Shown here: positions 1 through 64,000 of the stretch, in pieces
Layout: each line of letters starts with the position of its first letter
How positions within the stretch are numbered: position 1 is the stretch's first letter
NCBI GenBank assembly: GCA_964195975.1
Contig: CAXMQZ010000006.1
Coordinates: forward strand, 3,009-67,008
Length of the DNA: 64,000 bases
DNA from: an uncultured Polyangiaceae bacterium
Lineage (GTDB): Bacteria > Acidobacteriota > Thermoanaerobaculia > Multivoradales > JAHEKO01
Reading direction: 5' to 3'
The notes under the pieces: generated by a model
Databases searched by the model: none
What the model was told of the DNA's origin: nothing
The model's input: the letters and a program-made list of their open reading frames with translations, nothing else
Position numbers and translations under genes: made by a program

Positions 1-2
1 CG

Positions 3-314
3 ATGGAGCAGCGCCAGGGACTCGAGCGGGTCCGTCGGCAGCTCAGAAGCGAGGCGGTTGCGGATGAGCCCGACGAAGAGCGGATCGAGTCGTTGCTCGC
101 CGAGCTCGGCCAGGCCCACTCGAATCTGGATCGGCTGCTGGTGGACAACGTGCTACAAAGCCGTGCGATCCTAGATCCCGAGCAGCAACGGCGCTATTTT
201 CACATGCTGCGCCGGATCCGTGAGGCTACCGAGCGGGGCGGTCGCCGTGGCCCCGATGGCCGCGACCCGGATGGACTGGCCCGCCAGCGCCCACGACGTC
301 GACCTCCGGGCTGA
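3..314 (+). CDS. Spy/CpxP-like periplasmic heavy-metal-sensor family protein (probably 5'-truncated by window edge)
   Basis: Helical pattern ADEPDEERIESLLAELGQAH...LQSRAILDPEQQRRY with the L-T/D-P-E-Q motif typical of Spy/CpxP; basic low-complexity tail. Confidence 0.55.
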   Translation: MEQRQGLERVRRQLRSEAVADEPDEERIESLLAELGQAHSNLDRLLVDNVLQSRAILDPEQQRRYFHMLRRIREATERGGRRGPDGRDPDGLARQRPRRRPPG

Positions 315-352
315 TTGGCGAGTTGATCGGCGGGCTCGAATCCACCATCTCC

Positions 353-1081
353 TCATCGCCAGTTCAATCGCACACCCAGTCGCCAAATGCGGGGGTTGAC
401 CGTGCGTTGGACCCACTCTCGTCTACCTGAAGCGAGGTTGCTGTCCCGAGACAAAACTGTGCCTTCGTTGAAGATGTTGAAACCATCGATCGAGAAGGTA
501 AGACTCGTGTTACCTGTCGCAGCAAACTCCTTCTCCAACCGGACATCGGCCGTGAAGATGTCGTCGTAGCGAAAATCGGTTATGGTCTCGGCAACCCCGA
601 TAGCTCGATTGATTCTGTCAGTACCGAATACGAATTCGGAATAGGGTATGGGATAGCCTTGGCGCCCGGTCAGATTGGCGGCTACATTGAACCCCTAGCG
701 GCGCTCGGGTGCCACCTGATACATTCCGTTGACGTTCCACTGCCAGGTCGAGGAAAGTGCAGAGGTGGCTCGGTCGAATAGTTGGACAAATGGTGCACCG
801 TTGCGGTTGTCACCCGACACCAACTTGTTCGGGTCGTTGTGAGCGAAAAAGCTATCCGGCACATCCCAATCTTCTTTGAAGAAGTAGTTTACGAACCCGC
901 GCAGCATCCACTGGTTCGAGAGCCGCTTTGTCACTGTGAGAGAGGCAGAATAGGAATCGATCTCCCGAGCACCAGTAGTCAGAAGAGTGCCGCCAGCACC
1001 TGGCTCCACTCGGTTGTCGCAACTTTTGAAACCATGAATCTGGGCGGAGTCTACCTGATGAGGCCCTGAGCTTGAAGCCAA
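353..1081 (-). pseudogene. Remnant of an Oar-like TonB-dependent receptor (C-terminal barrel only, internal stop)
   Basis: ORFs 695-1081 and 353-538 are in frame, separated by TAG at 695-697. Read through: QVAPERR*GFNVAANLTGRQGYPIPY...DVRLEKEF...FNIFN...NPRIWRLGVRLNWR, typical receptor C-terminal strands; no N-terminal region upstream. Confidence 0.75.
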
Positions 1082-1215
1082 GCGCTCCTCTGTCTCGACG
1101 GGATGCCGACAAGGCGACCGGCCGCAAAGCCGGACCCGACAGGCCCTAGCCGGTACCCGATCGGCTAATTGGCGAGCTTCTTCAATTAGGCCCCAGCTGA
1201 GATGCTGGGGATGAT

Positions 1216-1244
1216 TTGTTGCGTGATGCGCGACATGCTATACT
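1216..1244 (+). promoter_or_regulatory. Sigma70-type promoter of higBA (leaderless geometry)
   Basis: TTGTTG-17 nt-TATACT with extended -10 TG; GTG start follows 6 nt after the -10 hexamer. Confidence 0.6.
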
Positions 1245-1250
1245 CTCCAA

Positions 1251-1529
1251 GTGATCAGGTCGGTCCGGCACAAGGGTCTCAAGCGCTTCTACGAGACGGG
1301 AAAGATCTCAGGAATTCAGCCCAAGCATGCTAGGCGGCTCCAAATGCGACTTGCGGCGCTAGACACAGCTCAAAACATAGAGGACATGAACATCCCTGGA
1401 TTTCGCTTGCATCCACTGAGGGGAAGACTAGGAGGGCGGTGGTCGATATGGGTAAGCGGCAACTGGCGTCTCACATTCAAGTTCGAGGAAGGTGATGTAC
1501 ACCTGTTGGACTACGAGGACTATCACTGA
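1251..1529 (+). CDS. higB: HigB-type (RelE superfamily) toxin
   Basis: MIRSVRHKGLKRFYETG...GFRLHPLRG...WSIWVSGNWRLTFKFEEGD..LDYEDYH is the canonical HigB pattern; toxin-first order. Confidence 0.92.
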   Translation: MIRSVRHKGLKRFYETGKISGIQPKHARRLQMRLAALDTAQNIEDMNIPGFRLHPLRGRLGGRWSIWVSGNWRLTFKFEEGDVHLLDYEDYH

Positions 1530-1822
1530 TGGCTATGCATAATCCCCCACACCCAGGCGAATTCATTCGGGAGATCTACCTGGAGCCGTTTGAGCTAAGC
1601 GCTCGCGCTCTGTCTGAGAGTTTGGGAGTATCCCCGTCGACCCTGAACAGAGTCATCCAAGGGCAGAGTGGAATCAGTCCCGAGATGGCGTTGCGTCTTT
1701 CGAAGGCCATTGGTCGCTCAGCCGAGAGTTGGTTGGCCCTACAGCACAACTATGATCTTTGGCACGCCAAGCAAACCACCGACCTCTCTGAGGTTCAACG
1801 TCTACGGTTTGATGCTGCGTAG
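1529..1822 (+). CDS. higA: HigA antitoxin (HTH)
   Basis: MHNPPHPGEFI...ISPEMALRLSKAIGRSAESWLALQHNYDL; TGATG stop/start overlap with higB. Confidence 0.92.
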   Translation: MAMHNPPHPGEFIREIYLEPFELSARALSESLGVSPSTLNRVIQGQSGISPEMALRLSKAIGRSAESWLALQHNYDLWHAKQTTDLSEVQRLRFDAA

Positions 1823-1849
1823 GAAGACCGTATCTGATCGATTCTGAAG

Positions 1850-2275
1850 TCAGGTTGAGAGCACTCGGAGGCCTTCTCGGTCTGCGGCCAGCGCCAGTTG
1901 CTCATCCAGGCAAACGAATGTGAGCGACGAGGGGTCATCCTCTGCCACCAGGAGGGCAGCTCCGAGCTGAGCTGCATCGGCTGCCCTGAGAGGATGGCGT
2001 GCCAGAAGCGGCAATGCGCGTGAGCGCACCGATTGAAGATCAACGACCTCGTCCCAGGATCGAGCCAAGTCAGCGAAACGGTCAAGACAGGATCGCCGTT
2101 CCTCTCGCGATAGCTGACCTTGGCGCGCGCGGCGTTCCACCGCGCTGGCAAGCTCGACGCGTGTCCACGCCCAGGTCACGAGCACGGGATCTTGGCTGAA
2201 CCACTCAAGAGCTTGGTCGCTCGAGGGCTCAGCAATTGCAAGCGGCACAATGGCTGAAGCGTCCCAGTACCTCAC
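1850..2275 (-). CDS. vapC: VapC PIN-domain toxin
   Basis: MRYWDASAIVPL...RVELASA...LRAADAAQL...FVCLDEQL, PIN acidic residues present. Confidence 0.88.
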   Translation of the reverse strand: MRYWDASAIVPLAIAEPSSDQALEWFSQDPVLVTWAWTRVELASAVERRARQGQLSREERRSCLDRFADLARSWDEVVDLQSVRSRALPLLARHPLRAADAAQLGAALLVAEDDPSSLTFVCLDEQLALAADREGLRVLST

Positions 2276-2562
2276 AGGCGATCGGCTCTCTCTTCCTCGA
2301 GCGCCTCGAGGATACTGGTCGAGACCACCAGCGGCGGTTGTTCGAGGATTTCGGAGATCTCGGATGTCCCCTGCCGTAGAACACCGGAGCGAATCAGTCG
2401 TGCTCGGCGCTCCTCACCCGAGGTGTCGGCGAGCTTGCGGATTCCTGTCAGGCGCGCGATCGGAACGCCGTGGTCCAGAATCTCGACCTCCCCGCCGCGA
2501 CGAACCTCACGGAGGTATCGGGACAGCTTGGCCTTCAAATCGGTAACGGATGCGCGAGACAT
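2272..2562 (-). CDS. Phd/YefM-family antitoxin
   Basis: ASVTDLKAKLSRYLREVRRGGEVEILDHGVPIARL; 4-nt overlap with vapC. Confidence 0.88.
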   Translation of the reverse strand: MSRASVTDLKAKLSRYLREVRRGGEVEILDHGVPIARLTGIRKLADTSGEERRARLIRSGVLRQGTSEISEILEQPPLVVSTSILEALEEERADRL

Positions 2563-2568
2563 GTGACT

Positions 2569-2597
2569 ATACTAGTCCTGTATGTAAGACTAGTCAA
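2569..2597 (-). promoter_or_regulatory. Promoter/operator of the phd-vapC operon
   Basis: TTGACT-17 nt-TAGTAT, then 6 nt to ATG; two ACTAGT palindromes overlap -35 and -10. Confidence 0.7.
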
Positions 2598-2691
2598 GTC
2601 TGTAGCAAATCCTGTGAATCTGAGGCGCTGCTCCTTTTAAAGGCTGGCAGCTCCCGACTGGCCGAGTGGAATTCCCTAGGCCTTTAGCCTA

Positions 2692-2717
2692 GCCGACTAC
2701 ATTTGCCGACTACATTT
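2692..2717. repeat. 13-bp perfect tandem duplication
   Basis: GCCGACTACATTT twice (2692-2704, 2705-2717), overlapping the M1 peptidase stop codon. Confidence 0.85.
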
Positions 2718-4476
2718 CGTTTTGTTTTGGCTTGGGTCCATAGGCTGGTCGCCACATCAAAATTGTGTGCTCAGGATCAAGGATTATGTCTCTGATGTTT
2801 GAGCCAAAAGTAAGTTCAAAGGTTTGAGCCGAGGTACTGAGCTCTACTTCTCTTACTTCAGAATCACCAGAATAGAATTGAAACTCGATTGGGATCCTCA
2901 AGTGATAAAGATCTTCTTGTTCCTGAGTCAAACTAATTGTCACCTTGAATTCTGTCTCAGGGTCTCCTAGCAATATGCTCTCTACCGGCATGTCGCCCAA
3001 ATATTCATACGTCTTCAAATCCATGGGAGATTCCCATGCTATTGAAATTATGGGAGCTCCTTTTCTCTTTAGCCATTGATCGAAGAAGACATTGAGATCA
3101 ATACCTGATTCTTCACCAAAGTAGGTTTGAAGATCCTCGAGGGTCATGCCTTCTGCCTGTTGGGTCAGATTTCTTAGAACTTCAAAAAACAAGTCATCTC
3201 CGAGCTCGAGACGCAACATCTGCCAAAACCACATGCCTTTTGAATCCATGAGCCGGTGAACTTTCCATGAATCACTCTCAATTTCACTCAGAGGCTCATC
3301 CACATTGCTGCGCACCATCGCGAAGTATCCACGTGCCGACTGATAGGTTGAATAAGTTGGGACAGAAACATCCAAGAAATCTTTTAGCGCCTCTTTGCCA
3401 TCTAGTGCTTCTACGGCTAGAACGGCTCCTAGTTGGGCAAGAGCTTCACTGCAGAGCGAAGCACCCGAGCCTTCGCAGCTAAATAAATTCCCCCACCACG
3501 AATGTCCAGCCTCATGAGCAAATAGCGCCAATCCATCGTCTCCTTCAAAATTCTTGCTTTCAGCGACAATAAACCCTTGCTCTGAAGAGGCTCCAAAGTA
3601 GTCTGTTGTGCCATCGGGGATTTCGGCCAAAGCAAAAGTGGCATAGGGATAGACTCCAAACGCATTTTCAAGAACGTCAATAATTCTCGCAAATTGATGC
3701 GCTTTGTTTTCTGCATCATGAGGACTCGCATCGAGCAGATACATCTTGATGTCGATGTTGCCTTGTCTTACATTTGAAACTTGGAAAGGAGCAGCGACAT
3801 AGCTTCGTGCAATTCCAGGTCCTACCCTCCATGTTTGTTTGTTACCGCTTTGATCTTGTTGGTCTACGACTAATTTTCCGTTTGAAAGCGCATGCCAATC
3901 CTTGGGAAGGATAAAACTGGTGGGGCCGGGAATGGATAGATTTTCTTTAGAAACAAAAGATCCCGAATCTGCAATAGCTACCGGATACCATAACGTGACC
4001 CAACTGGCATAACTCAAATGTTCTCGTTGGAGCACCTGACCTTGCTCTGCAATGAATTCATATTCGAAGGTGACAGTGACTTCGGCGACACCTTCTGAGA
4101 ACGACTTGAAATCAATCACATACAGGGTGCCTACTCTCTCTGTATCTGGATGAGCTTGTTCAGATAGTTGTGCTTTCTCACCCAGTGCATTGGATGCTTC
4201 TATGTTTGTCATCTTCATGCTTGCCTCTCTGTTGTTAAGCATGAGCACTGGACCTTTGGATGAGTTGGCATCTGTCTTCAAAATCATCGTGCCGTTATAG
4301 GTAGGCTGTTTTTTCGTCAGGTCTATTGTTATGTCTAATTGGGTGGCTTCCCATATGGCTCGTTTCTTAAGATCGTCAACGGTTAATGATTGAGCACAGA
4401 GACTATTTTCTATTGTCATGAGAAGGATGAAAATGACGATAGGAAATTTGAAAAGGATGCTGAGCTTGGATTTCAT
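2710..4476 (-). CDS. Secreted M1-family zinc aminopeptidase, low-GC gene
   Basis: Signal peptide; GASSE exopeptidase-like motif, HEAGHSWW (HEXXH) and downstream SEALA glutamate; ~45% GC by spot counts. Confidence 0.85.
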   Translation of the reverse strand: MKSKLSILFKFPIVIFILLMTIENSLCAQSLTVDDLKKRAIWEATQLDITIDLTKKQPTYNGTMILKTDANSSKGPVLMLNNREASMKMTNIEASNALGEKAQLSEQAHPDTERVGTLYVIDFKSFSEGVAEVTVTFEYEFIAEQGQVLQREHLSYASWVTLWYPVAIADSGSFVSKENLSIPGPTSFILPKDWHALSNGKLVVDQQDQSGNKQTWRVGPGIARSYVAAPFQVSNVRQGNIDIKMYLLDASPHDAENKAHQFARIIDVLENAFGVYPYATFALAEIPDGTTDYFGASSEQGFIVAESKNFEGDDGLALFAHEAGHSWWGNLFSCEGSGASLCSEALAQLGAVLAVEALDGKEALKDFLDVSVPTYSTYQSARGYFAMVRSNVDEPLSEIESDSWKVHRLMDSKGMWFWQMLRLELGDDLFFEVLRNLTQQAEGMTLEDLQTYFGEESGIDLNVFFDQWLKRKGAPIISIAWESPMDLKTYEYLGDMPVESILLGDPETEFKVTISLTQEQEDLYHLRIPIEFQFYSGDSEVREVELSTSAQTFELTFGSNIRDIILDPEHTILMWRPAYGPKPKQNEM

Positions 4477-4518
4477 AGGACAGTTCCGATCAGGTTGGTT
4501 GGTTCGCTTTGCAACATC

Positions 4519-5640
4519 CTACGCCTTGAAGAAGTACTCCACGACATCACCATCCTGGATGGCGTACTCCTTGCCCTCGGTTCGTAGCTGCCCGAGATGA
4601 TGAAGTTGCTGGAAACTGCCATGCTCGCGGACCTGCTCGTACGTCGCTACATGGGCTCGGATGAATCCCCGTTCCATGTCGGTATGAATCTGGCCGGCTG
4701 CTTGGGGCGCGAGGGTACCCGAGGGGACCTCCCAGGCCCGCAATTTCCGATTTGCCAGGGTATAGAAGCGGACCATACCGAGGAGTCTAAAGGAGGCCTC
4801 GATGACTCGGTCGAGACCGGTGGCGTCGAGCCCGAGATCTTGCATGAACTCGAGACGCTCGTCGGGCTCGAGCTGCATCAGCTCCCACTCGATCTTGGCC
4901 GAGACAGGCACGACGACGGCCTCTTCGCCGGCGCCGGACCAGGGGCCCAGCTGCCTCAAAGCCTCCATCGCGGGTGACTCGTTCGCACCTAGCTCTTGTG
5001 CACCTAACTCTTGCTCTGCCACATTGGCGACAAACAGCATCGGCTTTCCGGTAAGAAGACCGAGGGCCTTCATCTCCCGCAGGGCCTCACGATCGGGTCG
5101 GAGGCTCCGCAGGGGGATCCCCTCCTTCAGCAGCTCCTCGTAGTGCTCGAGCCGCTCTCTCTCAGCCGTGTGTGCCCTGGGGTTGGTTTGCCACTCCTTG
5201 CGTCGCTTCTCGAGCCCCTTGCGGAGGATCTCCAGATCGGCCAGCAGCAGCTCCGTTCCCACGATCTCCGCGTCGCGCACCGCATCGACGGTGGCGAACA
5301 CGTGTGCCACCTCGGTGCCGCTGAAACAACGCACCACGTGGGCTATGGCATCGACTTGGCGAATGGCGCCCAGGAACTTGTTGCCGAGGCCCTCGCCCCT
5401 GCTGGCTCCTTCGACCAGACCGGCGATGTCGATGAACTCGATGTGGGCGGGAAGACACTCGTCAGGCTCGACGACCTTTCGCAGCTCTTCGAGCCGCGGA
5501 TCCGGGACTGCGACCACGCCCAGATTGCTGTCGATGGTGGTAAACGGGTAGTTGGAAACCTCGGCCTGTCCGGCTGCGAGAGCGTTGAACAGGCTGGACT
5601 TTCCGACGTTGGGCAGACCTACGATCCCGACGGCCAGCAT
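4519..5640 (-). CDS. ychF: Redox-regulated ATPase YchF
   Basis: GIVGLPNVGKS, NYPFTTID, DIAGLV, IHTDMERGFIRA and C-terminal TGS domain. Confidence 0.95.
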   Translation of the reverse strand: MLAVGIVGLPNVGKSSLFNALAAGQAEVSNYPFTTIDSNLGVVAVPDPRLEELRKVVEPDECLPAHIEFIDIAGLVEGASRGEGLGNKFLGAIRQVDAIAHVVRCFSGTEVAHVFATVDAVRDAEIVGTELLLADLEILRKGLEKRRKEWQTNPRAHTAERERLEHYEELLKEGIPLRSLRPDREALREMKALGLLTGKPMLFVANVAEQELGAQELGANESPAMEALRQLGPWSGAGEEAVVVPVSAKIEWELMQLEPDERLEFMQDLGLDATGLDRVIEASFRLLGMVRFYTLANRKLRAWEVPSGTLAPQAAGQIHTDMERGFIRAHVATYEQVREHGSFQQLHHLGQLRTEGKEYAIQDGDVVEYFFKA

Positions 5641-5642
5641 TT

Positions 5643-5866
5643 AGCCTGAACTTCTCACAAGCCTTCTACTACAAGGCCGGAAATGCCTCAAGCTACTACG
5701 TTTTCCTTCTGCGACCCAGCTTGTCGCTGGGTGCCCGCTCCTCGACGTACTGCAAGTACGCCTGCGGGGGATAAATTTGTCAAGCCTGACCATCGCCCTG
5801 CGGTCGACGGTGCCCTCTTCTGTCATTTGCGGCCTTTCGTAACGAAGTTTGTGAGAAGTTCAGGCT
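5643..5866. mobile_element. 224-bp MITE-like non-autonomous element
   Basis: Perfect 18-bp terminal inverted repeats AGCCTGAACTTCTCACAA (5643-5660) / TTGTGAGAAGTTCAGGCT (5849-5866); internal hairpins CCCAGC/GCTGGG and CGTAC/GTACG; no credible ORF. Confidence 0.75.
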
Positions 5867-5921
5867 CTACGCCATTCTAGCGCGAGATGCTCTTGTCGAT
5901 GTGCGCGGTGTCGTGCCAGCG

Positions 5922-6110
5922 CTACCAAAGAGCACGGATGTCGTACTGATGGATGGCTTCGTCCGGCGTGAGGATTGCCAAACCAAGGACGATGGCCTGT
6001 GAGACCAAAATCCGGTCGAACGGATCCTTATGGAGGTTGGGAAGACGAGCTAACTGGAGCGTGGATTCCTCATCCACCGGTAGCGCGTCTATGCCGATGT
6101 GGTGAAGTTG
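5922..6110 (-). pseudogene. C-terminal half of a second PIN toxin
   Basis: Minus-strand reading HIGIDALPVDEESTLQLARLPNLHKDPFDRILVSQAIVLGLAILTPDEAIHQYDIRALW* with the HxDPFDR motif; no start codon. Confidence 0.8.
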
Positions 6111-6127
6111 GTGAGAATGTCAGGCTA
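6111..6127. repeat. Third copy of the MITE terminal repeat
   Basis: GTGAGAATGTCAGGCT is 14/16 identical to the right TIR GTGAGAAGTTCAGGCT and lies exactly at the truncation of the PIN remnant. Confidence 0.6.
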
Positions 6128-6517
6128 GCCTGCCCAGATCAGCCTTACATCGTAGTGCTCGAGCTGTCGATCGGCGGTGAGAAGCGACAGCCTCTCGATC
6201 TGCGCCTGAGCGATGAGCAGACGGTCGAACGGATCACGGTGATGGGGGGGCAAGGTCGCCACCTGCAGCGCATGGCTGTGGTCGATCGGCAGCCCCCGCA
6301 CGCCGCTGCTGGCCATCCTCGACGGCACGTAGTTTCCCGGTGGCACGGGCAGCAGCAGCTTGCCGAGGGCGAACTTGATGGCAATCTCCCAGGAGCTGGC
6401 TGCCGAAAGCAGCAGCTCGGATTCGGGCTCCTCGATGACCTCGAGGGCCGAGGCCGACAGGCGTTCGGGAGTCGCCTGCATCCAGAGCCAGCACTGGGTG
6501 TCGAGTAGGATCCTCAA
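6125..6517 (-). CDS. vapC: VapC PIN-domain toxin
   Basis: MRILLDTQCWLW...ASSWEIAIK...HHRDPFDRLLIAQA...LLTAD. Confidence 0.93.
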   Translation of the reverse strand: MRILLDTQCWLWMQATPERLSASALEVIEEPESELLLSAASSWEIAIKFALGKLLLPVPPGNYVPSRMASSGVRGLPIDHSHALQVATLPPHHRDPFDRLLIAQAQIERLSLLTADRQLEHYDVRLIWAG

Positions 6518-6744
6518 GACTCGAACTCATCGAGAATGGCATCCGGCAGTGGAGCATCGAAGTCGTTCGCTATCTGAACCAGGTCGCGGTCTCTGCCAAG
6601 CTGTCGCGAGACGGGTGCCTCGATCGGCACCAGGCGAGCCACCGGCTTTCCACTCTTCGCGATGACGATCTCCTCGCCGGCGGCAACCCGCCGCAGCAGA
6701 CGTGAGAGATGCGTTTTCGCCTCGTGAACGCCGACCTCTGTCAT
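6514..6744 (-). CDS. Phd/YefM-family antitoxin
   Basis: VGVHEAKTHLSRLLRRVAAGEEIVIAKSGKPVARLVP...DFDAPLP. Confidence 0.93.
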   Translation of the reverse strand: MTEVGVHEAKTHLSRLLRRVAAGEEIVIAKSGKPVARLVPIEAPVSRQLGRDRDLVQIANDFDAPLPDAILDEFES

Positions 6745-6750
6745 ATCGCA

Positions 6751-6785
6751 ATAATAAACTAAGTTGTTAGCTAAGTCAACTAAGT
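6751..6785 (-). promoter_or_regulatory. Promoter/operator of the second phd-vapC operon
   Basis: TTGACT-17 nt-TATTAT, then 6 nt to ATG; three CTAAGT repeats at 6759, 6771 and 6780. Confidence 0.7.
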
Positions 6786-6935
6786 AAGGTAAGCATCATG
6801 GTTTGGGACACCGCCTTGGCCTTGTCTGGATGAAACGAGTAGCCTTGCTGCACGAATCGTGGGCAATCGGATGGCGACGGCCGAGTTCCTGGTCGATGCC
6901 AATGGGGTGCTGTTAATGTATTCGAGAGTCAAAAG

Positions 6936-7022
6936 ATGGACTACGACAAGACACGAGAGGTCCTGGCGGCGCTCGAGCGCGAAGGGGTCTGCAGATTCAG
7001 GTCGGTTGAAGAGATGGAGGGC
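6936..7022 (+). pseudogene. Deletion scar of a nucleotidyltransferase/partner gene pair
   Basis: MDYDKTREVLAALEREGV resembles an MNT-type nucleotidyltransferase N-terminus, joined directly to RFRSVEEMEG, which resembles the N-terminus of its usual small partner (recalled pattern). Confidence 0.45.
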
Positions 7023-7097
7023 AGGCCAACTTCGCGGCATTTCACGCCCGAAAGCAGGCGTCAGAGCTGTAGCCCTGAAACTTTGGAGAAGATCACG

Positions 7098-8081
7098 ATG
7101 AAAATCTCACTAAGGGTCCTTGCGATTCTGATCGTTGTCGGTGGTTTTTTTGGCGGCGGGTGCGCGCCGCGAGAGGACAGTCAGACCGCCACTGAGAACC
7201 CCAGCGTTGAGGGCCCCGCCGAGGAACCGCCGATCGAAGAGATCGTCTTGGATGACGAGGCCTGGAACGCGGCTCTGCTGGAGCACCGAGAAGAGATCGA
7301 CGAAGAATTCAGGACCTCGAGCGCCTCGCCGATGGCGGGTGCCCAGTACCTGAAATCCGAGCCGGCCGAGCAGGTCTTCCTGACCCGCCAGGAAAAGACC
7401 TTCGAGCTTGCCTATTCGACCCAGCCGGGGGCTGAGCTCGAGCTGGTCAAGCAGGGGGAGGCCTGGCACTGGAAGACGCTGGGACAGGAGGTCGTCTGCC
7501 GAGTCGAGGGAGAGGAAGTGGATGAGGGGTCAGCGCTCGAGGGTCTGGCGTTTTTCGACATCGACGGCTTTCATTTGAGCTTCTACCCGAGCGACGACAG
7601 GGTGACCTTCATCGTTTTCGACCCCGAGCGACCGGAGATGACATCGTTCGAGCACCTCCTCTATTTCCCGGCGGACAGAAACTACGCCGTCGATGCTGAT
7701 CTTGTCGTGTTCTCGGAGCCGGAGGAGATCGAGATGCTCACCAGCCGCAATCTGAAAAAGACGTTCTATCGATATGCCACGATTGAGTTCGAGCTGGACG
7801 GCGAGGACTACGAGTTGAGCGCCTTCAAGAGCGAGCTCGAGGGTGAAGGTTCGAATGGTCTGTTCATCCCCTTCAAGGACGCCACGACCGGGAGTGAGAC
7901 CTACGGCGCGGGTCGGTTTCTCGAAATTGAAGATCCGGCCAGTGATCAATTCGTGCTGGACTTCAATCGGAGCTTCAACCCGCTTTGTAACTATTCACCG
8001 GCCTACAACTGCGCTGTCCCACCGCGGGAAAATCATCTGGAAGCCGCCATTCGTGCCGGCGAGCTCACCTACCCGCATTGA
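7098..8081 (+). CDS. DUF1684-domain lipoprotein
   Basis: Lipoprotein signal ending GGGC; FIPFKDATTGSETYGAGRFL...LDFNRSFNPLCNYSPAYNCAVPPRENHL. Confidence 0.85.
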   Translation: MKISLRVLAILIVVGGFFGGGCAPREDSQTATENPSVEGPAEEPPIEEIVLDDEAWNAALLEHREEIDEEFRTSSASPMAGAQYLKSEPAEQVFLTRQEKTFELAYSTQPGAELELVKQGEAWHWKTLGQEVVCRVEGEEVDEGSALEGLAFFDIDGFHLSFYPSDDRVTFIVFDPERPEMTSFEHLLYFPADRNYAVDADLVVFSEPEEIEMLTSRNLKKTFYRYATIEFELDGEDYELSAFKSELEGEGSNGLFIPFKDATTGSETYGAGRFLEIEDPASDQFVLDFNRSFNPLCNYSPAYNCAVPPRENHLEAAIRAGELTYPH

Positions 8082-8162
8082 CACCCACCGGCACGCACTG
8101 ACAGGAGCGCCGTTGCCGGCTCCGCTGGTTAGCTGGGCCGCTATCCGAGTAAGGAGAGTCCA

Positions 8163-8372
8163 ATGGAACACGACAATTGGCAATGTCCAAAATGCCAGAA
8201 CAAAGAATTTGAAACGGGCCAATTCGCCGCCACTGGCGGAGGTCTGTCGAAATTCTTCAATATTCAAAACAAGAGGTTCACGACCCTTACTTGCTCACGC
8301 TGCAGCTACACCGAGATCTATCGAACCGATACGAGTACCCTGAGCAACGTCCTGGATTTCTTCGGCAACTGA
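8163..8372 (+). CDS. Small zinc-ribbon protein (DUF2082-like)
   Basis: CPKC...GGGLSKFFNIQNKRF...CSRCSYTEIY; GGAG RBS upstream. Confidence 0.85.
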   Translation: MEHDNWQCPKCQNKEFETGQFAATGGGLSKFFNIQNKRFTTLTCSRCSYTEIYRTDTSTLSNVLDFFGN

Positions 8373-8450
8373 CGAGAGCCAAGACCCAAGGCGCTGCCTA
8401 GGGAAACGGCCGATAAGGGCCTTCTCATGTATGGCGGTTTGGTTGATACT

Positions 8451-8495
8451 GTTTGACACAAATAATTTGACACAAATGGAGGATTCCTTTACACT
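8451..8495 (+). promoter_or_regulatory. Promoter/operator of the RHH-vapC operon
   Basis: TTGACA-17 nt-TACACT, then 6 nt to GTG; two TTTG-ACA-CAAAT near-palindromes at 8451-8463 and 8465-8477. Confidence 0.7.
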
Positions 8496-8501
8496 CGGAG
8501 G

Positions 8502-8786
8502 GTGGCAAAGACCCGCAAGATCCAGGTAACGCTTGAGGAGTCTCAGTACGAGACGCTCGCGCGGATTGCTGAGCGTGATGGAAAGAAGCTGGCCGCCGTC
8601 GTGCGAGAGTCGATCGAGCGCTATTGCCTCGGTCCGGAGTCGAAGAAGGCCAAGCGGGAAGCCCTGAACGCGCTTCTCACCGTGTCGGAAGCGGCCCCCG
8701 AGGATTATGCTTCCTGGGAGAGTGAGTACGCCGCGCTCAAGACCGAGGTCAAGGACTCCAGAACCGGAACAGGAACCGAACGCTGA
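8502..8786 (+). CDS. Ribbon-helix-helix (CopG-like) antitoxin
   Basis: KIQVTLEESQYETLARIAERDGKKLAAVVRESIERY; directly upstream of a PIN gene. Confidence 0.8.
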   Translation: MAKTRKIQVTLEESQYETLARIAERDGKKLAAVVRESIERYCLGPESKKAKREALNALLTVSEAAPEDYASWESEYAALKTEVKDSRTGTGTER

Positions 8787-8787
8787 A

Positions 8788-9216
8788 GTGGACACCACCG
8801 GAACCTACTTCCTCGATGCCAACGTCTTGATGTACGCCGCCGGTTCGGCGCATCCCCTGAGGGAGCCCTGCCGCGAGGCGCTGACGAGGGCGGTCGATCA
8901 GGAGGTTAGCCTGATTACGGATGCCGAGGTGCTCCAGGAGATCCTGCATCGCTATTTCTCCATCGGCCGGCCAGAGAGCGCCCGGACGGTCCATCACTCG
9001 GCGATCAGTCTCTGCGATGAGGTTCTTCCGGTCGACGAGAGGCACACGACGAGGGCGCTCGCGCTACTCCTCGAGCACCGGACGCTTACCCCTCGCGATG
9101 CCATCCATGTGGCGACCATGGAATCCCGCGGGCTCGAGTTGCTGCTGTCGACCGATCGTGATTTCGACGATTTGAGCCAGGTCGAGCGGATCGCCCCGAC
9201 CGCTTTTCTTCTCTAG
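8788..9216 (+). CDS. vapC: VapC PIN-domain toxin
   Basis: YFLDANVLMY...VLQEILHRY...LTPRDAIHVA...LLSTDRDFD; GTG start 1 nt after the antitoxin stop. Confidence 0.9.
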   Translation: MDTTGTYFLDANVLMYAAGSAHPLREPCREALTRAVDQEVSLITDAEVLQEILHRYFSIGRPESARTVHHSAISLCDEVLPVDERHTTRALALLLEHRTLTPRDAIHVATMESRGLELLLSTDRDFDDLSQVERIAPTAFLL

Positions 9217-9240
9217 CCCGAATGGCGTCTCTTGCCGCGA

Positions 9241-11913
9241 TCATCCTTCGATGGGTTCGAAGCGGCCCTGAAAGAAGCGCAGCTTCTCGGGCTCGTAGAC
9301 AAAGCGCAGGCCACGGATCTCGTCCCGACGCTCATAGAGCCGGATAATTCCGTCTGCCACGGCCCGCATGTGATCGCGGGTGTAGACGCGACGAGGAATG
9401 GTCAAACGCACCAGCTCTAGCGGCGGGCGGTAATTCTCGCCCGTGTTGGGATCGCGCCCCTTCGAGACGTTGCCCCGCTCCATGGCCCGCACACCCGTCT
9501 CCACATAAAGCTCGGCTGCCAGACGCTGTGACGGATACTCGTCCTGGTCGATATGGGGTAGAAACCGCTTGGCGTCCAGGAAGATCGCATGACTTCCGGG
9601 TGGCGTGACTATGGGCACGCCGGCGTCCAGGAGCATCTGACCAAGGGCTGCAGTTTGCCATACGCGGGCCCGGATGTAGCGGTCGTCGAGCATCTCTTCG
9701 ACGCCCTGGGCGATCGCCGCCAGATCTCCTGCTGAGAGCCCGCCGTCGGTGATATTGCCCTCGTAGATTCGCAGCAGATGCTCGGATTTCTTGGCCCACT
9801 CGGCGTTGTCTTTGAAGGCCAGGAGACCGCCGATGTTGATCAGAAAGTCCTTCTTGCCGGAGACCGTGCAGCCGTCTCCGTAGAGCAGCATCTCGCGGAG
9901 GATGTCGCGGATCTTGGTCTTTTTATAGTTCGGATCTCGCTGCTGGATCATGAAAGCGTTCTCGGCCATCCGGGTGGCGTCGAAGAAGACCGGAATGTGA
10001 AGGTTGGAGCAGTATGCGTAGACCTGCCGCATGTTCTCCATTGAGACCGGCTGGCCGCCGGCCATATTCACCGAGTGTTCGAAGGATATGTAGGCGATCT
10101 TCTCAGCGCCATGCTCATCGACCAGGGCCTCTATCTTGGCCATGTCGATGTTGCCCTTCCAAGGGAAATCGCTCTCGGGGTCATGGGCCTCATCGACGAT
10201 GACGTCGGCGAATACGCCGCCTGCGAGCTCTTGGTGGAGCTTGGTGGTGGTGAAGTACATGTTGCCGGGCACCAGCTGGCCGGGTTGGATCATGACTTCG
10301 GAGAGGATCTGTTCGGCAGCTCGACCTTGATGGGTAGGGATGATGAACTCGTAACCGGTGGCCTCTCGCAGGACCTCCACTAAGTGCAGGTATTCGTCGG
10401 AAGTAGTGGGGGTGGCGCGCGCCGCATCGAAGGCGGCCCACTGGTCGGTGCTCATGGCCGAGGTCCCGGAGTCGGTGAGCAGATCGACGGTGACATCTGC
10501 CGAGCGCAGGAGGAAAGTGTTATAGCCCGCCTCCGCGATGGCCTTGCGACGCTCCTCGCGGCCGAGGGTGGCGATTCGCTCAACGGTGTGGATGACAAAA
10601 GGATAGGTTTCGAACTCGTAGGGCTCGAGGTTGGCGTAGACCCAGCGATACCGCATTTCATCCCTCCAGATCCCCTCGGAAACGAGCTCCAGCGGAGGCA
10701 CGGTATCTCGCTGCTGGTAGAGACGGATGATGGCGTCGGCCACCTGCTCGAGTTGGCGGGTCGTCATGGTGAGTCGGGGGATCTGAACCGGAACCTGATT
10801 GTCCCGACCTACCAGTCCATGGGCCAGGGCTCGAACTCCTGACATCTCGTAGAGCGCGGCCGAGAAGGCATCCTGCTGGAAATTCTTCAGATGCGGCAGA
10901 AACTCTTCGGCCAGGATGTAGGCGCCGTCGCAGCCCCGCTCTGCCGGCACCCCGGCGTCGCGCAGCCGGTCGTTGAAGTGCTCGGTCTGTTGCATGACCC
11001 ACTGCACTTCTTCTTCCAGACACATCTCCTCGAGACCGCGGGCGAAGACCTCCATGGTCCTGCCTGCCATTCCGCCGTAGGTGTGCAGACCCTCGTAGAC
11101 CACCACTTCGTTCATGAAATGCTCGTTGTCTTCTGGGTTGTCAGTGGCCAGCAGACCCCCGGTGGGACACTTGGGGTCCTGGGCCCCGTCGATCTGGAAG
11201 ACGTGCGCGGTCTTGGCAATCTCCTTGACCAGAGCCGCGATGCTGCGAGCAGACATTCCCTCTTCGTGGCGTTGGATGTACCAGGCGTTCTCGATGATCC
11301 GGGAACCATCCAGCACCAGGCGCTTTCCGTGGCGATCTGCTAGCGCCCGGACGGCGCGGAGGTTCTCCAAGCTGAAGGGGTGCTGCCCGTCGCCGAATGC
11401 CTGGAGGCCCACGATGGCAACCCGGCCGCCCTCGAGGAGCTCCTCGAGTCGACCCAGATCTACGTTTCCTGTGAAGACCTCGGTCTGGTGATCCCGGATG
11501 TCGGGGACCTCCACGTTTCGAGGGGTCAAAACATCGATTCGGGTGCGAGCGTTGGAGGGCAAAAGGGAGCCTGCCGGCACCATGGTGGCGGTGACCAATT
11601 TGACGCACCCGAGCACGTTGTGGGTCGGACAGACATAGCTGTGTCCGAGGACCTCTTGTACCGCTTTTTCGAGGTGCTCGAAGTTTCGGGCCCCGGCGTA
11701 GGATTCGTCCCCTATGAGCTGCCCCGACAACTGCTCCTGGGTCATGGCACTCGTGCCGAGCGAGCACATGTCGAATGCGACCTGGGAGGGGGTCAGATTG
11801 AAGACGTTGAAATAGGCCTGGGCTAGGTACTTCTTGCGTTCTTCGAGGGTGGGGAAGGAGATCGGGCGGATGGTCTTGATTTTGTGCGGTTCGTGGGCGA
11901 GTCTGGCAATCAT
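9241..11913 (-). CDS. Tandem two-domain tyrosine phenol-lyase/tryptophanase-family protein (890 aa)
   Basis: Two full-length beta-eliminating lyase repeats; the C-terminal one has LLTDSGT, THQGR, NMYFTTT, DATR, SGKKD, MERG, VRLTIPRR, LRFF (TPL-type signatures). Confidence 0.9.
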   Translation of the reverse strand: MIARLAHEPHKIKTIRPISFPTLEERKKYLAQAYFNVFNLTPSQVAFDMCSLGTSAMTQEQLSGQLIGDESYAGARNFEHLEKAVQEVLGHSYVCPTHNVLGCVKLVTATMVPAGSLLPSNARTRIDVLTPRNVEVPDIRDHQTEVFTGNVDLGRLEELLEGGRVAIVGLQAFGDGQHPFSLENLRAVRALADRHGKRLVLDGSRIIENAWYIQRHEEGMSARSIAALVKEIAKTAHVFQIDGAQDPKCPTGGLLATDNPEDNEHFMNEVVVYEGLHTYGGMAGRTMEVFARGLEEMCLEEEVQWVMQQTEHFNDRLRDAGVPAERGCDGAYILAEEFLPHLKNFQQDAFSAALYEMSGVRALAHGLVGRDNQVPVQIPRLTMTTRQLEQVADAIIRLYQQRDTVPPLELVSEGIWRDEMRYRWVYANLEPYEFETYPFVIHTVERIATLGREERRKAIAEAGYNTFLLRSADVTVDLLTDSGTSAMSTDQWAAFDAARATPTTSDEYLHLVEVLREATGYEFIIPTHQGRAAEQILSEVMIQPGQLVPGNMYFTTTKLHQELAGGVFADVIVDEAHDPESDFPWKGNIDMAKIEALVDEHGAEKIAYISFEHSVNMAGGQPVSMENMRQVYAYCSNLHIPVFFDATRMAENAFMIQQRDPNYKKTKIRDILREMLLYGDGCTVSGKKDFLINIGGLLAFKDNAEWAKKSEHLLRIYEGNITDGGLSAGDLAAIAQGVEEMLDDRYIRARVWQTAALGQMLLDAGVPIVTPPGSHAIFLDAKRFLPHIDQDEYPSQRLAAELYVETGVRAMERGNVSKGRDPNTGENYRPPLELVRLTIPRRVYTRDHMRAVADGIIRLYERRDEIRGLRFVYEPEKLRFFQGRFEPIEG

Positions 11914-12099
11914 GAGATCTACCTCCTACGAACGTCACTGGACGAGGCGGTCGCCAGGAGAGCGGTAACGTTCGTTTCTGAAATGAAGGGCGGACCGGAA
12001 TCCGGCCGCTCGAGTAGTCTGTGCTACCCAACGGGACCGGAAACCCGCCGGGTCAGCAGGTGAATTTTAGCACGTAGGAACGGTGCGGTGGCGGACTTA

Positions 12100-12128
12100 T
12101 TGAAGGTGTACACGTATTAGTGTACACT
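12100..12128 (+). promoter_or_regulatory. Promoter/operator of hicAB
   Basis: TTGAAG-17 nt-TACACT, then 6 nt to GTG; two perfect GTGTACAC palindromes at 12106 and 12120. Confidence 0.72.
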
Positions 12129-12134
12129 CTCGTA

Positions 12135-12311
12135 GTGAAGAGGAGGGATCTCGAGAGTGCTCTGAGAAAGCTCGGGTGGAATTTGTTGCGACATGGTGGA
12201 AAGCATGATGTATGGACCGATGGTGAAAAATCAGAAGCGATTCCCCGGCATTCCGAGATCAGTGAACGACTGGCCAGAGAAATTCTGAAACGAGCAAGGA
12301 GAAAGCCCTGA
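12135..12311 (+). CDS. hicA: HicA toxin
   Basis: MKRRDLESALRKLGW..LRHGGKHDVW...IPRHSEISERLAREIL. Confidence 0.9.
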   Translation: MKRRDLESALRKLGWNLLRHGGKHDVWTDGEKSEAIPRHSEISERLAREILKRARRKP

Positions 12312-12313
12312 AG

Positions 12314-12730
12314 ATGCGATTTTCTGGGAAGGTAATTCGAGACAAGTCCTTCTGGCTGGCTGAGGTGCCGGTCTTCGAGGCCATGACGCAGGGTCGCACC
12401 CGGCGGGAAGCGCTGGAAATGATCGAGGACTGGTTCGCCACGATGGTGGATGTTCCCGGGTTCGCGGTTACGGTCGATCTTACGGGACCACAACAGTTCG
12501 AGGTCAGCAGCTCGGACCTTCGAAGCATGATCAGTTTGTTACTTCGACGGCAGCGGCAAAGAAGCGGACTGTCCCTGGCCGAGGCCGCGGAGCGACTCGG
12601 TGCCAAATCACGCAACACCTATGCACGCTACGAGCGCGGGGAGTCTTTGCCGACGATCGAGAAGCTCGACCAATTGCTACAGGCAGTGTCGGCAGACCGG
12701 GATCTCGTCGTGGATCAAAGCGGCGGGTGA
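12314..12730 (+). CDS. hicB: HicB-type antitoxin with C-terminal XRE HTH
   Basis: WLAEVPVFEAMTQGRTRREALEMIED, then LSLAEAAERLG...YARYERGESLPTIEKL. Confidence 0.85.
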   Translation: MRFSGKVIRDKSFWLAEVPVFEAMTQGRTRREALEMIEDWFATMVDVPGFAVTVDLTGPQQFEVSSSDLRSMISLLLRRQRQRSGLSLAEAAERLGAKSRNTYARYERGESLPTIEKLDQLLQAVSADRDLVVDQSGG

Positions 12731-12821
12731 TAGGACTGATGTCTTGGGCGGGCCGGAAGGTAGTCGGGCCGGAACTGACAACTCGACAACCCGGGTAATG
12801 ATCTTCGGGACCGTGCCGGAG

Positions 12822-12847
12822 AAAAAAAAGCCCCGCGGGAGCGGGGC
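12822..12847 (-). terminator. Intrinsic terminator oriented for a leftward transcript
   Basis: Minus strand GCCCCGC-TCCC-GCGGGGC followed by T8. Confidence 0.75.
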
Positions 12848-13002
12848 GGATTTGCAGCTATGAGAGTGGTCTAGCTACAAAAAAGGGGTAGCAGGAGGGA
12901 TCTCTGCTGGTTGAGTCTCTCTTCGTCCTGTTTCGTTACAGTCTCCTCGAAGACGGCCTGACGTCGGATCGCTCGCGGGAGCGTTGATAGACTGCGATCT
13001 CC

Positions 13003-14469
13003 GTGAGTGAAGAACGCGCGCCACTCCTCATCGTTGCCCTCGACGGCGGCGACCCGGAACGGATCCTGGCTTGGGCGAAAGACGGAGACCTACCGGTCCT
13101 CGCATCGATTCTCGAGCGGGGCACCGCTGCCGGGATCTACGGCCCGGAGTCGGTGAGCGTGCACGGCACCTGGACGACGTTGTTCACGGGTCTCTCGCTC
13201 GCCGAGCACGGCGGCTACGCTCGGCGTTCGCTGCGACCGGGAACCTACGAACTAGAGCCCGCGCCGGTGGGGGGGGAGGCGACGACACCCTTCTGGGCGC
13301 GGTTGGATGAGCCGCGGCATGAGATCCTTGTAATCGATGCTCCAGAGACCCGCCCGATTCCAGGTCTAAACGGTCGACAACTGGCCGACTGGGGCATTCA
13401 CAGTGCGAAGCATCCGGTTACCGAGCCACCGGAGCTGATGGATCAGGTCCGCCGATTGGTCGGTCGACCGATTAAGACCAACGAGAGGCAGCGTGGTGGG
13501 CGATGGCGTGATCGCTACGTGCTGCCTCAGATCTTGCGACGGGTGGAACGCAAAGGGCGACTCTGCCGTGCTCTGCTGGCCGATCGCCCGGCTCGCATCG
13601 TCGTGGTCGGATTCGGAGACACCCACGCCGCCGGCCATCGGTACGGAAAGTACGAAACCAACGACGACCCAATGGCTGAAGCGCTCAGCCGCGTGTATCA
13701 AGCCATCGACGATGAGTTGGGACGGCTCATCGACCAGTTCGATGCCTCACCCAATGTATTCGTGCTGGCCGACAGCGGCATTCGTGATGGACAGCCGCTC
13801 GGGACGTTGATGGACGATCTGTGCCGCGGTCTCGGATACAAGACGTCACAAGAGCCAGCCCAGTCCCGCACGCTTCAGTCCCGAATAGCTACGGCGCTGA
13901 CACCCATTCTCTCGATCCGCAACCGAACCGCTCTGCGCGAGGCGAGGTTTCTGTCGAACACCGAATGGAGCAAGACATCGGTCTTCGCGATACCCAGCAC
14001 CTACACCGGCTACCTACGCGTCAACCTGGCCGGGCGCGAGCCTGAGGGAATCGTCGCGCCCGGCGCCGAGTACGATGCTGTTCTCGATCGACTCACCTCT
14101 GATCTGGCACTCCTCGAGGACGCCTCCACGGGCGCTCCAGTCGTGGAGAAGGTGACACGAACGACCGATGTGTTTGGTCAAGATCCGCCGACGAAGCTAC
14201 CAGATCTGTTCGTTGACTTTAGACCCTGCTCGCTGCCGCAGCGAATCGTTCACCCGCGTGGGGGTTTTACGCGAGAGCGCGGAGGCGATCTGCGCGACAA
14301 CCACCACTCGCGTCGGGGCTTGATTCTGGCGGCCGGCCAGGGCATCGCGCGGCAAGGACACGTAGGCGATCTTTCGCCTTGCGAGATCGAGCCGCTCTTT
14401 CGTGCCGTGGCCGGCGCGAAGGTCGCCGCCGACACCCGCCGTCGCGGCATCGAGGCGTTTCTCACCTGA
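13003..14469 (+). CDS. Alkaline phosphatase superfamily phosphodiesterase (COG3379-like)
   Basis: LIVALDGG, WTTLFTG, DTHAAGH, VLADSG, NHHSRRG. Confidence 0.8.
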   Translation: MSEERAPLLIVALDGGDPERILAWAKDGDLPVLASILERGTAAGIYGPESVSVHGTWTTLFTGLSLAEHGGYARRSLRPGTYELEPAPVGGEATTPFWARLDEPRHEILVIDAPETRPIPGLNGRQLADWGIHSAKHPVTEPPELMDQVRRLVGRPIKTNERQRGGRWRDRYVLPQILRRVERKGRLCRALLADRPARIVVVGFGDTHAAGHRYGKYETNDDPMAEALSRVYQAIDDELGRLIDQFDASPNVFVLADSGIRDGQPLGTLMDDLCRGLGYKTSQEPAQSRTLQSRIATALTPILSIRNRTALREARFLSNTEWSKTSVFAIPSTYTGYLRVNLAGREPEGIVAPGAEYDAVLDRLTSDLALLEDASTGAPVVEKVTRTTDVFGQDPPTKLPDLFVDFRPCSLPQRIVHPRGGFTRERGGDLRDNHHSRRGLILAAGQGIARQGHVGDLSPCEIEPLFRAVAGAKVAADTRRRGIEAFLT

Positions 14470-14480
14470 GTACGGACGGG

Positions 14481-15401
14481 ATGCGCTACCGCACGCTGGG
14501 GAGGACCGGGCTCGAGGCGTCGGCCATCGGCTTGGGGACGAATCGACTGGCCGAGTCGACGGATCGTCGAGAAGCGCGCGCGACGTTCGAGCTTGCAATC
14601 GATCGTGGCGTCAACATCATCGATCTGGCCGACTGCTACGGTCACGGCGAGACAGAACGCCTCGTGGGCCGCTGGATCCAGCGATATCGAAACGACGTCA
14701 TCCTGTGCTCGAAAGTCGGCTACCGACCATCTCTCTCGGTGCGCCTCGATCGCTGGGTGGACCCGATTCGGCGCTGGAGACGAAGCAGCCCTCGACGCGC
14801 GTCGTCGGGCGGGCGAGCGCGTCCGAGTGGAAACTTCGCACCGCGCACGCTCGTGACCGGCATTGCGGGCTCGCTACGCCGGCTCGGCACGGATCGGCTA
14901 GACGTTTTCTTCCTCCACAGCCCACCACCGGAAGTGGTGGCCGATGAAGTGGTGTTCGCAGCGCTCGAAGCCGAGAAGCGGGCGGGCCGCATCCTCCACT
15001 ACGGCGTTTCATTTCCAGGGAGCGCGACCACGGAGGACGTGCTGGCGTGCCTGCGGCACCCTGGTGTCTCGATCGTTCAGCTTCGCGTGAACTGCAGCTC
15101 TAGCGTCGACCTCGAGCGAATCACCGCAGCCTCGACGACGTCGGGGGTGGCGATCGTCGCGCGCGAGCCGTTTCAGAAAGGGCGATTGCTCCCGGGCGAC
15201 ACGACCACAGACCCTTCGTCGTCCTCGCGCACTGCCGCTCAGACCATGCTCCGTGCAGTCCTCCAGCGACCGGGTGTCGACATCGTCCTCGTCGGCACGA
15301 CTCGACGCTCACACCTCGAGGAGAACCTCGCGGCCCTCGAAGCAAGCCCGCTCACCGAGCATGAAATGTCCGAGCTTTGGGCCCACGCTACGGTGGTCTG
15401 A
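14481..15401 (+). CDS. Aldo/keto reductase
   Basis: MRYRTLGRTGLEASAIGLG, DLADCYG, CSKVG, SLRRLGTDRLDVFFLH. Confidence 0.88.
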   Translation: MRYRTLGRTGLEASAIGLGTNRLAESTDRREARATFELAIDRGVNIIDLADCYGHGETERLVGRWIQRYRNDVILCSKVGYRPSLSVRLDRWVDPIRRWRRSSPRRASSGGRARPSGNFAPRTLVTGIAGSLRRLGTDRLDVFFLHSPPPEVVADEVVFAALEAEKRAGRILHYGVSFPGSATTEDVLACLRHPGVSIVQLRVNCSSSVDLERITAASTTSGVAIVAREPFQKGRLLPGDTTTDPSSSSRTAAQTMLRAVLQRPGVDIVLVGTTRRSHLEENLAALEASPLTEHEMSELWAHATVV

Positions 15402-15511
15402 GAATCAGCGTCCCAAAACGCTCGAAATCCATCAGGGCTCCGGACACTGGCGACCCACCACCAGCGAGATAGACTGAATCTTGTCGCGAAAGGGTTGATG
15501 GCGAAGCCGCA

Positions 15512-15994
15512 ATGAAGTTTCTGCTCGAGACTCCAAGTCGATTCAAGTGGACACTGAGCCTGTATCCGCCACTCTGGGGTACAGGCATCTGGGTCAGCCA
15601 CGTATCCGAGGATTTTCGGGAGGTCATCGTGACCATGGCATCCCGTTTCTACAACCGCAACGCCTTCGGTGGTCATTTCGGAGGCAGTCTGGCGGCGATG
15701 ACGGACCCCTTCCTGACTCTGATGCTGATGAAGGTGCTGGGGCCAGATTATCGGGCTATCGATGCCGAAACTCACATCCGGTTCTTGGACCAGGCCCAGG
15801 GTAGGGTCACTGCGCGCTTCAGTCTGGATGACGAAACGCTGGCGGCGATTCGAGCCGCCACGGCCAGCGGTGACAAGTATTTTGCCGAGTTTCAGATCGA
15901 CGTCACCAACGAGGCGGGAACGGTAGTAGTCCAGGTCGACAAGACGATCTATGTTCGTCTCAGACGAGAGCTGAGACCGGCAACGCCTGGCTAG
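15512..15994 (+). CDS. DUF4442 hotdog-fold (thioesterase-like) protein
   Basis: YPPLWGTGI...NRNAFGGHFGGSLAAMTDPF. Confidence 0.8.
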   Translation: MKFLLETPSRFKWTLSLYPPLWGTGIWVSHVSEDFREVIVTMASRFYNRNAFGGHFGGSLAAMTDPFLTLMLMKVLGPDYRAIDAETHIRFLDQAQGRVTARFSLDDETLAAIRAATASGDKYFAEFQIDVTNEAGTVVVQVDKTIYVRLRRELRPATPG

Positions 15995-16680
15995 ACGCGC
16001 CGGAACTCGGAGAACTCGAAGTGTTGCTCCTGGCCGCCCGGGGTCGTGTGGATCTCCGATTGGTTGCCTTCGAGCTCGAGACCGTCGCCGAGCTCCCGGG
16101 CCAGCGTTTCTGCCGAGTACCGACAGATCGGCAGGCCGCTGCAGCGGCGAGGTCCCCGCGGCGAAAACGTTGCGATGATCACCTTGCCGCCCGCGGGCAC
16201 CGCCTCGAGAAGCGCCCTTTTGTAGCCGGCGCGGCCCTCCTCGGTAATGAGAAAGTGAAAGACCGCGCGGTCGTGCCACAGGTTGTAGTGGCGAGTGGGG
16301 CGGAATTTGGTGACGTCCGCTTCGAGCCAAGTCACCCTATCGGCCTGACTGCCGAGACGCTCTCGGGATCGCTTCAGAGCGCCTCCTGAAAGATCGAGCA
16401 CCGTGAGATCCTGATAACCCCGCTCGAGCAGCAGATCCACCAATCTGGAGTCGCCACCCCCCACGTCGAGAACACCCGCGCTCGGGTCCGGAGCGAAGCG
16501 TTCGACCCACTCCAGCGATCGGTCGGGTCGAGTTTGGAACCAACCGTGCGAATGGGAAGACTGAGTGGAGTAGACCTCCTCCCAGTGAGATTTGCGATCC
16601 ACGGTACCGAGCCATCGTTGCAACCGCTTACCGACCAGCGCTAGCCACGTGGGGCGGTCTAATTCGTTTTGAATCGTCAT
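15991..16680 (-). CDS. Class I SAM-dependent methyltransferase
   Basis: HWEEVY...SWFQ-like segment, VLDVGGGDSRLVD, TVLDLS, WHDRAVFHFL. Confidence 0.88.
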   Translation of the reverse strand: MTIQNELDRPTWLALVGKRLQRWLGTVDRKSHWEEVYSTQSSHSHGWFQTRPDRSLEWVERFAPDPSAGVLDVGGGDSRLVDLLLERGYQDLTVLDLSGGALKRSRERLGSQADRVTWLEADVTKFRPTRHYNLWHDRAVFHFLITEEGRAGYKRALLEAVPAGGKVIIATFSPRGPRRCSGLPICRYSAETLARELGDGLELEGNQSEIHTTPGGQEQHFEFSEFRRV

Positions 16681-19145
16681 GTTGGCCCGGTCTCCTCGGA
16701 GACTGTTTCGCTGGGCTGGATGACGGTGGAGGGCTGACGGAAAAAACGCTCGGCTACTCGAGACGGATCGCCGACGATCTCCGACGGCCGCTCCAGTGCC
16801 AGCCAATCGGCCGGCAGATGATTCTTGTAGGGTGCCATCAGAAAACGCTCATCAAAAAGAGCGATGACGCCGGTGTCAGTTTCTGAGCGGATCAGCCGGC
16901 CGGCAGCCTGTACGACTCGAGTCATGCCGGGGATTACAAAGGAGTATTCAAAGCCGCGCTCGAAGCGGTCGTCGTAGTAGCGCTTGAGTAGCTCCTGATC
17001 GAGGCTCACGGCTGGCAGACAGGGGCCAACAACGGCAACGGCTTTGAGCATGTCTCCGGGGTAATCGACGCCTTCGGCAAAGACACCGCCGGCGACCGCC
17101 ATCAACAAGACATCCCCCATCAGTGCCGAACGCAGTATCTGCAGGATCTCCTCACGTTCCTGGTCGCTTCCTGAAGGTCTCTGGATGAGGATCCGTTTGC
17201 GCTTCACATCGAGCTGTCTGGCGACTTCGTCGAGGAATTTGTAGCTTGGAAACAGAGCCAGACAGTTGCCCGGAACCTGCTCGGCAAACGAGGCCAGGCG
17301 TTTGGCGATCCGAGGGTAGTTCTCAGGGCGCTTGCGCCAGACTGTGGCGACCGACGGATCGATAACGACGCCCCTGTTCTCAGCCGGGAAGGGGCTGGGT
17401 AGGCTCATGGTTGTGAGTCGTTCGGCATCGAAGCCGAGGAGATCACGGTAGAACTCGGTCGGGGACAGCGTAGCCGAAAGCCCGATGGTCGAGTGGGTGC
17501 GGTTGATCACCCGTCCCAGTAACCGGCTCGGGTCCTTACAGAAGATGCGCAGGCTCGATGTGGCTGAGGTCCGTTGGGCGCAATGGCTGAAGGCCTCGCC
17601 ATCGGTCTCGGAGAGCGATAGCCCATCCATGAATCGCAGATAGGTGAAGTAGAGGTCGACAAATGCATCTTCGGCACGAAACGAGGAGGTGTCACGCCGA
17701 TACTCGAGATAGTCGATAAAGATCTCGTCGAAATGAGCTCGGAAGGCCCAGAGATCGTCCTCGGGCATCAGGGTCTCGACGGCCTCGACCTGACCGGCCT
17801 CCTCTTCCAGCGCCACGGCTACGGTCTCCTCGATCAGACGTTGGAGATCGGCGCAGAGCTCTATGGCCTTCTTGTGGACCGGGTCTCGGCCCTTGGCCAT
17901 GAACTCAGCTGCTGAAGCGAGCTGACGGGTTGTCAGCTCGGGGCTGTAGTAACCGCGCCCGCGGCCGACCAGGTTATGGATCTCATCGATGATCAGGATG
18001 ACATCGCGAAGATCGCTGTCTTCGCTGAAATCGCTCAATGAGACATAGGGTTCGAAGGCATAGTTGTAGTCGCAGACAACCACCTGACCCTGCCGGCTGA
18101 GCTCCAGACTGACCTCGAAGGGGCAGATCTCATGCTCTCGAGCGGCCTCATAGATTCGATCGGGCAGCAGGGTGGAGAAATCGTCCATCAGACGCGGCAT
18201 CAGGCCGGAGCTTTGCAGCTTGGAGTAGTAATCCCTGGCATAGGGGCAGTACTCCTCGTGGCAGAGGACCTGATCGTTGGCACACATCTTCGATTTGGCC
18301 CGCAGCTGCAGAGAGTGGAAGTTGTCTTCCTGATTGAGCATCATCAGAACCTTGATCGCCATCTCCTGCTGCAGGGTCTTTGCGGTCAGGACAAATACCC
18401 GTTTGTCGTTCGCCAAGGCATAGCGGAGCGTCGGGAGAATGGCGGCCACGGTCTTGCCGATGCCAGTTGGAGCTTCGACAAAGAGATGGCTTCGATCCTC
18501 TAGACACTGTTCGACCGCTTCGACGATCTCTTGCTGACCAGGTCGAAGCTCGGCATGAGGAAATGAAAGACGGGTAGCCGTGGAACGTCGAGTGGCGGCG
18601 GCGGCCTGGCTGGTCTCGAACTCTCGAATCAGGGCGTTGAGCCGCTTCCGGACGGCGGTTTCGAGCGGGGCTTTCTTGTACTCGAGCAGCTCGTGGTCGA
18701 TCTCTTCGCTGCCGATCTCGATCCAGACCAACTCGACACGCACCTTCCCTTCACCCGCCTTGGTCAACATCCAGGCGTAGAACAGAGCCTGCTTGGCATA
18801 GATTTCGCGCAGCATCGTCGAGGGAGTGGATCCCCGGCGGATCGATTTGATCTCCTCGACAACGACGGTGCCATCGTCGTCTCGACGCAGACCGTCGATG
18901 CGCCCCTGGATTGTCACCTGCCAACCCCGGTGCACAAATTCGGCCGAGACCGAGACTTCTCGTTGGTAGGTGGAATCCTCTGCCAGTGTTTTCTCCTGAT
19001 AGCGGCTATGGATCGCCTGGCCGAGCCATTTGCGCTCGTGTCCGCCCCGGTTCGCAAAACCGAGGTGACGCGTCAGGCTCGAATCGATGAGGTCGCCGAC
19101 GGATAGCCCCAGGCTGCGGGTGTCCAGATCGAAGCGCACGGTCAT
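16677..19145 (-). CDS. PD-(D/E)XK nuclease fused to XPD/DinG-family Fe-S helicase
   Basis: GRIDG...EEIKS nuclease motif; APTGIGKT, four Cys (CAND..C...C...CPF), IDEIHN, SAT, EGVD, QAAGRLIR. Confidence 0.88.
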   Translation of the reverse strand: MTVRFDLDTRSLGLSVGDLIDSSLTRHLGFANRGGHERKWLGQAIHSRYQEKTLAEDSTYQREVSVSAEFVHRGWQVTIQGRIDGLRRDDDGTVVVEEIKSIRRGSTPSTMLREIYAKQALFYAWMLTKAGEGKVRVELVWIEIGSEEIDHELLEYKKAPLETAVRKRLNALIREFETSQAAAATRRSTATRLSFPHAELRPGQQEIVEAVEQCLEDRSHLFVEAPTGIGKTVAAILPTLRYALANDKRVFVLTAKTLQQEMAIKVLMMLNQEDNFHSLQLRAKSKMCANDQVLCHEEYCPYARDYYSKLQSSGLMPRLMDDFSTLLPDRIYEAAREHEICPFEVSLELSRQGQVVVCDYNYAFEPYVSLSDFSEDSDLRDVILIIDEIHNLVGRGRGYYSPELTTRQLASAAEFMAKGRDPVHKKAIELCADLQRLIEETVAVALEEEAGQVEAVETLMPEDDLWAFRAHFDEIFIDYLEYRRDTSSFRAEDAFVDLYFTYLRFMDGLSLSETDGEAFSHCAQRTSATSSLRIFCKDPSRLLGRVINRTHSTIGLSATLSPTEFYRDLLGFDAERLTTMSLPSPFPAENRGVVIDPSVATVWRKRPENYPRIAKRLASFAEQVPGNCLALFPSYKFLDEVARQLDVKRKRILIQRPSGSDQEREEILQILRSALMGDVLLMAVAGGVFAEGVDYPGDMLKAVAVVGPCLPAVSLDQELLKRYYDDRFERGFEYSFVIPGMTRVVQAAGRLIRSETDTGVIALFDERFLMAPYKNHLPADWLALERPSEIVGDPSRVAERFFRQPSTVIQPSETVSEETGPT

Positions 19146-19310
19146 GACCGGGAAGTATAAGCGGTGAACCACGCTGCACGGTGACAGCGACCTCCCCGCA
19201 ATCCATTCCCTTGGATCGAAACCATTTTGGTCGTGTGTCCCCCTCGATTCAATCGATTGAAGAAGATGTCCTGTCACAGCCTGTTTTGTTTGCTATGCTC
19301 TCCGGTGCCC

Positions 19311-20321
19311 ATGCCGACGAACGGTTCACCTCCCAAGTCAATCATCGACTTTCCGCAGATGCCCAAGCTGCCGAATTTGCCTGCGGGCGTTGTTCGTCTG
19401 CTGATCATCGGCATCCTCGTGGTGATCGTTCTTACCGGTTCGATCTACACGGTGCAGCCCGAGGAGGTTGCGGTGGTGATCCGTCTGGGGCGAGTTACCG
19501 GAACGACCGGGCCGGGTCTGCATTTCAAGATCCCGATGGGTGTCGACAAAGTAATCAAGGTCCCGGTTCAAAGGCAGCTCAAGCAGGAGTTCGGATTCGA
19601 GACCCTGGAGCCGGGTGTTCGTAGCCAGTTCACCAACCGCGGACACGAGGGTGAATCCAACATGCTCACCGGCGACCTCAACGCGGTGGTAGTGGAGTGG
19701 GTAGTCCAGTACCGTGTTGTCGATCCCTACAACTACATATTCAGGGTACGAAACGTTACCGAGACCTTTCGCGACATGAGCGAAGCGGTAATGCGAAAAG
19801 TCGTTGGCGATCGGACGGTCAACGAGGTTCTGACCGTGGGCCGGCAAGAGATCGAGGATCTCGTAATGCTGAATCTGCAGCTCCTGAACGATCAATACGA
19901 AACCGGTATTCGGGTCGATCAGGTCGTGCTGCAAGACGTGAACCCGCCCGATCCGGTCAGACCTTCGTTTAACGAGGTCAACCAGGCCGAGCAGGAGCGC
20001 GAGCGTCTGATCAACGAGGCGCAGTCGGAGTACAACAAGGTCATTCCGCGGTCCGAAGGTGTGGCACTTCAGACCGTTCAACAAGCCGAAGGCTATGCGC
20101 TCGACCGAGTCAATCGCTCTGAAGGTGACGCGGCTCGCTTTTCTGCGATCTACTCTGAGTATCGCAAGGCGCCCGAGGTTACCCGGACGCGGATTTACCT
20201 GGAGTCCATGGACCGACTACTCAATCAGGCCGGCAAGAAGATCGTAATAGACGACAAAGTGGAAGGCCTTCTGCCGCTGATGAACCTACAACAGCTTCCC
20301 GGCCAGGGGGCGAGCCAATGA
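19311..20321 (+). CDS. hflK: FtsH modulator HflK
   Basis: SPFH domain, PGLHFKIP, MLTGDLN, SFNEVNQAEQE, YRKAPEVTRTRIYLE; alternative GTG start at 19305. Confidence 0.92.
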   Translation: MPTNGSPPKSIIDFPQMPKLPNLPAGVVRLLIIGILVVIVLTGSIYTVQPEEVAVVIRLGRVTGTTGPGLHFKIPMGVDKVIKVPVQRQLKQEFGFETLEPGVRSQFTNRGHEGESNMLTGDLNAVVVEWVVQYRVVDPYNYIFRVRNVTETFRDMSEAVMRKVVGDRTVNEVLTVGRQEIEDLVMLNLQLLNDQYETGIRVDQVVLQDVNPPDPVRPSFNEVNQAEQERERLINEAQSEYNKVIPRSEGVALQTVQQAEGYALDRVNRSEGDAARFSAIYSEYRKAPEVTRTRIYLESMDRLLNQAGKKIVIDDKVEGLLPLMNLQQLPGQGASQ

Positions 20322-21250
20322 GTCGAGCCATGGGTATCGTAGCGCTGGTCGTGATCGCGGTGGTCGGTCTGAACGCAGCGTTTGTGGTCAACGAGTGGGA
20401 GCAGGTCATTCTGACGCAGTTCGGTCAGCCGGTAGGCGATCCGATCAACACTCCGGGGCTCAAATTCAAGGTACCGTTTGTCCAGAAAGTACATCGTTTT
20501 GACAAGCGGTTTCTGGAGTGGGATGGCGATGTTGCGGAGCTACCCACCAGAGACAAGGTTTTTATCGAGGTCGATACCTATGCGCGCTGGCGCATCGCTG
20601 ACCCGCTGTTGTTTTTCCAACGTCTTCGCGACGAACGGGGCGCCCAGTCGAGACTCGACGACATTCTCGACGGCGAGGTCCGCAAAGCCATCGCCAACCA
20701 CCAGCTGATCGAGGTCATCCGGTCGTCCAACCGGGTCCCCGAGGAGGATGAGTCGACCCCAGGTGTGGCCGGAGAGTTTGCTGAGATCAAGATCGGACGC
20801 GAGGCGATCCGAGAAGAGGTCCTGGTGGCCGGCAGGGCCAGAACCGCCGATCTTGGTATCGAGGTTCTCGATGTACAGTTCAAGCGCATCAACTACAGCG
20901 CGCAGGTGTTGAACGACGTCCACGCCCGAATGATCGCAGAACGCCAACGGATCGCCGATCGTTTCCGGTCCGAGGGGCAGGGCGAGAGAGCCAAGATTCT
21001 CGGCGACATGGAACGTGACCTTCAGAAGATCACATCCGAGGCCTATCGAGAGGCCGAAGAGATTCGGGGTCGTGCGGATGCCGAGGCTACCGAGATCTAT
21101 GCAAGGGCCTACAACCAGAATGCCGAGTCCCGTAAGTTCTACGAATTTCTCAAGACCATGGAGACCTTCGAGAGTACGGTCGATCTCGACACCTGGCTAC
21201 TTCTGTCAACCGACGGTGACTTCTATCGATACTTGAAGTCGAGCGGTTGA
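20318..21250 (+). CDS. hflC: FtsH modulator HflC
   Basis: QFGQPV..PGLKFKVPFVQ, RMIAERQRIADRFRSEG; overlaps the hflK stop. Confidence 0.92.
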   Translation: MSRAMGIVALVVIAVVGLNAAFVVNEWEQVILTQFGQPVGDPINTPGLKFKVPFVQKVHRFDKRFLEWDGDVAELPTRDKVFIEVDTYARWRIADPLLFFQRLRDERGAQSRLDDILDGEVRKAIANHQLIEVIRSSNRVPEEDESTPGVAGEFAEIKIGREAIREEVLVAGRARTADLGIEVLDVQFKRINYSAQVLNDVHARMIAERQRIADRFRSEGQGERAKILGDMERDLQKITSEAYREAEEIRGRADAEATEIYARAYNQNAESRKFYEFLKTMETFESTVDLDTWLLLSTDGDFYRYLKSSG

Positions 21251-21297
21251 GATCCACTGTTCACGGCCCCTCGTTACTCCTTTCATAGCGTAAGGCG

Positions 21298-22866
21298 ATG
21301 AATCGGAGATACGCTCACAGAGCGATGAGTGAACTCTCCCGATCTCGGTACGCAGCCGAACGGGCCGATCGAGGTCCGCGAACACCCTCGTCAGCTCTAG
21401 CAGCGCGGCTGGCAAGGCTTGGCCTGGCGATCGCGCTCGGCTTGTTTTCAGGTATTGGGTTCTCTGGTATCGGGGTCTCGAGTCTCGAGGCGACCGAGCT
21501 CGCCCAGGTTCTCAGCGCGCCGGTCGAGTTGGCGCGCAAAGCGGCTCCGGCTCTCGGTGTCCATGTCGTCGATGTTGCTACAGGAGAGTCGGTGTATGAG
21601 TTCGAGGCGGACGAGGCACGGATTCTCGCCTCCAACACCAAGCTTTTCACCACCGCGACGGCTCTCGACACTCTTGGCCCCGGTTATTTCTTCGAGACCA
21701 ACGTCATGATGCGGGGCCGACTTCACGGCGATGTCCTCGAAGGTGATCTCGCGGTCATCGGCGGCGGCGACCCCAATATCTCGGGTAGGCATTTCGAGGG
21801 GGATTCTCTGGCCGTGATGCGGGAATGGGCCGTCGAGCTCGAGAAACTGGGGGTCCGGCGGGTGGCTGGAGACGTCTATCTGGTCAACGGGCTCTTCGAG
21901 CCACCGCAGGTGCATCCCGATTGGCCCAAGAACCAATTGAACCGTTGGTATGAGGCTCCGGTCGACGCGCTGTCGTTCAACGACAACAGCGTGTTGGTTC
22001 GAGTATGGCCTGGACGTCTGGGAGGCCAACCCGCACGGGTCGAGCTGATCCCCGATCTACCTATCTTCGAGGTTCGCAATACGGCCAAGACGACCAATTC
22101 GTCCAAGCAACACAAGGTGATCATCGATCGAGTCAATGGCAGCAATATTCTTACGGTCTCGGGATCGGTCTTCCGGCACGCAGCACCGGTCGAGTCGTGG
22201 GTCGCTGTGGCCGACCCGTTGCTGTATTTTGGAGCAGCCTTGCATAAGGCCTTCTCGGAGGCCGGCGTCGAGCTGACCGGACGGATGCTGGTCACGTCGA
22301 CCCTGCCGGTCTCTGAATGGCAGTGGGCTGCTGGTTATCGCACCGACTTGATGACCACCGCCGAGATCATCAACAAGCGGAGCCAGAATTTCTTTGCCGA
22401 GAGTTTGCTCAAACTGATGGGAGCCAAACTCTGCGGCGAGGGTAGCTGGGAGTCCGGCCGCAGGGTCGTCAGCGAGTTTCTGACCGAGGTCGGAATCGAA
22501 CCGGGTAGCTATTCGCTGTCCGACGGCTCGGGAATGAGTCGGGGAAATCGCTTTAGCCCCCGCCAAGTTACCCAGCTTCTGACCTACATGTACTTTCACC
22601 CTCGCGGGCGTGACTTTCTCTTGACCCTGCCATACAGTGGGGAGTTGGGGCTAAAGTGGGAAAAACGACTTGCAGACGAGCCGTACCGAGGCAACGTCTT
22701 CGCGAAGACGGGCTCGTTGACGGGTGTCTCGACTCTTTCGGGCTATGCCAAGGCCGAGTCGGGAAAGATCTACGCTTTTTCCATTCTCTGCAATCGCAGC
22801 CGCAGCAACTGGCAGGCACGCAAGGCCCAGGACGCCATCGTCCGCGCCCTGATCGACCACGGCTAG
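21298..22866 (+). CDS. dacB: D-Ala-D-Ala carboxypeptidase/endopeptidase PBP4
   Basis: ASNTKL (SxxK), SQN (SxN), DGSGMSR, AKTG; start uncertain. Confidence 0.9.
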   Translation: MNRRYAHRAMSELSRSRYAAERADRGPRTPSSALAARLARLGLAIALGLFSGIGFSGIGVSSLEATELAQVLSAPVELARKAAPALGVHVVDVATGESVYEFEADEARILASNTKLFTTATALDTLGPGYFFETNVMMRGRLHGDVLEGDLAVIGGGDPNISGRHFEGDSLAVMREWAVELEKLGVRRVAGDVYLVNGLFEPPQVHPDWPKNQLNRWYEAPVDALSFNDNSVLVRVWPGRLGGQPARVELIPDLPIFEVRNTAKTTNSSKQHKVIIDRVNGSNILTVSGSVFRHAAPVESWVAVADPLLYFGAALHKAFSEAGVELTGRMLVTSTLPVSEWQWAAGYRTDLMTTAEIINKRSQNFFAESLLKLMGAKLCGEGSWESGRRVVSEFLTEVGIEPGSYSLSDGSGMSRGNRFSPRQVTQLLTYMYFHPRGRDFLLTLPYSGELGLKWEKRLADEPYRGNVFAKTGSLTGVSTLSGYAKAESGKIYAFSILCNRSRSNWQARKAQDAIVRALIDHG

Positions 22867-22954
22867 TTGGCCCGCAGGTTGAGCCAGCCATGAGGCAAAG
22901 TTGGTGAGAAGGCCGGGCCAGCGTTGGGCAAACCTGGTGCGAGGGTCCGACTAG

Positions 22955-24181
22955 ATGGCTGACCAGCCGGGTCCGGTGGATTACACCCGCCTTTTGAAGC
23001 GGGTCGAGAATCTGATCGGCAACCTCGAGCCGACCGGCGACGTCACCGCCACCGTTCAGCAGGTGATCGAATCGATCCTCGAACACCTTCCAACCGAGTT
23101 GGGCATCGTCGGAGGTCGACTGTATCGCCGCATCGACGATGTCTATGTTCTCGTCGATACCTTTGGCAAGGCCAAGCCGGTGCCGACGGGGCTCGAGATA
23201 CCGCTGTCCTACCCACCGATCGATCTACTCCTCGATATGAGGACGCTCTATATGGATAGCGACGATCCAGAGCTGGATCGAGATCTGGAATCGCGCCTGG
23301 GAGTGGAGAAGTTTGCCGCCATCGAGGTCGGAGACAAGGAGTTCTTGCTCGCTTTCGATGTGGCTCCCGGGCATGACCGGGAGGCCATTCTCTATTCGTT
23401 GAGCATCCTGAGATTTGGCATCAACCAGACCATCCGACAGGGGCGAATGGAAGATGTCTTTCGGCAGGCAAGAAGAATCCAGGAATCGATCGTGCCCCGG
23501 CGCATCCCCAGTTATGGCACGTACGACATCTTCGGACGCACCGTATCCATGGAGAGTGTCGGCGGCGATCACTACGACTACATTCCGATCACCGACAAGA
23601 TTCTCGGTATTGCTATCGCCGACGTGTCGGGCCACGGACTCCCAGCAGCGCTATTGGTTCGCGATATCTATATGGGTCTGAGAATGGGGTTGTCGCGGGA
23701 TTACAAGATTATTCGGACCGTGGAGAGGCTCAACTCGATCATCCACAAAAGTACCCTCACCAGTCGCTTTGTCTCCATGTTCTATGGCGAGCTGGAGCTG
23801 ACTGGCAACTTCATCTACGTCAACGCCGGCCATCCCGCACCCTTCCTATTGAAAGCCGACGGTTCGATCCGCTATCTCACCGAGGGAGGCGCCGTGATCG
23901 GCCCTTTCGCGCAGGCCACCTACGAACGGGGCCTGGTGCGGCTCGAGCCCGGCGACCTGTTGGTGCTCTACACGGATGGCATCGTCGAAGCGACGCGAAT
24001 CGATGAGTCGGGAACGCCGGTCGAGTTTGGCCCCGAACGTCTTCAGGCGACGGCGGCCTTGAACCGGCACCGCAGTGCCGAAGAGGTTGTCGAGTCGATC
24101 TTCGATGCGGTCACAGAGTTTACCGAGGGTGAGCCACCCGAGGACGATCGCACTCTGGTCGTGGTCCGCTATCCCTCTTGA
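22955..24181 (+). CDS. RsbU/SpoIIE-type PP2C phosphatase with GAF-like N-terminus
   Basis: VGGDHYD, IADVSGHG, VNAGHP, LYTDGIVE, EDDRT. Confidence 0.88.
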   Translation: MADQPGPVDYTRLLKRVENLIGNLEPTGDVTATVQQVIESILEHLPTELGIVGGRLYRRIDDVYVLVDTFGKAKPVPTGLEIPLSYPPIDLLLDMRTLYMDSDDPELDRDLESRLGVEKFAAIEVGDKEFLLAFDVAPGHDREAILYSLSILRFGINQTIRQGRMEDVFRQARRIQESIVPRRIPSYGTYDIFGRTVSMESVGGDHYDYIPITDKILGIAIADVSGHGLPAALLVRDIYMGLRMGLSRDYKIIRTVERLNSIIHKSTLTSRFVSMFYGELELTGNFIYVNAGHPAPFLLKADGSIRYLTEGGAVIGPFAQATYERGLVRLEPGDLLVLYTDGIVEATRIDESGTPVEFGPERLQATAALNRHRSAEEVVESIFDAVTEFTEGEPPEDDRTLVVVRYPS

Positions 24182-24861
24182 CGCTCCACCCACTCGAGAC
24201 TTTGACGGAGTTTGACGATCGAGTTGGCAGGATAGACGCCCGAGCGCAGTTGCACACCCGGGTAGAGCTGGGTTCTGGCTCCGATCACGACGCCTGGATG
24301 AAGAACACAATTACATCCCGTCAGAACTCCATCTCCCAGCACCCCGCCCAGCTTGCGCCGCTTGGTGTCGATGTGACCGCCGTCGAAATGAATTTGAATC
24401 GGCTGCCCATCGTGGCGAAAATTCGAAACGATGGTGCCCGCACCCAAGTTGACACCGCAGCCGAGAATGGAGTCGCCGACATAGTTCAGATGGGGAGCTC
24501 TGGCGGTGTCGAGCAGGATCGAGTGCTTGACCTCGGTGTTGGCTCCGATGATGCACCCGTCGCCGATCCAGCAGCCATCACGGATAAAGGCTCCGGGCCG
24601 AATCTGGACATCCCGTCCGATCCGGACCGGCCCCTCCACAACGGCTCCCGGGTGGATCCGCGTCCCACGACCGATCATGATTCGATCGCCATAGACAGAG
24701 GAATCCGGGTCGAGTGCGATCTCGATACCGTCGGACGGCAGCGCCTCGAGCACGGCATCCAAAGTGTCTCCGAGCAGCGACCAGGGTGCTGTCGGGTCGT
24801 AGGTGCTAGCAAACTCTTGCGGCAAGCTGGAGAACAGAGCAGGTATCTGACTGGCGGTCAC
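24169..24861 (-). CDS. Left-handed beta-helix (GlmU-like C-terminal) acetyltransferase
   Basis: Hexapeptide repeats, APHLNYVGDSILG..NLGAGT, RRKLGGVLGD. Confidence 0.8.
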   Translation of the reverse strand: MTASQIPALFSSLPQEFASTYDPTAPWSLLGDTLDAVLEALPSDGIEIALDPDSSVYGDRIMIGRGTRIHPGAVVEGPVRIGRDVQIRPGAFIRDGCWIGDGCIIGANTEVKHSILLDTARAPHLNYVGDSILGCGVNLGAGTIVSNFRHDGQPIQIHFDGGHIDTKRRKLGGVLGDGVLTGCNCVLHPGVVIGARTQLYPGVQLRSGVYPANSIVKLRQSLEWVERQEG

Positions 24862-24912
24862 GGATCGATTATAGAGGGCTTGTGAGAAGGTCAGGTTAAG
24901 ATCCGTCAAGCT

Positions 24913-25542
24913 TTGGGTGCGTACAGGACTCTGCCATCTTCGTTTTACCGTCGTCCCGCCGAGGTCGTGGCACCCGACCTGTTGGGGCGCTACATTGTGC
25001 GCCAAATCGACGGGGTACGGTTGGTGGCTCGTATCGTGGAGACCGAGGCCTATCTCGGGACCCGGGACCGGGCGAGTCATGCCTGGGGAGGGCGGCGTAC
25101 GCAGCGGAGCGGGGTTCTCTACTCGACTCCGGGAACCGCGTACGTCTATCTCATCTATGGGATGTACAACTGCCTGAATGCGGTGACCGGGGACTCCAAC
25201 GATGGAGATGCGGTGCTGATCCGGGCTGCTGAACCGCTACGAGGTGTTGCGACGATGCGCCTGAATCGAGCCTTGAAGCGCCCTCCAGATTGGCAGCCTC
25301 GACCTGGAGAGGTAGCCGGTGGTCCCGGCAAGCTCTGTCAGGCATTGTCGATCGATCGTGACGAAAACAACCGACTACTGACTCAGGGCAAGCTTCGTCT
25401 CACGGTTGGATCGCCAATCGAACAGGGGGCCGTGATTACGGGACCGCGGATCGGCATTGATTATGCCGGCGAGGCCAAAGAGTGGCCGCTGAGATTTGCG
25501 ATCCGCGACAACCGACACGTGTCGAAGCCTTATCCCTGGTAG
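24913..25542 (+). CDS. mpg: 3-methyladenine DNA glycosylase (AAG type)
   Basis: RIVETEAY, AYVYLIYGMYNCLN, AVLIRA, GPGKLCQAL, TGPRIGI. Confidence 0.92.
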   Translation: MGAYRTLPSSFYRRPAEVVAPDLLGRYIVRQIDGVRLVARIVETEAYLGTRDRASHAWGGRRTQRSGVLYSTPGTAYVYLIYGMYNCLNAVTGDSNDGDAVLIRAAEPLRGVATMRLNRALKRPPDWQPRPGEVAGGPGKLCQALSIDRDENNRLLTQGKLRLTVGSPIEQGAVITGPRIGIDYAGEAKEWPLRFAIRDNRHVSKPYPW

Positions 25543-25566
25543 ATCGGGGCCTTGGCAGATCAGGGC

Positions 25567-26724
25567 CTAGCTGTCGGTCTTTTTCTTTCTCTTGGCTGGC
25601 TCGCGCAGCTCGATATGCCCGGCTGCGAGTAGCTTCCAGAAAACCACCTGAGCCTCGAGCTGCGGCACCGGTGTGATCTTGAGAATGGTCTGGATATCGT
25701 AGCTGCCGTTGATGCGAGTAAAGATGAAGCCCTCTTGCGGTGACAGATCGAGAGAGTCGATATCCGCGGTGTCGGTGGTCAGGATGGGAATGGCCGTGAT
25801 GTGAATGCCATCGTCACGGATGGCTTGTTGAATACTTTTCTCAGCCATGGTTACCAGTTGCTGCACCTTCGGACTGTTGGGGTCGAGACTCTTGGCGGCG
25901 TGTAGGTGACGAAGTGCCAGGTCGAACCTGCGAGCCTCGAGGTGCTGTTGTGCCACATCGAGAAGCGATTGCGGTCCAACATCACCCTGGGCGGGGGTGT
26001 CGTCTACGACTTCTACTTTCACCTGTCGCGGTTGGACGACCTTGAGTTTTCCCATCCGAATCTGGTCATAGAGGACGCGGCAAACATGGAACTCGCTCGA
26101 GTGGGTCTGTAACGCGATCTCTTGAATACTCCGATCGTCATCGACCATCTCGAGGATGTTGGACACACCTGGATCGGGCTGGTCGGCTCTGAGCTCGCCG
26201 ATGGATACGGGAACGGCCTTCAAAGAAGGAATCTTACGCCGGATCTGTTTCCATTCATCGACTCGTCGATGGCCCTCCAATACGAGCCCGGTCACACTCA
26301 GCGCCAACTTGACCATGTGGTATCGCGGCAGCTCGTCGTCGACGAACTTGAACTCGGCCTCGCCCCAGGAGAAAAGCTCATAGATACTCTCTTCGGCTTT
26401 CAGCTTGAGCATTCGATTCAGATCTTCTTCCCCGATAGCACCGATTGTCAGCAGGATCTTGCCCAACAGCATCTTGTTGTCTTCTTGCATCTCCATGGCT
26501 TTGGCGAGGGTGAGCTCGTCGATAAAGCCGTGGCTGACAAGAAAGTGGCCGAGATACTCCTTGGGATCGCTTGCCGCCGAGGAGACAATCGTCCCCTCAT
26601 CGAAGAAGATCCGTTTTTCGACCTTGCCGTTGTTCAGATACAGTGTGCCGGTCTTGCGGCCCTGCGATAGCCACTGTAGGAGCTCGGCGAGCTCCATGGT
26701 CTTGAGATTGCCTGTGATACCCAT
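25567..26724 (-). CDS. DUF4388 (PATAN-like) domain protein with TPR-like helices
   Basis: MGITGNLKTMELAELLQWL..GRKTGTL, FSWGEAEFKF. Confidence 0.8.
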   Translation of the reverse strand: MGITGNLKTMELAELLQWLSQGRKTGTLYLNNGKVEKRIFFDEGTIVSSAASDPKEYLGHFLVSHGFIDELTLAKAMEMQEDNKMLLGKILLTIGAIGEEDLNRMLKLKAEESIYELFSWGEAEFKFVDDELPRYHMVKLALSVTGLVLEGHRRVDEWKQIRRKIPSLKAVPVSIGELRADQPDPGVSNILEMVDDDRSIQEIALQTHSSEFHVCRVLYDQIRMGKLKVVQPRQVKVEVVDDTPAQGDVGPQSLLDVAQQHLEARRFDLALRHLHAAKSLDPNSPKVQQLVTMAEKSIQQAIRDDGIHITAIPILTTDTADIDSLDLSPQEGFIFTRINGSYDIQTILKITPVPQLEAQVVFWKLLAAGHIELREPAKRKKKTDS

Positions 26725-26805
26725 GATGACGGCTACTGTTCGATTATAGCCGCCAGTAGAGGAGGATTCCCACGCACTCGCAACACCTCGCCCGATCCCG
26801 AGCTG

Positions 26806-27789
26806 CTAGAAGAAGACCGGTGTAGTTTTGTCGTCCCGCTCGATGGTGTCGACGAACTGGATCAACCCACGACTCAGAGACATGAAAAGCGTCGACGTAC
26901 GAACTCCACCGCCAAACAATCGCACACCTCGTAGCAGCTGACCGTCGGTGACTCCGGTACTGCTAAACAAGATCTCATCACCCGGTGCCAGGTCCATGGT
27001 CGAATAAACAGTATCTAGATTGTCGATACCGAGTTTGATCGCCCGTTGCTTCTGAGCATCGTCGACCGCGGTCAGCCTTGCCTGAATCTCGCCACCCAGA
27101 CAGCGCATGGCAGCCGCAGTCAGGACACCTTCGGGTGCTCCTCCAATGCCAAAAACGGCGTGGATGCCGGTGCCGCTAACCGCGGCGGCGATACCTGCCG
27201 AAAGATCGCCATCGCCGATCAGCCGAATCCTGGCTCCGGTGCAACGGATGTCCCGAATCAGATCGGCATGACGCTCGCGATCGAGGACAACCACGGTCAG
27301 CTCGTTGACATCGCGCGCGAAGGCATTGGCGATGCTACGAAGATTCTCAGCGACGGGAGCATCGATGTGGATCTTGCCCTTGGCCTTCGGACCGACCACG
27401 ATCTTGTCCATATAAATATCGGGCGCGTGGAGCAGGCCGCCTTTCTCAGCTGCGGCGAGAACCGCTATGGCGCCTGAGGCTCCGGTCGCACAGAGATTGG
27501 TACCCTCGAGCGGGTCGACTGCGATATCGATCTCGAGCGCAGTGCTATCGCCTTTGCGTGCCCCGACTTCTTCGCCGACAAAGAGCATCGGTGCTTCATC
27601 CCGTTCGCCTTCGCCGATTACGACTCGACCGAAGATCTCGAGATTCCCGAGCTCTGCGCGCATCGATTCGACGGCGACTCGATCCGATTCCTTTCGGTCG
27701 CCCAGACCCATGGTCAGTGAGGCTGCGATGGCAGCCTTCTCGGTGACTCGAATAAATCCTTGCTCGACGGTGCTGTCGATTGCCATCAC
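26806..27789 (-). CDS. glpX: Class II fructose-1,6-bisphosphatase
   Basis: [48 protein letters not shown]. Confidence 0.95.
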
Positions 27790-29006
27790 CCATCCTTTCC
27801 TACGGTTGTAGCTTGCTCGACCGGTTGCACGGCTGGTGGTTCAAAGGCAGGATGGCCGGTAATCTCGGCACCGATGACGAGACCGTGAATGTCATGGGTG
27901 CCTTCATAGGTGTAAACCGACTCCATATTGAGCATGTGTCGGATCACGGGGTAGTCGTCGACAATCCCATTGGCGCCCAGGATTTCACGCGCGAGCTTAG
28001 CCGATTCCCTGGCTACCCAGACGTTGTTGCGTTTGGCCAGGGAGACTTGATAGTGCTTGAGCTTGCCCTGGTCTCTGAGCCGGGCCACCTGGAAGGCGAC
28101 CAGCTGACCCTTGGTGATTTCGCTGAGCATCCAGACCAGCTTGTCTTGCACCAGCTGATGAGTTGCGATCGGCTGACCGCCGAATTGGATCCGCTCCTTG
28201 GAGTAGTCGAGCGCGGTCTGGTAGCAATCCATGGCGGCGCCAAGCGCACCCCACGCAATACCGTAGCGTGCCTGGTTGAGACACCTCAGAGGATCCTTGA
28301 GGCCCTCTGTTTTTGGCAGGATGTTGTCCGCCGGGATTCTGCAGTCTTGAAAACCGAGCTCAGAAGTGACGGATGCTCGCAGTGAGAACTTGCCCTTCTG
28401 GTCCCGGGTCGTATATCCCGGGGTTCCCTTTTCGACCAAGAAACCCCGGATTCCATCGTCCGTTCTGGCCCACACCACAGCGACATCGGCCAGTGAGCCG
28501 CTGGTGATCCACTGTTTGGCTCCGTTGAGAACCCACTCGTTGCCGTCGCGGCGGGCTGAGGTTCGCATTGCTGCCGGGTTGGATCCAAAATCGGGCTCGG
28601 TGAGCCCGAAACAGCCGATGGCCTCACCACTACCCAGGGGTGGAATCCATCGATCCCTCTGTTGCTGAGAGCCATACGTATGGATCGGGTACATGACGAG
28701 CGCGCTTTGTACCGAAACAAAGCTACGGATGCCCGAATCGCCTCGCTCGAGCTCTTGCATGATCAATCCGTAGGCAACGCTGCCCAGACCCGGTAGTCCA
28801 TATTCGTCGATCGTCGAGCCGAAGAGGTTCAGTTTCCCCATCTCGGGAACCAGCTCGATGGGAAACCGCTCTTCGCGGTTGCACTCTTCGATGATGGGTC
28901 TTATTTTCTCGTCAACAAACGCACGAACCGTGTCGCGAACCAGCCGATCTTCATCGCTGAATAGGGATTCGATGTCGAGAAAATCGACGTCTGGAGACCG
29001 ACTCAA
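27786..29006 (-). CDS. gcdH: Glutaryl-CoA dehydrogenase-like acyl-CoA dehydrogenase
   Basis: [51 protein letters not shown]. Confidence 0.85.
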
Positions 29007-29137
29007 AAAGACATTCCTTCCTGACTAGTGATCGAACTTGGAGGTGAGAAATCCCTCGCAGGACCGAGCCGAAATCATAACACGCCGTGTGTGAAGTATG
29101 ATCCTTTGCCGAAGTCCCTGAATGGAGACCCGAGGAC

Positions 29138-30055
29138 TTGGAAACGATAAGAACAGTTGGTCCGGCACTGCTCGCCCTGTTGACTGCGTTGGGCTTTGAT
29201 TGGGCGACTCGGCGCCGGGGTCTCAATCCACCCGGTTTCGATTCGACCCCGATGGACTCGACGACTCGGCGGCTTGGGGATCATCTTCGACAGGGTTTCT
29301 CGCTCGCCCTTCTCTGGGTCGTCCTCTGGGTCGGCGTATTCATGCCGTTGGGGGCCCTGGGCCTGGACAACGAGATCGATGTGACGATGCTGAGCTTCCC
29401 GCAGCTTTTCCTACTGCACGGTCTGCTGATCCTTTGTGTTGTGGTCTGGTATTTCTGCGGCTACGTGGCCATCCCGGGACACCAGATCCGTAGCGGTGAG
29501 AGCTGGCAGGCTCAGCTAGGCTTTCGAGCGTTGTCGATCCGACGTGAGATCGGTCTTGGTCTCGTTGCTGGGGTCGGCGCCTGGCTGGCAGTGCTGACAG
29601 CCCTTGTCAGCATAGGAATGGCAATCTGGTGGCTTGGTGGCGAGGGGCTCCTGCCCAAGGAGCCACCAGCACTGATCCCCTGGATGGCGGCGCTGCCGAT
29701 CGGGTTCAAGTTACTTCTCAGTCTTTCGGCCGGCGTGGTCGAGGAGACCTTTTTCCGGGGCTTTCTGCAACCGCGCTTCGGTATCGCTGCTTCGACGGCT
29801 CTGTTCGTGCTTGCCCATGCCAGTTACGAGCAACCTCTCATGTTGGTCGGAATCACGATCTTGTCGCTGATCTACGGTGCTCTTGCCAAGTGGAGACAGA
29901 ACATTTGGCCGGCAATCGCGGCGCATTTTTTGTTTGATGCGATTCAGCTCCTGGTCGTCATACCGACCGCGCTCGACCTTCTTCCAGACGATGGCGAAGG
30001 CGTGCTGCTGCCGGTGGCCAGCTCTCTTTTGAGCACCTACGTGGGCCTCGGTTGA
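29138..30055 (+). CDS. CPBP (CAAX/Abi) family intramembrane glutamic protease
   Basis: Multiple TM helices; VVEETFFRG, FVLAH, AHFLFD. Confidence 0.85.
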   Translation: METIRTVGPALLALLTALGFDWATRRRGLNPPGFDSTPMDSTTRRLGDHLRQGFSLALLWVVLWVGVFMPLGALGLDNEIDVTMLSFPQLFLLHGLLILCVVVWYFCGYVAIPGHQIRSGESWQAQLGFRALSIRREIGLGLVAGVGAWLAVLTALVSIGMAIWWLGGEGLLPKEPPALIPWMAALPIGFKLLLSLSAGVVEETFFRGFLQPRFGIAASTALFVLAHASYEQPLMLVGITILSLIYGALAKWRQNIWPAIAAHFLFDAIQLLVVIPTALDLLPDDGEGVLLPVASSLLSTYVGLG

Positions 30056-30082
30056 TCTGCTAGACTCCGCCAAGATTGCTCA

Positions 30083-30544
30083 ATGGAAGAACTGACTGCG
30101 AGGGTTCACTTGGAGATTGGCAGTCGTCTTGAAAACGTCGAACTGGTCGAGATCGCTGTGGAGGCTGCTCTGAATCAGCTGCAAGTCGACGATGACGCTT
30201 GTCACTGGTTTGGTATCGCCGTTCGTGAGGCCGTGGCGAATGCCATTCAACACGGCAACTCCCTGGACCCCGATAAACTCGTTGAGATCGACCTGGGTGT
30301 CGACGACGGTGAGATTGTGGTGCGGGTGCGCGATGAAGGCTCGGGGTTTGATCCCGACAAAGTTCCCAACCCGCTCAACGTAGAAAACCTGCTTCGACCC
30401 GATGGGCGAGGCCTTCTGTTGATGCAGCAATTCATGGATAGTATGGACTATAGTTTTGATCCTGATCGTGGAACCGAGCTGACTATGCGAAAAAAGATCG
30501 AGATTCCGCAAATGGCATCAGAAAGGCAAGAGGAGGAGATATGA
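30083..30544 (+). CDS. rsbW: RsbW-type anti-sigma factor kinase
   Basis: REAVANAIQHGN, VRDEGSGFDP, GRGLLLM. Confidence 0.88.
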   Translation: MEELTARVHLEIGSRLENVELVEIAVEAALNQLQVDDDACHWFGIAVREAVANAIQHGNSLDPDKLVEIDLGVDDGEIVVRVRDEGSGFDPDKVPNPLNVENLLRPDGRGLLLMQQFMDSMDYSFDPDRGTELTMRKKIEIPQMASERQEEEI

Positions 30545-30882
30545 AGATTCCGGCACGACACCATATGGGGGTGACGATTCTGGAGCCCAAGGGCAAGATA
30601 ACGATCGGCGTTGGAGATGTGGCCCTTCGAGAAGCGGTGCACGAGGCCGTCGAGGCTGGTGGCGTCAAGATCTTGATCAATCTCGAAGATGTCACCACGA
30701 TTGATTCTTCGGGGATCGGAGAGCTCGTAGCGGCCTACACAACGGTGACGAATCGAGACGGAAACCTGCGGTTGATGAAACTGCCGCCGAAAGTGCAAGA
30801 TATTTTGCAGATCACGCAGCTGTACACGGTCTTCGATGTCTTTGACAACGAAGAGGAAGCCATCGCTTCTTTCGACGCCTAA
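30541..30882 (+). CDS. rsbV: STAS anti-anti-sigma factor
   Basis: IDSSGIGEL phosphoacceptor motif; overlaps the rsbW stop. Confidence 0.88.
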   Translation: MKIPARHHMGVTILEPKGKITIGVGDVALREAVHEAVEAGGVKILINLEDVTTIDSSGIGELVAAYTTVTNRDGNLRLMKLPPKVQDILQITQLYTVFDVFDNEEEAIASFDA

Positions 30883-30901
30883 CCCGGGTTATTCATCCAG
30901 G

Positions 30902-32506
30902 TTAGTTGCGTTCCCAGTGGACCCGCCTCAGGCTGTAGAACTCACCACTCGGGTAGTTCTGATATCCCTTCAGCTGGGTGGGCATTACGGCAAAATTGAA
31001 TTTCGTAAACAGGCTTACGTAGGGGAGGTCTCGTCTGAAGATCTCTTGAGCCGCTAGGTAAAAGGGTCGTCGGGCTTCGAGCTCGGTGGCCCGGGCCCCT
31101 GCGTCGATCAGGGAATCGAATTCGGGGTTGAGGTAGCGTCCCCGGTTCGCTCCGTTGGGCGGGACACTCTTGGAGTGGAGAACGAGGCTTAAGAAGTCGG
31201 GGTCGAGGATGCCTGTCCAGGTCAAGCTGAAGACTTGAAAGTTTCCCTTCTTGATATCGGAGAAAAAGGTCGCGAACTCGTACGATCTGATCTCGACGCC
31301 GATACCGACCCCTGCCAACATCGACTGGATAATCTGTGCCTGGAGTAGCGCCGTCTCGTCTGTCGATGTTTTGTAGACCAATGAAAACCGATGCTTGGGT
31401 CCGTCGAAATCGGGGTCGAGCAGGCCGGCCTCGTCCAATAGCGCCCGAGCGGCTTCAGGATCGTAGGGAATCGGTTCGAGATTGTCATTTCGAGCCCAGT
31501 TGCCCGGCGGTAGGACCGTCTCCGTGACCACCCCGAGGCCTTGCCAGAGGGTATCCACCAGGCGTTGCCGATCTATTGCCAAGACGATGGCTTGACGAAC
31601 GACTAGTCTCGATAGCAACGGGTCGTTGAAATTGAACCCGAGATAGGCGTATTTGGAGCCCGGATCTTGAATCACCTGAAAACCGGGGTTGTCCCTGAAC
31701 CAGGGCAAGACGTCAGGTGCCAGGTCGTTGACCACGAGCTGGACAGAACCCTTGCGAAGCTCGAGGGCTCGGACGGTAGAGTCGGGAATCTCGCGAAAGA
31801 CGAGATGCTCGAGAGCCGCTGGATCTGCCCAATACTGCTCGAAACGTTCGAAGGTCAGTTGGTCGGGTTGCTTGTCGACAAGTTTGAAGGGCCCGGTCCC
31901 GATCGGGTTGCGGTTGAACGTCTCGGGGTCGGTACCCGACGGAATGATCCCCATATACGAAGTCAGGTTGACCAGCATCGCGCCAAAGGGCTCTCTCATC
32001 ACGAAATCGACGGTGTGGTCATCGATCTCCACGACCCGGTCGAGGCGTTCGAAGGCACCTCGCTTCGGGGTCGTGACGGTGCCGTCAAGAATGCTCTGAA
32101 AGGTCCAAACGACATCCCGAGCCGAGAATTTCTGACCGTTGTGAAAGGTGACGCCGGGTCGCAGGTAGAAACGGTAGCGTGCCCCTTCATCGAGGATTTC
32201 CCACGAGGCAGCCAGATCGGGGAGCAGGTTGCCCACGGCGTCCTTGGTTACCAGGCCATTGAGCATGACCTCGAACACTCGGCTGGAGGCTTGTGAGTTT
32301 CCCACTCTCGGATCGAGATGGGTGGGCGCCGCCTCGAGGGCGACAACCAAGCCATTGTCGGCAGGTATCTGTGGGCCGGGCTCGGATCCGCAACCAGACA
32401 GGAGAAAACCCGTACCAAGAGCGAGGGCCAAACCCACCAAGAGCACCGGGCCTGAGGCTCGAGTCGGCGGGAGAACGTGATTCATTTCCAGGGTGAGATC
32501 CAGCAA
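30902..32506 (-). CDS. ABC transporter peptide/nickel-family substrate-binding lipoprotein
   Basis: Lipobox LSGC, LLPDLAASWE, LRPGVTFHNG, PIGTGPF; no permease genes adjacent; start may be 32485. Confidence 0.9.
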   Translation of the reverse strand: MLDLTLEMNHVLPPTRASGPVLLVGLALALGTGFLLSGCGSEPGPQIPADNGLVVALEAAPTHLDPRVGNSQASSRVFEVMLNGLVTKDAVGNLLPDLAASWEILDEGARYRFYLRPGVTFHNGQKFSARDVVWTFQSILDGTVTTPKRGAFERLDRVVEIDDHTVDFVMREPFGAMLVNLTSYMGIIPSGTDPETFNRNPIGTGPFKLVDKQPDQLTFERFEQYWADPAALEHLVFREIPDSTVRALELRKGSVQLVVNDLAPDVLPWFRDNPGFQVIQDPGSKYAYLGFNFNDPLLSRLVVRQAIVLAIDRQRLVDTLWQGLGVVTETVLPPGNWARNDNLEPIPYDPEAARALLDEAGLLDPDFDGPKHRFSLVYKTSTDETALLQAQIIQSMLAGVGIGVEIRSYEFATFFSDIKKGNFQVFSLTWTGILDPDFLSLVLHSKSVPPNGANRGRYLNPEFDSLIDAGARATELEARRPFYLAAQEIFRRDLPYVSLFTKFNFAVMPTQLKGYQNYPSGEFYSLRRVHWERN

Positions 32507-33790
32507 TCGACAGAGAAAGCCATGCTAGCATGCAGACCGCCGGGGCTTGGCAGCCTCGAGCTCGAAGGCGTGAGTAGCTCCCGCAACATTTCCATCCAAT
32601 CCAGGCAGTGGAGTCGTATCTTCGGCAGCTGCGATGGGCGTCGCGGTATCGCGTCCGGCTGGCGTCGGATCGGGTCTTTGTCGGCCGTCGTATGGCTGCT
32701 GCTGTTGCTTGGCGGTGGGCACTCTGGCATGGGGGCCGCACAGACCTCCAGCCGAGAGGCCGAGCTCGAGTCGATTCGAGATCAGATCATGGCGCTGCGG
32801 AGTCGGTTGAACCGGGTTCGCCAGGAAGCGGGTGGGCTACGTGGTGATCTTCGAGAGACAGAGGTGGCGTTGGAGCTTCAGAAAAAGCGGCTCGAAGAGG
32901 CCCGAACCGCCAGGGCGCTTGCCGAGGAGACGCTTGCAGGCGTCGAGACCGAGATCGGTGATCTGGAGGTGGGTCTCGAAGAGTTGCAGGGTCTCCTGCG
33001 CGAAAGGATGGTCGATCTCCACAGGTTGGGTCAGCAGGGGTATGTTCGGCTATTTCTTTCGATTCAATCGCACGACGATCTGCTTCCCGGGATTCGTCAG
33101 ATGAGGTATCTGGTCAAGAGGGATGGTGGTCTCCTGGAGCAATACGAAACGACGCATGTAGAGCTTTCTGCCAAACAGGGTCAGCTTGTCGAGCATCGCG
33201 AAGAGGCCCGGCAGTGGCTCGAAGTCGAATCGAAGCGTCTCGGCCAACTCGAGCGCCTCGAGAGCCGACTCAACTCGCTGATCGCCCGGCTCGAGAGCGA
33301 GGATCAGCGTTTGACTCGTCAGAAGACGAAGTTGGCCGACAAGGAGAAGAAGCTGGCGAATCTCATCGACTTTCTCTACGGCCGAACCCAGGGCCCCCTG
33401 AGTGGGACACCGATGCAAAACTTCCGCGGCGTGCTCGACTGGCCGGTGCTGGGCAGCGTGGCCAAGCGGTTTGGACCGAGACTCGATCCTCAGTATGGAA
33501 CCCAGGTGCCACACAATGGAATCGGGCTGAAAACCAACCCGAAATCGGAGGTCCAGGTCGTCTACCCCGGAAAGGTGTTGTTTGCTGCTCCATTTCAAGG
33601 GTACGGATTGACTGCTATTGTGCACCATCCTGGACGGGTATTTACTTTGTATGCAGGAATGCAGGAGTTACGAACAAAACAAGACGCTGTGTTATCTTTG
33701 GGTCAGGTGATCGGTCTCAGCACCGACGCACTCTATTTCGAAATCCGCGTTGAAAATCGACCAGTCGACCCCTTGCAGTGGCTACGATGA
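32477..33790 (+). CDS. envC: Murein hydrolase activator EnvC
   Basis: Long coiled coil plus degenerate M23 domain (WPVLG, HNGIG, YAG); true start probably downstream of 32477. Confidence 0.8.
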   Translation: MIHFQGEIQQSTEKAMLACRPPGLGSLELEGVSSSRNISIQSRQWSRIFGSCDGRRGIASGWRRIGSLSAVVWLLLLLGGGHSGMGAAQTSSREAELESIRDQIMALRSRLNRVRQEAGGLRGDLRETEVALELQKKRLEEARTARALAEETLAGVETEIGDLEVGLEELQGLLRERMVDLHRLGQQGYVRLFLSIQSHDDLLPGIRQMRYLVKRDGGLLEQYETTHVELSAKQGQLVEHREEARQWLEVESKRLGQLERLESRLNSLIARLESEDQRLTRQKTKLADKEKKLANLIDFLYGRTQGPLSGTPMQNFRGVLDWPVLGSVAKRFGPRLDPQYGTQVPHNGIGLKTNPKSEVQVVYPGKVLFAAPFQGYGLTAIVHHPGRVFTLYAGMQELRTKQDAVLSLGQVIGLSTDALYFEIRVENRPVDPLQWLR

Positions 33791-33811
33791 GCGGGTTGTG
33801 AGGACCATTCA

Positions 33812-34999
33812 ATGAACAAGAGTCGCTTGGCATTTTTTCTTAGTTCTCTCGTTGTTCTGTTGCCGGTGATCACGGTCTCGTTATCCAATGCTGCGACCCA
33901 ACAGCGCGATGATGACGACTCTCTTTCCAAACACTTGTCGGTGTTCTCTGAGGTTCTGTCGCTCGTCAAACGCGCCTATGTCGAGGAGACTTCGGTGGAA
34001 GAGTTGCTTGCCGGGGCTCTTGATGGCTCGACCGACGCACTCGATCCGATGGCTACCTATGTACCCGCTGAAGCGGTGGAGACCTATCGCGAGGTGCGAC
34101 AGATCGAGCGCCGACACAGCGGTTTGGTTGTAGCCAAGGAGCGCGGCATTGCATTTGTGCTCAGCGTGGACCTCGATAGCCCCGCGGCGACCGCCGAGCT
34201 CGAGCATGGCGACATCATCGCCCAGGTCAATGGTGTTTCAACTCGCCGTATGCCGCTGTGGCAATTTCAGACTCTCCTGGCGGGCGAACCGGGAACCGAG
34301 CTCGAGCTCGAGATTCTGCGTCGTGGTCAGTCGCACGAGAAAACCCTGATATTGGGTCTTTACGAGACGCGGGCGCCGAAGCTCGAGCTGCGTGAAGACT
34401 CTGCTGTGCTTCGCATCTTCCGTTTCGAGCCAGAAGATGTCGCGACCTTGCGCGAGGTCCTGGCCCGACTCGTCGAAAGTGATCAAGAGAAGTTGTTGAT
34501 CGATCTGAGACAGGTCTCCGGAGGCGATCCTCGAAGCGCCTATGCCATGGCGGGTCTGTTTGCCGAAGGAAAGCTTGGAGAGCTCAGGACACGCGAAGAG
34601 GCGACGCTGCAGTTCGAAGGCATGGAGCGACCTCTCTGGCGAGGCCAGACGGTGCTTTTGGTAGATAGCGGTAGCCAAGGCGCGGCAGAGGTTTTCGCCA
34701 CCGTGATGCGTCAGCAGGCGGGGAGCCAGTTGGTAGGCCGTAGGACGTTTGGACATGCTGGACGACAGCGGATGATCGCCCTGTCCGATGGCTCCCAGGT
34801 GTTGCTGACGGACGCTTTCTATAGCGGGCCGGATGGCGAGCCGATCAATCAGAGTCTCGATCCCGATGTGACGGTCACCGAGTTCACCCGAAGTCTCGCC
34901 GAAAAGGATCGCTCTATCGAAGATCTCACTCTGGAGCGGGGCCTCGAAGTCCTTCTCGAGGACGGCGAAGGGGATTCGGTAGAAGAAGACGTCGCCTGA
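33812..34999 (+). CDS. S41/CtpA-family PDZ protein lacking catalytic residues
   Basis: LDP, PDZ (GDII..VNG), IDLR..GG; but SQGAAE replaces SASASE and TFGH replaces TFGK. Confidence 0.8.
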   Translation: MNKSRLAFFLSSLVVLLPVITVSLSNAATQQRDDDDSLSKHLSVFSEVLSLVKRAYVEETSVEELLAGALDGSTDALDPMATYVPAEAVETYREVRQIERRHSGLVVAKERGIAFVLSVDLDSPAATAELEHGDIIAQVNGVSTRRMPLWQFQTLLAGEPGTELELEILRRGQSHEKTLILGLYETRAPKLELREDSAVLRIFRFEPEDVATLREVLARLVESDQEKLLIDLRQVSGGDPRSAYAMAGLFAEGKLGELRTREEATLQFEGMERPLWRGQTVLLVDSGSQGAAEVFATVMRQQAGSQLVGRRTFGHAGRQRMIALSDGSQVLLTDAFYSGPDGEPINQSLDPDVTVTEFTRSLAEKDRSIEDLTLERGLEVLLEDGEGDSVEEDVA

Positions 35000-35181
35000 T
35001 CAGATTCGATCTGGTAGGTGCTTGTGACCTTTTTCCTGCTGGGAAATCAACAGTGCGGACCTCCGGCTATTGCTCTATGCAAATGGGCTGGCGCGGGCTC
35101 GGTAGCATTTCAGCTACAATCCACCGCCGGGAAGCAAGCTTCGACGAACAGATGACATCGCCCGGTTCGGTTTCATAGCGA

Positions 35182-37002
35182 ATGACAAACGTACTCGGAA
35201 TTTCGGCGTTCTACCACGACTCTGCGGCTTGTCTGATCCAGGATGGTGACATCGTGGCAGCGGCCCAGGAAGAGCGCTTCAGCCGAAAAAAGCACGATCA
35301 CAGATTTCCTGGCCAGGCCATCGACTACTGTCTGAAGGAAGCGGGCCTGAAGGCTGATGATCTCGATTTTGTCTCGTTTTACGACAAACCCTGGCTGAAG
35401 TTCGAGCGCCTGCTCGATACCTATCTGGCATTTGCGCCCGCCGGTCTTCCATCGTTTCTGAAAGCCATGCCTCTGTGGCTGAAACAGAAACTCTGGATGG
35501 GTGATCTGATCCGCAAAGAGATGGGCTACTCGGGTGAGTTGCTCTACCCCGAGCACCACCAATCCCACGCTGCATCGGCATTCTTTCCCAGCCCGTTCGA
35601 GAGCGCGGCGGTTCTGACCGCCGATGGGGTCGGAGAGTGGGCCACGGCATCGTGGGGCGTCGGTAGCGGCAATGACCTCGATCTACGCTACGAGCTCAGA
35701 TTCCCACATAGTCTGGGTTTGCTCTATTCGGCATTTACCTACTACACCGGTTTCAAGGTCAACTCGGGTGAGTACAAAATCATGGGTTTGGCACCCTACG
35801 GCGAGCCCAAGTATGTCGATCTCATTCTCGAGCACCTGGTCGATCTGAGAGACGACGGGTCGTTTCGACTCGATCAGAAGTACTTCAACTACTGCCAGGG
35901 TCTGACCATGACCTCGAAGGAGTTCGACAAGGTCTTTGGCGGCCCCCCCCGCAAGCCCGAGAGTGAACTGACCCAGAAAGAGATGGATCTGGCTCGCTCG
36001 GTTCAGGAAGTCACCGAAGAGATCATGCTGCGTATGGCGCGTCATGTTCGCAAGGAGACCGGCGAGCGCTATCTGTGTCTGGCTGGAGGTGTGGCGCTCA
36101 ATTGTGTTGCCAACGGCAAGATCCTACGCGAGGGCATCTTCGACGATATCTGGATTCAACCTGCAGCCGGTGACGCCGGAGGCGCTTTGGGTGCGGCGTT
36201 TTTTGCTTGGCACCAGGTTCTGGACAAGCCTCGTAAGGTCACGGTCGGTCAGGATTCCCAGAAGGGCTCGTATCTTGGACCCAAGTTCGACAGCGACCAG
36301 ATCCAAAGCTGGCTCGAGCAGGAGGGCTACCCCTTTCACCGGTGTCAAAACGGGGAGCTGCCGAATATAGCGGCAGATCTCATCATCGATGAGAAGGTCA
36401 TCGGCTGGTTCTCGGGTCGCATGGAGTTTGGCCCCCGAGCCCTCGGAGCCCGTAGCATCGTGGGTGACGCCCGAAGCACCAAGATGCAATCGGTGATGAA
36501 TCTGAAGATCAAGTATCGAGAGTCCTTTCGTCCTTTCGCGCCTTCATGCTTGGTCGAGGAGGTATCCGAGCTGTTCGAGCTCGATCGGCCATCGCCCTAC
36601 ATGCTTCTCGTGGCCCCAGTGAAAGAGGAGAGGCGGCGAAAGACGAGTGCTGATGAGGACCAACTTTTCGGCATCGACAAGCTCAACGTGCCTCGGTCCG
36701 ATATTCCGGCGATTACCCATGTCGACTACTCGGCTCGGGTACAAACCGTGAGCCGCGACGTCCACCCGCAGTACCACGCGATGATCGAGAAGTTCAGGGA
36801 CAAGACCGGCTACGGATTGGTGGTCAATACTTCGTTCAACGTTCGGGGCGAGCCCATCGTCTGTACGCCCCGCGACGCATATCTGTGTTTCATGCGGACC
36901 GAGATGGATGTGCTTGTTCTCGAAGATCTGGTGCTTTACAAAGAAGAACAGCCAGAGTTGAAGGACGACCAGGACTGGCGGGAGCTCTACGAACTGGACT
37001 GA
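35182..37002 (+). CDS. NodU/CmcH-family carbamoyltransferase
   Basis: YHDSAA, QEERFSR, EHHQSHAASAF, GEYKIMGLAPYG, GRMEFGPRALG, NTSFN. Confidence 0.93.
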   Translation: MTNVLGISAFYHDSAACLIQDGDIVAAAQEERFSRKKHDHRFPGQAIDYCLKEAGLKADDLDFVSFYDKPWLKFERLLDTYLAFAPAGLPSFLKAMPLWLKQKLWMGDLIRKEMGYSGELLYPEHHQSHAASAFFPSPFESAAVLTADGVGEWATASWGVGSGNDLDLRYELRFPHSLGLLYSAFTYYTGFKVNSGEYKIMGLAPYGEPKYVDLILEHLVDLRDDGSFRLDQKYFNYCQGLTMTSKEFDKVFGGPPRKPESELTQKEMDLARSVQEVTEEIMLRMARHVRKETGERYLCLAGGVALNCVANGKILREGIFDDIWIQPAAGDAGGALGAAFFAWHQVLDKPRKVTVGQDSQKGSYLGPKFDSDQIQSWLEQEGYPFHRCQNGELPNIAADLIIDEKVIGWFSGRMEFGPRALGARSIVGDARSTKMQSVMNLKIKYRESFRPFAPSCLVEEVSELFELDRPSPYMLLVAPVKEERRRKTSADEDQLFGIDKLNVPRSDIPAITHVDYSARVQTVSRDVHPQYHAMIEKFRDKTGYGLVVNTSFNVRGEPIVCTPRDAYLCFMRTEMDVLVLEDLVLYKEEQPELKDDQDWRELYELD

Positions 37003-37020
37003 TGCGAGGCTGAGCGAGCG

Positions 37021-37422
37021 ATGACCGGATCACACAGAAGAACACGCAAGGAGCTGCGCAGGTTTGGCCTCAGCTTCGGATGTGCCTTTGGCATCATGGG
37101 TGGTTTGCTGCTCTGGAGAGGCAAAGAGGCCGGGCCATGGGTGCTCGGGTTTGCCGCTCTTGTCGCCTTGGCTGGTCTGGCTGCCCCCCAGATCCTTCGA
37201 CCGCTGGAAAAGGTGCTAGCGACCCTGCTGCGGGTAGTCATGGCGGTTATCACCTACGTCGTGCTCTTCATGGCTTTTTTCTTGATCATTACTCCGATGG
37301 GGATCTTGCTTCGCCTGATGGGGAAGGATCTCTTGGCGATGAAGCTACCCTCCGATGAGCCGTCCTACTGGGTACCGGTGGAGGTCGATGGCCCCTCTAC
37401 CCGGCCTGACAAACCCTACTAG
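37021..37422 (+). CDS. SxtJ-family membrane protein
   Basis: ELRRFGL...FFLIITPMGILLRLMGKDLL...SYW. Confidence 0.82.
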   Translation: MTGSHRRTRKELRRFGLSFGCAFGIMGGLLLWRGKEAGPWVLGFAALVALAGLAAPQILRPLEKVLATLLRVVMAVITYVVLFMAFFLIITPMGILLRLMGKDLLAMKLPSDEPSYWVPVEVDGPSTRPDKPY

Positions 37423-37485
37423 CGTTTTTATTACGAATTTCATCGAATCCATTTCGACATATACAATTAGAACCGAGAGAACCCA

Positions 37486-37644
37486 ATGGCATCTGAATCG
37501 AAAATCTCCCTTGTCTGGGGCTTCCTGAGAACGCGAAAGAAGTGGTGGCTGACACCGATCGTGGTGACACTCATTCTGTTGGGTGTGCTGATCGTCCTTT
37601 CGGAGTCTTCGGCGGTTGCACCCTTTATCTACGCGCTGTTCTAG
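37486..37644 (+). CDS. DUF5989 (SxtK-like) small membrane protein, below ORF-track cutoff
   Basis: MASESKISLVWGFLRTRKKWWLTPIVVTLILLGVLIVLSESSAVAPFIYALF, with the family ending APFIY-x-LF. Confidence 0.85.
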   Translation: MASESKISLVWGFLRTRKKWWLTPIVVTLILLGVLIVLSESSAVAPFIYALF

Positions 37645-37674
37645 CCCGCGCTTGTTGGCCCGCTCCGGCTACGC

Positions 37675-39252
37675 CTACTCGAGATAGCCCAGCGCCTTGA
37701 GCTCTTCAATCAGGGCTTCGTCGACCTCGGATGCCATCGGCTCGCCCGGCTCAGAGGTTCCCCAGGTGGAGATCGATTTTGGGGGATGGCTTTGCAGGAA
37801 GCTTTTCTCAAACAGCTCGAGCCGAGCGGTCCCATCGAAGTCTTTGGCCACTGGAAGACCCATTGCGACGAGCAGGGTCGGGGTAATGTCCAGGCTGTGA
37901 ACCGAATCGAGCTGCGAAGATTGTTCGATGATGGGTCCCGACGCGATGAAAATGCCCTTGGTGGCCTTGGAATGGCTTCCCGAGATCTCCTGACCGATCC
38001 GAACATCGGCAGGAAGTATCTTGCCGTCGAACACAATCTCCGATGTCGCGCCGTCGCTTTGAACCACAGCGGTGATGTCACCACCTCTGTCTAGCTCGCC
38101 GCCGCGTGGATCTCGAACTCGAAACACCGGCTTTCCGTTCCCATAAACAAGCTTGGACAGGTCGTCGAAGAGCTCGGTGCGGGTCTGCTCGACGTCGCCC
38201 GGTTCTACGGCACCCGCAGGCTCACCGTCGGTGCGAGCCAGTCGTACCATCTTGATTCTCTGATCCGGCGGCGAGTCCCAGGAGACGGCCCGGGTGCGCG
38301 AGCGATCGATGACACCCCCGGACCGGCTCAGGTATCCCATGCCCTCGAGCAGTCGGCTGAGATCGATCGAGACCCGGCGTCTGGGCCTCTTGAGAGCGTA
38401 GAAGCCGTGATCCGAGACGACAAAGAAGGTTGTATTCGGGTCGGCTGCCGCGATCAACTCGCCGACAAGACGATCGACCGCTTCGTACGCCTGAGGAATA
38501 CGATCACCGAACCGCTCGACTCCTCTCTCATCGACCGAGTCGAAGCTCTCCGGTCTGAAGTACTGCCAATATTTGTGGCTTTCGGCGTCGACATTGCGCT
38601 GATAGAGCATCAGGAGATCGAAGTCGCTCGATGCCAGTCGGCGCGCTACTGCGGCGAGGGCTCTGTCCTGGCGACCGATTCGCGTTTCGGCTTCTGGAGC
38701 AGGGAGGCTGTCGACGTCCTGCTCCAGTATCGTTTGAAACCGATCGGCGAATTCGGCGGGATAGAAGGCGTTTTCGACATCACCGAGGGGTCGATCTGAG
38801 ACTACGATCCCCGAGATCTCCTCCGCAGGCCACGATGCCCACCATCCGAGAACAGCCACGCGCCGCTCGGCAGCCGAGGCCATGCTCCAGAGCGCTGGCA
38901 CCCTGCGCACGGTCGAGGAGACCGGGACGTCGCCTTTTTCGGTGGTGACGATAAAGTTCGTGATGCCGTGACGCTCAGGTAGCACCCCTGTTGCCATCGA
39001 TGTCCAGATGACCGGCGAAGCGTCGTCGACGGGAATCAGTTGTGAGGTGACTCCAGATTCCGCAAGCTGGTGCAGATGGGGCAATCTGCCATTCGACCAA
39101 AGCTCCTCGATGGCGCTCCAAGAGGCGCCATCTATGCCGACGACGACCACAGGTCCGGTTGAGGAGTGCTCAGGCTCCGATGGCGAGCAGCCGACGCCCC
39201 CCAGGAAGAAAGCCAGAGTGAGCAACGCTGCTTGAAGCCGGTGTTTGAGCAT
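37675..39252 (-). CDS. Alkaline phosphatase superfamily phosphodiesterase, probable lipoprotein
   Basis: GVGC lipobox, VVGIDGAS, WTSMATG, VVSDHGF, LKALGY C-terminus. Confidence 0.85.
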   Translation of the reverse strand: MLKHRLQAALLTLAFFLGGVGCSPSEPEHSSTGPVVVVGIDGASWSAIEELWSNGRLPHLHQLAESGVTSQLIPVDDASPVIWTSMATGVLPERHGITNFIVTTEKGDVPVSSTVRRVPALWSMASAAERRVAVLGWWASWPAEEISGIVVSDRPLGDVENAFYPAEFADRFQTILEQDVDSLPAPEAETRIGRQDRALAAVARRLASSDFDLLMLYQRNVDAESHKYWQYFRPESFDSVDERGVERFGDRIPQAYEAVDRLVGELIAAADPNTTFFVVSDHGFYALKRPRRRVSIDLSRLLEGMGYLSRSGGVIDRSRTRAVSWDSPPDQRIKMVRLARTDGEPAGAVEPGDVEQTRTELFDDLSKLVYGNGKPVFRVRDPRGGELDRGGDITAVVQSDGATSEIVFDGKILPADVRIGQEISGSHSKATKGIFIASGPIIEQSSQLDSVHSLDITPTLLVAMGLPVAKDFDGTARLELFEKSFLQSHPPKSISTWGTSEPGEPMASEVDEALIEELKALGYLE

Positions 39253-39265
39253 GTAGCGAAGAGCC

Positions 39266-40084
39266 CTAATCGGTCGGGTCGAGGTTTTGGTTCCGTTGTT
39301 CGCGTTTGACCGCCTGCCAGAGCTCCTCGAGTTTCTCGAGCGGAGTCTCTGTGATGGATCGACTGTCGGCAGCCAACTTGGTTTCCATACGGGCGAATCG
39401 TTCGCGAAACTTCCTGTTCGAGCTCGACAATGCCGCCTCAGGGTCGAAGCCGAGTTTGCGGGCTAGGTTTGCGACCGTAAACAGCACGTCACCGATCTCT
39501 TCCTTGACAGACTCCGAGCGGTTTTCGGTCTCATTTTCGTCGAGGGCCTGTTGAAGCTCACTGAGCTCCTCCTCCAGCTTCTCCAGAATCTCTTCGGGGC
39601 TGGACCAGTCGAAGCCGACTCCGGCCACCTTTTGGGTCATTCGATGGGCGCCAAGCAGGGCTGGAAGTGAGGTTGGGACGCCGGCAAGAATCGACTCGTG
39701 TGGCTTTCGATCGTCGGCCTTTCGACGCTCCCAGGCCCGATGGACGGCATCGCTGGTCGCCAGACGCTCGGAGCCAAAGACGTGTGGGTGCCGCGAGATC
39801 ATCTTGGCCTCGATTCGATCGACCACGTCGTCGATATCGAACCGAGACTCTTCCTGAGCGAGGTGGGCCACAAAGACAATCTCGAACAGGAGATCGCCCA
39901 ACTCGCCGCAGATTTCGTCCCAATCTTCGCTATCGATGGCGGCTGCGACTTCGTGAGCCTCCTCGAGCAGATAGCCCCTGAGATCCTCAATCTGTTGTTC
40001 CTGATCCCAGGGACAACCGTCTGGGCCCCTGAGTCTGGCCATGAGGGTGGTCAGCTTGTTCAGGGTCTGCGAGGGTCGCGTCAT
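39266..40084 (-). CDS. mazG: Nucleoside triphosphate pyrophosphohydrolase
   Basis: LRGPDGCPWD, EEAHE, ELGDLLF, RHPHVF, GFDW, EEIGD. Confidence 0.95.
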   Translation of the reverse strand: MTRPSQTLNKLTTLMARLRGPDGCPWDQEQQIEDLRGYLLEEAHEVAAAIDSEDWDEICGELGDLLFEIVFVAHLAQEESRFDIDDVVDRIEAKMISRHPHVFGSERLATSDAVHRAWERRKADDRKPHESILAGVPTSLPALLGAHRMTQKVAGVGFDWSSPEEILEKLEEELSELQQALDENETENRSESVKEEIGDVLFTVANLARKLGFDPEAALSSSNRKFRERFARMETKLAADSRSITETPLEKLEELWQAVKREQRNQNLDPTD

Positions 40085-40087
40085 GGT

Positions 40088-40123
40088 TGTGTGAAGCTTC
40101 CGATATGTGTGAAGCTTCCGATA
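40088..40123. repeat. 18-bp perfect tandem duplication
   Basis: TGTGTGAAGCTTCCGATA at 40088-40105 and 40106-40123, 3 nt upstream of the mazG start. Confidence 0.85.
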
Positions 40124-40188
40124 TCTGACAAAGTCTGCGACTTGCTACCATAGCAATACTTGATAAGAGCCGCCGAGGGGGCGAGACA

Positions 40189-40698
40189 TTGGAAGAGAAG
40201 AAGATCAAAGTCACCGATAAGAGGATGTTTACTCCGGACGGTGAGCTTCGAGAGGAGTATCGGAGCTCGATCGAGGAAACACCGGAGCCAACACCAGAGG
40301 TTGAGCAGGCGACCTCACGAGAAGAGGTCTCTCAGAAAGAAAGTACCGATCCGGAGAGTCAACCAGAGCCCGCGGCCCCTGCTGGCGAGCCTTCCACTGA
40401 AGGCTCGATCGGTGAGCGCTCGGCTGGGGTAGAGATCCCGGATATGGGTCCTGGGGCCAAGAAGCCGGAGTTTGCGGATTTGGTAGCCCTGCTGGCGCAG
40501 CCGATCGCCATGTATCTGGGAGACGTACCCCTACCGGATGGCGAATCTGCCGAAAATTTGGACTTGGCAAGACTGTATATCGACATGCTAGAAGTCCTAC
40601 AAACCAAGACAAAGGGGAATCTCTCGGCACAAGAGCTGAGTTTCCTCGATGACCTGCTGTATCAAATTCGATTGCGCTACGTGCAGAAACGCGGGTAA
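40189..40698 (+). CDS. DUF1844-domain protein
   Basis: KIKVTDKRMF; ARLYIDMLEVLQTKTKGNLS..E..FL..LLYQIRLRYV; TTG start. Confidence 0.82.
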   Translation: MEEKKIKVTDKRMFTPDGELREEYRSSIEETPEPTPEVEQATSREEVSQKESTDPESQPEPAAPAGEPSTEGSIGERSAGVEIPDMGPGAKKPEFADLVALLAQPIAMYLGDVPLPDGESAENLDLARLYIDMLEVLQTKTKGNLSAQELSFLDDLLYQIRLRYVQKRG

Positions 40699-40708
40699 AA
40701 CTGTCAAC

Positions 40709-42514
40709 GTGGTGTCAGGATTGCGATCTTTTGCTGGCGACAAGGGGGCTTCTGTAAGCCGGAAACCCCTATTGTGGCCACTATTCGGGGTCTTTTTCGC
40801 CCTTCTGGTCTGCCTGTTCGGCGGGCTCGTAACACCGGCGTTGGCTCAGGACGACACGCCGGTAGCCGAAGTTCTCGATCTCAGTCCACAAGCCCTGACG
40901 CAATTCGTGCGTCTGCAAGACGGTTGGCTGGAATGGTTGGCCGCCGCGCATCAGGGCGATCGCGAGCGAGTCGCGGTTGCGGTTGACCGCCTACTCTCGG
41001 ATGCTCGTGATCTGGGCATGGAGCGCCTACCCGACTTGAGCTTGGGAGCGGCAGGCCAGGCGCTCGCTTTTGCTCGCGAGGATCGCTTCGAGGTCGCCGG
41101 TTGGTGCATCGCGGCTGCCGAGGCCTTGGACCCGGGGCGACCCGAGGTCGCGTTCGCAGCAGCCAGGGTCGCAGACCTGGAGGGCGAGACATGGAGTTCG
41201 ATCCGCCACCAGGCCGATGGGTTTCAACGGCTTCTTTCCGAGCCTTTGGCCTTCTATCTGTTTCGCGCCGATCTAGGCCACTGGGCGCTTTTCTCGATGC
41301 TGATCGCAGGAGCTCTTTTTGTCGCCGCCCTGATGTCTACTCGTGGCGTAGAGTTGTTCCACGACGTCTATTCTTTTGTAAATAGGTATGTGCCCGAGTC
41401 GATAGCGATCGGGTTGACCCTCGTCTTGATGCTTTGGCCGCTCTTTTTGCCGGCCGGTCTGTTGTGGTTGGCACTCTACTGGTCTGTCTTGCTTTGGAGC
41501 TACGGATCGATCGTGGAGCGCGTTATCCTGGTAGGTCTCTGGGTCGTACTCGGATTCTCACCGACCCTGATCAATGAGCAAAGACAACAGATGAGAGTCG
41601 CGTTGGCGCCAACGGTTCTGTCGATGGACAGTCTGGCAAACGGCCGGCTCCGGGGAAGCCTGTTTGGCGACCTGGCCACGCTCCGTGAGGCGCTACCCGA
41701 GAGTGCCGCCGTAACTCAACTGATTGCAGATCTGCATGCAACGCTGAAGGAGTGGTCATCGGCGCAGGTCTTGTACGCCAACATCATTCAGGAGGAGCCC
41801 GAAAACGGGAGCGCCTTGGTCAATCTCGGCGCCTGCTATTTCAACCAGGACGACTACACCCGCTCCATGGAGTACTTTCAAAGGGCTGCTCAGACCGAAC
41901 AGGGCGCGGCCATGGCCCGGTTCAACATGAGTCAGACCCTCTCAGAGCTGTACCGCTTTCGAGAGGCCGCAAGAGAGCTTGGAATCGCTCAGGAGCTGAC
42001 CAGCCAGGAAGTCCGCGCTTGGCTCAGAAGGGCTGCATATGATCGAGTCATGATCATGGATGGAGGACTGCGTCGGGCGGATGAGATTCGAGATGAATTG
42101 GTCGCAACGTGGCGTAGTGGTGAGGGTGATGCGCGCTGGTCCAGATTTGGGCCCAGTCTGGTGTCGCTGCCTTTGGCCCTTGCTTTTGTCCTTATCGCAG
42201 TGGCTCTTCACTTCGTGGTGCGGAAAAACTCTCAAGAAAATGCCCCGAGGGTGAAGGCGATGGCGCCCGAGGGGAGTTATCGCGCTGTGTTTCTGCCGGG
42301 TTTGGCCGAAGTCGAGGATGGACATCCAATACTCGCCTTCTGCGCTCTATTTATCTTGGTAGGGCTGGTGAGCCTACCGTTGGCTGGAGAGCTTGGCTAC
42401 CGGTTGCCGTGGATCTTCTCAACCGGAAACCAGCCGGCACAGTGGCTGTCATGGTTTGGGCTGGGGATCTTTTTCTTGTTTCGTTACTTGCGACAGAGGA
42501 GTAAGGGGCTCTAG
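40709..42514 (+). CDS. Multi-pass membrane protein with TPR repeats
   Basis: Several TM segments; TPR-like ALVNLGACYFNQDDYTRSMEYFQRA; start uncertain. Confidence 0.7.
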   Translation: MVSGLRSFAGDKGASVSRKPLLWPLFGVFFALLVCLFGGLVTPALAQDDTPVAEVLDLSPQALTQFVRLQDGWLEWLAAAHQGDRERVAVAVDRLLSDARDLGMERLPDLSLGAAGQALAFAREDRFEVAGWCIAAAEALDPGRPEVAFAAARVADLEGETWSSIRHQADGFQRLLSEPLAFYLFRADLGHWALFSMLIAGALFVAALMSTRGVELFHDVYSFVNRYVPESIAIGLTLVLMLWPLFLPAGLLWLALYWSVLLWSYGSIVERVILVGLWVVLGFSPTLINEQRQQMRVALAPTVLSMDSLANGRLRGSLFGDLATLREALPESAAVTQLIADLHATLKEWSSAQVLYANIIQEEPENGSALVNLGACYFNQDDYTRSMEYFQRAAQTEQGAAMARFNMSQTLSELYRFREAARELGIAQELTSQEVRAWLRRAAYDRVMIMDGGLRRADEIRDELVATWRSGEGDARWSRFGPSLVSLPLALAFVLIAVALHFVVRKNSQENAPRVKAMAPEGSYRAVFLPGLAEVEDGHPILAFCALFILVGLVSLPLAGELGYRLPWIFSTGNQPAQWLSWFGLGIFFLFRYLRQRSKGL

Positions 42515-43855
42515 ATGGCCGACGAAGGCGCCACAAAAGGTCAGGAACTGATCGAAGTCATTCTGTCGATTAGTCGCCTGGGTCGAACCGGGATTCTTAC
42601 TATTCAAAGTGAGACCGAGATCATCGGCATCTCTTTTCTTGAAGGCGACATGGTCTCCGCCGATGCTCTGAACCAGGCACAGGAAGACGGGTTTGGGGAA
42701 GTTTTGGCCGAAATGGGCAAAATCTCACCAGAGGACTACGCATCTCTGGTTGCCGAGTACCAAGCAGGTGGTGGTCGGGTGATGGATCTGCTGACCGAGC
42801 GCAATCATCTCGATCGTAGTGAGCTGCTTGCTGCCCTGAGCCAGTATGGCTACCGGCTCTGCCGCGAGGCAATGTCCTGGGACGACTACGAGTACAAGTT
42901 TTATCAGGGTCAGGAAGTCTCTTTCGAGGAAGGCGTCCGACCGCTCCAAATCGAAGAGCTTTTGGTTCGCGTGGCTGAGGATCTCGGGCCCAACGGGCCG
43001 CTGCATGGTGAGATGCCAAGCGATGACTCCATTCTGGCCAGGTCGGATTCGGCTGAGCCGATCGCGGGTCGAGACGAGCTATTGATGGGGCTCGCAACAA
43101 GGGAGGGCGGGACGACTACCCGTATTTTGGAGAATATGGACGGTCGCCGCTCAACGGCGGATCTGGCAGAGATGGTGGGGATTCCCCTCTATGAGGCTCG
43201 ACTCGCTACCTATCTCATGGTCAGATCTGGCCAAGCCAAAATTAGCGATGTCAAGCTGTCCAGATCAGCTGCCAAGAAGGCCCTTCGACACGAACAAGAT
43301 GAACAGTTAGGCGAGCTTTCGCCGGTGGTCGAGCCCGACCCGGAATTGCCACATTGGGCTGCTTCTACTCCGAGTTGGACCGATCGGTTCAGTGGTTCCT
43401 TGACCGATTGGCTGCCCTGGCTGCCCCGCGTCCTCGGTCTGGCTTTTGCGCTCGCTCTGGTCGTTGTCTGCCTGGCCGAGCCGAGCCGCGTCTTGCTGCC
43501 CTTTCCCTGGCAGGAGGGCCTACATCAGGCCGTTCAGGATGAGCAAATCTCCGCCGCATATCTGAAGATCGATCGTGCCGCCAAGACATCGTTTCTCCTC
43601 GATGGTCATTTTCCCGAAGGGCTCGATCAGCTGGTTCAGGATGGCTTTTTGGTACCCTCCGACGAGATCGATCCATCGGGTCGACAACTGGGTTACGCTG
43701 CGCAGATTGCCGGCTATCTGGTCTATCCGCTCGATGAGGGCGAGGCGGCTGCGGGTGCCTCGAGGACCGAGACCACCACCGGAAATTTTCTGCTCGACCC
43801 GGAATTTGTGCCGACCCGCCGCATCGAAGTCGATCCGCTGGTCCTCCTCGACTAG
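42515..43855 (+). CDS. DUF4388-domain membrane protein
   Basis: ISRLGRTGILTI..GISFLEGDMVSA, one TM helix, pilin-like tail with DPSG. Confidence 0.75.
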   Translation: MADEGATKGQELIEVILSISRLGRTGILTIQSETEIIGISFLEGDMVSADALNQAQEDGFGEVLAEMGKISPEDYASLVAEYQAGGGRVMDLLTERNHLDRSELLAALSQYGYRLCREAMSWDDYEYKFYQGQEVSFEEGVRPLQIEELLVRVAEDLGPNGPLHGEMPSDDSILARSDSAEPIAGRDELLMGLATREGGTTTRILENMDGRRSTADLAEMVGIPLYEARLATYLMVRSGQAKISDVKLSRSAAKKALRHEQDEQLGELSPVVEPDPELPHWAASTPSWTDRFSGSLTDWLPWLPRVLGLAFALALVVVCLAEPSRVLLPFPWQEGLHQAVQDEQISAAYLKIDRAAKTSFLLDGHFPEGLDQLVQDGFLVPSDEIDPSGRQLGYAAQIAGYLVYPLDEGEAAAGASRTETTTGNFLLDPEFVPTRRIEVDPLVLLD

Positions 43856-43885
43856 GAGCCTGTCAGCGGCTCTGCCAGGAGATCA

Positions 43886-44106
43886 GGGGGACATGTACTT
43901 GTTACGTGTCCCCCTTCGGGATCGTGTCCCTCTCCGCGCAGGTCATGTCCCGAATGTTTGCCCTTCCCTCGCTCAGACACCCGAATCGCGTTATTCCTCG
44001 TCTAGCCCCTGCTCGCCAAGACGGATACTCGCAAAACCTCGAAGTTGCGTTCAGCCTGTACACCCACGGCCCAGAGCCGCTCCTGATCACCCGGATCGTT
44101 GTCTAC
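43886..44106 (+). repeat. Left copy of a non-coding repeat (hairpin plus 143-bp block)
   Basis: GGGGGACA...TGTCCCCC hairpin 43886-43914; block 43964-44106 matches the reverse complement of 47860-48004 with 3 substitutions and one 2-nt indel. Confidence 0.85.
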
Positions 44107-44351
44107 TCGATCGAGAGCGGGCCGGGCAGCGCCGCAATGCTGACCGGGTTCTGGTAGTCGACCCAATCCGAGACTCCGTCCGAGTAGAGCGTCGTAACGA
44201 CACGGTCCGTCGCGGTGATTCCGGAGTATCCCGGTCCCAGTGCCTTGTTCCAGGCCGGCCGTAATTCGAACGGCTTGGACAATTGCGATTCGGCATCTGC
44301 ATGTACGAACGTTGGAAGAACAAGAACGGCAAGAGCGAGATATCGATACAT
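44103..44351 (-). pseudogene. N-terminal fragment of a secreted PQQ-like beta-propeller protein
   Basis: RBS, signal peptide, then WNKALGPGYSGI...TLYSDG; loses family resemblance about 50 nt before the repeat and stops at its edge. Confidence 0.55.
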
Positions 44352-44445
44352 GGGAACCTCCCTGAATCGATGTTATGCGCCTTTCTCAGTCCCTGGCGCG
44401 AGTTTGGGACGAAAGGCTACCGATGCGTGATGAGCGGGACTTGAA

Positions 44446-47115
44446 TTAAGGAAGCGCTCCATCCAGGAGCACGATGTCGGCGTCGGTCTCCACTAGCGCC
44501 GCGAAGATGTACTTGTTGTCGCTCGACCACGAGACCTGGCGGCCGATCGTGGTCGCACGTTGCTGAAAGTCCGTGATCTGACGGAGGGAACCGTCCTTCG
44601 TGGAAATGATCCAGATATTGGTGGTTCCACGATCTTTGAGCGGTGTGGCGAGCCAGCGATCGTCCGGCGACAGGCTGTATTGATGGGGCCAGAGTGGGAT
44701 GCGCGACCCCAGATTCGTGACCAGTGGTTCGGATGGTCCCGTGTCCACGGGTGACGCTTTCCACACTTCTCCCGGCCGGTTGGAGTTCGGGCTGAAGTAG
44801 CCCGTGGACCCGTCGGAGGTGACCTCGATTCCACACGCTTCGCATCGCACCGGGATCGATTTCATGTTGTCAACGTGAATCTTTTCGGTGCATTGGGTGC
44901 CGGTGTTAAGGCTGGCGCCAGTGATGTAGTAGACCCATTCGCCATCGTCGGACCATGACGCACCGGCACCGGCCACCAGCCGGCGTTGGTCGGTGCCGTC
45001 GGGGTTGACCAACCACTCCTCGGTGCCGATCCCCGTCCGGTGTTTTATATAAACGATGCCGTCTCCCCTGGGCGACCACAAAGGAATACCGATGACCGTC
45101 GAAGGATCCTGGTCGTTCGTGATCTGGCGCGGGATTTGAGACCCGTCGACGCGGGCCACCCAGACGTTGGCATGTCCACCGCTATCGGAAAGATAAGCGA
45201 CCTCTTCACCACTCGGACTGACGGAGGGCGTCTGCACCTGGCCGGTCTGCCTTGTGATGCGCTTCGCGTTCGTCACATTTTCCAGCGGCGTTCCATCCAC
45301 CGGGTAGCGGAAGACATCGGACTCGAGACGGACTCGGCTGGCGACCACTTTGCCGTCAAACGTGACATCCGGCTCCACGTAGGACGCGTACCCGGCGCCT
45401 CCTACCGACGGCATCTGGATGTCGTCGGTACCATCTGTTTTCACCGTTCGAAGACTGAAGATCGGCGGATACACCAGTGTGCTTCCTTTGGACGAGGCGT
45501 ACACCAAACGCGAGCCGTCGGGCAGCCAGGCGAAGCCCCGGACCAGCCCTGTCTGAACGATGGTCTTCGTGTCTCCCCCGGCGAGATGCAACTGGCGGAT
45601 TTCGCTGGTAACGAAGTCGATGGTGACCAGAAAGGCGATCGACTGGTCGTCCGGAGACCAACGCGGTGAGCTGTATTGCCCTGGCGATGGCAGTTTCACG
45701 GATTCGGTTTCTACGCCATCCCGGTCGAGGAGAACCAGAGCCGTTCCATCGGCATCCTTACGAAACGTGGCAATCGCGTAACCCGTGTGACTGACGTCTG
45801 ATTCGCCCTGAGCCGCTCCAACGGGCCGCGGCGGGGTCGAGCTCAGGATGAGAGTCTCCCAAAGGGAACCAGAATCGCCTGCCTCCCCCGAGTCGAGAAA
45901 GTAGATCAAGGTGCTTTCGTCGACCCAGCGTGGGAAAGAGTGGTCGGCCTCTTCCTTTGTAATCTGGATCGGCGCACCCTTCTTCTCCAGCAGACGTACG
46001 AAGACCTGTTTCTTACCGTTCACCGATGCAACGAACGCGACGGCCTTACCATCGGGGGACACGGCCGGCGTTTCTTCCATGCCGGCGATTTCCGTGAGGC
46101 GTTGTTGACGGATCGCGGGGGGTGCCGGAGCGGATGAGCGTTCGATCCAGAACCCGCCGGCGATTGCGCCGACTGTGAGAGCCGCGAGAATCAGCGCGAC
46201 GGTCCACCCGCGATTTCTTGTTCCTGTTGCGCGGGTAGTTTCGGCCACGTCGGGACCGAACTGGCCATCCAGTACTTCCGCGATCTCGATTCTGGCGTCA
46301 CCGATGTCTCGGATGCGAAGACGCGGGTCCTTGTCAAGACAACGGCGCAGTAGCTTACGAATGGAAGGCGGAGTGTCTCCGGGCAATCGTTTCCATGCAG
46401 GCTCTTGTTCGATCACCGCGGCAAGGGTCTCGGCTACGGTAGCGCGCTGGAAAACGCGGCGGCCACTAACGCATTCGAACAACACGCAACCGAACGACCA
46501 GATGTCCGTGCGTTTATCGACAGGCTTACCGCAAGCCTGTTCCGGACTCATGTAAATACTGGTTCCCAGGATGGCCCCATCGCGAGTTTGGTCCTGGTTT
46601 TCGGTCCGAGCTTCGGTGGGATCGATCGACGGATCCTCGATCTCGAACGCCTTGGCCAGTCCGAAATCGAGCAGCTTCACCGTGCCGTCGGGCTTCACCT
46701 TTACGTTGGCGGGTTTGAGATCGCGATGGATAATCCCCTGTTCGTGCGCGGCTTCGAGCGCTTCGGCGATCTGCGCGGCGATGGGAAGAGCCTCCGCAAA
46801 CGGAATCGGACCGCGCTCGATCCGCTCCGCCAGTGTCGGGCCCTCGATGAGTTCGAGGACGAGAGCCTGAACGCCGTCGGCCTCCTCCAGGCCGTGGATC
46901 CCACCGATGTTGGGGTGGTTGAGCGAGGCCAGCACCTTGGCCTCGCGCTTGAAACGGGCCAGACGCTGGGGATCCGAAGTGAACGCGGCGGGCAAGACCT
47001 TGATCGCGACCTGCCGCTCGAGGCGTTGGTCCTCCGCAAGATAGACCTCGCCCATGCCTCCGGCTCCGAGGCTGGACAGGATCTTGTACGGGCCTAGTGT
47101 CGAGTCAGGTTCCAC
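44446..47115 (-). CDS. Hanks-type Ser/Thr kinase, TM helix, TolB/PD40 beta-propeller repeats
   Basis: GAGGMGEV, VAIK, HRDLKPAN, DFG, YMSPEQ; repeats PAVSPDG, PRWSPD, PSVSPSG, PLWSPRG, LSPDDRW. Confidence 0.93.
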   Translation of the reverse strand: MEPDSTLGPYKILSSLGAGGMGEVYLAEDQRLERQVAIKVLPAAFTSDPQRLARFKREAKVLASLNHPNIGGIHGLEEADGVQALVLELIEGPTLAERIERGPIPFAEALPIAAQIAEALEAAHEQGIIHRDLKPANVKVKPDGTVKLLDFGLAKAFEIEDPSIDPTEARTENQDQTRDGAILGTSIYMSPEQACGKPVDKRTDIWSFGCVLFECVSGRRVFQRATVAETLAAVIEQEPAWKRLPGDTPPSIRKLLRRCLDKDPRLRIRDIGDARIEIAEVLDGQFGPDVAETTRATGTRNRGWTVALILAALTVGAIAGGFWIERSSAPAPPAIRQQRLTEIAGMEETPAVSPDGKAVAFVASVNGKKQVFVRLLEKKGAPIQITKEEADHSFPRWVDESTLIYFLDSGEAGDSGSLWETLILSSTPPRPVGAAQGESDVSHTGYAIATFRKDADGTALVLLDRDGVETESVKLPSPGQYSSPRWSPDDQSIAFLVTIDFVTSEIRQLHLAGGDTKTIVQTGLVRGFAWLPDGSRLVYASSKGSTLVYPPIFSLRTVKTDGTDDIQMPSVGGAGYASYVEPDVTFDGKVVASRVRLESDVFRYPVDGTPLENVTNAKRITRQTGQVQTPSVSPSGEEVAYLSDSGGHANVWVARVDGSQIPRQITNDQDPSTVIGIPLWSPRGDGIVYIKHRTGIGTEEWLVNPDGTDQRRLVAGAGASWSDDGEWVYYITGASLNTGTQCTEKIHVDNMKSIPVRCEACGIEVTSDGSTGYFSPNSNRPGEVWKASPVDTGPSEPLVTNLGSRIPLWPHQYSLSPDDRWLATPLKDRGTTNIWIISTKDGSLRQITDFQQRATTIGRQVSWSSDNKYIFAALVETDADIVLLDGALP

Positions 47116-47137
47116 GAAGCGGTGATTCTACCAGCGG

Positions 47138-47428
47138 TCACCACAGAGCGATAAACAGCACCACGAAAACGATCTTGACGAGCAATTGACGCACGCCGAT
47201 AGCGACGGGCTTGACGTGCAACGCCGGGAGCCAGACCCCGCGCAGCACTTCCGCGGTCTGCCAGAGATACGCCAACCACAGCCATTGGGATACGAAACCG
47301 ATCCGTCCCAGGACAAACGTCAGCAACAAGCCTGTCGCTGAGATGGATAGAGCGGGCGTGCCCAGACCGGCCCAAATCCCGGCCGGGGCCACCAGTGCGA
47401 TGGAGCCGGTGGCGAGGATCTCCATCAC
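47138..47428 (-). pseudogene. Hydrophobic membrane-protein fragment
   Basis: Strongly hydrophobic 96-aa frame that begins within the transposase remnant; family not recognised. Confidence 0.3.
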
Positions 47429-47429
47429 C

Positions 47430-47636
47430 CGTTGGCGTCGCTCGGCACGACGAGCCTGGGCCCATATGATCCGGCGGATCTATGAAGTCGATCCGCTGAC
47501 CTGCAGGTGTGGGGCGAAGATGAGAATCCTCGCTTTCATCCTCGACCCCGCAGTTGTCATCAAGATCCTCCGACGCATCGACAAGAGGGCCTCGACCCGC
47601 GAGCGTTCCCCTCCGTCGTCGGCATTCGCCTCGTGA
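47430..47636 (+). mobile_element. C-terminal remnant of an IS91-family transposase
   Basis: RRAWAHMIRRIYEVDPLTCRCGAKMRILAFILDPAVVIKILRRI...ERSPP matches the WAxLLxRxYxxDPLxCPxCGxxMRxxAFIxD...RAPP tail. Confidence 0.75.
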
Positions 47637-47859
47637 GGACCTCGCTCATCCGCTGAACGGAACTCCGGTCCCCAGCGGAGTGGCCGAGCTGCGTTCGAGC
47701 AGGCTGAGATCTGCGATCGCCTCTACCTTCGCTTCAGCTCCGCTCTCCACTACGCCGGATCGTTATAGGACTCCGACCGTCTCGCCCTGCGTTCGTCGTT
47801 AGGCACCATGGCACGAGCACCGACAGCCACCCAGGCAGCTTCCCCATGCCTTCGCTCGG

Positions 47860-48052
47860 GTAGACACAACGATCCGGGTGATCAGGAGCGGCTCTGGGCC
47901 GTGGGTGTACAGGCTGAACACAACTTCGAGGTTTTGCGAGGATCTGTCTTGGCGAGCAGGGGCTAGACGAGGAATAACGCGATTCGGGTGTCTGAGCGAG
48001 GGAAAGATCAAGGGGACACGTTACCTGGCGGTACATGTCCCCGATCTTTCCC
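47860..48052 (-). repeat. Right (inverted) copy of the non-coding repeat plus long hairpin
   Basis: Block 47860-48004 inverted relative to 43964-44106; hairpin GGGAAAGATC..GGGGACA...TGTCCCC-GATCTTTCCC at 48000-48052. Confidence 0.85.
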
Positions 48053-48091
48053 GAGCGAGTTCAGAATCGCCCGAGTCGAAGTCCCGGCGCA

Positions 48092-48144
48092 GCCTAGACG
48101 GATCGTAAAACTGAGCGTGAAGTGAAGCCTGTACACCCACGGCC
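48092..48144 (+). repeat. Third, diverged partial copy of the repeat
   Basis: GCCTAGACGGATCGTAAAAC...AGCCTGTACACCCACGGCC aligns to GCCAAGACGGATACTCGCAAAAC...AGCCTGTACACCCACGGCC of the left copy. Confidence 0.65.
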
Positions 48145-48296
48145 TGTATCGCCCACGCGCACCCCGGAGCGAAAGTCGCACCACCAAAGCCTGATCCCGC
48201 GGGACTTTGTGGCGGCTTATTGCAGGGAAAGTTAACTAATATCAGGAAATGGGAACAAATCTTAGTCAATGTTTGTTAGATTAGTATGAGGCTAGG

Positions 48297-48325
48297 GTTG
48301 ACAGTTACCCACTAAGGTTAATAGT
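48297..48325 (+). promoter_or_regulatory. dnaK promoter with a HAIR-like (HspR) operator
   Basis: TTGACA-16 nt-AATAGT; GTTGACA-N7-ACTAAGG resembles CTTGAGT-N7-ACTCAAG (9/14). Confidence 0.4.
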
Positions 48326-48394
48326 CTATGTAAGCGGTCCGGTATTAGGGTCTCCCCTCCGGAGCGTATTCTCAAGAAATAGGAGGTTTTTGTT

Positions 48395-50302
48395 GTGAGC
48401 AAAATTATTGGAATTGATTTGGGAACCACCAACAGTGTCGTGTCGGTGATGGAAGGCTCGGATGCTGAGGTGATCGCCAACTCGGAAGGCAATCGGACCA
48501 CGCCTTCGGTCGTCGCTTTTACAAAAGGTGGCGAGCGCCTGGTTGGTCAGGTCGCAAAACGACAGGCGGTAACAAACCCAGAGAAGACCGTTTATTCCAT
48601 CAAACGCTTTATGGGTCGTCGATTTGACGAGGTGAGCGAAGAGATGACGATGGTGCCGTTCAAGGTTACGGATAGCGAAGGTGGTGTGCGCATCGTTATC
48701 GATGACAAGAAGTACTCACCGGAAGAGATCTCGGCCATGGTGCTGCAGAAGCTCAAGCAGGCTGCCGAGGACTACCTCGGGGAGAAGGTCGAGAAAGCGG
48801 TTATCACCGTTCCGGCCTACTTCAACGATGCTCAGCGGCAGGCGACCAAGGACGCGGGCCGTGTGGCAGGACTCAAAGTCGAGCGTCTGGTCAACGAGCC
48901 GACAGCGGCAGCGCTGGCTTATGGTCTCGACAAGAAGACCGATCAACTGATCGCGGTCTACGACTTTGGTGGCGGCACCTTCGATGTGTCGATTCTCGAG
49001 GTCGGCGATGGCGTTGTCGAAGTCAAGGCGACCAATGGCGACACCCATCTGGGTGGAGACAACATCGACCAGCGGATCATCGAGTGGCTGCTGGAGGAGT
49101 TCAAGAAGGATCAGGGGATCGACCTGGGGCAGGATCCGATGGCGGTTCAGAGGCTTAGAGAGGCGGCTGAGAAGGCGAAGATCGAGCTCTCCACTGCACA
49201 AGAGACCGACATCAACTTGCCGTTTATCACGGCGGATGCCGCGGGTCCCAAGCACCTGAACATCAAACTGACCCGGTCGAAGCTCGAGCAGATGGTCGAA
49301 GATCTGATCCGGCGCTCGGTTGGACCCAGCGAACAGGCAATGAAGGATGCCGGCGTAACCGCCAGTGACATCGACGAGGTCGTATTGGTAGGCGGACAGA
49401 CCCGGATGCCGGCGGTTCAGAAGCTGGTCACAGAGGTCTTTGGCAAGGAGCCCCACAAGGGGGTCAATCCCGACGAGGTAGTTGCAATCGGAGCGGCGAT
49501 TCAGGGTGGAGTCTTGAGAGGCGATGTCACGGACATGCTTCTGCTCGATGTCACACCGCTGTCGCTCGGTATCGAGACGCTGGGTGGGGTTTTCACCAAG
49601 CTGATCGAGCGCAACACCACGATCCCGTCAAAGAAGACCGAGGTCTTCTCAACGGCGGCCGAGAGCCAGACTTCGGTGGAGGTTCATGTTCTTCAGGGTG
49701 AGCGAGAGATGGCGAAGGACGACCGCACTCTGGGCAGGTTCCACCTCATAGGTATCCCGCCAGCACCGCGAGGAGTACCACAGATCGAAGTGGCTTTCGA
49801 CATCGATGCCAACGGCATCCTGAACGTCTCGGCCAAGGATCTGGGAACAGGCAAGGAGCAGAACATCACCATCAGTGGCTCGGGTGGTCTAGCCGAGTCC
49901 GAGATCGAACAGATGGTCAAAGACGCTGATTCGCACTCTGAAGAGGATAAGGAGCGGCGTAAGAAGGTCGAGGCACGCAATCAGTTGGATCAGTTGATCT
50001 ACACGACGGATAAGACCTTCGACGAGCACAAAGAGAAGCTTCCTGCCGAAGACAAGGGCAACCTGGAGCGAGCGCTCGAAGAGGCGAAGCAGGCTCTCGA
50101 GTCGGATGATCTTTCAGCACTCGAGAGTTCGATTACAAAGCTGACCGAGGCTTCGCACAAGCTGGCCGAGGTGATGTACCAGTCGGCTGGAGATCAGGGC
50201 GGGGGCGCACCCCCTCAGGATCCGCCAGCAGGAGATTCCGGCAGCGCCGACGATGAAGTGATCGACGCCGAGTATGTCGACGTTGAAGAGTCGAGCAGCT
50301 GA
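48395..50302 (+). CDS. dnaK: Molecular chaperone DnaK
   Basis: [44 protein letters not shown]. Confidence 0.98.
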
Positions 50303-50328
50303 CGAGAAGTACATAATCCGTAAGCTGT

Positions 50329-50355
50329 CTCCCGGGTCGGTCTTCGACTCGGGAG
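50329..50355 (+). terminator. Intercistronic stem-loop between dnaK and hspR
   Basis: CTCCCGGGTCG-GTCTT-CGACTCGGGAG, 11-bp stem with one G-U pair; weak U-tract. Confidence 0.45.
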
Positions 50356-50386
50356 GCGGTTTGCGGAATTTTCGGGAGTTTTGAGC

Positions 50387-50824
50387 ATGACGCAACGTAA
50401 ACAGCGAGGGCGGGTCCTGTTGATGATCAGCGCCGTCGCAGAGAGATTCGATATACATCCCCAGACCCTGCGTTTGTACGAGCGGGAGGGTCTGATAGAA
50501 CCCAAGCGGAGCTCGGGCAATACTCGTCTCTACGATGAAGAGACCCTGCGTCGGTTGGAAGCGATCCTCACTCTGACACGAGACCTGGGTGTAAACTTGG
50601 CCGGTGTCGAAGTGATCCTCAATATGCGCGCGCAACTCGAGGACATGGAGATCGAAGTCGATCGCCTGATGGCCTTCGTCAAGCAGGAAATGTTGGACCG
50701 CAGGATCGGGGTCGACCGCAAGTATGCGTTGGTTCAGATCGAGAGCGGACCCCTGGCAAGGTCGGTTGCTACCGACGAACCCAAAGGGTCGAAGTCCGAT
50801 GAGTCCAATGCCGGCAGGGGCTGA
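50387..50824 (+). CDS. hspR: MerR-family heat-shock repressor HspR
   Basis: MISAVAERFDIHPQTLRLYEREGLI.PKRSSGNTRLY...LGVNLAGVEVIL; follows dnaK. Confidence 0.88.
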   Translation: MTQRKQRGRVLLMISAVAERFDIHPQTLRLYEREGLIEPKRSSGNTRLYDEETLRRLEAILTLTRDLGVNLAGVEVILNMRAQLEDMEIEVDRLMAFVKQEMLDRRIGVDRKYALVQIESGPLARSVATDEPKGSKSDESNAGRG

Positions 50825-50912
50825 GAACACCCCTTCCGTTTCCCCCTCCAACCCGACAGCGACAAGACAAAAGCGAAATTTTGCTACGACATGGGCGTGC
50901 TACCATTTCCGC

Positions 50913-51710
50913 ATGGTGGAGAAGGTAGCGACCGAGAAGGTCTGTCCCGAGTGCGAAGGACGGGGCTGGATCGTCAGTCAAGATGGTTCCGCGGGTGCCG
51001 CCAGGCAGTGCGAGTGCAAGCTCCTCGATCAGTGGTCTCGACTCCAAGACCACGCGAAGATCCCACCGCGCTATAGCGGTTGCTCCTTTCGCACTTTCAA
51101 TGTCAACGCTGACAATGCGGCTTCGCGTGACCAACTTCTACAGGCCAAGACCGTCAGTCAGCGATATGTCGACGCTTTTTTGAGCTCCGAAGGCGGGTTC
51201 CGCGAAAGCGGACTTCTGTTTATCGGCCCACCCGGAACCGGCAAAACGCATCTGGCCGTCGCGGTCCTGAGAGAGCTGATCGATCGCTTCAAGGTGCAGG
51301 GTCTCTTTGTCGACTTTACGTCGCTCATTCACGAGATCCAGAACACTTTCGGTCCAAACTCGCCAGCCTCGAAACAGGAACTGCTCGACCCGGTCATCGA
51401 GGCCGAGGTCTTGATCCTCGACGAGCTGGGAGCCCAGAAGCCATCTCCATGGGTCAACGAGATCCTCTATTTGATTATGAACGCTCGCTATACGCGCAGA
51501 CTGCCAACGCTGTTTACAACCAACTTTCGCCTCGAGGCACCGGCTTCCTCTGATCATCTGGATCGGGTGCCTGACTCCCGTCCCAACGCGGCCCTTTCGT
51601 CGAGAATCTCACCAAGCTTGCTGAGTCGTCTGTACGAGATGGCTCGACCGATCGAAATCGACGTCGAGGATTTTCGCCGTGAGGTTCAGATGCAAAAGCA
51701 TCGCATCTAG
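50913..51710 (+). CDS. DnaC/DnaI-like AAA+ ATPase with N-terminal Zn finger
   Basis: CPEC...CEC, GPPGTGKT, LILDELG, TLFTTN, SRLYEM. Confidence 0.8.
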   Translation: MVEKVATEKVCPECEGRGWIVSQDGSAGAARQCECKLLDQWSRLQDHAKIPPRYSGCSFRTFNVNADNAASRDQLLQAKTVSQRYVDAFLSSEGGFRESGLLFIGPPGTGKTHLAVAVLRELIDRFKVQGLFVDFTSLIHEIQNTFGPNSPASKQELLDPVIEAEVLILDELGAQKPSPWVNEILYLIMNARYTRRLPTLFTTNFRLEAPASSDHLDRVPDSRPNAALSSRISPSLLSRLYEMARPIEIDVEDFRREVQMQKHRI

Positions 51711-51725
51711 ATAGATCAGGCAATC

Positions 51726-52676
51726 ATGGCACTTTCCGCCTTCGATAGTGTTCACAGAGGTCTTGTGAACACCCGAGCCAACTGGGAGTTGATCTTCTTT
51801 CAGTGGCTGCAAGTCCTGCTCGTAACCATCCTGTCGGTTGCCGGTCTGCTGCCGCCTCTGGTGGCACTGGGTTTTGCGCGCCCATCGGATCTGACTTCGA
51901 CAATCTCCGACGTGCCAGCCATGCTCGCCGGCGCCGCCGAGCTTGTCGACCGGGGTCGGGATGCCTGGTTACTCTTGCTGGCCTCGCTGATACTGGCGAG
52001 CGCCATCTGGTTTGTCGCCACGATGGTCTATTGCTACTTTCAGGGTGGCATTTATGGAATCTTGATGTCGGGCGATCGCCAGGCGCCAAGTGGTAGGCCA
52101 CAGGGCAGCCAGTGGTTCAAAACGTTTTCTTGCAGGGATCTGAGGGGCTGGGGTAGTCATTTCATGTGGCGATATTTTTGGCTACTCAACCTCGTGGTCG
52201 CGGTGTCGATGGCCTGGCTGATAGTGCCGCTTGTCTTGGTCATGGCCTCCTTCTGGGGTGGTGAGCTCTGGGGTGGGGGCGCCAGGTTCGCGATTGGCTG
52301 CGCGGGTGCCATCCCGGTTGCATTCAGCCTCTTGATTCTCTTGATTTGGGCATATCTGATCCAAGCGACACTTGCGGCTCAGGATGGCGGAGTCTGGCAA
52401 GCGATGAAGAGCAGCCTGCAAATCCTTGGTCGGCGCCTGGGTGCGGTACTGTTTATCTTCCTCCTCGTGATCCTGGGGAGTGGGTTTGTGAGTTTTGGGA
52501 TTTGGGTGATATCCACGGCGGGCACCTTGATGCTGGGTCGGTGGGAGTTAGTGGGGCTTGCCTGGCAATTGGCACTTACGATGATCCAGTGGATATTCAC
52601 CACCGCGGTAGGGATAGCCTCTGCGGCAGCGCTGGTGGGGCTCGTTCGAAGCGAGATGGCAAGGGAACCTGCATGA
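51726..52676 (+). CDS. Hypothetical multi-pass membrane protein
   Basis: About six hydrophobic segments; coupled to the next gene by ATGA overlap. Confidence 0.7.
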   Translation: MALSAFDSVHRGLVNTRANWELIFFQWLQVLLVTILSVAGLLPPLVALGFARPSDLTSTISDVPAMLAGAAELVDRGRDAWLLLLASLILASAIWFVATMVYCYFQGGIYGILMSGDRQAPSGRPQGSQWFKTFSCRDLRGWGSHFMWRYFWLLNLVVAVSMAWLIVPLVLVMASFWGGELWGGGARFAIGCAGAIPVAFSLLILLIWAYLIQATLAAQDGGVWQAMKSSLQILGRRLGAVLFIFLLVILGSGFVSFGIWVISTAGTLMLGRWELVGLAWQLALTMIQWIFTTAVGIASAAALVGLVRSEMAREPA

Positions 52677-54832
52677 TCGGCACCGCGAGATACTCTGGGA
52701 GATGCTCTGGCGCGAGGAACTGGGCCCTTCTGTTGTTCGTCCTTTGGGCGCTCGTTGGCGCGGTAGCATCGGCCTCCGATCCAGTTCTTGGCACCTCTCC
52801 TCGGTTGGTGAGAGTGGGGCTCGCCACGGATAAATCGGTGGTAACGGTTCCCTGTTGCGCAGATGAGTTGATTGCTGAAGGCGGTGGGCGTGTCGTTTCT
52901 CGCATCGTCTCGCTCAAGATCGAGCCCCTGGCAGAGGTTTTGACGCCAGCCGTCTTTCGACTCCAGGCTGCCGCACTCAAAGATGAAAGACAGGCCCTTG
53001 GTCTGGCGCAGCGCTTGAGTCAGTCGCTCGGTGAGCCGGCTGATGTCGTCTTCGACGCCGGGACCGATCTGTACCGAGTTCGACTGGGTCGCTATGAGAC
53101 CCGTGAGGTTGCGCAACGGGAGCAGAGAAAGCTCGCCATGGTGGGCTTGAGCCAGTCATGGATTGTCAGTGAGAAGGGGAAGCTGGGAAAGGCCGAGATC
53201 AAGCTGAGCCAAGGGGGGAAAAGCGTGATCATGCCGGGCCGCTGGTTGAAGCTCAGCTCACCCTTCGATGACGGAATACGTACCGAGACTGGTCGCTACC
53301 GGGGACGGATACTGATCTATCTGAATGACCGTGGTCTGCTCAACGTTATCAACGAGCTGAGTGTAGAAGAGTACCTTCGTGGTGTTGTACCCAAAGAGAT
53401 GGGTCCAGCCATCTATGATCGACTCGAAGCCCTCAAGGCACAGACTGTCGCGGCGAGAACCTATACTCTGAAAAACCTCGGGGAGTTCAGCGACGAAGGA
53501 TACGACATTTGTGCCACCCCCAGGTGCCAGGTGTATGGCGGCATGGACGTCGAGCACCCGCTTTCAGATCAGGCCATTGCCGCCACGGCAGGTGAGGTGT
53601 TGACCTATCATGGTGAGCTCGTCGAGGCGCTGTACAGCTCAACCTGTGGGGGTCACACAGAAGATGTCCAGGTCGTTTTTCCGCTCAAGAACCAACCCTA
53701 TTTGAAAGGCGTGGCCTGTCTGGAGTCGGGAGTCGACCGATTGACGGGGCAGGTACCCAAGGGTGTTGCATTCCCCGGTGGTTTGACTCGGGCGCTGCTG
53801 CCGCCCACTGGTGCCGAATTCAATGCCGAGACCGTGGGTCGTCGATTCGAGCATTTGGCACTGTTGGCCGGTCTGCCCATTCCGAGCGATCGGCTGATCT
53901 CGTTGGAACGGCGCGAGGTCCAGCGATTCATAGCATCGATGTTCGATCTGGCTCTCGATGTGAGGCTGTTTGTGTCCCAGGAGGATCTGCCTTATCTGAT
54001 CGACGAGTCACCACCCGATTGGAGTGAACGCGATCTCCTGCTCGCTGCCTACTTGATAAAGAGCGGTTTGTTGTCTGGCGACCTGGACGAGCCGCTCGAC
54101 AGCGATGAGATCGAAGGAACGCTGTTTCGGCTGGCTCTTTTCTTGCGGGTTTTGGAGCAGATCGAGGGTCGATACATGAGCCTCGAGGGGGCCGTCTTGA
54201 AGGTCAAAGACGACACCGGTGAGGTTGTCGAGGTCTTGGTTCCGGCGACCATAGGAACCTATCGGCTGGTCGGTGAAAGTCAGGTGGCTACCTCCCTGGC
54301 CCTTTTGGCGGGCGATCAGGTCGATCTCTATCTCCACAACGGTGAGTTGGCAGCCATTACTCATGGAGCCGACTCCGACGGCGTCGCTTTCGACCGGACG
54401 AGCAATAAGAGCTCCTGGACTCGCTACAAGAGTGATGCCGAGCTTGCCAAGCTGGTGCAACAACGCTATCCGGGTCTTGGCTTTCGGGGTCTGGAGATTC
54501 TGGAGCGGGGAGTCTCGGGTCGGGTCGGTCGAATGCTTCTCCTGGGCGACGATGGCCAGACAGAAGAAGTAGAGGGTCTAGCGGTCCGCTGGACTCTCGA
54601 CGTTCCCGATACGTGGTTCACGGCCAAGCGGCTGACGCCTCCGGGGCGCCCTGCCGGATGGCTATTTTCAGGCCGTGGGTGGGGCCACGGTGTGGGGATG
54701 TGTCAGGTCGGTGCTTTCGGTATGGCTCAACGGGGACACGACTACCGCGAGATTCTGCAGCACTACTACAGCGGGGTGGAAATCGGGGTGGCCAACTCCC
54801 AATTGGCTGTGCGGCGCCCGTCGGCTCGCTGA
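52673..54832 (+). CDS. SpoIID/LytB lytic transglycosylase with SPOR domain
   Basis: YRVRLG SPOR pattern; EEYLRGVVPKEM, LKAQTVAARTY, CQVYGG, GWGHGVGMCQ.GA, ILQHYY. Confidence 0.9.
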   Translation: MIGTARYSGRCSGARNWALLLFVLWALVGAVASASDPVLGTSPRLVRVGLATDKSVVTVPCCADELIAEGGGRVVSRIVSLKIEPLAEVLTPAVFRLQAAALKDERQALGLAQRLSQSLGEPADVVFDAGTDLYRVRLGRYETREVAQREQRKLAMVGLSQSWIVSEKGKLGKAEIKLSQGGKSVIMPGRWLKLSSPFDDGIRTETGRYRGRILIYLNDRGLLNVINELSVEEYLRGVVPKEMGPAIYDRLEALKAQTVAARTYTLKNLGEFSDEGYDICATPRCQVYGGMDVEHPLSDQAIAATAGEVLTYHGELVEALYSSTCGGHTEDVQVVFPLKNQPYLKGVACLESGVDRLTGQVPKGVAFPGGLTRALLPPTGAEFNAETVGRRFEHLALLAGLPIPSDRLISLERREVQRFIASMFDLALDVRLFVSQEDLPYLIDESPPDWSERDLLLAAYLIKSGLLSGDLDEPLDSDEIEGTLFRLALFLRVLEQIEGRYMSLEGAVLKVKDDTGEVVEVLVPATIGTYRLVGESQVATSLALLAGDQVDLYLHNGELAAITHGADSDGVAFDRTSNKSSWTRYKSDAELAKLVQQRYPGLGFRGLEILERGVSGRVGRMLLLGDDGQTEEVEGLAVRWTLDVPDTWFTAKRLTPPGRPAGWLFSGRGWGHGVGMCQVGAFGMAQRGHDYREILQHYYSGVEIGVANSQLAVRRPSAR

Positions 54833-54889
54833 AACAAGCTGCCCAGTCGCGAGAATTGTGGTAAACATCATGCTGACAGGAAGCAATAT

Positions 54890-55441
54890 ATGGCGTCCGA
54901 GCGAGATATTCGGAATCTTGTACGACGGGTGGTCGACGGGATCTCGAGCGGTGAAGAGGTCACCCAGCAGGGATCGATTGAAACTGAGACCATCGCTATC
55001 GGAGCCGACCACGGCGGATACGCGCTCAAGGAGCGCCTGATCGGACACCTGCGAGACCAGGGCTATACAGTCCGCGACTGTGGCACGAACAGCCCGGATT
55101 CGGTTGACTACCCAGTGTTTGCGCAGGCGGTAGCCGAGCTCGTCTCCAACGGATCGTGCCGTTGGGGTGTGGTAGTCGATGGGGCCGGAATTGGCTCGTC
55201 CATAGCGGCAAACAAGATTCCAGGGATCCGGGCGGCGCTGTGTTACGACATCTCGTCGGCCCGAAACAGCCGTGAGCACAACCACGCGAACGTACTTACC
55301 CTGGGAGCGTCCCTGATCGGCGAAGGGTTGGCACTACAGATTTTGGATGCTTGGTTGGCAACGGAGTGGGGGCCGGGCAGACACGCGCGAAGAGTCGAGC
55401 TCATTACGGAGATCGACAATCGAACTCGGCGGAGCTCATAG
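54890..55441 (+). CDS. rpiB: RpiB/LacAB sugar-phosphate isomerase with putative encapsulation peptide
   Basis: [44 protein letters not shown]; N-terminal [15 protein letters not shown]. Confidence 0.9.
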
Positions 55442-55455
55442 GCAGACTGCGATCG

Positions 55456-56310
55456 ATGCGAGACAAAGAAGAATTGATCGAGCTCATTACTCGGCGCGTG
55501 CTGGCCGAGCTCGAGCGAACCAGCAAAGACGAATGTCCGGATTGCGAGGGTAGTTGCGTTGCCAACTGTCCCGACAAGGTTCGTGCCGTCGTCGGTCACG
55601 GTGCAGGCCGCATCAGCTACCAGGGTAACGGCGGGGATGTTCCCTCCGATATGGCCGCCTATATCGATCACACCCTTCTTGGTCCTGGAGCTACCGGCTC
55701 CGATATCGACCAGCTTTGCGAGGAGGCCGATCGATATGGTTTTGCCTCGGTGTGTGTGAATCCTGTGTGGGTCGCGCGAGCACGTCAAAACCTCCAGGGA
55801 TCGAAGGTCAAGGTCTGCTCGGTCATCGGATTCCCGCTGGGTGCAAACTCGACCGACATCAAAGTGCTCGAGGCTCGCCGTGCTCTTCGAGAGGGCGCCC
55901 GTGAGATCGACATGGTGATCAATGTGGGTCGGCTCAAGGAAGGTGACTACGATTTCGTTCAGCAAGATATTGCACGCGTCGTTGATGCTTGCCGGGAGGT
56001 CGGAGCTCTTTGCAAGGTGATCATCGAAGCTGCGATGCTCACCGATGAGGAGAAGGTCATCGCCTGCCAGTTGGCGAGCCGTGCGAAGGCAGACTTCGTC
56101 AAGACGTCAACCGGATTTGGACCTGGAGGAGCTACGGCATACGATGTGGCTCTGATGCGAGAGACTGTGGGATTGAGCATGGGTGTAAAAGCGTCTGGAG
56201 GAATCAAGACAACCGACGACGCGGAACAGATGATTGCCGCTGGCGCCACCAGGATCGGTGCGTCGGCGGGTATCAGCATCGTTTCGGGAAATGGTGGTGG
56301 AGCTGAATGA
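55456..56310 (+). CDS. deoC: Deoxyribose-phosphate aldolase with encapsulation peptide and Cys-rich linker
   Basis: [38 protein letters not shown]; N-terminal [16 protein letters not shown]. Confidence 0.92.
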
Positions 56311-56936
56311 GTAATGTCGAGCTCAGAGCATTCGCTTTTTTGGATAGTCTGCAGCCGCAGCATGCGGCCTTTCTAGGCACGATCGCAAAGGGATTCCTAC
56401 CGCTCGCTGGCGACGCGTCGCTATGGGTGGAGATCTCCCCGGGTATCGAGATCAACCGTCTTACCGACATCGCCTTGAAGTCGACCCGGGTCAAACCCGG
56501 TTTGCAGATCGTCGAACGCTACTATGGCCTTCTCGAAATCCACTCGGAGTCCCAGGCCGAAACCCGAGCCGCCGGTGAGGCGATTCTTGCCGAGCTCGAT
56601 CATGTGGAGGCTGACCGGATCAAGCCCCGAGTAGTTTCGAGTCAGATCATTCGCCATGTCGATGACCATCAGGTCCAGCTGATCAACCGGATGCGCCACG
56701 GGCATATGTTGATACCAGGCCAGACGATGTATGTGCTCGAGGTAGAGCCTGCTCCCTATGCAGCGCTGGCGGCGAACGAAGCTGAAAAAGCATCGGAGGT
56801 CAACATTCTGGAGATTCGGGCGTTCGGCTCGTTTGGGCGGGTGTTTCTGGGTGGAGAAGAGCGGGATATCGACGTCGGCTGGCGAGCCGCGATTGCGGCG
56901 CTAGAGGGCATAGAAGGCAGGGAATTGAAGGCCTAA
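56307..56936 (+). CDS. BMC-T shell protein, stacking (double-ring) type
   Basis: [37 protein letters not shown]. Confidence 0.9.
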
Positions 56937-56949
56937 GGAGGAAGGTTCG

Positions 56950-57249
56950 ATGGCAGAAGCATTGGGAATGATCGAAACACGAGGATTCGCCGCCATGGTG
57001 GAAGCAGCCGATGCCATGGTCAAGGCGGCAAAGGTTGAGCTTGTAGGCATGGAGAAGACCGGTGGCGGGTATGTCACCGCGATCGTGCGTGGCGATGTTG
57101 CTGCAGTGAAGGCCGCCGTCGACGCAGGGGTCCGAGGGGCGGAGAAGGTCGGAGAGGTCGTTTCGACGCATGTGATTGCCCGGCCTCATACGAATATCGA
57201 CGAGGTTCTTCCATTGGGGCGTGAAGAGACCGGCAAAGGCGAGAGCTAG
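56950..57249 (+). CDS. BMC-H hexameric shell protein
   Basis: [43 protein letters not shown]. Confidence 0.97.
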
Positions 57250-57276
57250 AGTCCCGGGACTCGGGATCGAGAAGTC

Positions 57277-57567
57277 ATGCTTCTAGGCAAGGTGGTTGGC
57301 ACCCTGGTAGCCAGTCGCAAAGAACCTTCTATGGAAGGTTTCAAATTCCTCGTCCTGCGCCAGATCAACATCGACGGCGATGAAACGGGCGGGTACGTCG
57401 TTGCGGTCGATGCGGTCGGAGCCGGAGTCGACGAGGTGGTGATGTACGCTACCGGTAGCTCGGCTCGTCAGACAGAAGCGACCCAGGACCGTCCCTGCGA
57501 TGCGGTCATCATGGCGATTGTCGACACCTGGGAAGTGGGAGGCACCGAGGTCTACATCAAAGACTAA
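57277..57567 (+). CDS. BMC-P (EutN/CcmL) vertex protein 1
   Basis: [27 protein letters not shown]. Confidence 0.96.
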
Positions 57568-57579
57568 CTGCCAGTCTCT

Positions 57580-59025
57580 ATGCCCTCAGTAGATACCCAA
57601 GAAGTCGAGTCCATTATCCGCCGGGTGCGCCGCCGTTTTGGCGAATCACCCGATACCGAACAGCGCGCCGACGCGGCGGAATTCGAAGTCGTCACCAGCG
57701 GTATGGGTGTCTTTCCCTCCACGGCGAGTGCTGTCGAAGCGGCCCAGATTGCCTTCGAGGCCTACCGCGAGATGGGGCTCGAGCGCAGACGCGAGGTCAT
57801 CGATCGCATTCGGGAGTCGATGCGCGAAAATGCCGAGCCTCTGGCCGAGATGGCACATCGCGAAACGGGGCTCGGGCGGGTCGAAGACAAGGTTGTCAAG
57901 AATCTTCTGGTGACCAACAAGACACCGGGACCCGAAGATCTGGAGCCACAGGTGGTTACCGGAGACCAGGGTATGACGGTGACCGAGTACGCGCCGTTCG
58001 GCCTGATCGGAGCCATCACACCAACGACCAATCCCGCCGCGACGGTGATCAACAACACGATCGCCACGGTGGCGGCGGGTAACGGCGTGGTCTTCAATGC
58101 GCACCCCAATGCCAAGCGGTCCTCCGCAGAGACGGTAAGCCTGATCAACGAGGCGATCGTCAAGGGGGGTGGACCCGAGAACCTCGTGACAACGATCGCC
58201 CAACCCACGATCGCTTCGGCCCAAGAGCTCATGCGGCACCCCAGAATTCGATTGCTCATGGTGACTGGAGGCCCGGGTGTAGTGGCCGAAGCGCTCAAGA
58301 CAGACAAACGTGCGGTTACCGCGGGGCCGGGCAACCCACCGGTAGTCGTGGACGAGACCGCAGATCTCGAAGTGGCGGGTCGCGAGATCGTGCGGGGGGC
58401 TTCGTTTGATAACAACATGGTCTGTACCGACGAAAAAGAGGTCTTTGTCGTGCAGTCCAAAGCCGATGAGTTGCTGCGCAATCTCGGCAAGAGTGGTGGC
58501 TACGTACTCAAGGAGTATCAGCTTCGGCAACTTGAGAGAACGATCTTTGTCAAGCTGGGTGAGCCGGGCAAGCCGGGACAGATCGATCGTCGCTGGATAG
58601 GCCAGGACGCCAGCAAGATCTTGGCGGAGATCGGTGTCACAGCCGGCGACGAAACGCGTCTGATCGTTGCGGAAGTCGATCGCGATCACAGCCTGGTCTG
58701 GACCGAACAGATGATGCCGGTAATGCCAGTGGTACGAGTTCGAGACGTCGACGATGCGATCGATCTGGCGGTGCGTGCAGAGCACGGTTTTCACCACACC
58801 GCCTCGATCTACTCCAACGACGTCTCTGTGATTACCCGAATGGCACGAGAGATGAATGTGAGCATATTTGTGGCCAACGCTGCCAACGTGGCCGGTCTTG
58901 GAGCTGGTGGTGAGGACTACACATCCTTTTCGATTGCCACCCCCACCGGTGAGGGCATGACCCGTCCTCGAACGTTTTCGAGGATACGACGTCTGACCAT
59001 TGTTGGATCACTGAGAATCGTGTAA
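57580..59025 (+). CDS. CoA-acylating aldehyde dehydrogenase (EutE/PduP family) with encapsulation peptide
   Basis: PTTNP, TGGPGVV, AGPGNPP, FDNNMVCTDEKE (catalytic Cys), EQMMP, ATPTGEG; N-terminal TQEVESIIRRVRRRF. Confidence 0.95.
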   Translation: MPSVDTQEVESIIRRVRRRFGESPDTEQRADAAEFEVVTSGMGVFPSTASAVEAAQIAFEAYREMGLERRREVIDRIRESMRENAEPLAEMAHRETGLGRVEDKVVKNLLVTNKTPGPEDLEPQVVTGDQGMTVTEYAPFGLIGAITPTTNPAATVINNTIATVAAGNGVVFNAHPNAKRSSAETVSLINEAIVKGGGPENLVTTIAQPTIASAQELMRHPRIRLLMVTGGPGVVAEALKTDKRAVTAGPGNPPVVVDETADLEVAGREIVRGASFDNNMVCTDEKEVFVVQSKADELLRNLGKSGGYVLKEYQLRQLERTIFVKLGEPGKPGQIDRRWIGQDASKILAEIGVTAGDETRLIVAEVDRDHSLVWTEQMMPVMPVVRVRDVDDAIDLAVRAEHGFHHTASIYSNDVSVITRMAREMNVSIFVANAANVAGLGAGGEDYTSFSIATPTGEGMTRPRTFSRIRRLTIVGSLRIV

Positions 59026-59033
59026 CTAAAACC

Positions 59034-59630
59034 ATGCACCCTGCAATACTGCTTCTCGAATTTGAATCGATCGCCGTCGGTATCGATGCGGGTGATGCCA
59101 TGGCAAAACGGGCCACTTTGACCTCGCTCCATACCGGTAGCGTCCAGCCTGGCAAGTATCTGGTGCTGGCGGGTGGAGATGTCGCCCAGGTAGAGGAGGC
59201 CCGGATCGCAGGTCGGGAGCGCGGACGGTCCGCTCTCCTCGACGAGATCTACCTCCCCGAGGTCCACGGCGAGGTCATCGACGCTTTGACCGGCAAACGT
59301 CAGCCGAGTCTCGGAGAGGCACTTGGGATTGTCGAGACCAGGACTGTCCCAGCCGTGATCGGAGCCGCTGATGTCGGAATCAAGTCGGCAAACGTGAAAA
59401 TCCTGGAGATTCGCGTAGCCGATGGCCTGGGTGGCAAGGGTTATGTCCTGTTCTCGGGTCGACTGCATGATGTCGAAGCCGCTGTCGAGCAGGCGGTCGC
59501 GAGTTTGGCATCACGAGATCAACTCATCGCCCAGGTCGTCATTCCACAACTTCACGAGGAGATGTTGGCGAATCTCGCCTCCGATCTGGAGTTTGTGCCG
59601 AGAGCTCGCTCCTACTCGCCGAAGAAGTAA
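59034..59630 (+). CDS. BMC-T shell protein, PduT-like single-layer type
   Basis: LLEFESIAVG..AGDAMAK, PGKYLVL, ALGIVET, GLGGKG, VIPQLH. Confidence 0.9.
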   Translation: MHPAILLLEFESIAVGIDAGDAMAKRATLTSLHTGSVQPGKYLVLAGGDVAQVEEARIAGRERGRSALLDEIYLPEVHGEVIDALTGKRQPSLGEALGIVETRTVPAVIGAADVGIKSANVKILEIRVADGLGGKGYVLFSGRLHDVEAAVEQAVASLASRDQLIAQVVIPQLHEEMLANLASDLEFVPRARSYSPKK

Positions 59631-59648
59631 CTACGGTCATCAAATGAT

Positions 59649-59930
59649 ATGCAATTAGGTCGGGTCATCGGAACCGTTGTCGCCTCTATAAAGGCACCAG
59701 GACTCGAGGGAGTCAGATTTCTGATCGTGCAGCCTCTCGACAAGGACCAACAAGAGGTCGGGGAACCTGTGGTCGCCGCAGACGGGGTCGCGATGGCTGG
59801 ACCTGACGAATTGGTCTACTTTGTTGCCAGCAGGGAGGCGGCGTTGGCATGTCCGCGCACGTTCGTGCCGGTGGATCATGCAATTGTCGGGATTGTCGAC
59901 CAGGTGTCACTGATGGATGATTTGCTGTGA
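59649..59930 (+). CDS. BMC-P vertex protein 2
   Basis: MQLGRVIGTVVAS, EAALA, DHAIVGIVD. Confidence 0.93.
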   Translation: MQLGRVIGTVVASIKAPGLEGVRFLIVQPLDKDQQEVGEPVVAADGVAMAGPDELVYFVASREAALACPRTFVPVDHAIVGIVDQVSLMDDLL

Positions 59931-60193
59931 AGATCGGACGCGTATCTGGTTCGGTAGTTGCGACCATCAAATCTCCTGCTCTGCAGAATCGAGCTCTGTT
60001 GCTTTGCGATCTGCTGGACGAGCGTGGTGAGGCGAACCAGGGCGGCTATACGATAGCGGTCGACACGGTAGGTGCCGGTGCAGGCGAGAGGGTCCTGATT
60101 CTCGACGAAGGTAACTCTGCACGACAAGTTCTCGCCGACGCCGATGCGCCGGTTCGAGCCGTCATCGTCGGCATTATCGATGAGGTGCGATAG
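59927..60193 (+). CDS. BMC-P vertex protein 3
   Basis: MKIGRVSGSVVAT, DTVGAGAGE, EGNSAR, IVGIID. Confidence 0.93.
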   Translation: MKIGRVSGSVVATIKSPALQNRALLLCDLLDERGEANQGGYTIAVDTVGAGAGERVLILDEGNSARQVLADADAPVRAVIVGIIDEVR

Positions 60194-60199
60194 CATCAA

Positions 60200-61405
60200 G
60201 TGCCGACTGGAAAGAATGAATCCATGAAGAGCGAAGTTGTTTTGGAAGAGACCGGGGTTGATTTCTCGCTGACGCCCGAACAGCGTGCGGTTCGAGAGGC
60301 GGCACGCGACTTTGCTCGTCAAGAGATCGACCCGATCGTCGAGGAATACGACGAGAGTCAAGAATTTCCGCGGGAGGTTTTTGCCAAGGCGGGAGAGCTG
60401 GGTTTCTTGGGGATAATTTTCCCCGAAAAGTATGGCGGGTCCGGTCTGGGCTACGTCGACTACGTCTTGGTCATCACCGAGCTGGCCAAGGTGGATCCAT
60501 CGATCGCTTTGAGTGTGGCGGCTCACAATTCGCTCTGTAGCAATCACATCTTCAAATTCGGTACCGAGCAACAGCGACAGCGTTGGTTGGTGCCTCTGGC
60601 TCAGGGTGAAAAGATCGGAGCTTGGAGCTTGACGGAGCCTGATGCCGGATCTGACGCCGCCGGTACTCGAACGCGTGCTGAGCGGGTCGAAGGTGGCTGG
60701 GTCTTGAATGGTGCGAAGACATTTATCACCCATGGTTCGGTAGGCGACACTTGTGTCGTGCTTGCGGTGACCGATCCGGATGGGGAGCGACATCGCAACC
60801 TATCTGCCTTCGTTCTCGAGCGTGGGATGAAGGGATTTCGAGCCGGCAAGAAAGAGAACAAGCTGGGCTCCCGAGCATCGGATACGGCCGAAGTGATCAT
60901 GGAAGACTGCCTGGTCCCAGAAGATCACTTGCTTGGGGAGCTGGGAGCAGGCTTTACCCAGGCCGTTACGATCCTCGATGGAGGTCGCATATCGATCGCT
61001 GCTCTGGGTCTGGGTACTGCGATGGGTGCCTATGAGACCGCTCTCGCCTATTCAAAAGAGCGACAGCAGTTCGGCCGGCCTATCGCGGACTTTCAGGCCA
61101 TCCGTTTCTATCTTGCCGAGATGGCTACGCGAATCAGCGCTTCCGAGATACTTACCATGGCAGCGGCAGTCGCCATGGACCGGGGTGAGCGTGTTACCCG
61201 GGTAGCAGCTGAAGCGAAGCTCCATGCCGGAGAGACGGCGGTCTTTTGTGCCGAGCGCGGTGTACAGATCCATGGCGGATATGGATACATCAAGGACTAT
61301 CGAGCCGAGAAGTACTACCGCGACTGCAAGATCTGCACAATCGGGGAAGGGACCAGCGAAATTCAGCGACTTGTAATTGCTCGGCAGCTCTTGAAAGGCC
61401 ACTAA
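60200..61405 (+). CDS. Acyl-CoA dehydrogenase (short/branched-chain type)
   Basis: [54 protein letters not shown]; ATG at 60224 is an alternative start. Confidence 0.92.
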
Positions 61406-61440
61406 TTGAAGTCCATTTTCCAATCGCCAAGGAAGCTCCG

Positions 61441-61839
61441 GTGATTGCAGGCATTGATCATGTCGGGATCGCGGTACGCTCGATCGACGAAGCGCGTCGC
61501 TTCTACGAGACGCTGGGTTTAGAGGTCGAAGCCATCGAGGAGATCGTTGCCGAAGGTGTCCGCGTGGCGCTGATCCCATGTGGCGAAAGCCGTATCGAGC
61601 TACTCGAAGCCACCAGCCTCGAGTCGCCGATCGCTCGATTTATTGACAAGAGGGGCGTTGGAATTCATCACATTTGTTTGGCGACTTCCGATGTACGATC
61701 GGATCAGGGGTTGCTCGAAGACGCTGGGTTCGAAGTGCTGAGACCTGAGCCGACGCGAGGGGCCGAGGGCTGCTGGATACAGTTCGTCCACCCCAAAAGT
61801 GTGGGAGGAGTCTTGGTGGAGCTGTCGGAGCGGCCCTGA
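61441..61839 (+). CDS. mce: Methylmalonyl-CoA epimerase (VOC fold)
   Basis: IDHVGIAV, IELLE, GIHHICL, FVHPKSVGGVLVEL. Confidence 0.9.
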   Translation: MIAGIDHVGIAVRSIDEARRFYETLGLEVEAIEEIVAEGVRVALIPCGESRIELLEATSLESPIARFIDKRGVGIHHICLATSDVRSDQGLLEDAGFEVLRPEPTRGAEGCWIQFVHPKSVGGVLVELSERP

Positions 61840-61897
61840 TGGCGATGTCAGCTCGCGATATCAGTTCGTGGCGACTTGACGATAAGGAGAGCTAGCG

Positions 61898-62227
61898 ATG
61901 TTGGCATCAAACTCAATCGTGATTGCACACTTGGTGAATCCGACGGAAAAGTTTTGGGGAGTCTTGCTCAACCTCGACTCCAGCGGTCTAACTCTTCGCG
62001 GCATCAATGTCGCCAGTTTCGACGAGTGGATGTTTCAAATTGCTCGGCAGGATGAGAGGACCCTGGGTCTATCGACCATGTTTGTTCCGCTGTCTAGGGT
62101 AGAAAGAATTTTTCTCGATGAGCAAATAGGAGAAGTGGAGTCCTACCGGCAGCGATTCGAGCACAACGTGGGTCAATCGATCGAAGGTCTTTTGGGGTTG
62201 GAGCAGGTAGAAGAAGTCCCCTCCTAG
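61898..62227 (+). CDS. Conserved-looking hypothetical protein, possible Sm/SH3-like fold
   Basis: RBS AAGGAG; beta-strand pattern EKFWGVLLNLD.GLTLRG...MFVPLSRVERI. Confidence 0.6.
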   Translation: MLASNSIVIAHLVNPTEKFWGVLLNLDSSGLTLRGINVASFDEWMFQIARQDERTLGLSTMFVPLSRVERIFLDEQIGEVESYRQRFEHNVGQSIEGLLGLEQVEEVPS

Positions 62228-62238
62228 CCTGCCGCAGG

Positions 62239-63021
62239 CTAGAACTGTACGTTTTCGATAAAAAACGTCGACGCGTCCAGGGATCTCTCGGCGAGATCGG
62301 TTGCCGTCTCAGCCGTCAGGACGAATTGGCCGGCACGCTCCCGGTTCGAGCTGATCAACAAGACCTCGAGCACCTCGATTTGATCCGCGTACTGATTTCG
62401 CAGATGCAAGAGGGTGTCCGCAGCAGCCTCCAACCCCCGAAAGGCCGAGGATTCCGAGTTCGCCGTCATTTCGAGAAAGGCTCGCTGCGCCTGAGTGCCC
62501 TGGTAGATCTGAAATTGGTCGATGCCAAGTGCGCGAAGGAATCTCGAGGTCTCGGCTGATATTTCCAGATTGCGGTAAGGCGCTCGAGGGAATACGGAGA
62601 GATCCACGACTCCAGACGCAGTCCTCTGTACATCCGCTGCTGGGCCTGCCTGGGCCGCCGAGGCTCGGGTAGCTGGGGCTCGAGTTCTAGGCGATGCTCC
62701 GGTATTGCGGGAGACATCTGTCAGGGTTTGTTTCTGCTCCACTTGGGTCACTGGCGCCTCGATCAGTTTTCCGTCTTCAATGACAAAAGCGGTTCCATAA
62801 CGGTTTTTGTTGGCCTCATGGGTCCGGGGAATATCGATCTCCGCAAGGTCTATGAAGGTCTGGGTACCATTTTGAAGCACGATAATGGCTCTGTCTTCCT
62901 CGATGCGAAACTTCTCGCCAGCGATCAGCCGCGAGCCATCCTTCAGGTAGATCGAATAGGCAAAGATAGGTGCCGCAGTCACGGCGATCAAAACGGCTAC
63001 CAGGAAAAGTCTCATTCGCAT
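62239..63021 (-). CDS. Secreted hypothetical protein
   Basis: Signal peptide, small beta domain IYLKDGS...IVLQNG, Ala/Pro linker, C-terminal alpha/beta domain. Confidence 0.65.
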   Translation of the reverse strand: MRMRLFLVAVLIAVTAAPIFAYSIYLKDGSRLIAGEKFRIEEDRAIIVLQNGTQTFIDLAEIDIPRTHEANKNRYGTAFVIEDGKLIEAPVTQVEQKQTLTDVSRNTGASPRTRAPATRASAAQAGPAADVQRTASGVVDLSVFPRAPYRNLEISAETSRFLRALGIDQFQIYQGTQAQRAFLEMTANSESSAFRGLEAAADTLLHLRNQYADQIEVLEVLLISSNRERAGQFVLTAETATDLAERSLDASTFFIENVQF

Positions 63022-63202
63022 TTTTTCTAACCTCGCTACAGAGTGGACAAGTCTTTTCGTATCGGCGTAGACAAGGCGTTCTCGAGAGCGCCAAAGCCCG
63101 CGTTCAAGCGCCGGATTCCCTCATTTCCTCTGCTATGATAGCGCGTCATTCGCCTCGGGATGGTGAACTATTTCGCCATGGGGCTCGGAGAATGTTCTAG
63201 CC

Positions 63203-64000
63203 ATGCTTGTTGTCATGAAAATGGACGCCTCCTCGGAAGATGTCGAGGCTGTCGTGCAACAGATCGAGACCCACGGTCTCAAGGCGAACCCTATTCCCGG
63301 GGCCCAGCGAACCGCGATAGGAATCACCGGCAATATCGGTGTAGTCGAACCGGCGCTTTTCGAGTCGATGGTCGGCGTTCTCGAAGTCATCCAGGTCTCT
63401 CACCCCTACAAGCTCGTCTCCCGCGAGTTTCGAGAACAGGACTCAGTCGTCGATGTGGGGGGGGTGAAAATTGGTGGTTCCGATCTGGTGGTCATTGCCG
63501 GCCCCTGCTCGGTTGAAAGCTACGACCAGACTTCTCGAATTGCCGGTGCGGTCAAGGCGGCCGGTGCGCAGCTACTCCGCGGTGGCGCCTATAAACCCCG
63601 AACGAGCCCGTACAGCTTTCAGGGTCTGGGGCTTGAAGGTCTCGAGATTCTGTCTCGCGTCGGCAAAGAGACCGGTCTACCGGTGGTCACCGAGGCCTTG
63701 GACATCGATGTGCTGGACCAAGTGGCCGAGTATGCGGATATGGTACAAATTGGCGCCCGCAACATGCAGAACTACTCTCTTCTCAAGCGAGCAGGACGAT
63801 GTGGCCGCCCAGTGCTGCTAAAGAGGGGAATGCACGCCACGGTCACCGAGATGCTCCTGGCGGCAGAGTACATTCTTGATCAGGGCAATTCCCAGGTAGT
63901 CCTGTGCGAACGGGGCATCCGCACATTTGCTGATCACACCCGCAACACCCTCGATGTTGCAGCAATCCCCGCAGTACACCGGATCAGCCATCTTCCGATC
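63203..64000 (+). CDS. aroF: DAHP synthase class I-beta (runs off window end)
   Basis: Manual translation MLVVMK...PYKLVSRE...IAGPCSVES...RGGAYKPRTSPYSFQG...QIGARNMQN...LKRG...LCERGIRTF. Confidence 0.93.
   Translation, partial: MLVVMKMDASSEDVEAVVQQIETHGLKANPIPGAQRTAIGITGNIGVVEPALFESMVGVLEVIQVSHPYKLVSREFREQDSVVDVGGVKIGGSDLVVIAGPCSVESYDQTSRIAGAVKAAGAQLLRGGAYKPRTSPYSFQGLGLEGLEILSRVGKETGLPVVTEALDIDVLDQVAEYADMVQIGARNMQNYSLLKRAGRCGRPVLLKRGMHATVTEMLLAAEYILDQGNSQVVLCERGIRTFADHTRNTLDVAAIPAVHRISHLPI

Follow-up and report, generated by a model that had tools for sequence, protein, structure and literature searches.

Reciprocal loss of active-site residues between the two units of a tandem tyrosine phenol-lyase-like protein

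The window, a 64,000-nucleotide stretch of DNA from an uncultured bacterium, encodes on its minus strand (positions 9241-11913) a tandem tyrosine phenol-lyase (TPL)-like protein of 890 amino acids, in which the residues of one TPL active site are divided over two homologous units. We consider it probable that this protein is a TPL-type PLP-dependent beta-eliminating lyase, which would have arisen by head-to-tail duplication of a TPL gene into two fused units, followed by their complementary decay, leaving one composite active site per chain.

The reading frame is open throughout, ends with a stop codon at 9241-9243 and was assigned with Pfam and NCBIfam. Direct reading of the sequence revealed a Shine-Dalgarno-like AGGAGG (11922-11927, minus strand) 8 nt 5' of the ATG at 11913. 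The N-unit (residues 1-433; 10615-11913, minus strand) was recognised from NCBIfam, a PDB match and the residue map as TPL-like over its full length but devoid of a PLP site. By profile, PDB match and residue map the C-unit (residues 437-890; 9244-10605, minus strand) is a complete PLP- and substrate-binding TPL unit. Unit-versus-unit alignment gave 28% identity and placed the junction between the N-unit tail and the N-terminal arm of the C-unit at F434-E435-T436 (10606-10614, minus strand). The linker is nearly nil, about 3 residues, as the units align to their very ends, the C-terminal tail of the N-unit, MRYRWVYANLEP, with LRFFQGRFEP of the C-unit. The chain is thus 890 residues long with two units, compared with approx. 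456 for a TPL subunit, and consists of two homologous fold-type-I halves with the PLP lysine in the C-terminal half alone.

PF01212, the beta-eliminating lyase superfamily, matched in two stretches with 323 bits (gathering cut-off 27). The NCBIfam tyrosine phenol-lyase model TIGR02618 scored 256.4 bits for the N-unit and 626.7 bits for the C-unit; the whole-protein score of 878 bits is a sum over the two units, each of which alone stays below the equivalog cut-off of 720.7. Against PDB TPL chains the best E-values were 7e-160 (C-unit) and 2e-62 (N-unit), and tryptophanase models scored the C-unit lower than TIGR02618 did. In a search for expression the gene was absent from every RNA run.

To compare residues, the window protein was mapped by alignment onto TPL numbering, and conservation was followed in a main alignment of 95 homologues (47-92% identity, more than 10 phyla). 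All sequence motifs quoted in a preliminary description of this DNA were found as written. The C-unit, 53% identical to TPL, keeps every residue of the PLP-carrying TPL subunit, i.e. K257, the phosphate loop, D214/R217 and T124/R381/F448/F449. Kept are T480, D481, S482, G483, Q529, G530, R531, F554, T555, N616, D645 and R648, as well as S685, K687, K688, N693, H775, M811, R813, R836, F880 and F881. The PLP-binding set (K257, Q98-G99-R100, D214, R217, S254, N185) is complete and invariant across the 95 sequences, except for N616 (TPL N185), which is at least 90% conserved. K687-K688 (9850-9855, minus strand) correspond to TPL K256-K257, and both are invariant in 95/95 sequences; K688 is the predicted Schiff-base lysine, and its codon lies at 9850-9852, where the preliminary description had placed the K257 equivalent.

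The residues that a TPL subunit lends to its neighbour are lost from the C-unit, as seen in both the residue map and the homologue alignment. E69 is replaced by A500 and Y71 by P502, so that A500-T501-P502 (10408-10416, minus strand) stand at TPL E69-A70-Y71, and Y291 is replaced by D723 (9745-9747, minus strand). The D723 position is Asp, Asn or Ser in 93 of the 95 sequences; Tyr is never the commonest residue there, and it was found in none of the 70 sequences counted.

The residues which we take to define a tyrosine-type site are present in the C-unit. T555 (10249-10251, minus strand; invariant) corresponds to TPL T124, which contacts the phenol hydroxyl, and R813 (9475-9477, minus strand; invariant) to R381, the tyrosine-specific residue. 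F880-F881 (9271-9276, minus strand), found with the residue map and the homologue alignment, are equivalent to F448-F449, which form the closed active-site lid. Tryptophanase (EC 4.1.99.1; 1AX4, 2OQX) differs here: the specificity positions, occupied by Thr, Arg and Phe in the C-unit, carry Asp, Ile/Val/Leu and His in the tryptophanase-like sequences. Among sequences with T124/R381/F448 the C-units formed one clade (SH-aLRT 97), sister to Erwinia TPL. These observations agree with the tyrosine specificity predicted earlier. Tyrosine specificity of the window protein is likely but not certain, because the C-unit on its own does not reach the equivalog threshold of TIGR02618 (626.7 vs 720.7).

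In the N-unit the pattern is reversed. It keeps E69 as E70, Y71 as Y72 and Y291 as Y279, located by map and alignment in the loops GDESYAG (G68-G74; 11692-11712, minus strand) and EGLHTYGGMAGR (E274-R285; 11059-11094, minus strand). In the first loop G68, D69, E70, Y72, A73 and G74 are invariant in 95/95 sequences, and residues 268-288 around Y279 were the best-conserved N-unit segment among those compared (mean conservation 0.955). Metagenome contigs from other organisms were seen to pile up at the Y279 loop (bin 11033-11139). The pocket of the N-unit itself is lost: K257 is replaced by Q245 (11179-11181, minus strand; Gln in 92/95 sequences), K256 by A244, S254 by D242, Q98-G99-R100 by N-V-L, R381 by H365 and R404 by P375, while T49, F123 and T124 fall in gaps. 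N185 is a gap in the residue map and Asp in the alignment of fused representatives, and of the PLP-binding set only D214 and R217 are present. The lysine K248 of a nearby 'DPK' motif was considered as a substitute Schiff-base lysine and rejected, since this position is Lys in only 65 of the 95 sequences (Arg in 22, Met in 6); a second Schiff-base lysine is thus unlikely. The replacements N99, D242, Q245 and D246 in the dead pocket are 97-100% conserved, which plain decay does not explain and which speaks against the complementary decay proposed above.

The reciprocal loss held across the 95 aligned homologues, and the same pattern recurred in 15 fused representatives with identities as low as 36% and in 69 species-level loci (largest ORFs) together with the window protein. 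The two lent loops make up 36 of the 413 positions but contain half (18/36) of the invariant N-unit residues, more than chance predicts (hypergeometric p = 3e-12). Mean conservation of the N-unit versus the C-unit was 0.81 vs 0.61 for loop 1 and 0.955 vs 0.69 for loop 2, and 0.67 vs 0.89 for the lysine loop. Compared with a 92% identical relative, dN/dS was 0.052 in the N-unit and 0.047 in the C-unit; purifying selection acts on both units. The mirror-image loss of active-site residues claimed in the preliminary description was confirmed as real at the sequence level, by the residue map and by conservation across phyla.

In the explanation we propose, the C-unit would bind PLP at K688 and the substrate at T555, R813, R836, F880 and F881. 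The N-unit would bind no PLP and would lend Y72, Y279 and E70 to the site of its catalytic-dimer neighbour. There Y72 would act as general acid and hydrogen-bond the phosphate, Y279 would provide a further phosphate hydrogen bond and E70 would be a ligand of the monovalent cation. We equate Tyr74 and Tyr307 of tryptophanase with TPL Y71 and Y291. That the lent residues act in trans, as had been proposed, is borne out by published work. In tryptophanase the hydroxyls of Tyr74 and Tyr307 form bonds to the PLP phosphate in the adjacent subunit, and a Y74F variant has negligible activity (PMC2770544). Tyr-72* is supplied by the second chain of each catalytic dimer (PMC11301627). As the N-unit lends and the C-unit receives, each chain would have a share in one live and one dead site, and we infer one PLP per chain. 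The working particle would probably consist of two chains in a TPL-tetramer-like arrangement, with two live sites instead of four.

The pairing of the units was deduced only from the secondary-structure string of a structure model, TM-scores and the near-absent linker. AlphaFold2 with 95 sequences gave a model with pLDDT 93.2 and pTM 0.91; four of the five models of this second run had pLDDT 80-83, and a first, shallow model (37 sequences) was weaker, with a pTM of 0.69 and disordered arms. The modelled C-unit matched closed TPL structures and superimposed on 2tpl_A with a TM-score of 0.98 and an rmsd of 1.5 Å over the full 455 residues, arm included. The N-terminal arm is conserved in both units, and each arm forms an 8-residue strand in the single-chain model. 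In tryptophanase four strands make the non-catalytic A-C interface (PMC2770544), and the model contains exactly four equivalent strands. This pattern suggests that the fusion joins units which, in the TPL tetramer, exchange arms but do not form a catalytic pair. The composite site would then lie between two chains rather than within one, and a live site would pair an N-unit with the C-unit of the partner chain.

The preliminary description had instead assumed pairing within one polypeptide. In such an arrangement the N- and C-unit of the same chain would form the catalytic interface, a single chain would contain a complete site, and two such chains would associate through the arms. It would fit the complementarity of the sequences equally well, and the pLDDT values of 92-96 for dead-site and 77-88 for live-site elements are as expected if the dead site is packed and the live site empty. 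We nevertheless regard it as possible but rather unlikely, because the junction has only about 3 residues, the C-unit arm keeps the extended conformation of the crystal structure (TM 0.98 over 455 residues) and both arm strands point to the non-catalytic A-C sheet (PMC2770544). The PDB fold-search list contained single-unit chains only. Both halves of the best viral hit, a predicted fused two-unit PLP protein (867 residues, model quality ungraded), could be aligned, but the superposition was poor (TMq 0.30, rmsd 29 Å), which may also count against pairing within the chain.

A further reading, which we put forward tentatively and think unlikely, accepts that non-catalytic neighbours were fused and that chains cross-complement, and adds that the dead sites were rebuilt rather than decayed, into a new ligand or cation pocket; the protein would then be a half-of-the-sites lyase with a regulatory site. 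Near-invariant polar residues were noted in the dead site from the N-unit (N99, D242, Q245, D246) and from the C-unit (R715, E718, D723).

Alternatively, the N-unit could be a scaffold or regulatory pseudoenzyme, with catalysis by C-units paired between chains and no need for Y71 or Y291. Related enzymes do eliminate good leaving groups with less general-acid help, but we judge this very improbable. In 95/95 sequences E70, Y72 and the Y279 loop are unchanged although the N-unit's own pocket is gone, a pattern explicable only if these elements serve a partner site. The C-unit also keeps T124/R381/F448/F449, which matter for tyrosine, and tryptophanase Y74F is nearly dead (PMC2770544).

The two-unit protein has many relatives. 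A word-index search gave 1552 matches (E <= 0.001) to proteins of 490-1557 aa, the best 120 of which were nearly all 883-914 aa long. Scanning one genome per species yielded at least 594 species-level relatives; the best 80 of these loci, nearly all with both units represented, came from Planctomycetota, Gemmatimonadota, Acidobacteriota, Myxococcota, Bacteroidales and other groups. Predicted proteins of the two-unit design are present in hundreds of uncultured bacterial species. An artefact can practically be dismissed, whether a chimeric assembly of two adjacent TPL genes or a pseudogene copy in decay that became fused when a stop codon was lost: the fused homologues and species-level loci argue against both, the chimera, which had been named earlier as a concern, is ruled out because independent assemblies span the junction (mismatch-free Logan contigs and a 94% relative from another study), and a decaying half is ruled out by the dN/dS of 0.05 in both units. 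Such proteins are currently annotated plainly as 'tyrosine phenol-lyase' or 'tryptophanase'.

The N-unit tree was largely congruent with the C-unit tree. More distant fused relatives, such as the clade-B member P0133, still have the lysine in both units, and the relatives together describe an apparent graded decay, from lysine in both units over lysine in one to full reciprocal loss. No unfused two-gene ancestor with a separate N-like gene was found among the candidates examined: P0129 is truncated where its contig ends, P0258 appears to be a fused gene with a frameshift, and P0145 is a single, degenerate TPL beside which no partner gene lies. The neighbouring genes differed among the three loci compared (the window, L001 and L002), and no conserved operon partner was detected there.

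TPL (EC 4.1.99.2; Citrobacter freundii, Erwinia herbicola; 2TPL, 2EZ1, 1C7G), which splits L-tyrosine into phenol, pyruvate and ammonia, has the same fold as the window protein; its PLP, substrate and cation residues are all present in the two units taken together, and the arms are conserved. In TPL, however, identical subunits of 456 aa form a homotetramer and its four sites, whereas in the fused units at most half of the sites would be workable. Each TPL subunit gives Y71, Y291 and E69 to its partner and takes them from it, while each unit of the window protein has one job only.

In some bacteria and archaea the glycine decarboxylase P-protein (GcvP/GLDC; 4LHC) consists of separate alpha and beta subunits; unfused pairs thus exist for the P-protein, unlike for the TPL type among the candidates examined. 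The P-protein is also fold type I with two homologous halves, and has the lysine in the C-terminal half only and Gln at that position in the N-terminal half (PMC7259800), like Q245 of the window protein. Within the fold type its family is unrelated, and its chemistry, decarboxylation onto the lipoyl H-protein, differs from that proposed for the window protein. Serine palmitoyltransferase (LCB1/LCB2) is a two-subunit PLP enzyme, comparable to the two units described here, and also exists as a fused chain (PMC5371807), the coccolithovirus form. It is an alpha-oxoamine synthase with LCB1 and LCB2 as old paralogues, whereas the window protein is of the lyase type and would go back to a recent tandem duplication. 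The earlier statement that no characterised example is known stands for TPL, as our literature search turned up no publication describing a fused or tandem form of either TPL or tryptophanase, but the architecture has precedents in these two enzymes.

Among PLP enzymes, TPL and tryptophanase are textbook cases that also serve industry as catalysts, e.g. in L-DOPA synthesis. To our knowledge, all forms studied are symmetric homotetramers. Here the receiving and the lending half of the active site appear sorted onto two units in a natural and widespread form, and this sorting reveals which residues truly act in trans. It may also offer an asymmetric scaffold that nature has already provided and that would allow one unit to be altered independently of its partner. 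The graded relatives would record how a symmetric oligomer turned into an obligate asymmetric one after gene fusion, a course parallel to that of the glycine decarboxylase P-protein. If the dead pocket was indeed rebuilt, half-of-the-sites behaviour would be hard-wired into this lyase, together with a regulatory site of its own.

The open reading frame at 9241–11913 (minus strand) consists of 890 codons, is open throughout and carries AGGAGG 8 nt 5' of the ATG. Its product was matched twice by the beta-eliminating lyase domain PF01212 (Pfam), and the NCBIfam model for tyrosine phenol-lyase (TPL), TIGR02618, scored 256 bits on residues 1–434 and 627 bits on residues 435–890; the tryptophanase models of NCBIfam scored lower on both units. 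Against the solved TPL structures of Erwinia herbicola and Citrobacter freundii, the C-unit (residues 437–890) gave E ~1e-160 and the N-unit (residues 1–433) E ~1e-62. The two units share 28% identity (E = 1e-49), and their alignment runs to both ends, the N-unit tail MRYRWVYANLEP corresponding to LRFFQGRFEP in the C-unit. As the units could be aligned to their very ends, we concluded that the chain comprises two full-length TPL units with a join of about 3 residues.

The gene is solitary. A VapBC-like pair on the plus strand (8502–9216), in which a 94-aa protein with no Pfam match overlaps a 169-aa PIN-domain protein, is convergent with it, and the PIN reading frame ends, stop codon included, 24 nt from the lyase stop codon. 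Divergent from it, across an intergenic region of about 400 nt, lies a gene (12314–12730, plus strand) whose 138-aa product carries an HTH_31/HTH_3 domain at its C terminus and may serve as antitoxin in another toxin-antitoxin pair. Further on, at 16677–19277 (minus strand), an 866-aa protein combines a PD-(D/E)XK nuclease domain with a DinG/XPD-type helicase (DEAD_2, HBB, Helicase_C_2). The neighbour genes differed when the loci of relatives were compared. At the locus of the 92%-identical relative (L001) a second, single-unit PF01212 gene of 386 aa was present at 3092–4252, some 4 kb away from the fused one; no counterpart was found near the lyase gene in the window.

C. freundii TPL numbering was carried onto both units via HMMER alignments. 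In the C-unit the residue set of the PLP-binding subunit was complete: T49/D50/S51/G52, Q98-G99-R100, F123, T124, N185, D214, R217, S254, K256, K257, N262, H343, M379, R381, R404, F448 and F449, with K257 being K688 (codon 9850–9852). The residues that TPL takes from the partner subunit, E69, Y71 and Y291, were replaced by Ala, Pro and Asp. The N-unit retained exactly these as E70, Y72 and Y279, and carried Gln for K257, Ala for K256, Asp for S254, N-V-L for Q98-G99-R100, His for R381 and Pro for R404; it was gapped at T49, F123 and T124, and at N185 one alignment showed a gap and another Asp. The motifs quoted in the preliminary description were all found as written, as were its complete C-unit set with the lysine codon at 9850–9852 and the T124/R381/F448 equivalents, and the reciprocal loss it had proposed is borne out by this map together with conservation among homologues.

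A word-index search restricted to proteins of 490–1557 aa returned 1552 matches, the best 120 of which were almost all 883–914 aa long with 74–93% identity and came from NCBI, JGI, ENA and Logan assemblies. Scanning one genome per species gave at least 594 relatives. Among the best 80 loci almost all covered both units and nearly all were MAGs, from Planctomycetota, Gemmatimonadota, Acidobacteriota, Myxococcota, Eisenbacteria, Bacteroidales, Desulfobacterota, Chloroflexota, Elusimicrobiales, KSB1 and gamma-proteobacteria. Residues were counted in 70 sequences, the window protein and the largest reading frame at each of 69 of these loci. In the N-unit, 64 had E69, 63 Y71, 65 Y291 and 61 a Gln for K257; in the C-unit K257 was present in 64 and Tyr at position 71 or 291 in none. 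The few exceptions were probably loci whose longest reading frame was another gene. Across 95 cleanly aligned fused proteins (47–92% identity), GDExYAG and EGLHTYGGMxGR, the pair of lent loops, make up 36 of 413 N-unit positions and hold 18 of the 36 invariant residues (hypergeometric p = 3e-12). Conservation is mirror-imaged between the units: 0.81 in the N-unit versus 0.61 in the C-unit for loop 1, 0.955 versus 0.69 for loop 2, and 0.67 versus 0.89 for the lysine loop. Compared with the 92% relative, dN/dS was 0.052 (N-unit) and 0.047 (C-unit); purifying selection therefore acts on the N-unit as strongly as on the catalytic one. Additionally, contigs of many other organisms stacked on one bin (11033–11139) in four metagenome runs, with loose contig ends at 11066 and 11106; this bin codes for the EGLHTYGGMAGR loop, and conservation there extends to the DNA level.

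In TPL the cation ligands G52 and N262 come from one subunit and E69 from the other. In E. coli tryptophanase, Tyr74 and Tyr307 each use their hydroxyl for a hydrogen bond to the PLP phosphate in the adjacent subunit, and a Y74F enzyme is almost inactive (PMC2770544); by our own transfer of numbering these two tyrosines would equate by position with TPL Y71 and Y291. Tyr-72*, which donates the proton in tryptophan indole-lyase from Proteus, belongs to the partner chain within the catalytic dimer (PMC11301627), and in TPL Tyr71 is the general acid while Arg381 and Thr124 handle the phenol (PMC10170061). For the fused protein we propose that PLP would be bound at K688, with the carboxylate of L-tyrosine on R836 and the phenol between T555, R813, F880 and F881. 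Y72 of an N-unit would protonate C-gamma of the leaving phenol, Y72 and Y279 would hold the phosphate, and E70 would complete the cation site. The protein is predicted to act like TPL, but it departs from two defining features of that family, identical subunits and the lending as well as receiving of residues by each of them.

An AlphaFold2 model from 37 sequences had disordered arms and scored pLDDT 75.7 and pTM 0.69; the best model with 95 sequences reached pLDDT 93.2 and pTM 0.91, so the relative placement of both units is confident. All 455 residues of the model C-unit, arm included, superposed on closed TPL structures (TM 0.98, rmsd 1.5 Å to 2tpl_A). Both N-terminal arms contained 8-residue strands (10–17, 439–446), and short strands were present at 57–58 and 485/487–488, the equivalents of tryptophanase residues 12–17 and 58–60, which in the tetramer form a four-stranded sheet of subunits A and C at the non-catalytic interface (PMC2770544). 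Because such strands need partners and the junction has only about 3 residues, the model leads us to favour, with some reservation, an arrangement in which the units of one chain adjoin as in the non-catalytic interface, which would leave the composite site, like the catalytic interface, to be formed between two chains. The preliminary description had instead paired the units within a single chain, a less likely arrangement given the short junction and the A-C-like strands modelled in both arms. In a viral-model fold search the best match was an 867-residue fused PLP protein, aligned over both halves with poor superposition (TMq 0.30), which agrees weakly with between-chain pairing. An assembly chimera was rejected, as contigs of independent origin cross the junction (10606–10614): mismatch-free marine sediment metagenome contigs covering 10252–10755 and 10726–12200, and a contig of 1092 nt that belongs to a 94% relative and comes from another study.

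No publication on a fused TPL or tryptophanase came up in our literature search, in line with the earlier remark that no characterised example is known; the architecture has precedents elsewhere among fold-type-I families. A fused-chain form of serine palmitoyltransferase is known (PMC5371807), and the glycine decarboxylase P-protein has, in common with the window protein, Gln at the lysine position of its N-terminal half (PMC7259800).

When representatives at 50% identity were searched exhaustively, fused proteins with as little as 36% identity turned up, and their key residues formed a graded series. E69, Y71 and Y291 were kept in all N-units, and all C-units had the PLP set and lacked Y291. 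The N-units of P0133, P0135 and P0137 still had the lysine, S254 and Q-G-R; of this set the lysine alone was left in P0136, a member of their cluster. In the intermediates P0124, P0125, P0127 and P0128 the phosphate loop was partly kept and the lysine gone. In the maximum-likelihood tree the C-units of the window group formed one clade (SH-aLRT 97), sister to Erwinia TPL among T124/R381/F448 sequences; the N-units were long-branched, in an order largely congruent with the C-units. This is what one old fusion followed by faster N-unit change would be expected to give. The lysine-retaining group branched apart, and the tree is compatible with one origin or two. These four proteins (864–909 aa) are a second kind of tandem beta-eliminating lyase with a PLP lysine in both units; at the substrate positions the TPL-type set is incomplete in their C-units, and they could bind two PLP and use another substrate. 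In a clade of single-unit relatives (P0218, P0268, P0262, P0269, P0252) the PLP lysine was present, Tyr71 was replaced by Pro, Phe or Ser, and Tyr291 was missing. The 482-aa entry P0146, with about 200 residues of unrelated sequence before an N-unit fragment, is probably a misassembly or frameshift in its source.

Under the mechanism proposed for the fused protein, each chain would have one live site and each particle two. The other two pockets would be unable to bind PLP, because they lack both the lysine and the phosphate loop and have Asp in place of the Ser that binds the phosphate. The replacement residues of this dead pocket, N99, D242, Q245 and D246, were 97–100% conserved among the 95 fused proteins, and those on the C-unit side, R715 and D723, 94% and 80%. 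Judged from these sequences, the conserved replacements look like selection for a new state rather than drift.

Follow-up and report, generated by a model that had tools for sequence, protein, structure and literature searches.

A probable SPU3 metabolosome operon, fitting a deoxyribose-5-phosphate breakdown model, in a marine-sediment Acidobacteriota MAG

The catalogue of bacterial microcompartment (BMC) loci lists more than 280 of the sugar-phosphate-utilising (SPU) class, one of them partly characterised (Sutter et al. 2021, Nat Commun 12:3809; Dwyer, Sutter and Kerfeld 2024, Commun Biol 7:1562). A pfam01791 DeoC-type aldolase, found in this class alone, serves as its signature enzyme, and a pfam00171 acylating aldehyde dehydrogenase (AldDH) is a general feature of its loci. 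The pfam02502 RpiB-type proteins (RPIs) of all SPU loci are reported to have Asp rather than Cys at the catalytic position, and encapsulation peptides (EPs) have been reported on RPIs for SPU in general (Dwyer 2024). The only SPU system with biochemistry is SPU6, from the Chloroflexi bacterium GWB2_54_36. Its deoxyribose-phosphate aldolase (DERA) is active on 2-deoxyribose-5-phosphate (dR5P) in vitro, whereas its RPI homologue showed negligible ribose-5-phosphate isomerase activity and formed a DERA-RPI complex instead (Dwyer et al. 2024). Breakdown of a DNA-derived sugar is the function preferred by those who curate the class (Sutter 2021; Dwyer 2024).

We analysed a window of 64,000 nucleotides (the whole stretch of DNA under study), in which nine co-directional ORFs with intergenic spacing of −4 to 27 nt span positions 54890–60193 (Table 1). 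Judged by their profile matches, the nine family assignments are far above chance level. The first-pass annotation had described a complete, compact microcompartment operon that included rpiB, deoC and two further BMC-P genes; that description was borne out, and all nine ORFs were recovered at the positions given, with families assigned and those four genes among them. The genes encode three cargo proteins (DERA, the acylating AldDH and an RpiB-like protein) and a shell set of one BMC-H, one CcmP-like stacking BMC-T, one PduT-like BMC-T without the pore cysteine and three BMC-P. The conserved DeoC start is ATG 55456, 14 nt past the rpiB stop, and gives an N-terminus that agrees with the orthologues; the earliest ORF start, TTG 55351, would overlap rpiB. 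BMC-P 3 overlaps BMC-P 2 by 4 nt, and BMC-P 1 adjoins BMC-H. From three small metatranscriptomes, a single 130-nt near-identical fragment was recovered.

Table 1. Genes of the microcompartment cassette in gene order, with positions in the window and supporting matches
Feature	Length (aa)	Coordinates	Strand	Match
RpiB-like protein	183	54890..55441	+	PF02502, 1e-52
Deoxyribose-phosphate aldolase (DERA/DeoC)	284	55456..56310	+	TIGR00126, 274 bits (cut-off 117); PF01791
BMC-Tdp, stacking (double-layer) pseudohexamer, CcmP-like clade	209	56307..56936	+	CcmP model NF053796, 339.2 bits (cut-off 340)
BMC-H, single hexamer shell protein	99	56950..57249	+	PF00936, 3e-30
BMC-P 1, pentamer vertex protein	96	57277..57567	+	PF03319, 1e-28
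CoA-acylating aldehyde dehydrogenase	481	57580..59025	+	PRK15398, 619 bits
BMC-Ts, single-layer tandem-domain trimer, PduT-like	198	59034..59630	+	two PF00936 domains
BMC-P 2, first of adjacent pair	93	59649..59930	+	PF03319, 3e-24
BMC-P 3, GTG start	88	59927..60193	+	PF03319, 2e-25

Gene content and relatives make it very probable that this is an SPU3 metabolosome operon of a marine-sediment Acidobacteriota MAG, to which the dR5P-breakdown model would apply. The SPU signature aldolase is present with the shell genes, as are the acylating AldDH and an RpiB-type protein with Asp for the catalytic Cys; PTAC, TPI and PduS are not encoded in the locus, and a PduS-like gene was absent among the nine genes and their immediate flanks. 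A Chloroflexi locus (L075, RBG_16_72_14) that the catalogue labels 'SPU3 (main)' has the identical nine-gene order with 57–81% protein identity. Its 209-aa Tdp, labelled Tdp_bland_ccmPlike, is 77% identical to the one found here. Of the 80 nearest loci, all that are not truncated have the same nine-gene order, and species-representative genomes contain at least 556 relatives of the AldDH. BMC-P genes are present in 74 of 201 same-class genomes, and three is nearly always their number.

The host looks like a Thermoanaerobaculia (Acidobacteriota) MAG from marine sediment. The loci that come nearest to it and share its flanking synteny belong to Thermoanaerobaculia or 'Ca. Multivoradales' Acidobacteriota MAGs, and the setting is anoxic marine sediment or a cold seep. 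In a PF00936 scan of the genome (95.8% complete), BMC domains were found in this locus only, with a model that misses even this Tdp; the operon's BMC-H is the only single-domain BMC-H gene, and all three PF03319 matches in the genome sit in this locus.

Both DERA and AldDH keep their catalytic residues. In DERA, the sole DeoC of the genome, the TIM barrel runs from about residue 65 (D152, K187, K216 and K245 conserved), and ordinary DERAs match strongly from that residue (best, 257 bits). The preceding 65 aa form an extension that is conserved among orthologues, with an amphipathic helix (4–25), a four-cysteine motif, and then a helix and a strand; in an AF2 model (mean pLDDT 83) the helix at 4–25 was recovered and the Cys region had pLDDT 45–55. 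The best PDB match of AldDH is the BMC-associated acylating AldDH 5jfl (411 bits), with catalytic Cys282 aligned. Its targeting helix lies at about residues 7–20 (nt 57598–57639), is conserved among orthologues, and the hydrophobic moment of the protein peaks there (0.90). Amphipathic N-terminal helices had been noticed earlier on all three enzymes, and they proved to be conserved and followed by variable linkers. On AldDH and DERA, the predicted encapsulation helices with variable linkers were present in the locus and in more than 60 orthologues.

The RpiB-like protein has a targeting helix at about residues 4–18 (nt 54899–54943; top hydrophobic moment in the protein, 0.99), a 16-aa linker and an RpiB/LacAB domain from residue 35. 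In PDB alignments to E. coli and C. thermocellum RpiB, the position of the catalytic E. coli Cys66 is occupied by Asp97, while His130 is retained; the equivalent of M. tuberculosis Glu75 is Ser. Asp at the Cys position and the N-terminal helix were conserved in 62/62 orthologues. The genome also encodes a housekeeping RpiB, distinct from this one and of the M. tuberculosis type. Given Asp97 and the negligible activity of the SPU6 homologue, the 'rpiB' of the first-pass annotation is unlikely to be a working ribose-5-phosphate isomerase, and in view of the SPU6 result a putative DERA-binding packaging partner or scaffold is the most likely role.

Among the shell proteins, BMC-Tdp scored best against CcmP (4ht5, 293 bits), followed by HO T3 (5v76, 256), HO-5816 (231) and CsoS1D (178), and its Glu70-Arg71 align with the CcmP pore-gating pair. 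BMC-H has standard KAAK and ARPH interface motifs. The best PDB match of BMC-Ts is PduT (3pac, 123 bits; HO T1 5dih, 87 bits), and Gln38 occupies the position of the PduT Fe-S pore cysteine (svqPGKY in BMC-Ts v ticPGKF in PduT).

The chemistry predicted earlier for the locus, from dR5P to acetaldehyde and glyceraldehyde-3-phosphate and then to acetyl-CoA, is the published model for the SPU class, and what the organelle most likely degrades, on our analysis, is DNA-derived deoxyribose phosphate. According to that model and the in vitro study of SPU6, dR5P would enter the shell and be cleaved by DERA into glyceraldehyde-3-phosphate, which would leave, and acetaldehyde, which would be held inside. 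AldDH would convert acetaldehyde, CoA and NAD+ to acetyl-CoA and NADH, with the RpiB-like protein binding DERA as its putative packaging partner. Acetyl-CoA, CoA and NAD(H) would need passage through the shell, plausibly via the gated CcmP-like trimer, because neither PduL (PF06130) nor a true Pta was found in the locus or anywhere in the genome (the sole PF01515 match is a MaeB-type malic enzyme), and the locus encodes no alcohol dehydrogenase or PduS. The genome has homologues of pyrimidine- and purine-nucleoside phosphorylase, SurE and nucleoside hydrolase. Neither a canonical phosphopentomutase DeoB nor a clear ribokinase or deoxyribokinase was found in the 95.8% complete genome, so the route supplying dR5P is unaccounted for.

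Two alternatives change what the cargo does. It is improbable, in our view, that the true substrate is another sugar phosphate and that the Asp-type RpiB-like protein is a re-tooled isomerase preparing or removing the substrate or product of DERA. Asp97 and His130 are both invariant across the 62 orthologues, which hints at selection acting around the active site; promiscuity is common among RpiB enzymes (an option left open by Dwyer 2024); and the housekeeping RpiB would leave the BMC copy free to specialise. However, no activity on ribose-5-phosphate was found for the SPU6 homologue, the protein has neither of the known catalytic bases, and RPI is missing from SPU5 and from many SPU4 loci (Dwyer 2024), so the core chemistry can do without it. 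The pathway might also run backwards as an aldehyde and NADH sink, with AldDH reducing acetyl-CoA, DERA condensing acetaldehyde and glyceraldehyde-3-phosphate to dR5P, and the RpiB-like protein isomerising it, a reading to which we assign a low probability. The DERA and acylating AldDH reactions are both reversible, electron sinks matter in anoxic marine sediment or cold seeps, and the missing supply enzymes are easier to accept if dR5P is the product. For SPU-like loci such a sink is already in the literature as the proposal of Nobu et al. 2016 for Atribacteria, in the form summarised in PMC6281690. A use for dR5P as product is, however, equally unaccounted for in the genome, and the RpiB-like protein lacks the known catalytic bases, its SPU6 homologue being nearly inactive. 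The class curators' preference for catabolism of DNA-derived sugar and the nucleoside-catabolic genes found beside a few of the related cassettes (a PfkB kinase with a nucleoside hydrolase at L059, a GntR/UTRA regulator at L049 and a cytidine deaminase at L021) also weigh towards breakdown of deoxyribose phosphate.

Two further alternatives concern the type and extent of the locus. The first-pass annotation had called it Haliangium-type, which was not borne out; by the catalogue definitions it is SPU3. The resemblance it saw in BMC-H (KTGGGYVTA) and the first BMC-P is genuine, as HO shell proteins are their best matches among solved structures (BMC-H, 78% identity to H. ochraceum HO-5815; BMC-P 1, 64% to 5v74_A1). 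The order Tdp-H-P-AldDH-Ts that it reported is also real, and is what we take to be the arrangement of Hoch_5816 to Hoch_5812. Sutter 2021 noted that HO and SPU may share function, with the HO AldDh nearest to SPU5/SPU7. Nevertheless, an HO-type microcompartment whose signature enzymes happen to sit in the main locus is extremely unlikely: the operon opens with the RpiB-like and DERA genes, whereas the HO main locus comprises shell proteins and AldDh without pfam01791 or pfam02502. The nine genes include one CcmP-like Tdp, whereas HO has two (CsoS1D-like in the main locus, CcmP-like in a satellite); the Ts is PduT-like, at 87 bits to HO T1; the host is acidobacterial, whereas HO hosts are mostly Deltaproteobacteria (Myxococcales); and the catalogue-typed L075 has exactly this gene order. 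As to extent, the cassette is flanked by genes for a SPOR-SpoIID protein and an acyl-CoA dehydrogenase (ACAD), and no sequence signals marking operon boundaries were found. It is very unlikely that the operon continues into the downstream ACAD and glyoxalase-fold (methylmalonyl-CoA-epimerase-like, MCE) genes as parts of the organelle pathway, even though the ACAD starts only 6 nt (GTG) or 30 nt (ATG) past the last BMC-P, no terminator-like site lies between them, and ACAD-MCE-orf109 follow the cassette in Thermoanaerobaculia-like relatives. In Actinomycetota, Chloroflexota and Verrucomicrobiota these genes do not adjoin the cassette; their restriction to the host's own lineage points to lineage synteny rather than cassette membership. 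Nor has the ACAD an N-terminal extension; its Pfam domain begins at residue 25 and already includes the amphipathic stretch.

The four cysteines of the DERA extension (CxxCxxxCxxxC; Cys27/30/34/38, nt 55534–55569) lie between the targeting helix and the barrel. Among the 66 complete orthologues in the 80 nearest loci, the full four-Cys motif was present in 26 and five-Cys variants in 3, three Cys remained in 10, and the motif was lost in 27. Neither of the papers that defined and characterised the SPU class (Sutter 2021; Dwyer 2024) refers to it in its main text, and among the details of the locus only this patchily conserved motif may be undescribed. That the cysteines form a small module binding metal or Fe-S, and not a neutral linker, is a tentative and on balance doubtful interpretation of the motif. 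If it were correct, the module might control cargo condensation in a redox- or metal-dependent way, or might exchange electrons within a shell that has no PduS/PduT-type redox parts.

SPU3 is an already catalogued subtype of a partly characterised class, and the locus is an ordinary new example, adding one acidobacterial marine-sediment case to a class known from hundreds of genomes; its value lies in clean annotation. The earlier argument that an unsettled function made this a good test system is weakened by the number of SPU loci already catalogued and the one already partly characterised. Compact nine-gene SPU3 cassettes would be reasonable material for expression studies, and this copy has no advantage over many others. 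The questions that the literature states are SPU-wide: the role of the Asp-type RpiB-like protein, the recycling of NAD+ and CoA without PTAC, AlcDH or PduS, and the source of dR5P in genomes without DeoB.

Compared with known systems, BMC-Tdp is 64% identical over 204 residues to beta-carboxysome CcmP (PDB 4HT5, 5LSR), with the Glu-Arg gating pair aligned. Unlike the carboxysome, the locus encodes neither RuBisCO nor CcmM/N nor carbonic anhydrase; since the setting is a catabolic metabolosome, we call the protein CcmP-like rather than CcmP. The ACI type (Acidobacteria BMC) was considered and rejected: the locus has neither a pfam00596 class II aldolase with C-terminal EP nor a hydroxyacid dehydrogenase, and its AldDh is inside the operon rather than in a satellite locus. 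The HO microcompartment of Haliangium ochraceum (PDB 5V74, 5DJB, 5V76, 5DIH), a model shell, has a similar shell inventory of one H, three P, Ts and Tdp, and likewise an AldDh with N-terminal EP. Its candidate cargo is a class II aldolase. SPU6 of GWB2_54_36 shares a DERA with an N-terminal extension of ~65–70 aa, an RPI with EP and Asp for the catalytic Cys, an acylating AldDH, a BMC-P triplet, a single BMC-H, a Tdp and the lack of PTAC. It differs in an AldDh with C-terminal EP on another branch of the AldDh tree, in a Tdp of the 'blue' clade that is not CcmP-like, in having no Ts, and in an upstream GntR/UTRA regulator that this locus lacks. From SPU3 as catalogued (Sutter et al. 2021, Supplementary Data 2), no type-defining feature in the sequence separates the locus. 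RPI and DERA are separate genes here and fused in 12–20 catalogued SPU3 loci, and the RPI has its own N-terminal helix, which is absent from the SPU3 description (Sutter 2021). In common with SPU3, the locus has AldDh, pfam02502 and pfam01791 as its only enzymes, with pfam02502 first; N-terminal EPs, predicted here, on AldDh and DERA; a CcmP-like Tdp, one standard BMC-H and a BMC-P triplet with two genes adjacent; a Ts without pore cysteine or co-occurring PduS; and an acidobacterial host, Acidobacteria being among those listed.

Nine ORFs on one strand make up the microcompartment (BMC) locus. The ORF map, Pfam and NCBIfam bore out the coordinates and gene list of the first-pass annotation. 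For the aldolase, the start was reset to the ATG kept in orthologues, in preference to the first in-frame TTG, at 55351. Scans of the locus for promoters, terminators and Rfam families gave no signal above background. We checked expression in three small metatranscriptomes from the study containing the organism's DNA; the sole match, an adapter-flanked contig of 99% identity from a marine-sediment run, is at 130 nt too little to call expression.

Features of the microcompartment locus, its surroundings and related loci. Positions are those of the window unless a contig of the organism's own genome (C81) or the locus of a relative (L021, L049, L059) is named.
Feature	Position	Strand	Evidence or remark
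Nine-gene operon	54890-60193	+	inter-ORF gaps -4 to 27 nt
RpiB/LacAB-family protein (RPI)	gene 1	+	PF02502, 1e-52
Deoxyribose-phosphate aldolase (DERA)	gene 2, ATG 55456	+	TIGR00126, 274 bits
Cysteine motif C27-x2-C30-x3-C34-x3-C38	55534-55569		DERA residues 27-38, between targeting helix and barrel
CcmP-like double-stacking BMC-T (Tdp)	gene 3	+	NF053796, 339.2 bits (cut-off 340)
BMC-H	gene 4	+	PF00936, 3e-30
First BMC-P	gene 5	+	PF03319
CoA-acylating aldehyde dehydrogenase (AldDH)	gene 6	+	PRK15398, 619 bits
PduT-like tandem BMC-T (Ts, single-layer)	gene 7	+	family assignment by Pfam/NCBIfam
Two more BMC-P	genes 8 and 9	+	Pfam/NCBIfam; 4-nt overlap
Large SPOR and SpoIID-domain protein	52346-54832		ends 57 nt ahead of operon
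Acyl-CoA dehydrogenase, epimerase-like ORF, 109-aa ORF	60200-62227		6-nt gap after last BMC-P
Metatranscriptomic contig (run X23)	55107-55236		within RpiB-like gene
Second, housekeeping RpiB	C81:11773-12186		M. tuberculosis type, GGSGNGE motif, Glu catalytic base
PfkB kinase and IU nucleoside hydrolase	L059:2400-4414		directly upstream of cassette
GntR/UTRA regulator and sugar-binding protein	L049:1438-3696		directly upstream of cassette
Cytidine deaminase	L021:2266-2634		directly upstream of cassette

Sugar-phosphate-utilising (SPU) microcompartments are defined by a pfam01791 and pfam02502 pair that occurs alongside an AldDh and a triplet of BMC-P, and comprise more than 280 loci from 26 phyla in seven subtypes (Sutter et al. 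2021, PMC8217296). Our locus fits the SPU3 description of that catalogue on every testable point. Its only enzymes are AldDh, pfam02502 and pfam01791, with the pfam02502 gene ahead of the pfam01791 gene; the AldDh and aldolase carry predicted N-terminal encapsulation peptides and there is a BMC-P triplet, both as in the description. The Tdp sides with the CcmP-like clade (PDB scores of 293 bits for CcmP, 256 for HO T3, 231 for HO-5816 and 178 for CsoS1D), and the Ts has neither a PduS partner nor a pore cysteine, Gln38 lying opposite the PduT cysteine in the alignment. SPU3 hosts in the catalogue include Acidobacteria (PMC8217296).

A scan of species-representative genomes returned at least 556 AldDH relatives. 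Among the best 80 of these loci, every untruncated copy kept all nine genes, in identical order and on a single strand, in Acidobacteriota, Acidimicrobiia, Gaiellaceae, Nitriliruptoraceae, Chloroflexota and Verrucomicrobiota; a truncated locus in the myxobacterium Chondromyces kept the last five genes, their order unchanged. The catalogue Tdp tree gives the label 'SPU3 (main)' to one of the 80, from Chloroflexi bacterium RBG_16_72_14 (L075), whose ccmP-like Tdp has 209 aa (PMC8217296). Because this locus both carries the SPU3 label and shares the gene order, it anchors the typing. Judged from the catalogue text and this locus comparison, from which the typing was reached, the cassette is an ordinary SPU3 microcompartment operon.

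The nearest loci (AldDH identity 66-77%) belong to Thermoanaerobaculia or 'Ca. Multivoradales' MAGs and share the flanks of our locus: the SPOR-SpoIID gene upstream and three genes downstream (acyl-CoA dehydrogenase, glyoxalase-fold protein and 109-aa ORF). Among the loci compared, cassettes of other phyla were without these genes, and a search in relatives for a conserved regulator or transporter beside the cassette found no flanking family in more than 7 of 39 loci. Thus, the nine genes are the unit, and the acyl-CoA genes, confined to the host lineage, reflect lineage synteny. Synteny of the SPOR-SpoIID gene with the cassette is limited to the host lineage, and the downstream three-gene arrangement is conserved only in Thermoanaerobaculia-like relatives. 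The best NCBIfam match of the acyl-CoA dehydrogenase was acryloyl-CoA reductase (425 bits, under its cut-off). Around the domain start (61390-61440) of the glyoxalase-fold, methylmalonyl-CoA-epimerase-like ORF there was no ATG, GTG or TTG codon, leaving the start of this ORF uncertain, and the 109-aa ORF matched no family. Several studies of marine sediments and cold seeps yielded metagenomes with near-identical copies of the stretch. Of 201 sampled genomes of the same class, 74 (33 of 81 genera) had BMC-P genes, in nearly all cases three.

All three locus enzymes carry an N-terminal extension that non-BMC homologues lack. In the RPI, a helix leads into a 16-aa linker; in the AldDH, the helix (QEVESIIRRVRRRF) precedes about 25 variable residues; and in the DERA, a structured piece of 40 aa comes after the helix. 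Orthologues conserve the helices but differ in linker length and sequence, and the hydrophobic moments of the helices (RPI 0.99, AldDH 0.90, DERA 0.72) are at or near the top within each protein. For the DERA, AlphaFold2 modelling on 49 sequences (mean pLDDT 83) predicted a helix spanning residues 4-25, then a short one (39-47) and a strand (53-55) ahead of the barrel, in line with the 'helix plus strands' reported in the literature (PMC11585597). The amphipathic N-terminal helices proposed earlier for all three enzymes were upheld, and we infer that the enzymes are encapsulated through them. A whole-genome scan of the organism's own assembly (4.24 Mb, 95.8% complete) found no BMC domains beyond the locus. 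When the N-termini of all its ORFs were searched for satellite cargo with the pattern common to the three helices, none was found; the pattern matched the locus's own proteins and five chance-like sequences.

The DERA extension also contains a cysteine motif. Among 66 complete orthologues, 26 had four cysteines at the same spacing, 3 had five and 10 had three; the 27 without the motif were mostly from Acidimicrobiia, with some from Thermoanaerobaculales. This patchy distribution counts against an essential role, not against a lineage-specific one. Pfam returned only a sub-threshold Fer4_6 match on the extension (E = 0.039), and AlphaFold2 gave no confident fold for the cysteine region. Among 1.84 billion representative proteins, the true matches to the extension were N-terminal pieces of DERA-like proteins; three further matches were spurious repeat proteins, and no other cargo was found to carry the module. 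One 280-aa library sequence (P0003) joins a DERA N-terminal extension to a C-terminus that, by eye, resembles MreB/actin, and is most likely an assembly chimera. The motif is not mentioned in the main text of Dwyer 2024 (PMC11585597) and is possibly an undescribed detail.

The DERA keeps its catalytic residues D152, K187, K216 and K245, and from residue 65 on its similarity to ordinary DERAs is strong (best PDB match, 257 bits). The nearest solved structure to the AldDH is the BMC-associated acylating enzyme 5jfl, and Cys282 is kept. In the RpiB-like protein, alignment put Asp97 in place of the E. coli RpiB catalytic Cys66, with His130 kept, and all 62 of 62 orthologues had Asp at this position. 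The Cys-to-Asp substitution occurs in all SPU RPIs; an SPU6 homologue had negligible ribose-5-P isomerase activity, and the SPU6 DERA cleaved deoxyribose-5-P and formed a stable complex with its RPI (Dwyer, Sutter and Kerfeld 2024, PMC11585597). The separate housekeeping RpiB of the organism's own genome marks the microcompartment gene as a specialised paralogue. Given these points, the product of the gene called 'rpiB' in the first-pass annotation is better seen as a putative packaging partner or re-tooled enzyme than as a pentose-phosphate isomerase.

In the published SPU model, deoxyribose-5-P would enter the shell, DERA would cleave it to glyceraldehyde-3-P and acetaldehyde (the assayed DERA being that of SPU6), and AldDH would yield acetyl-CoA and NADH. 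PduL was not found anywhere in the own genome, where the single PF01515 match, a candidate PTA domain, proved to be a MaeB malic enzyme and not Pta; the locus has no alcohol dehydrogenase or PduS. On this model, acetyl-CoA, CoA and NAD(H) would thus have to pass through the shell. Glu70-Arg71 of the Tdp aligns with the CcmP gating pair, which we take, from the CcmP structure, to have a gating role. Passage through the gated Tdp has been suggested (PMC11585597).

The own genome encodes pyrimidine-nucleoside phosphorylase, PNP-like genes, SurE (C81:44-50 kb) and, on contig C35, an IU nucleoside hydrolase. Neither DeoB phosphopentomutase nor a clear ribokinase or deoxyribokinase was found in it, so the supply route of deoxyribose-5-P is unaccounted for. 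Nucleoside genes beside a few related cassettes would fit DNA scavenging only anecdotally. The absence of DeoB and of a clear deoxyribokinase, together with the scant expression signal, weakens the published model. A reverse, aldehyde-condensing role, as proposed for Atribacteria, seems to us improbable; conversion of deoxyribose-5-P to acetyl-CoA would be the best-supported reading for this locus.

The first-pass annotation had assigned the locus to the Haliangium (HO) type; its observation stood, and its interpretation did so in part, SPU3 replacing the Haliangium class by catalogue definitions. The ACI type, whose loci combine a class II aldolase with a hydroxyacid dehydrogenase and have their AldDh at a satellite locus (PMC8217296), was rejected. 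In the catalogue, the HO main locus holds shell genes and AldDh only; HO has two Tdp, the CsoS1D-like one in the main locus, its candidate cargo is a class II aldolase and its hosts are mostly Deltaproteobacteria (PMC8217296). Here, DERA and RpiB-like genes head the operon and the single Tdp is CcmP-like, contradicting the HO definition. The comparison with HO, based on PDB sequences and the catalogue text, showed a resemblance that is real but partial, with 78% identity between the BMC-H and HO-5815 and 64% between the first BMC-P and the HO pentamer, whereas the Ts is much closer to PduT (123 bits) than to HO T1 (87 bits).
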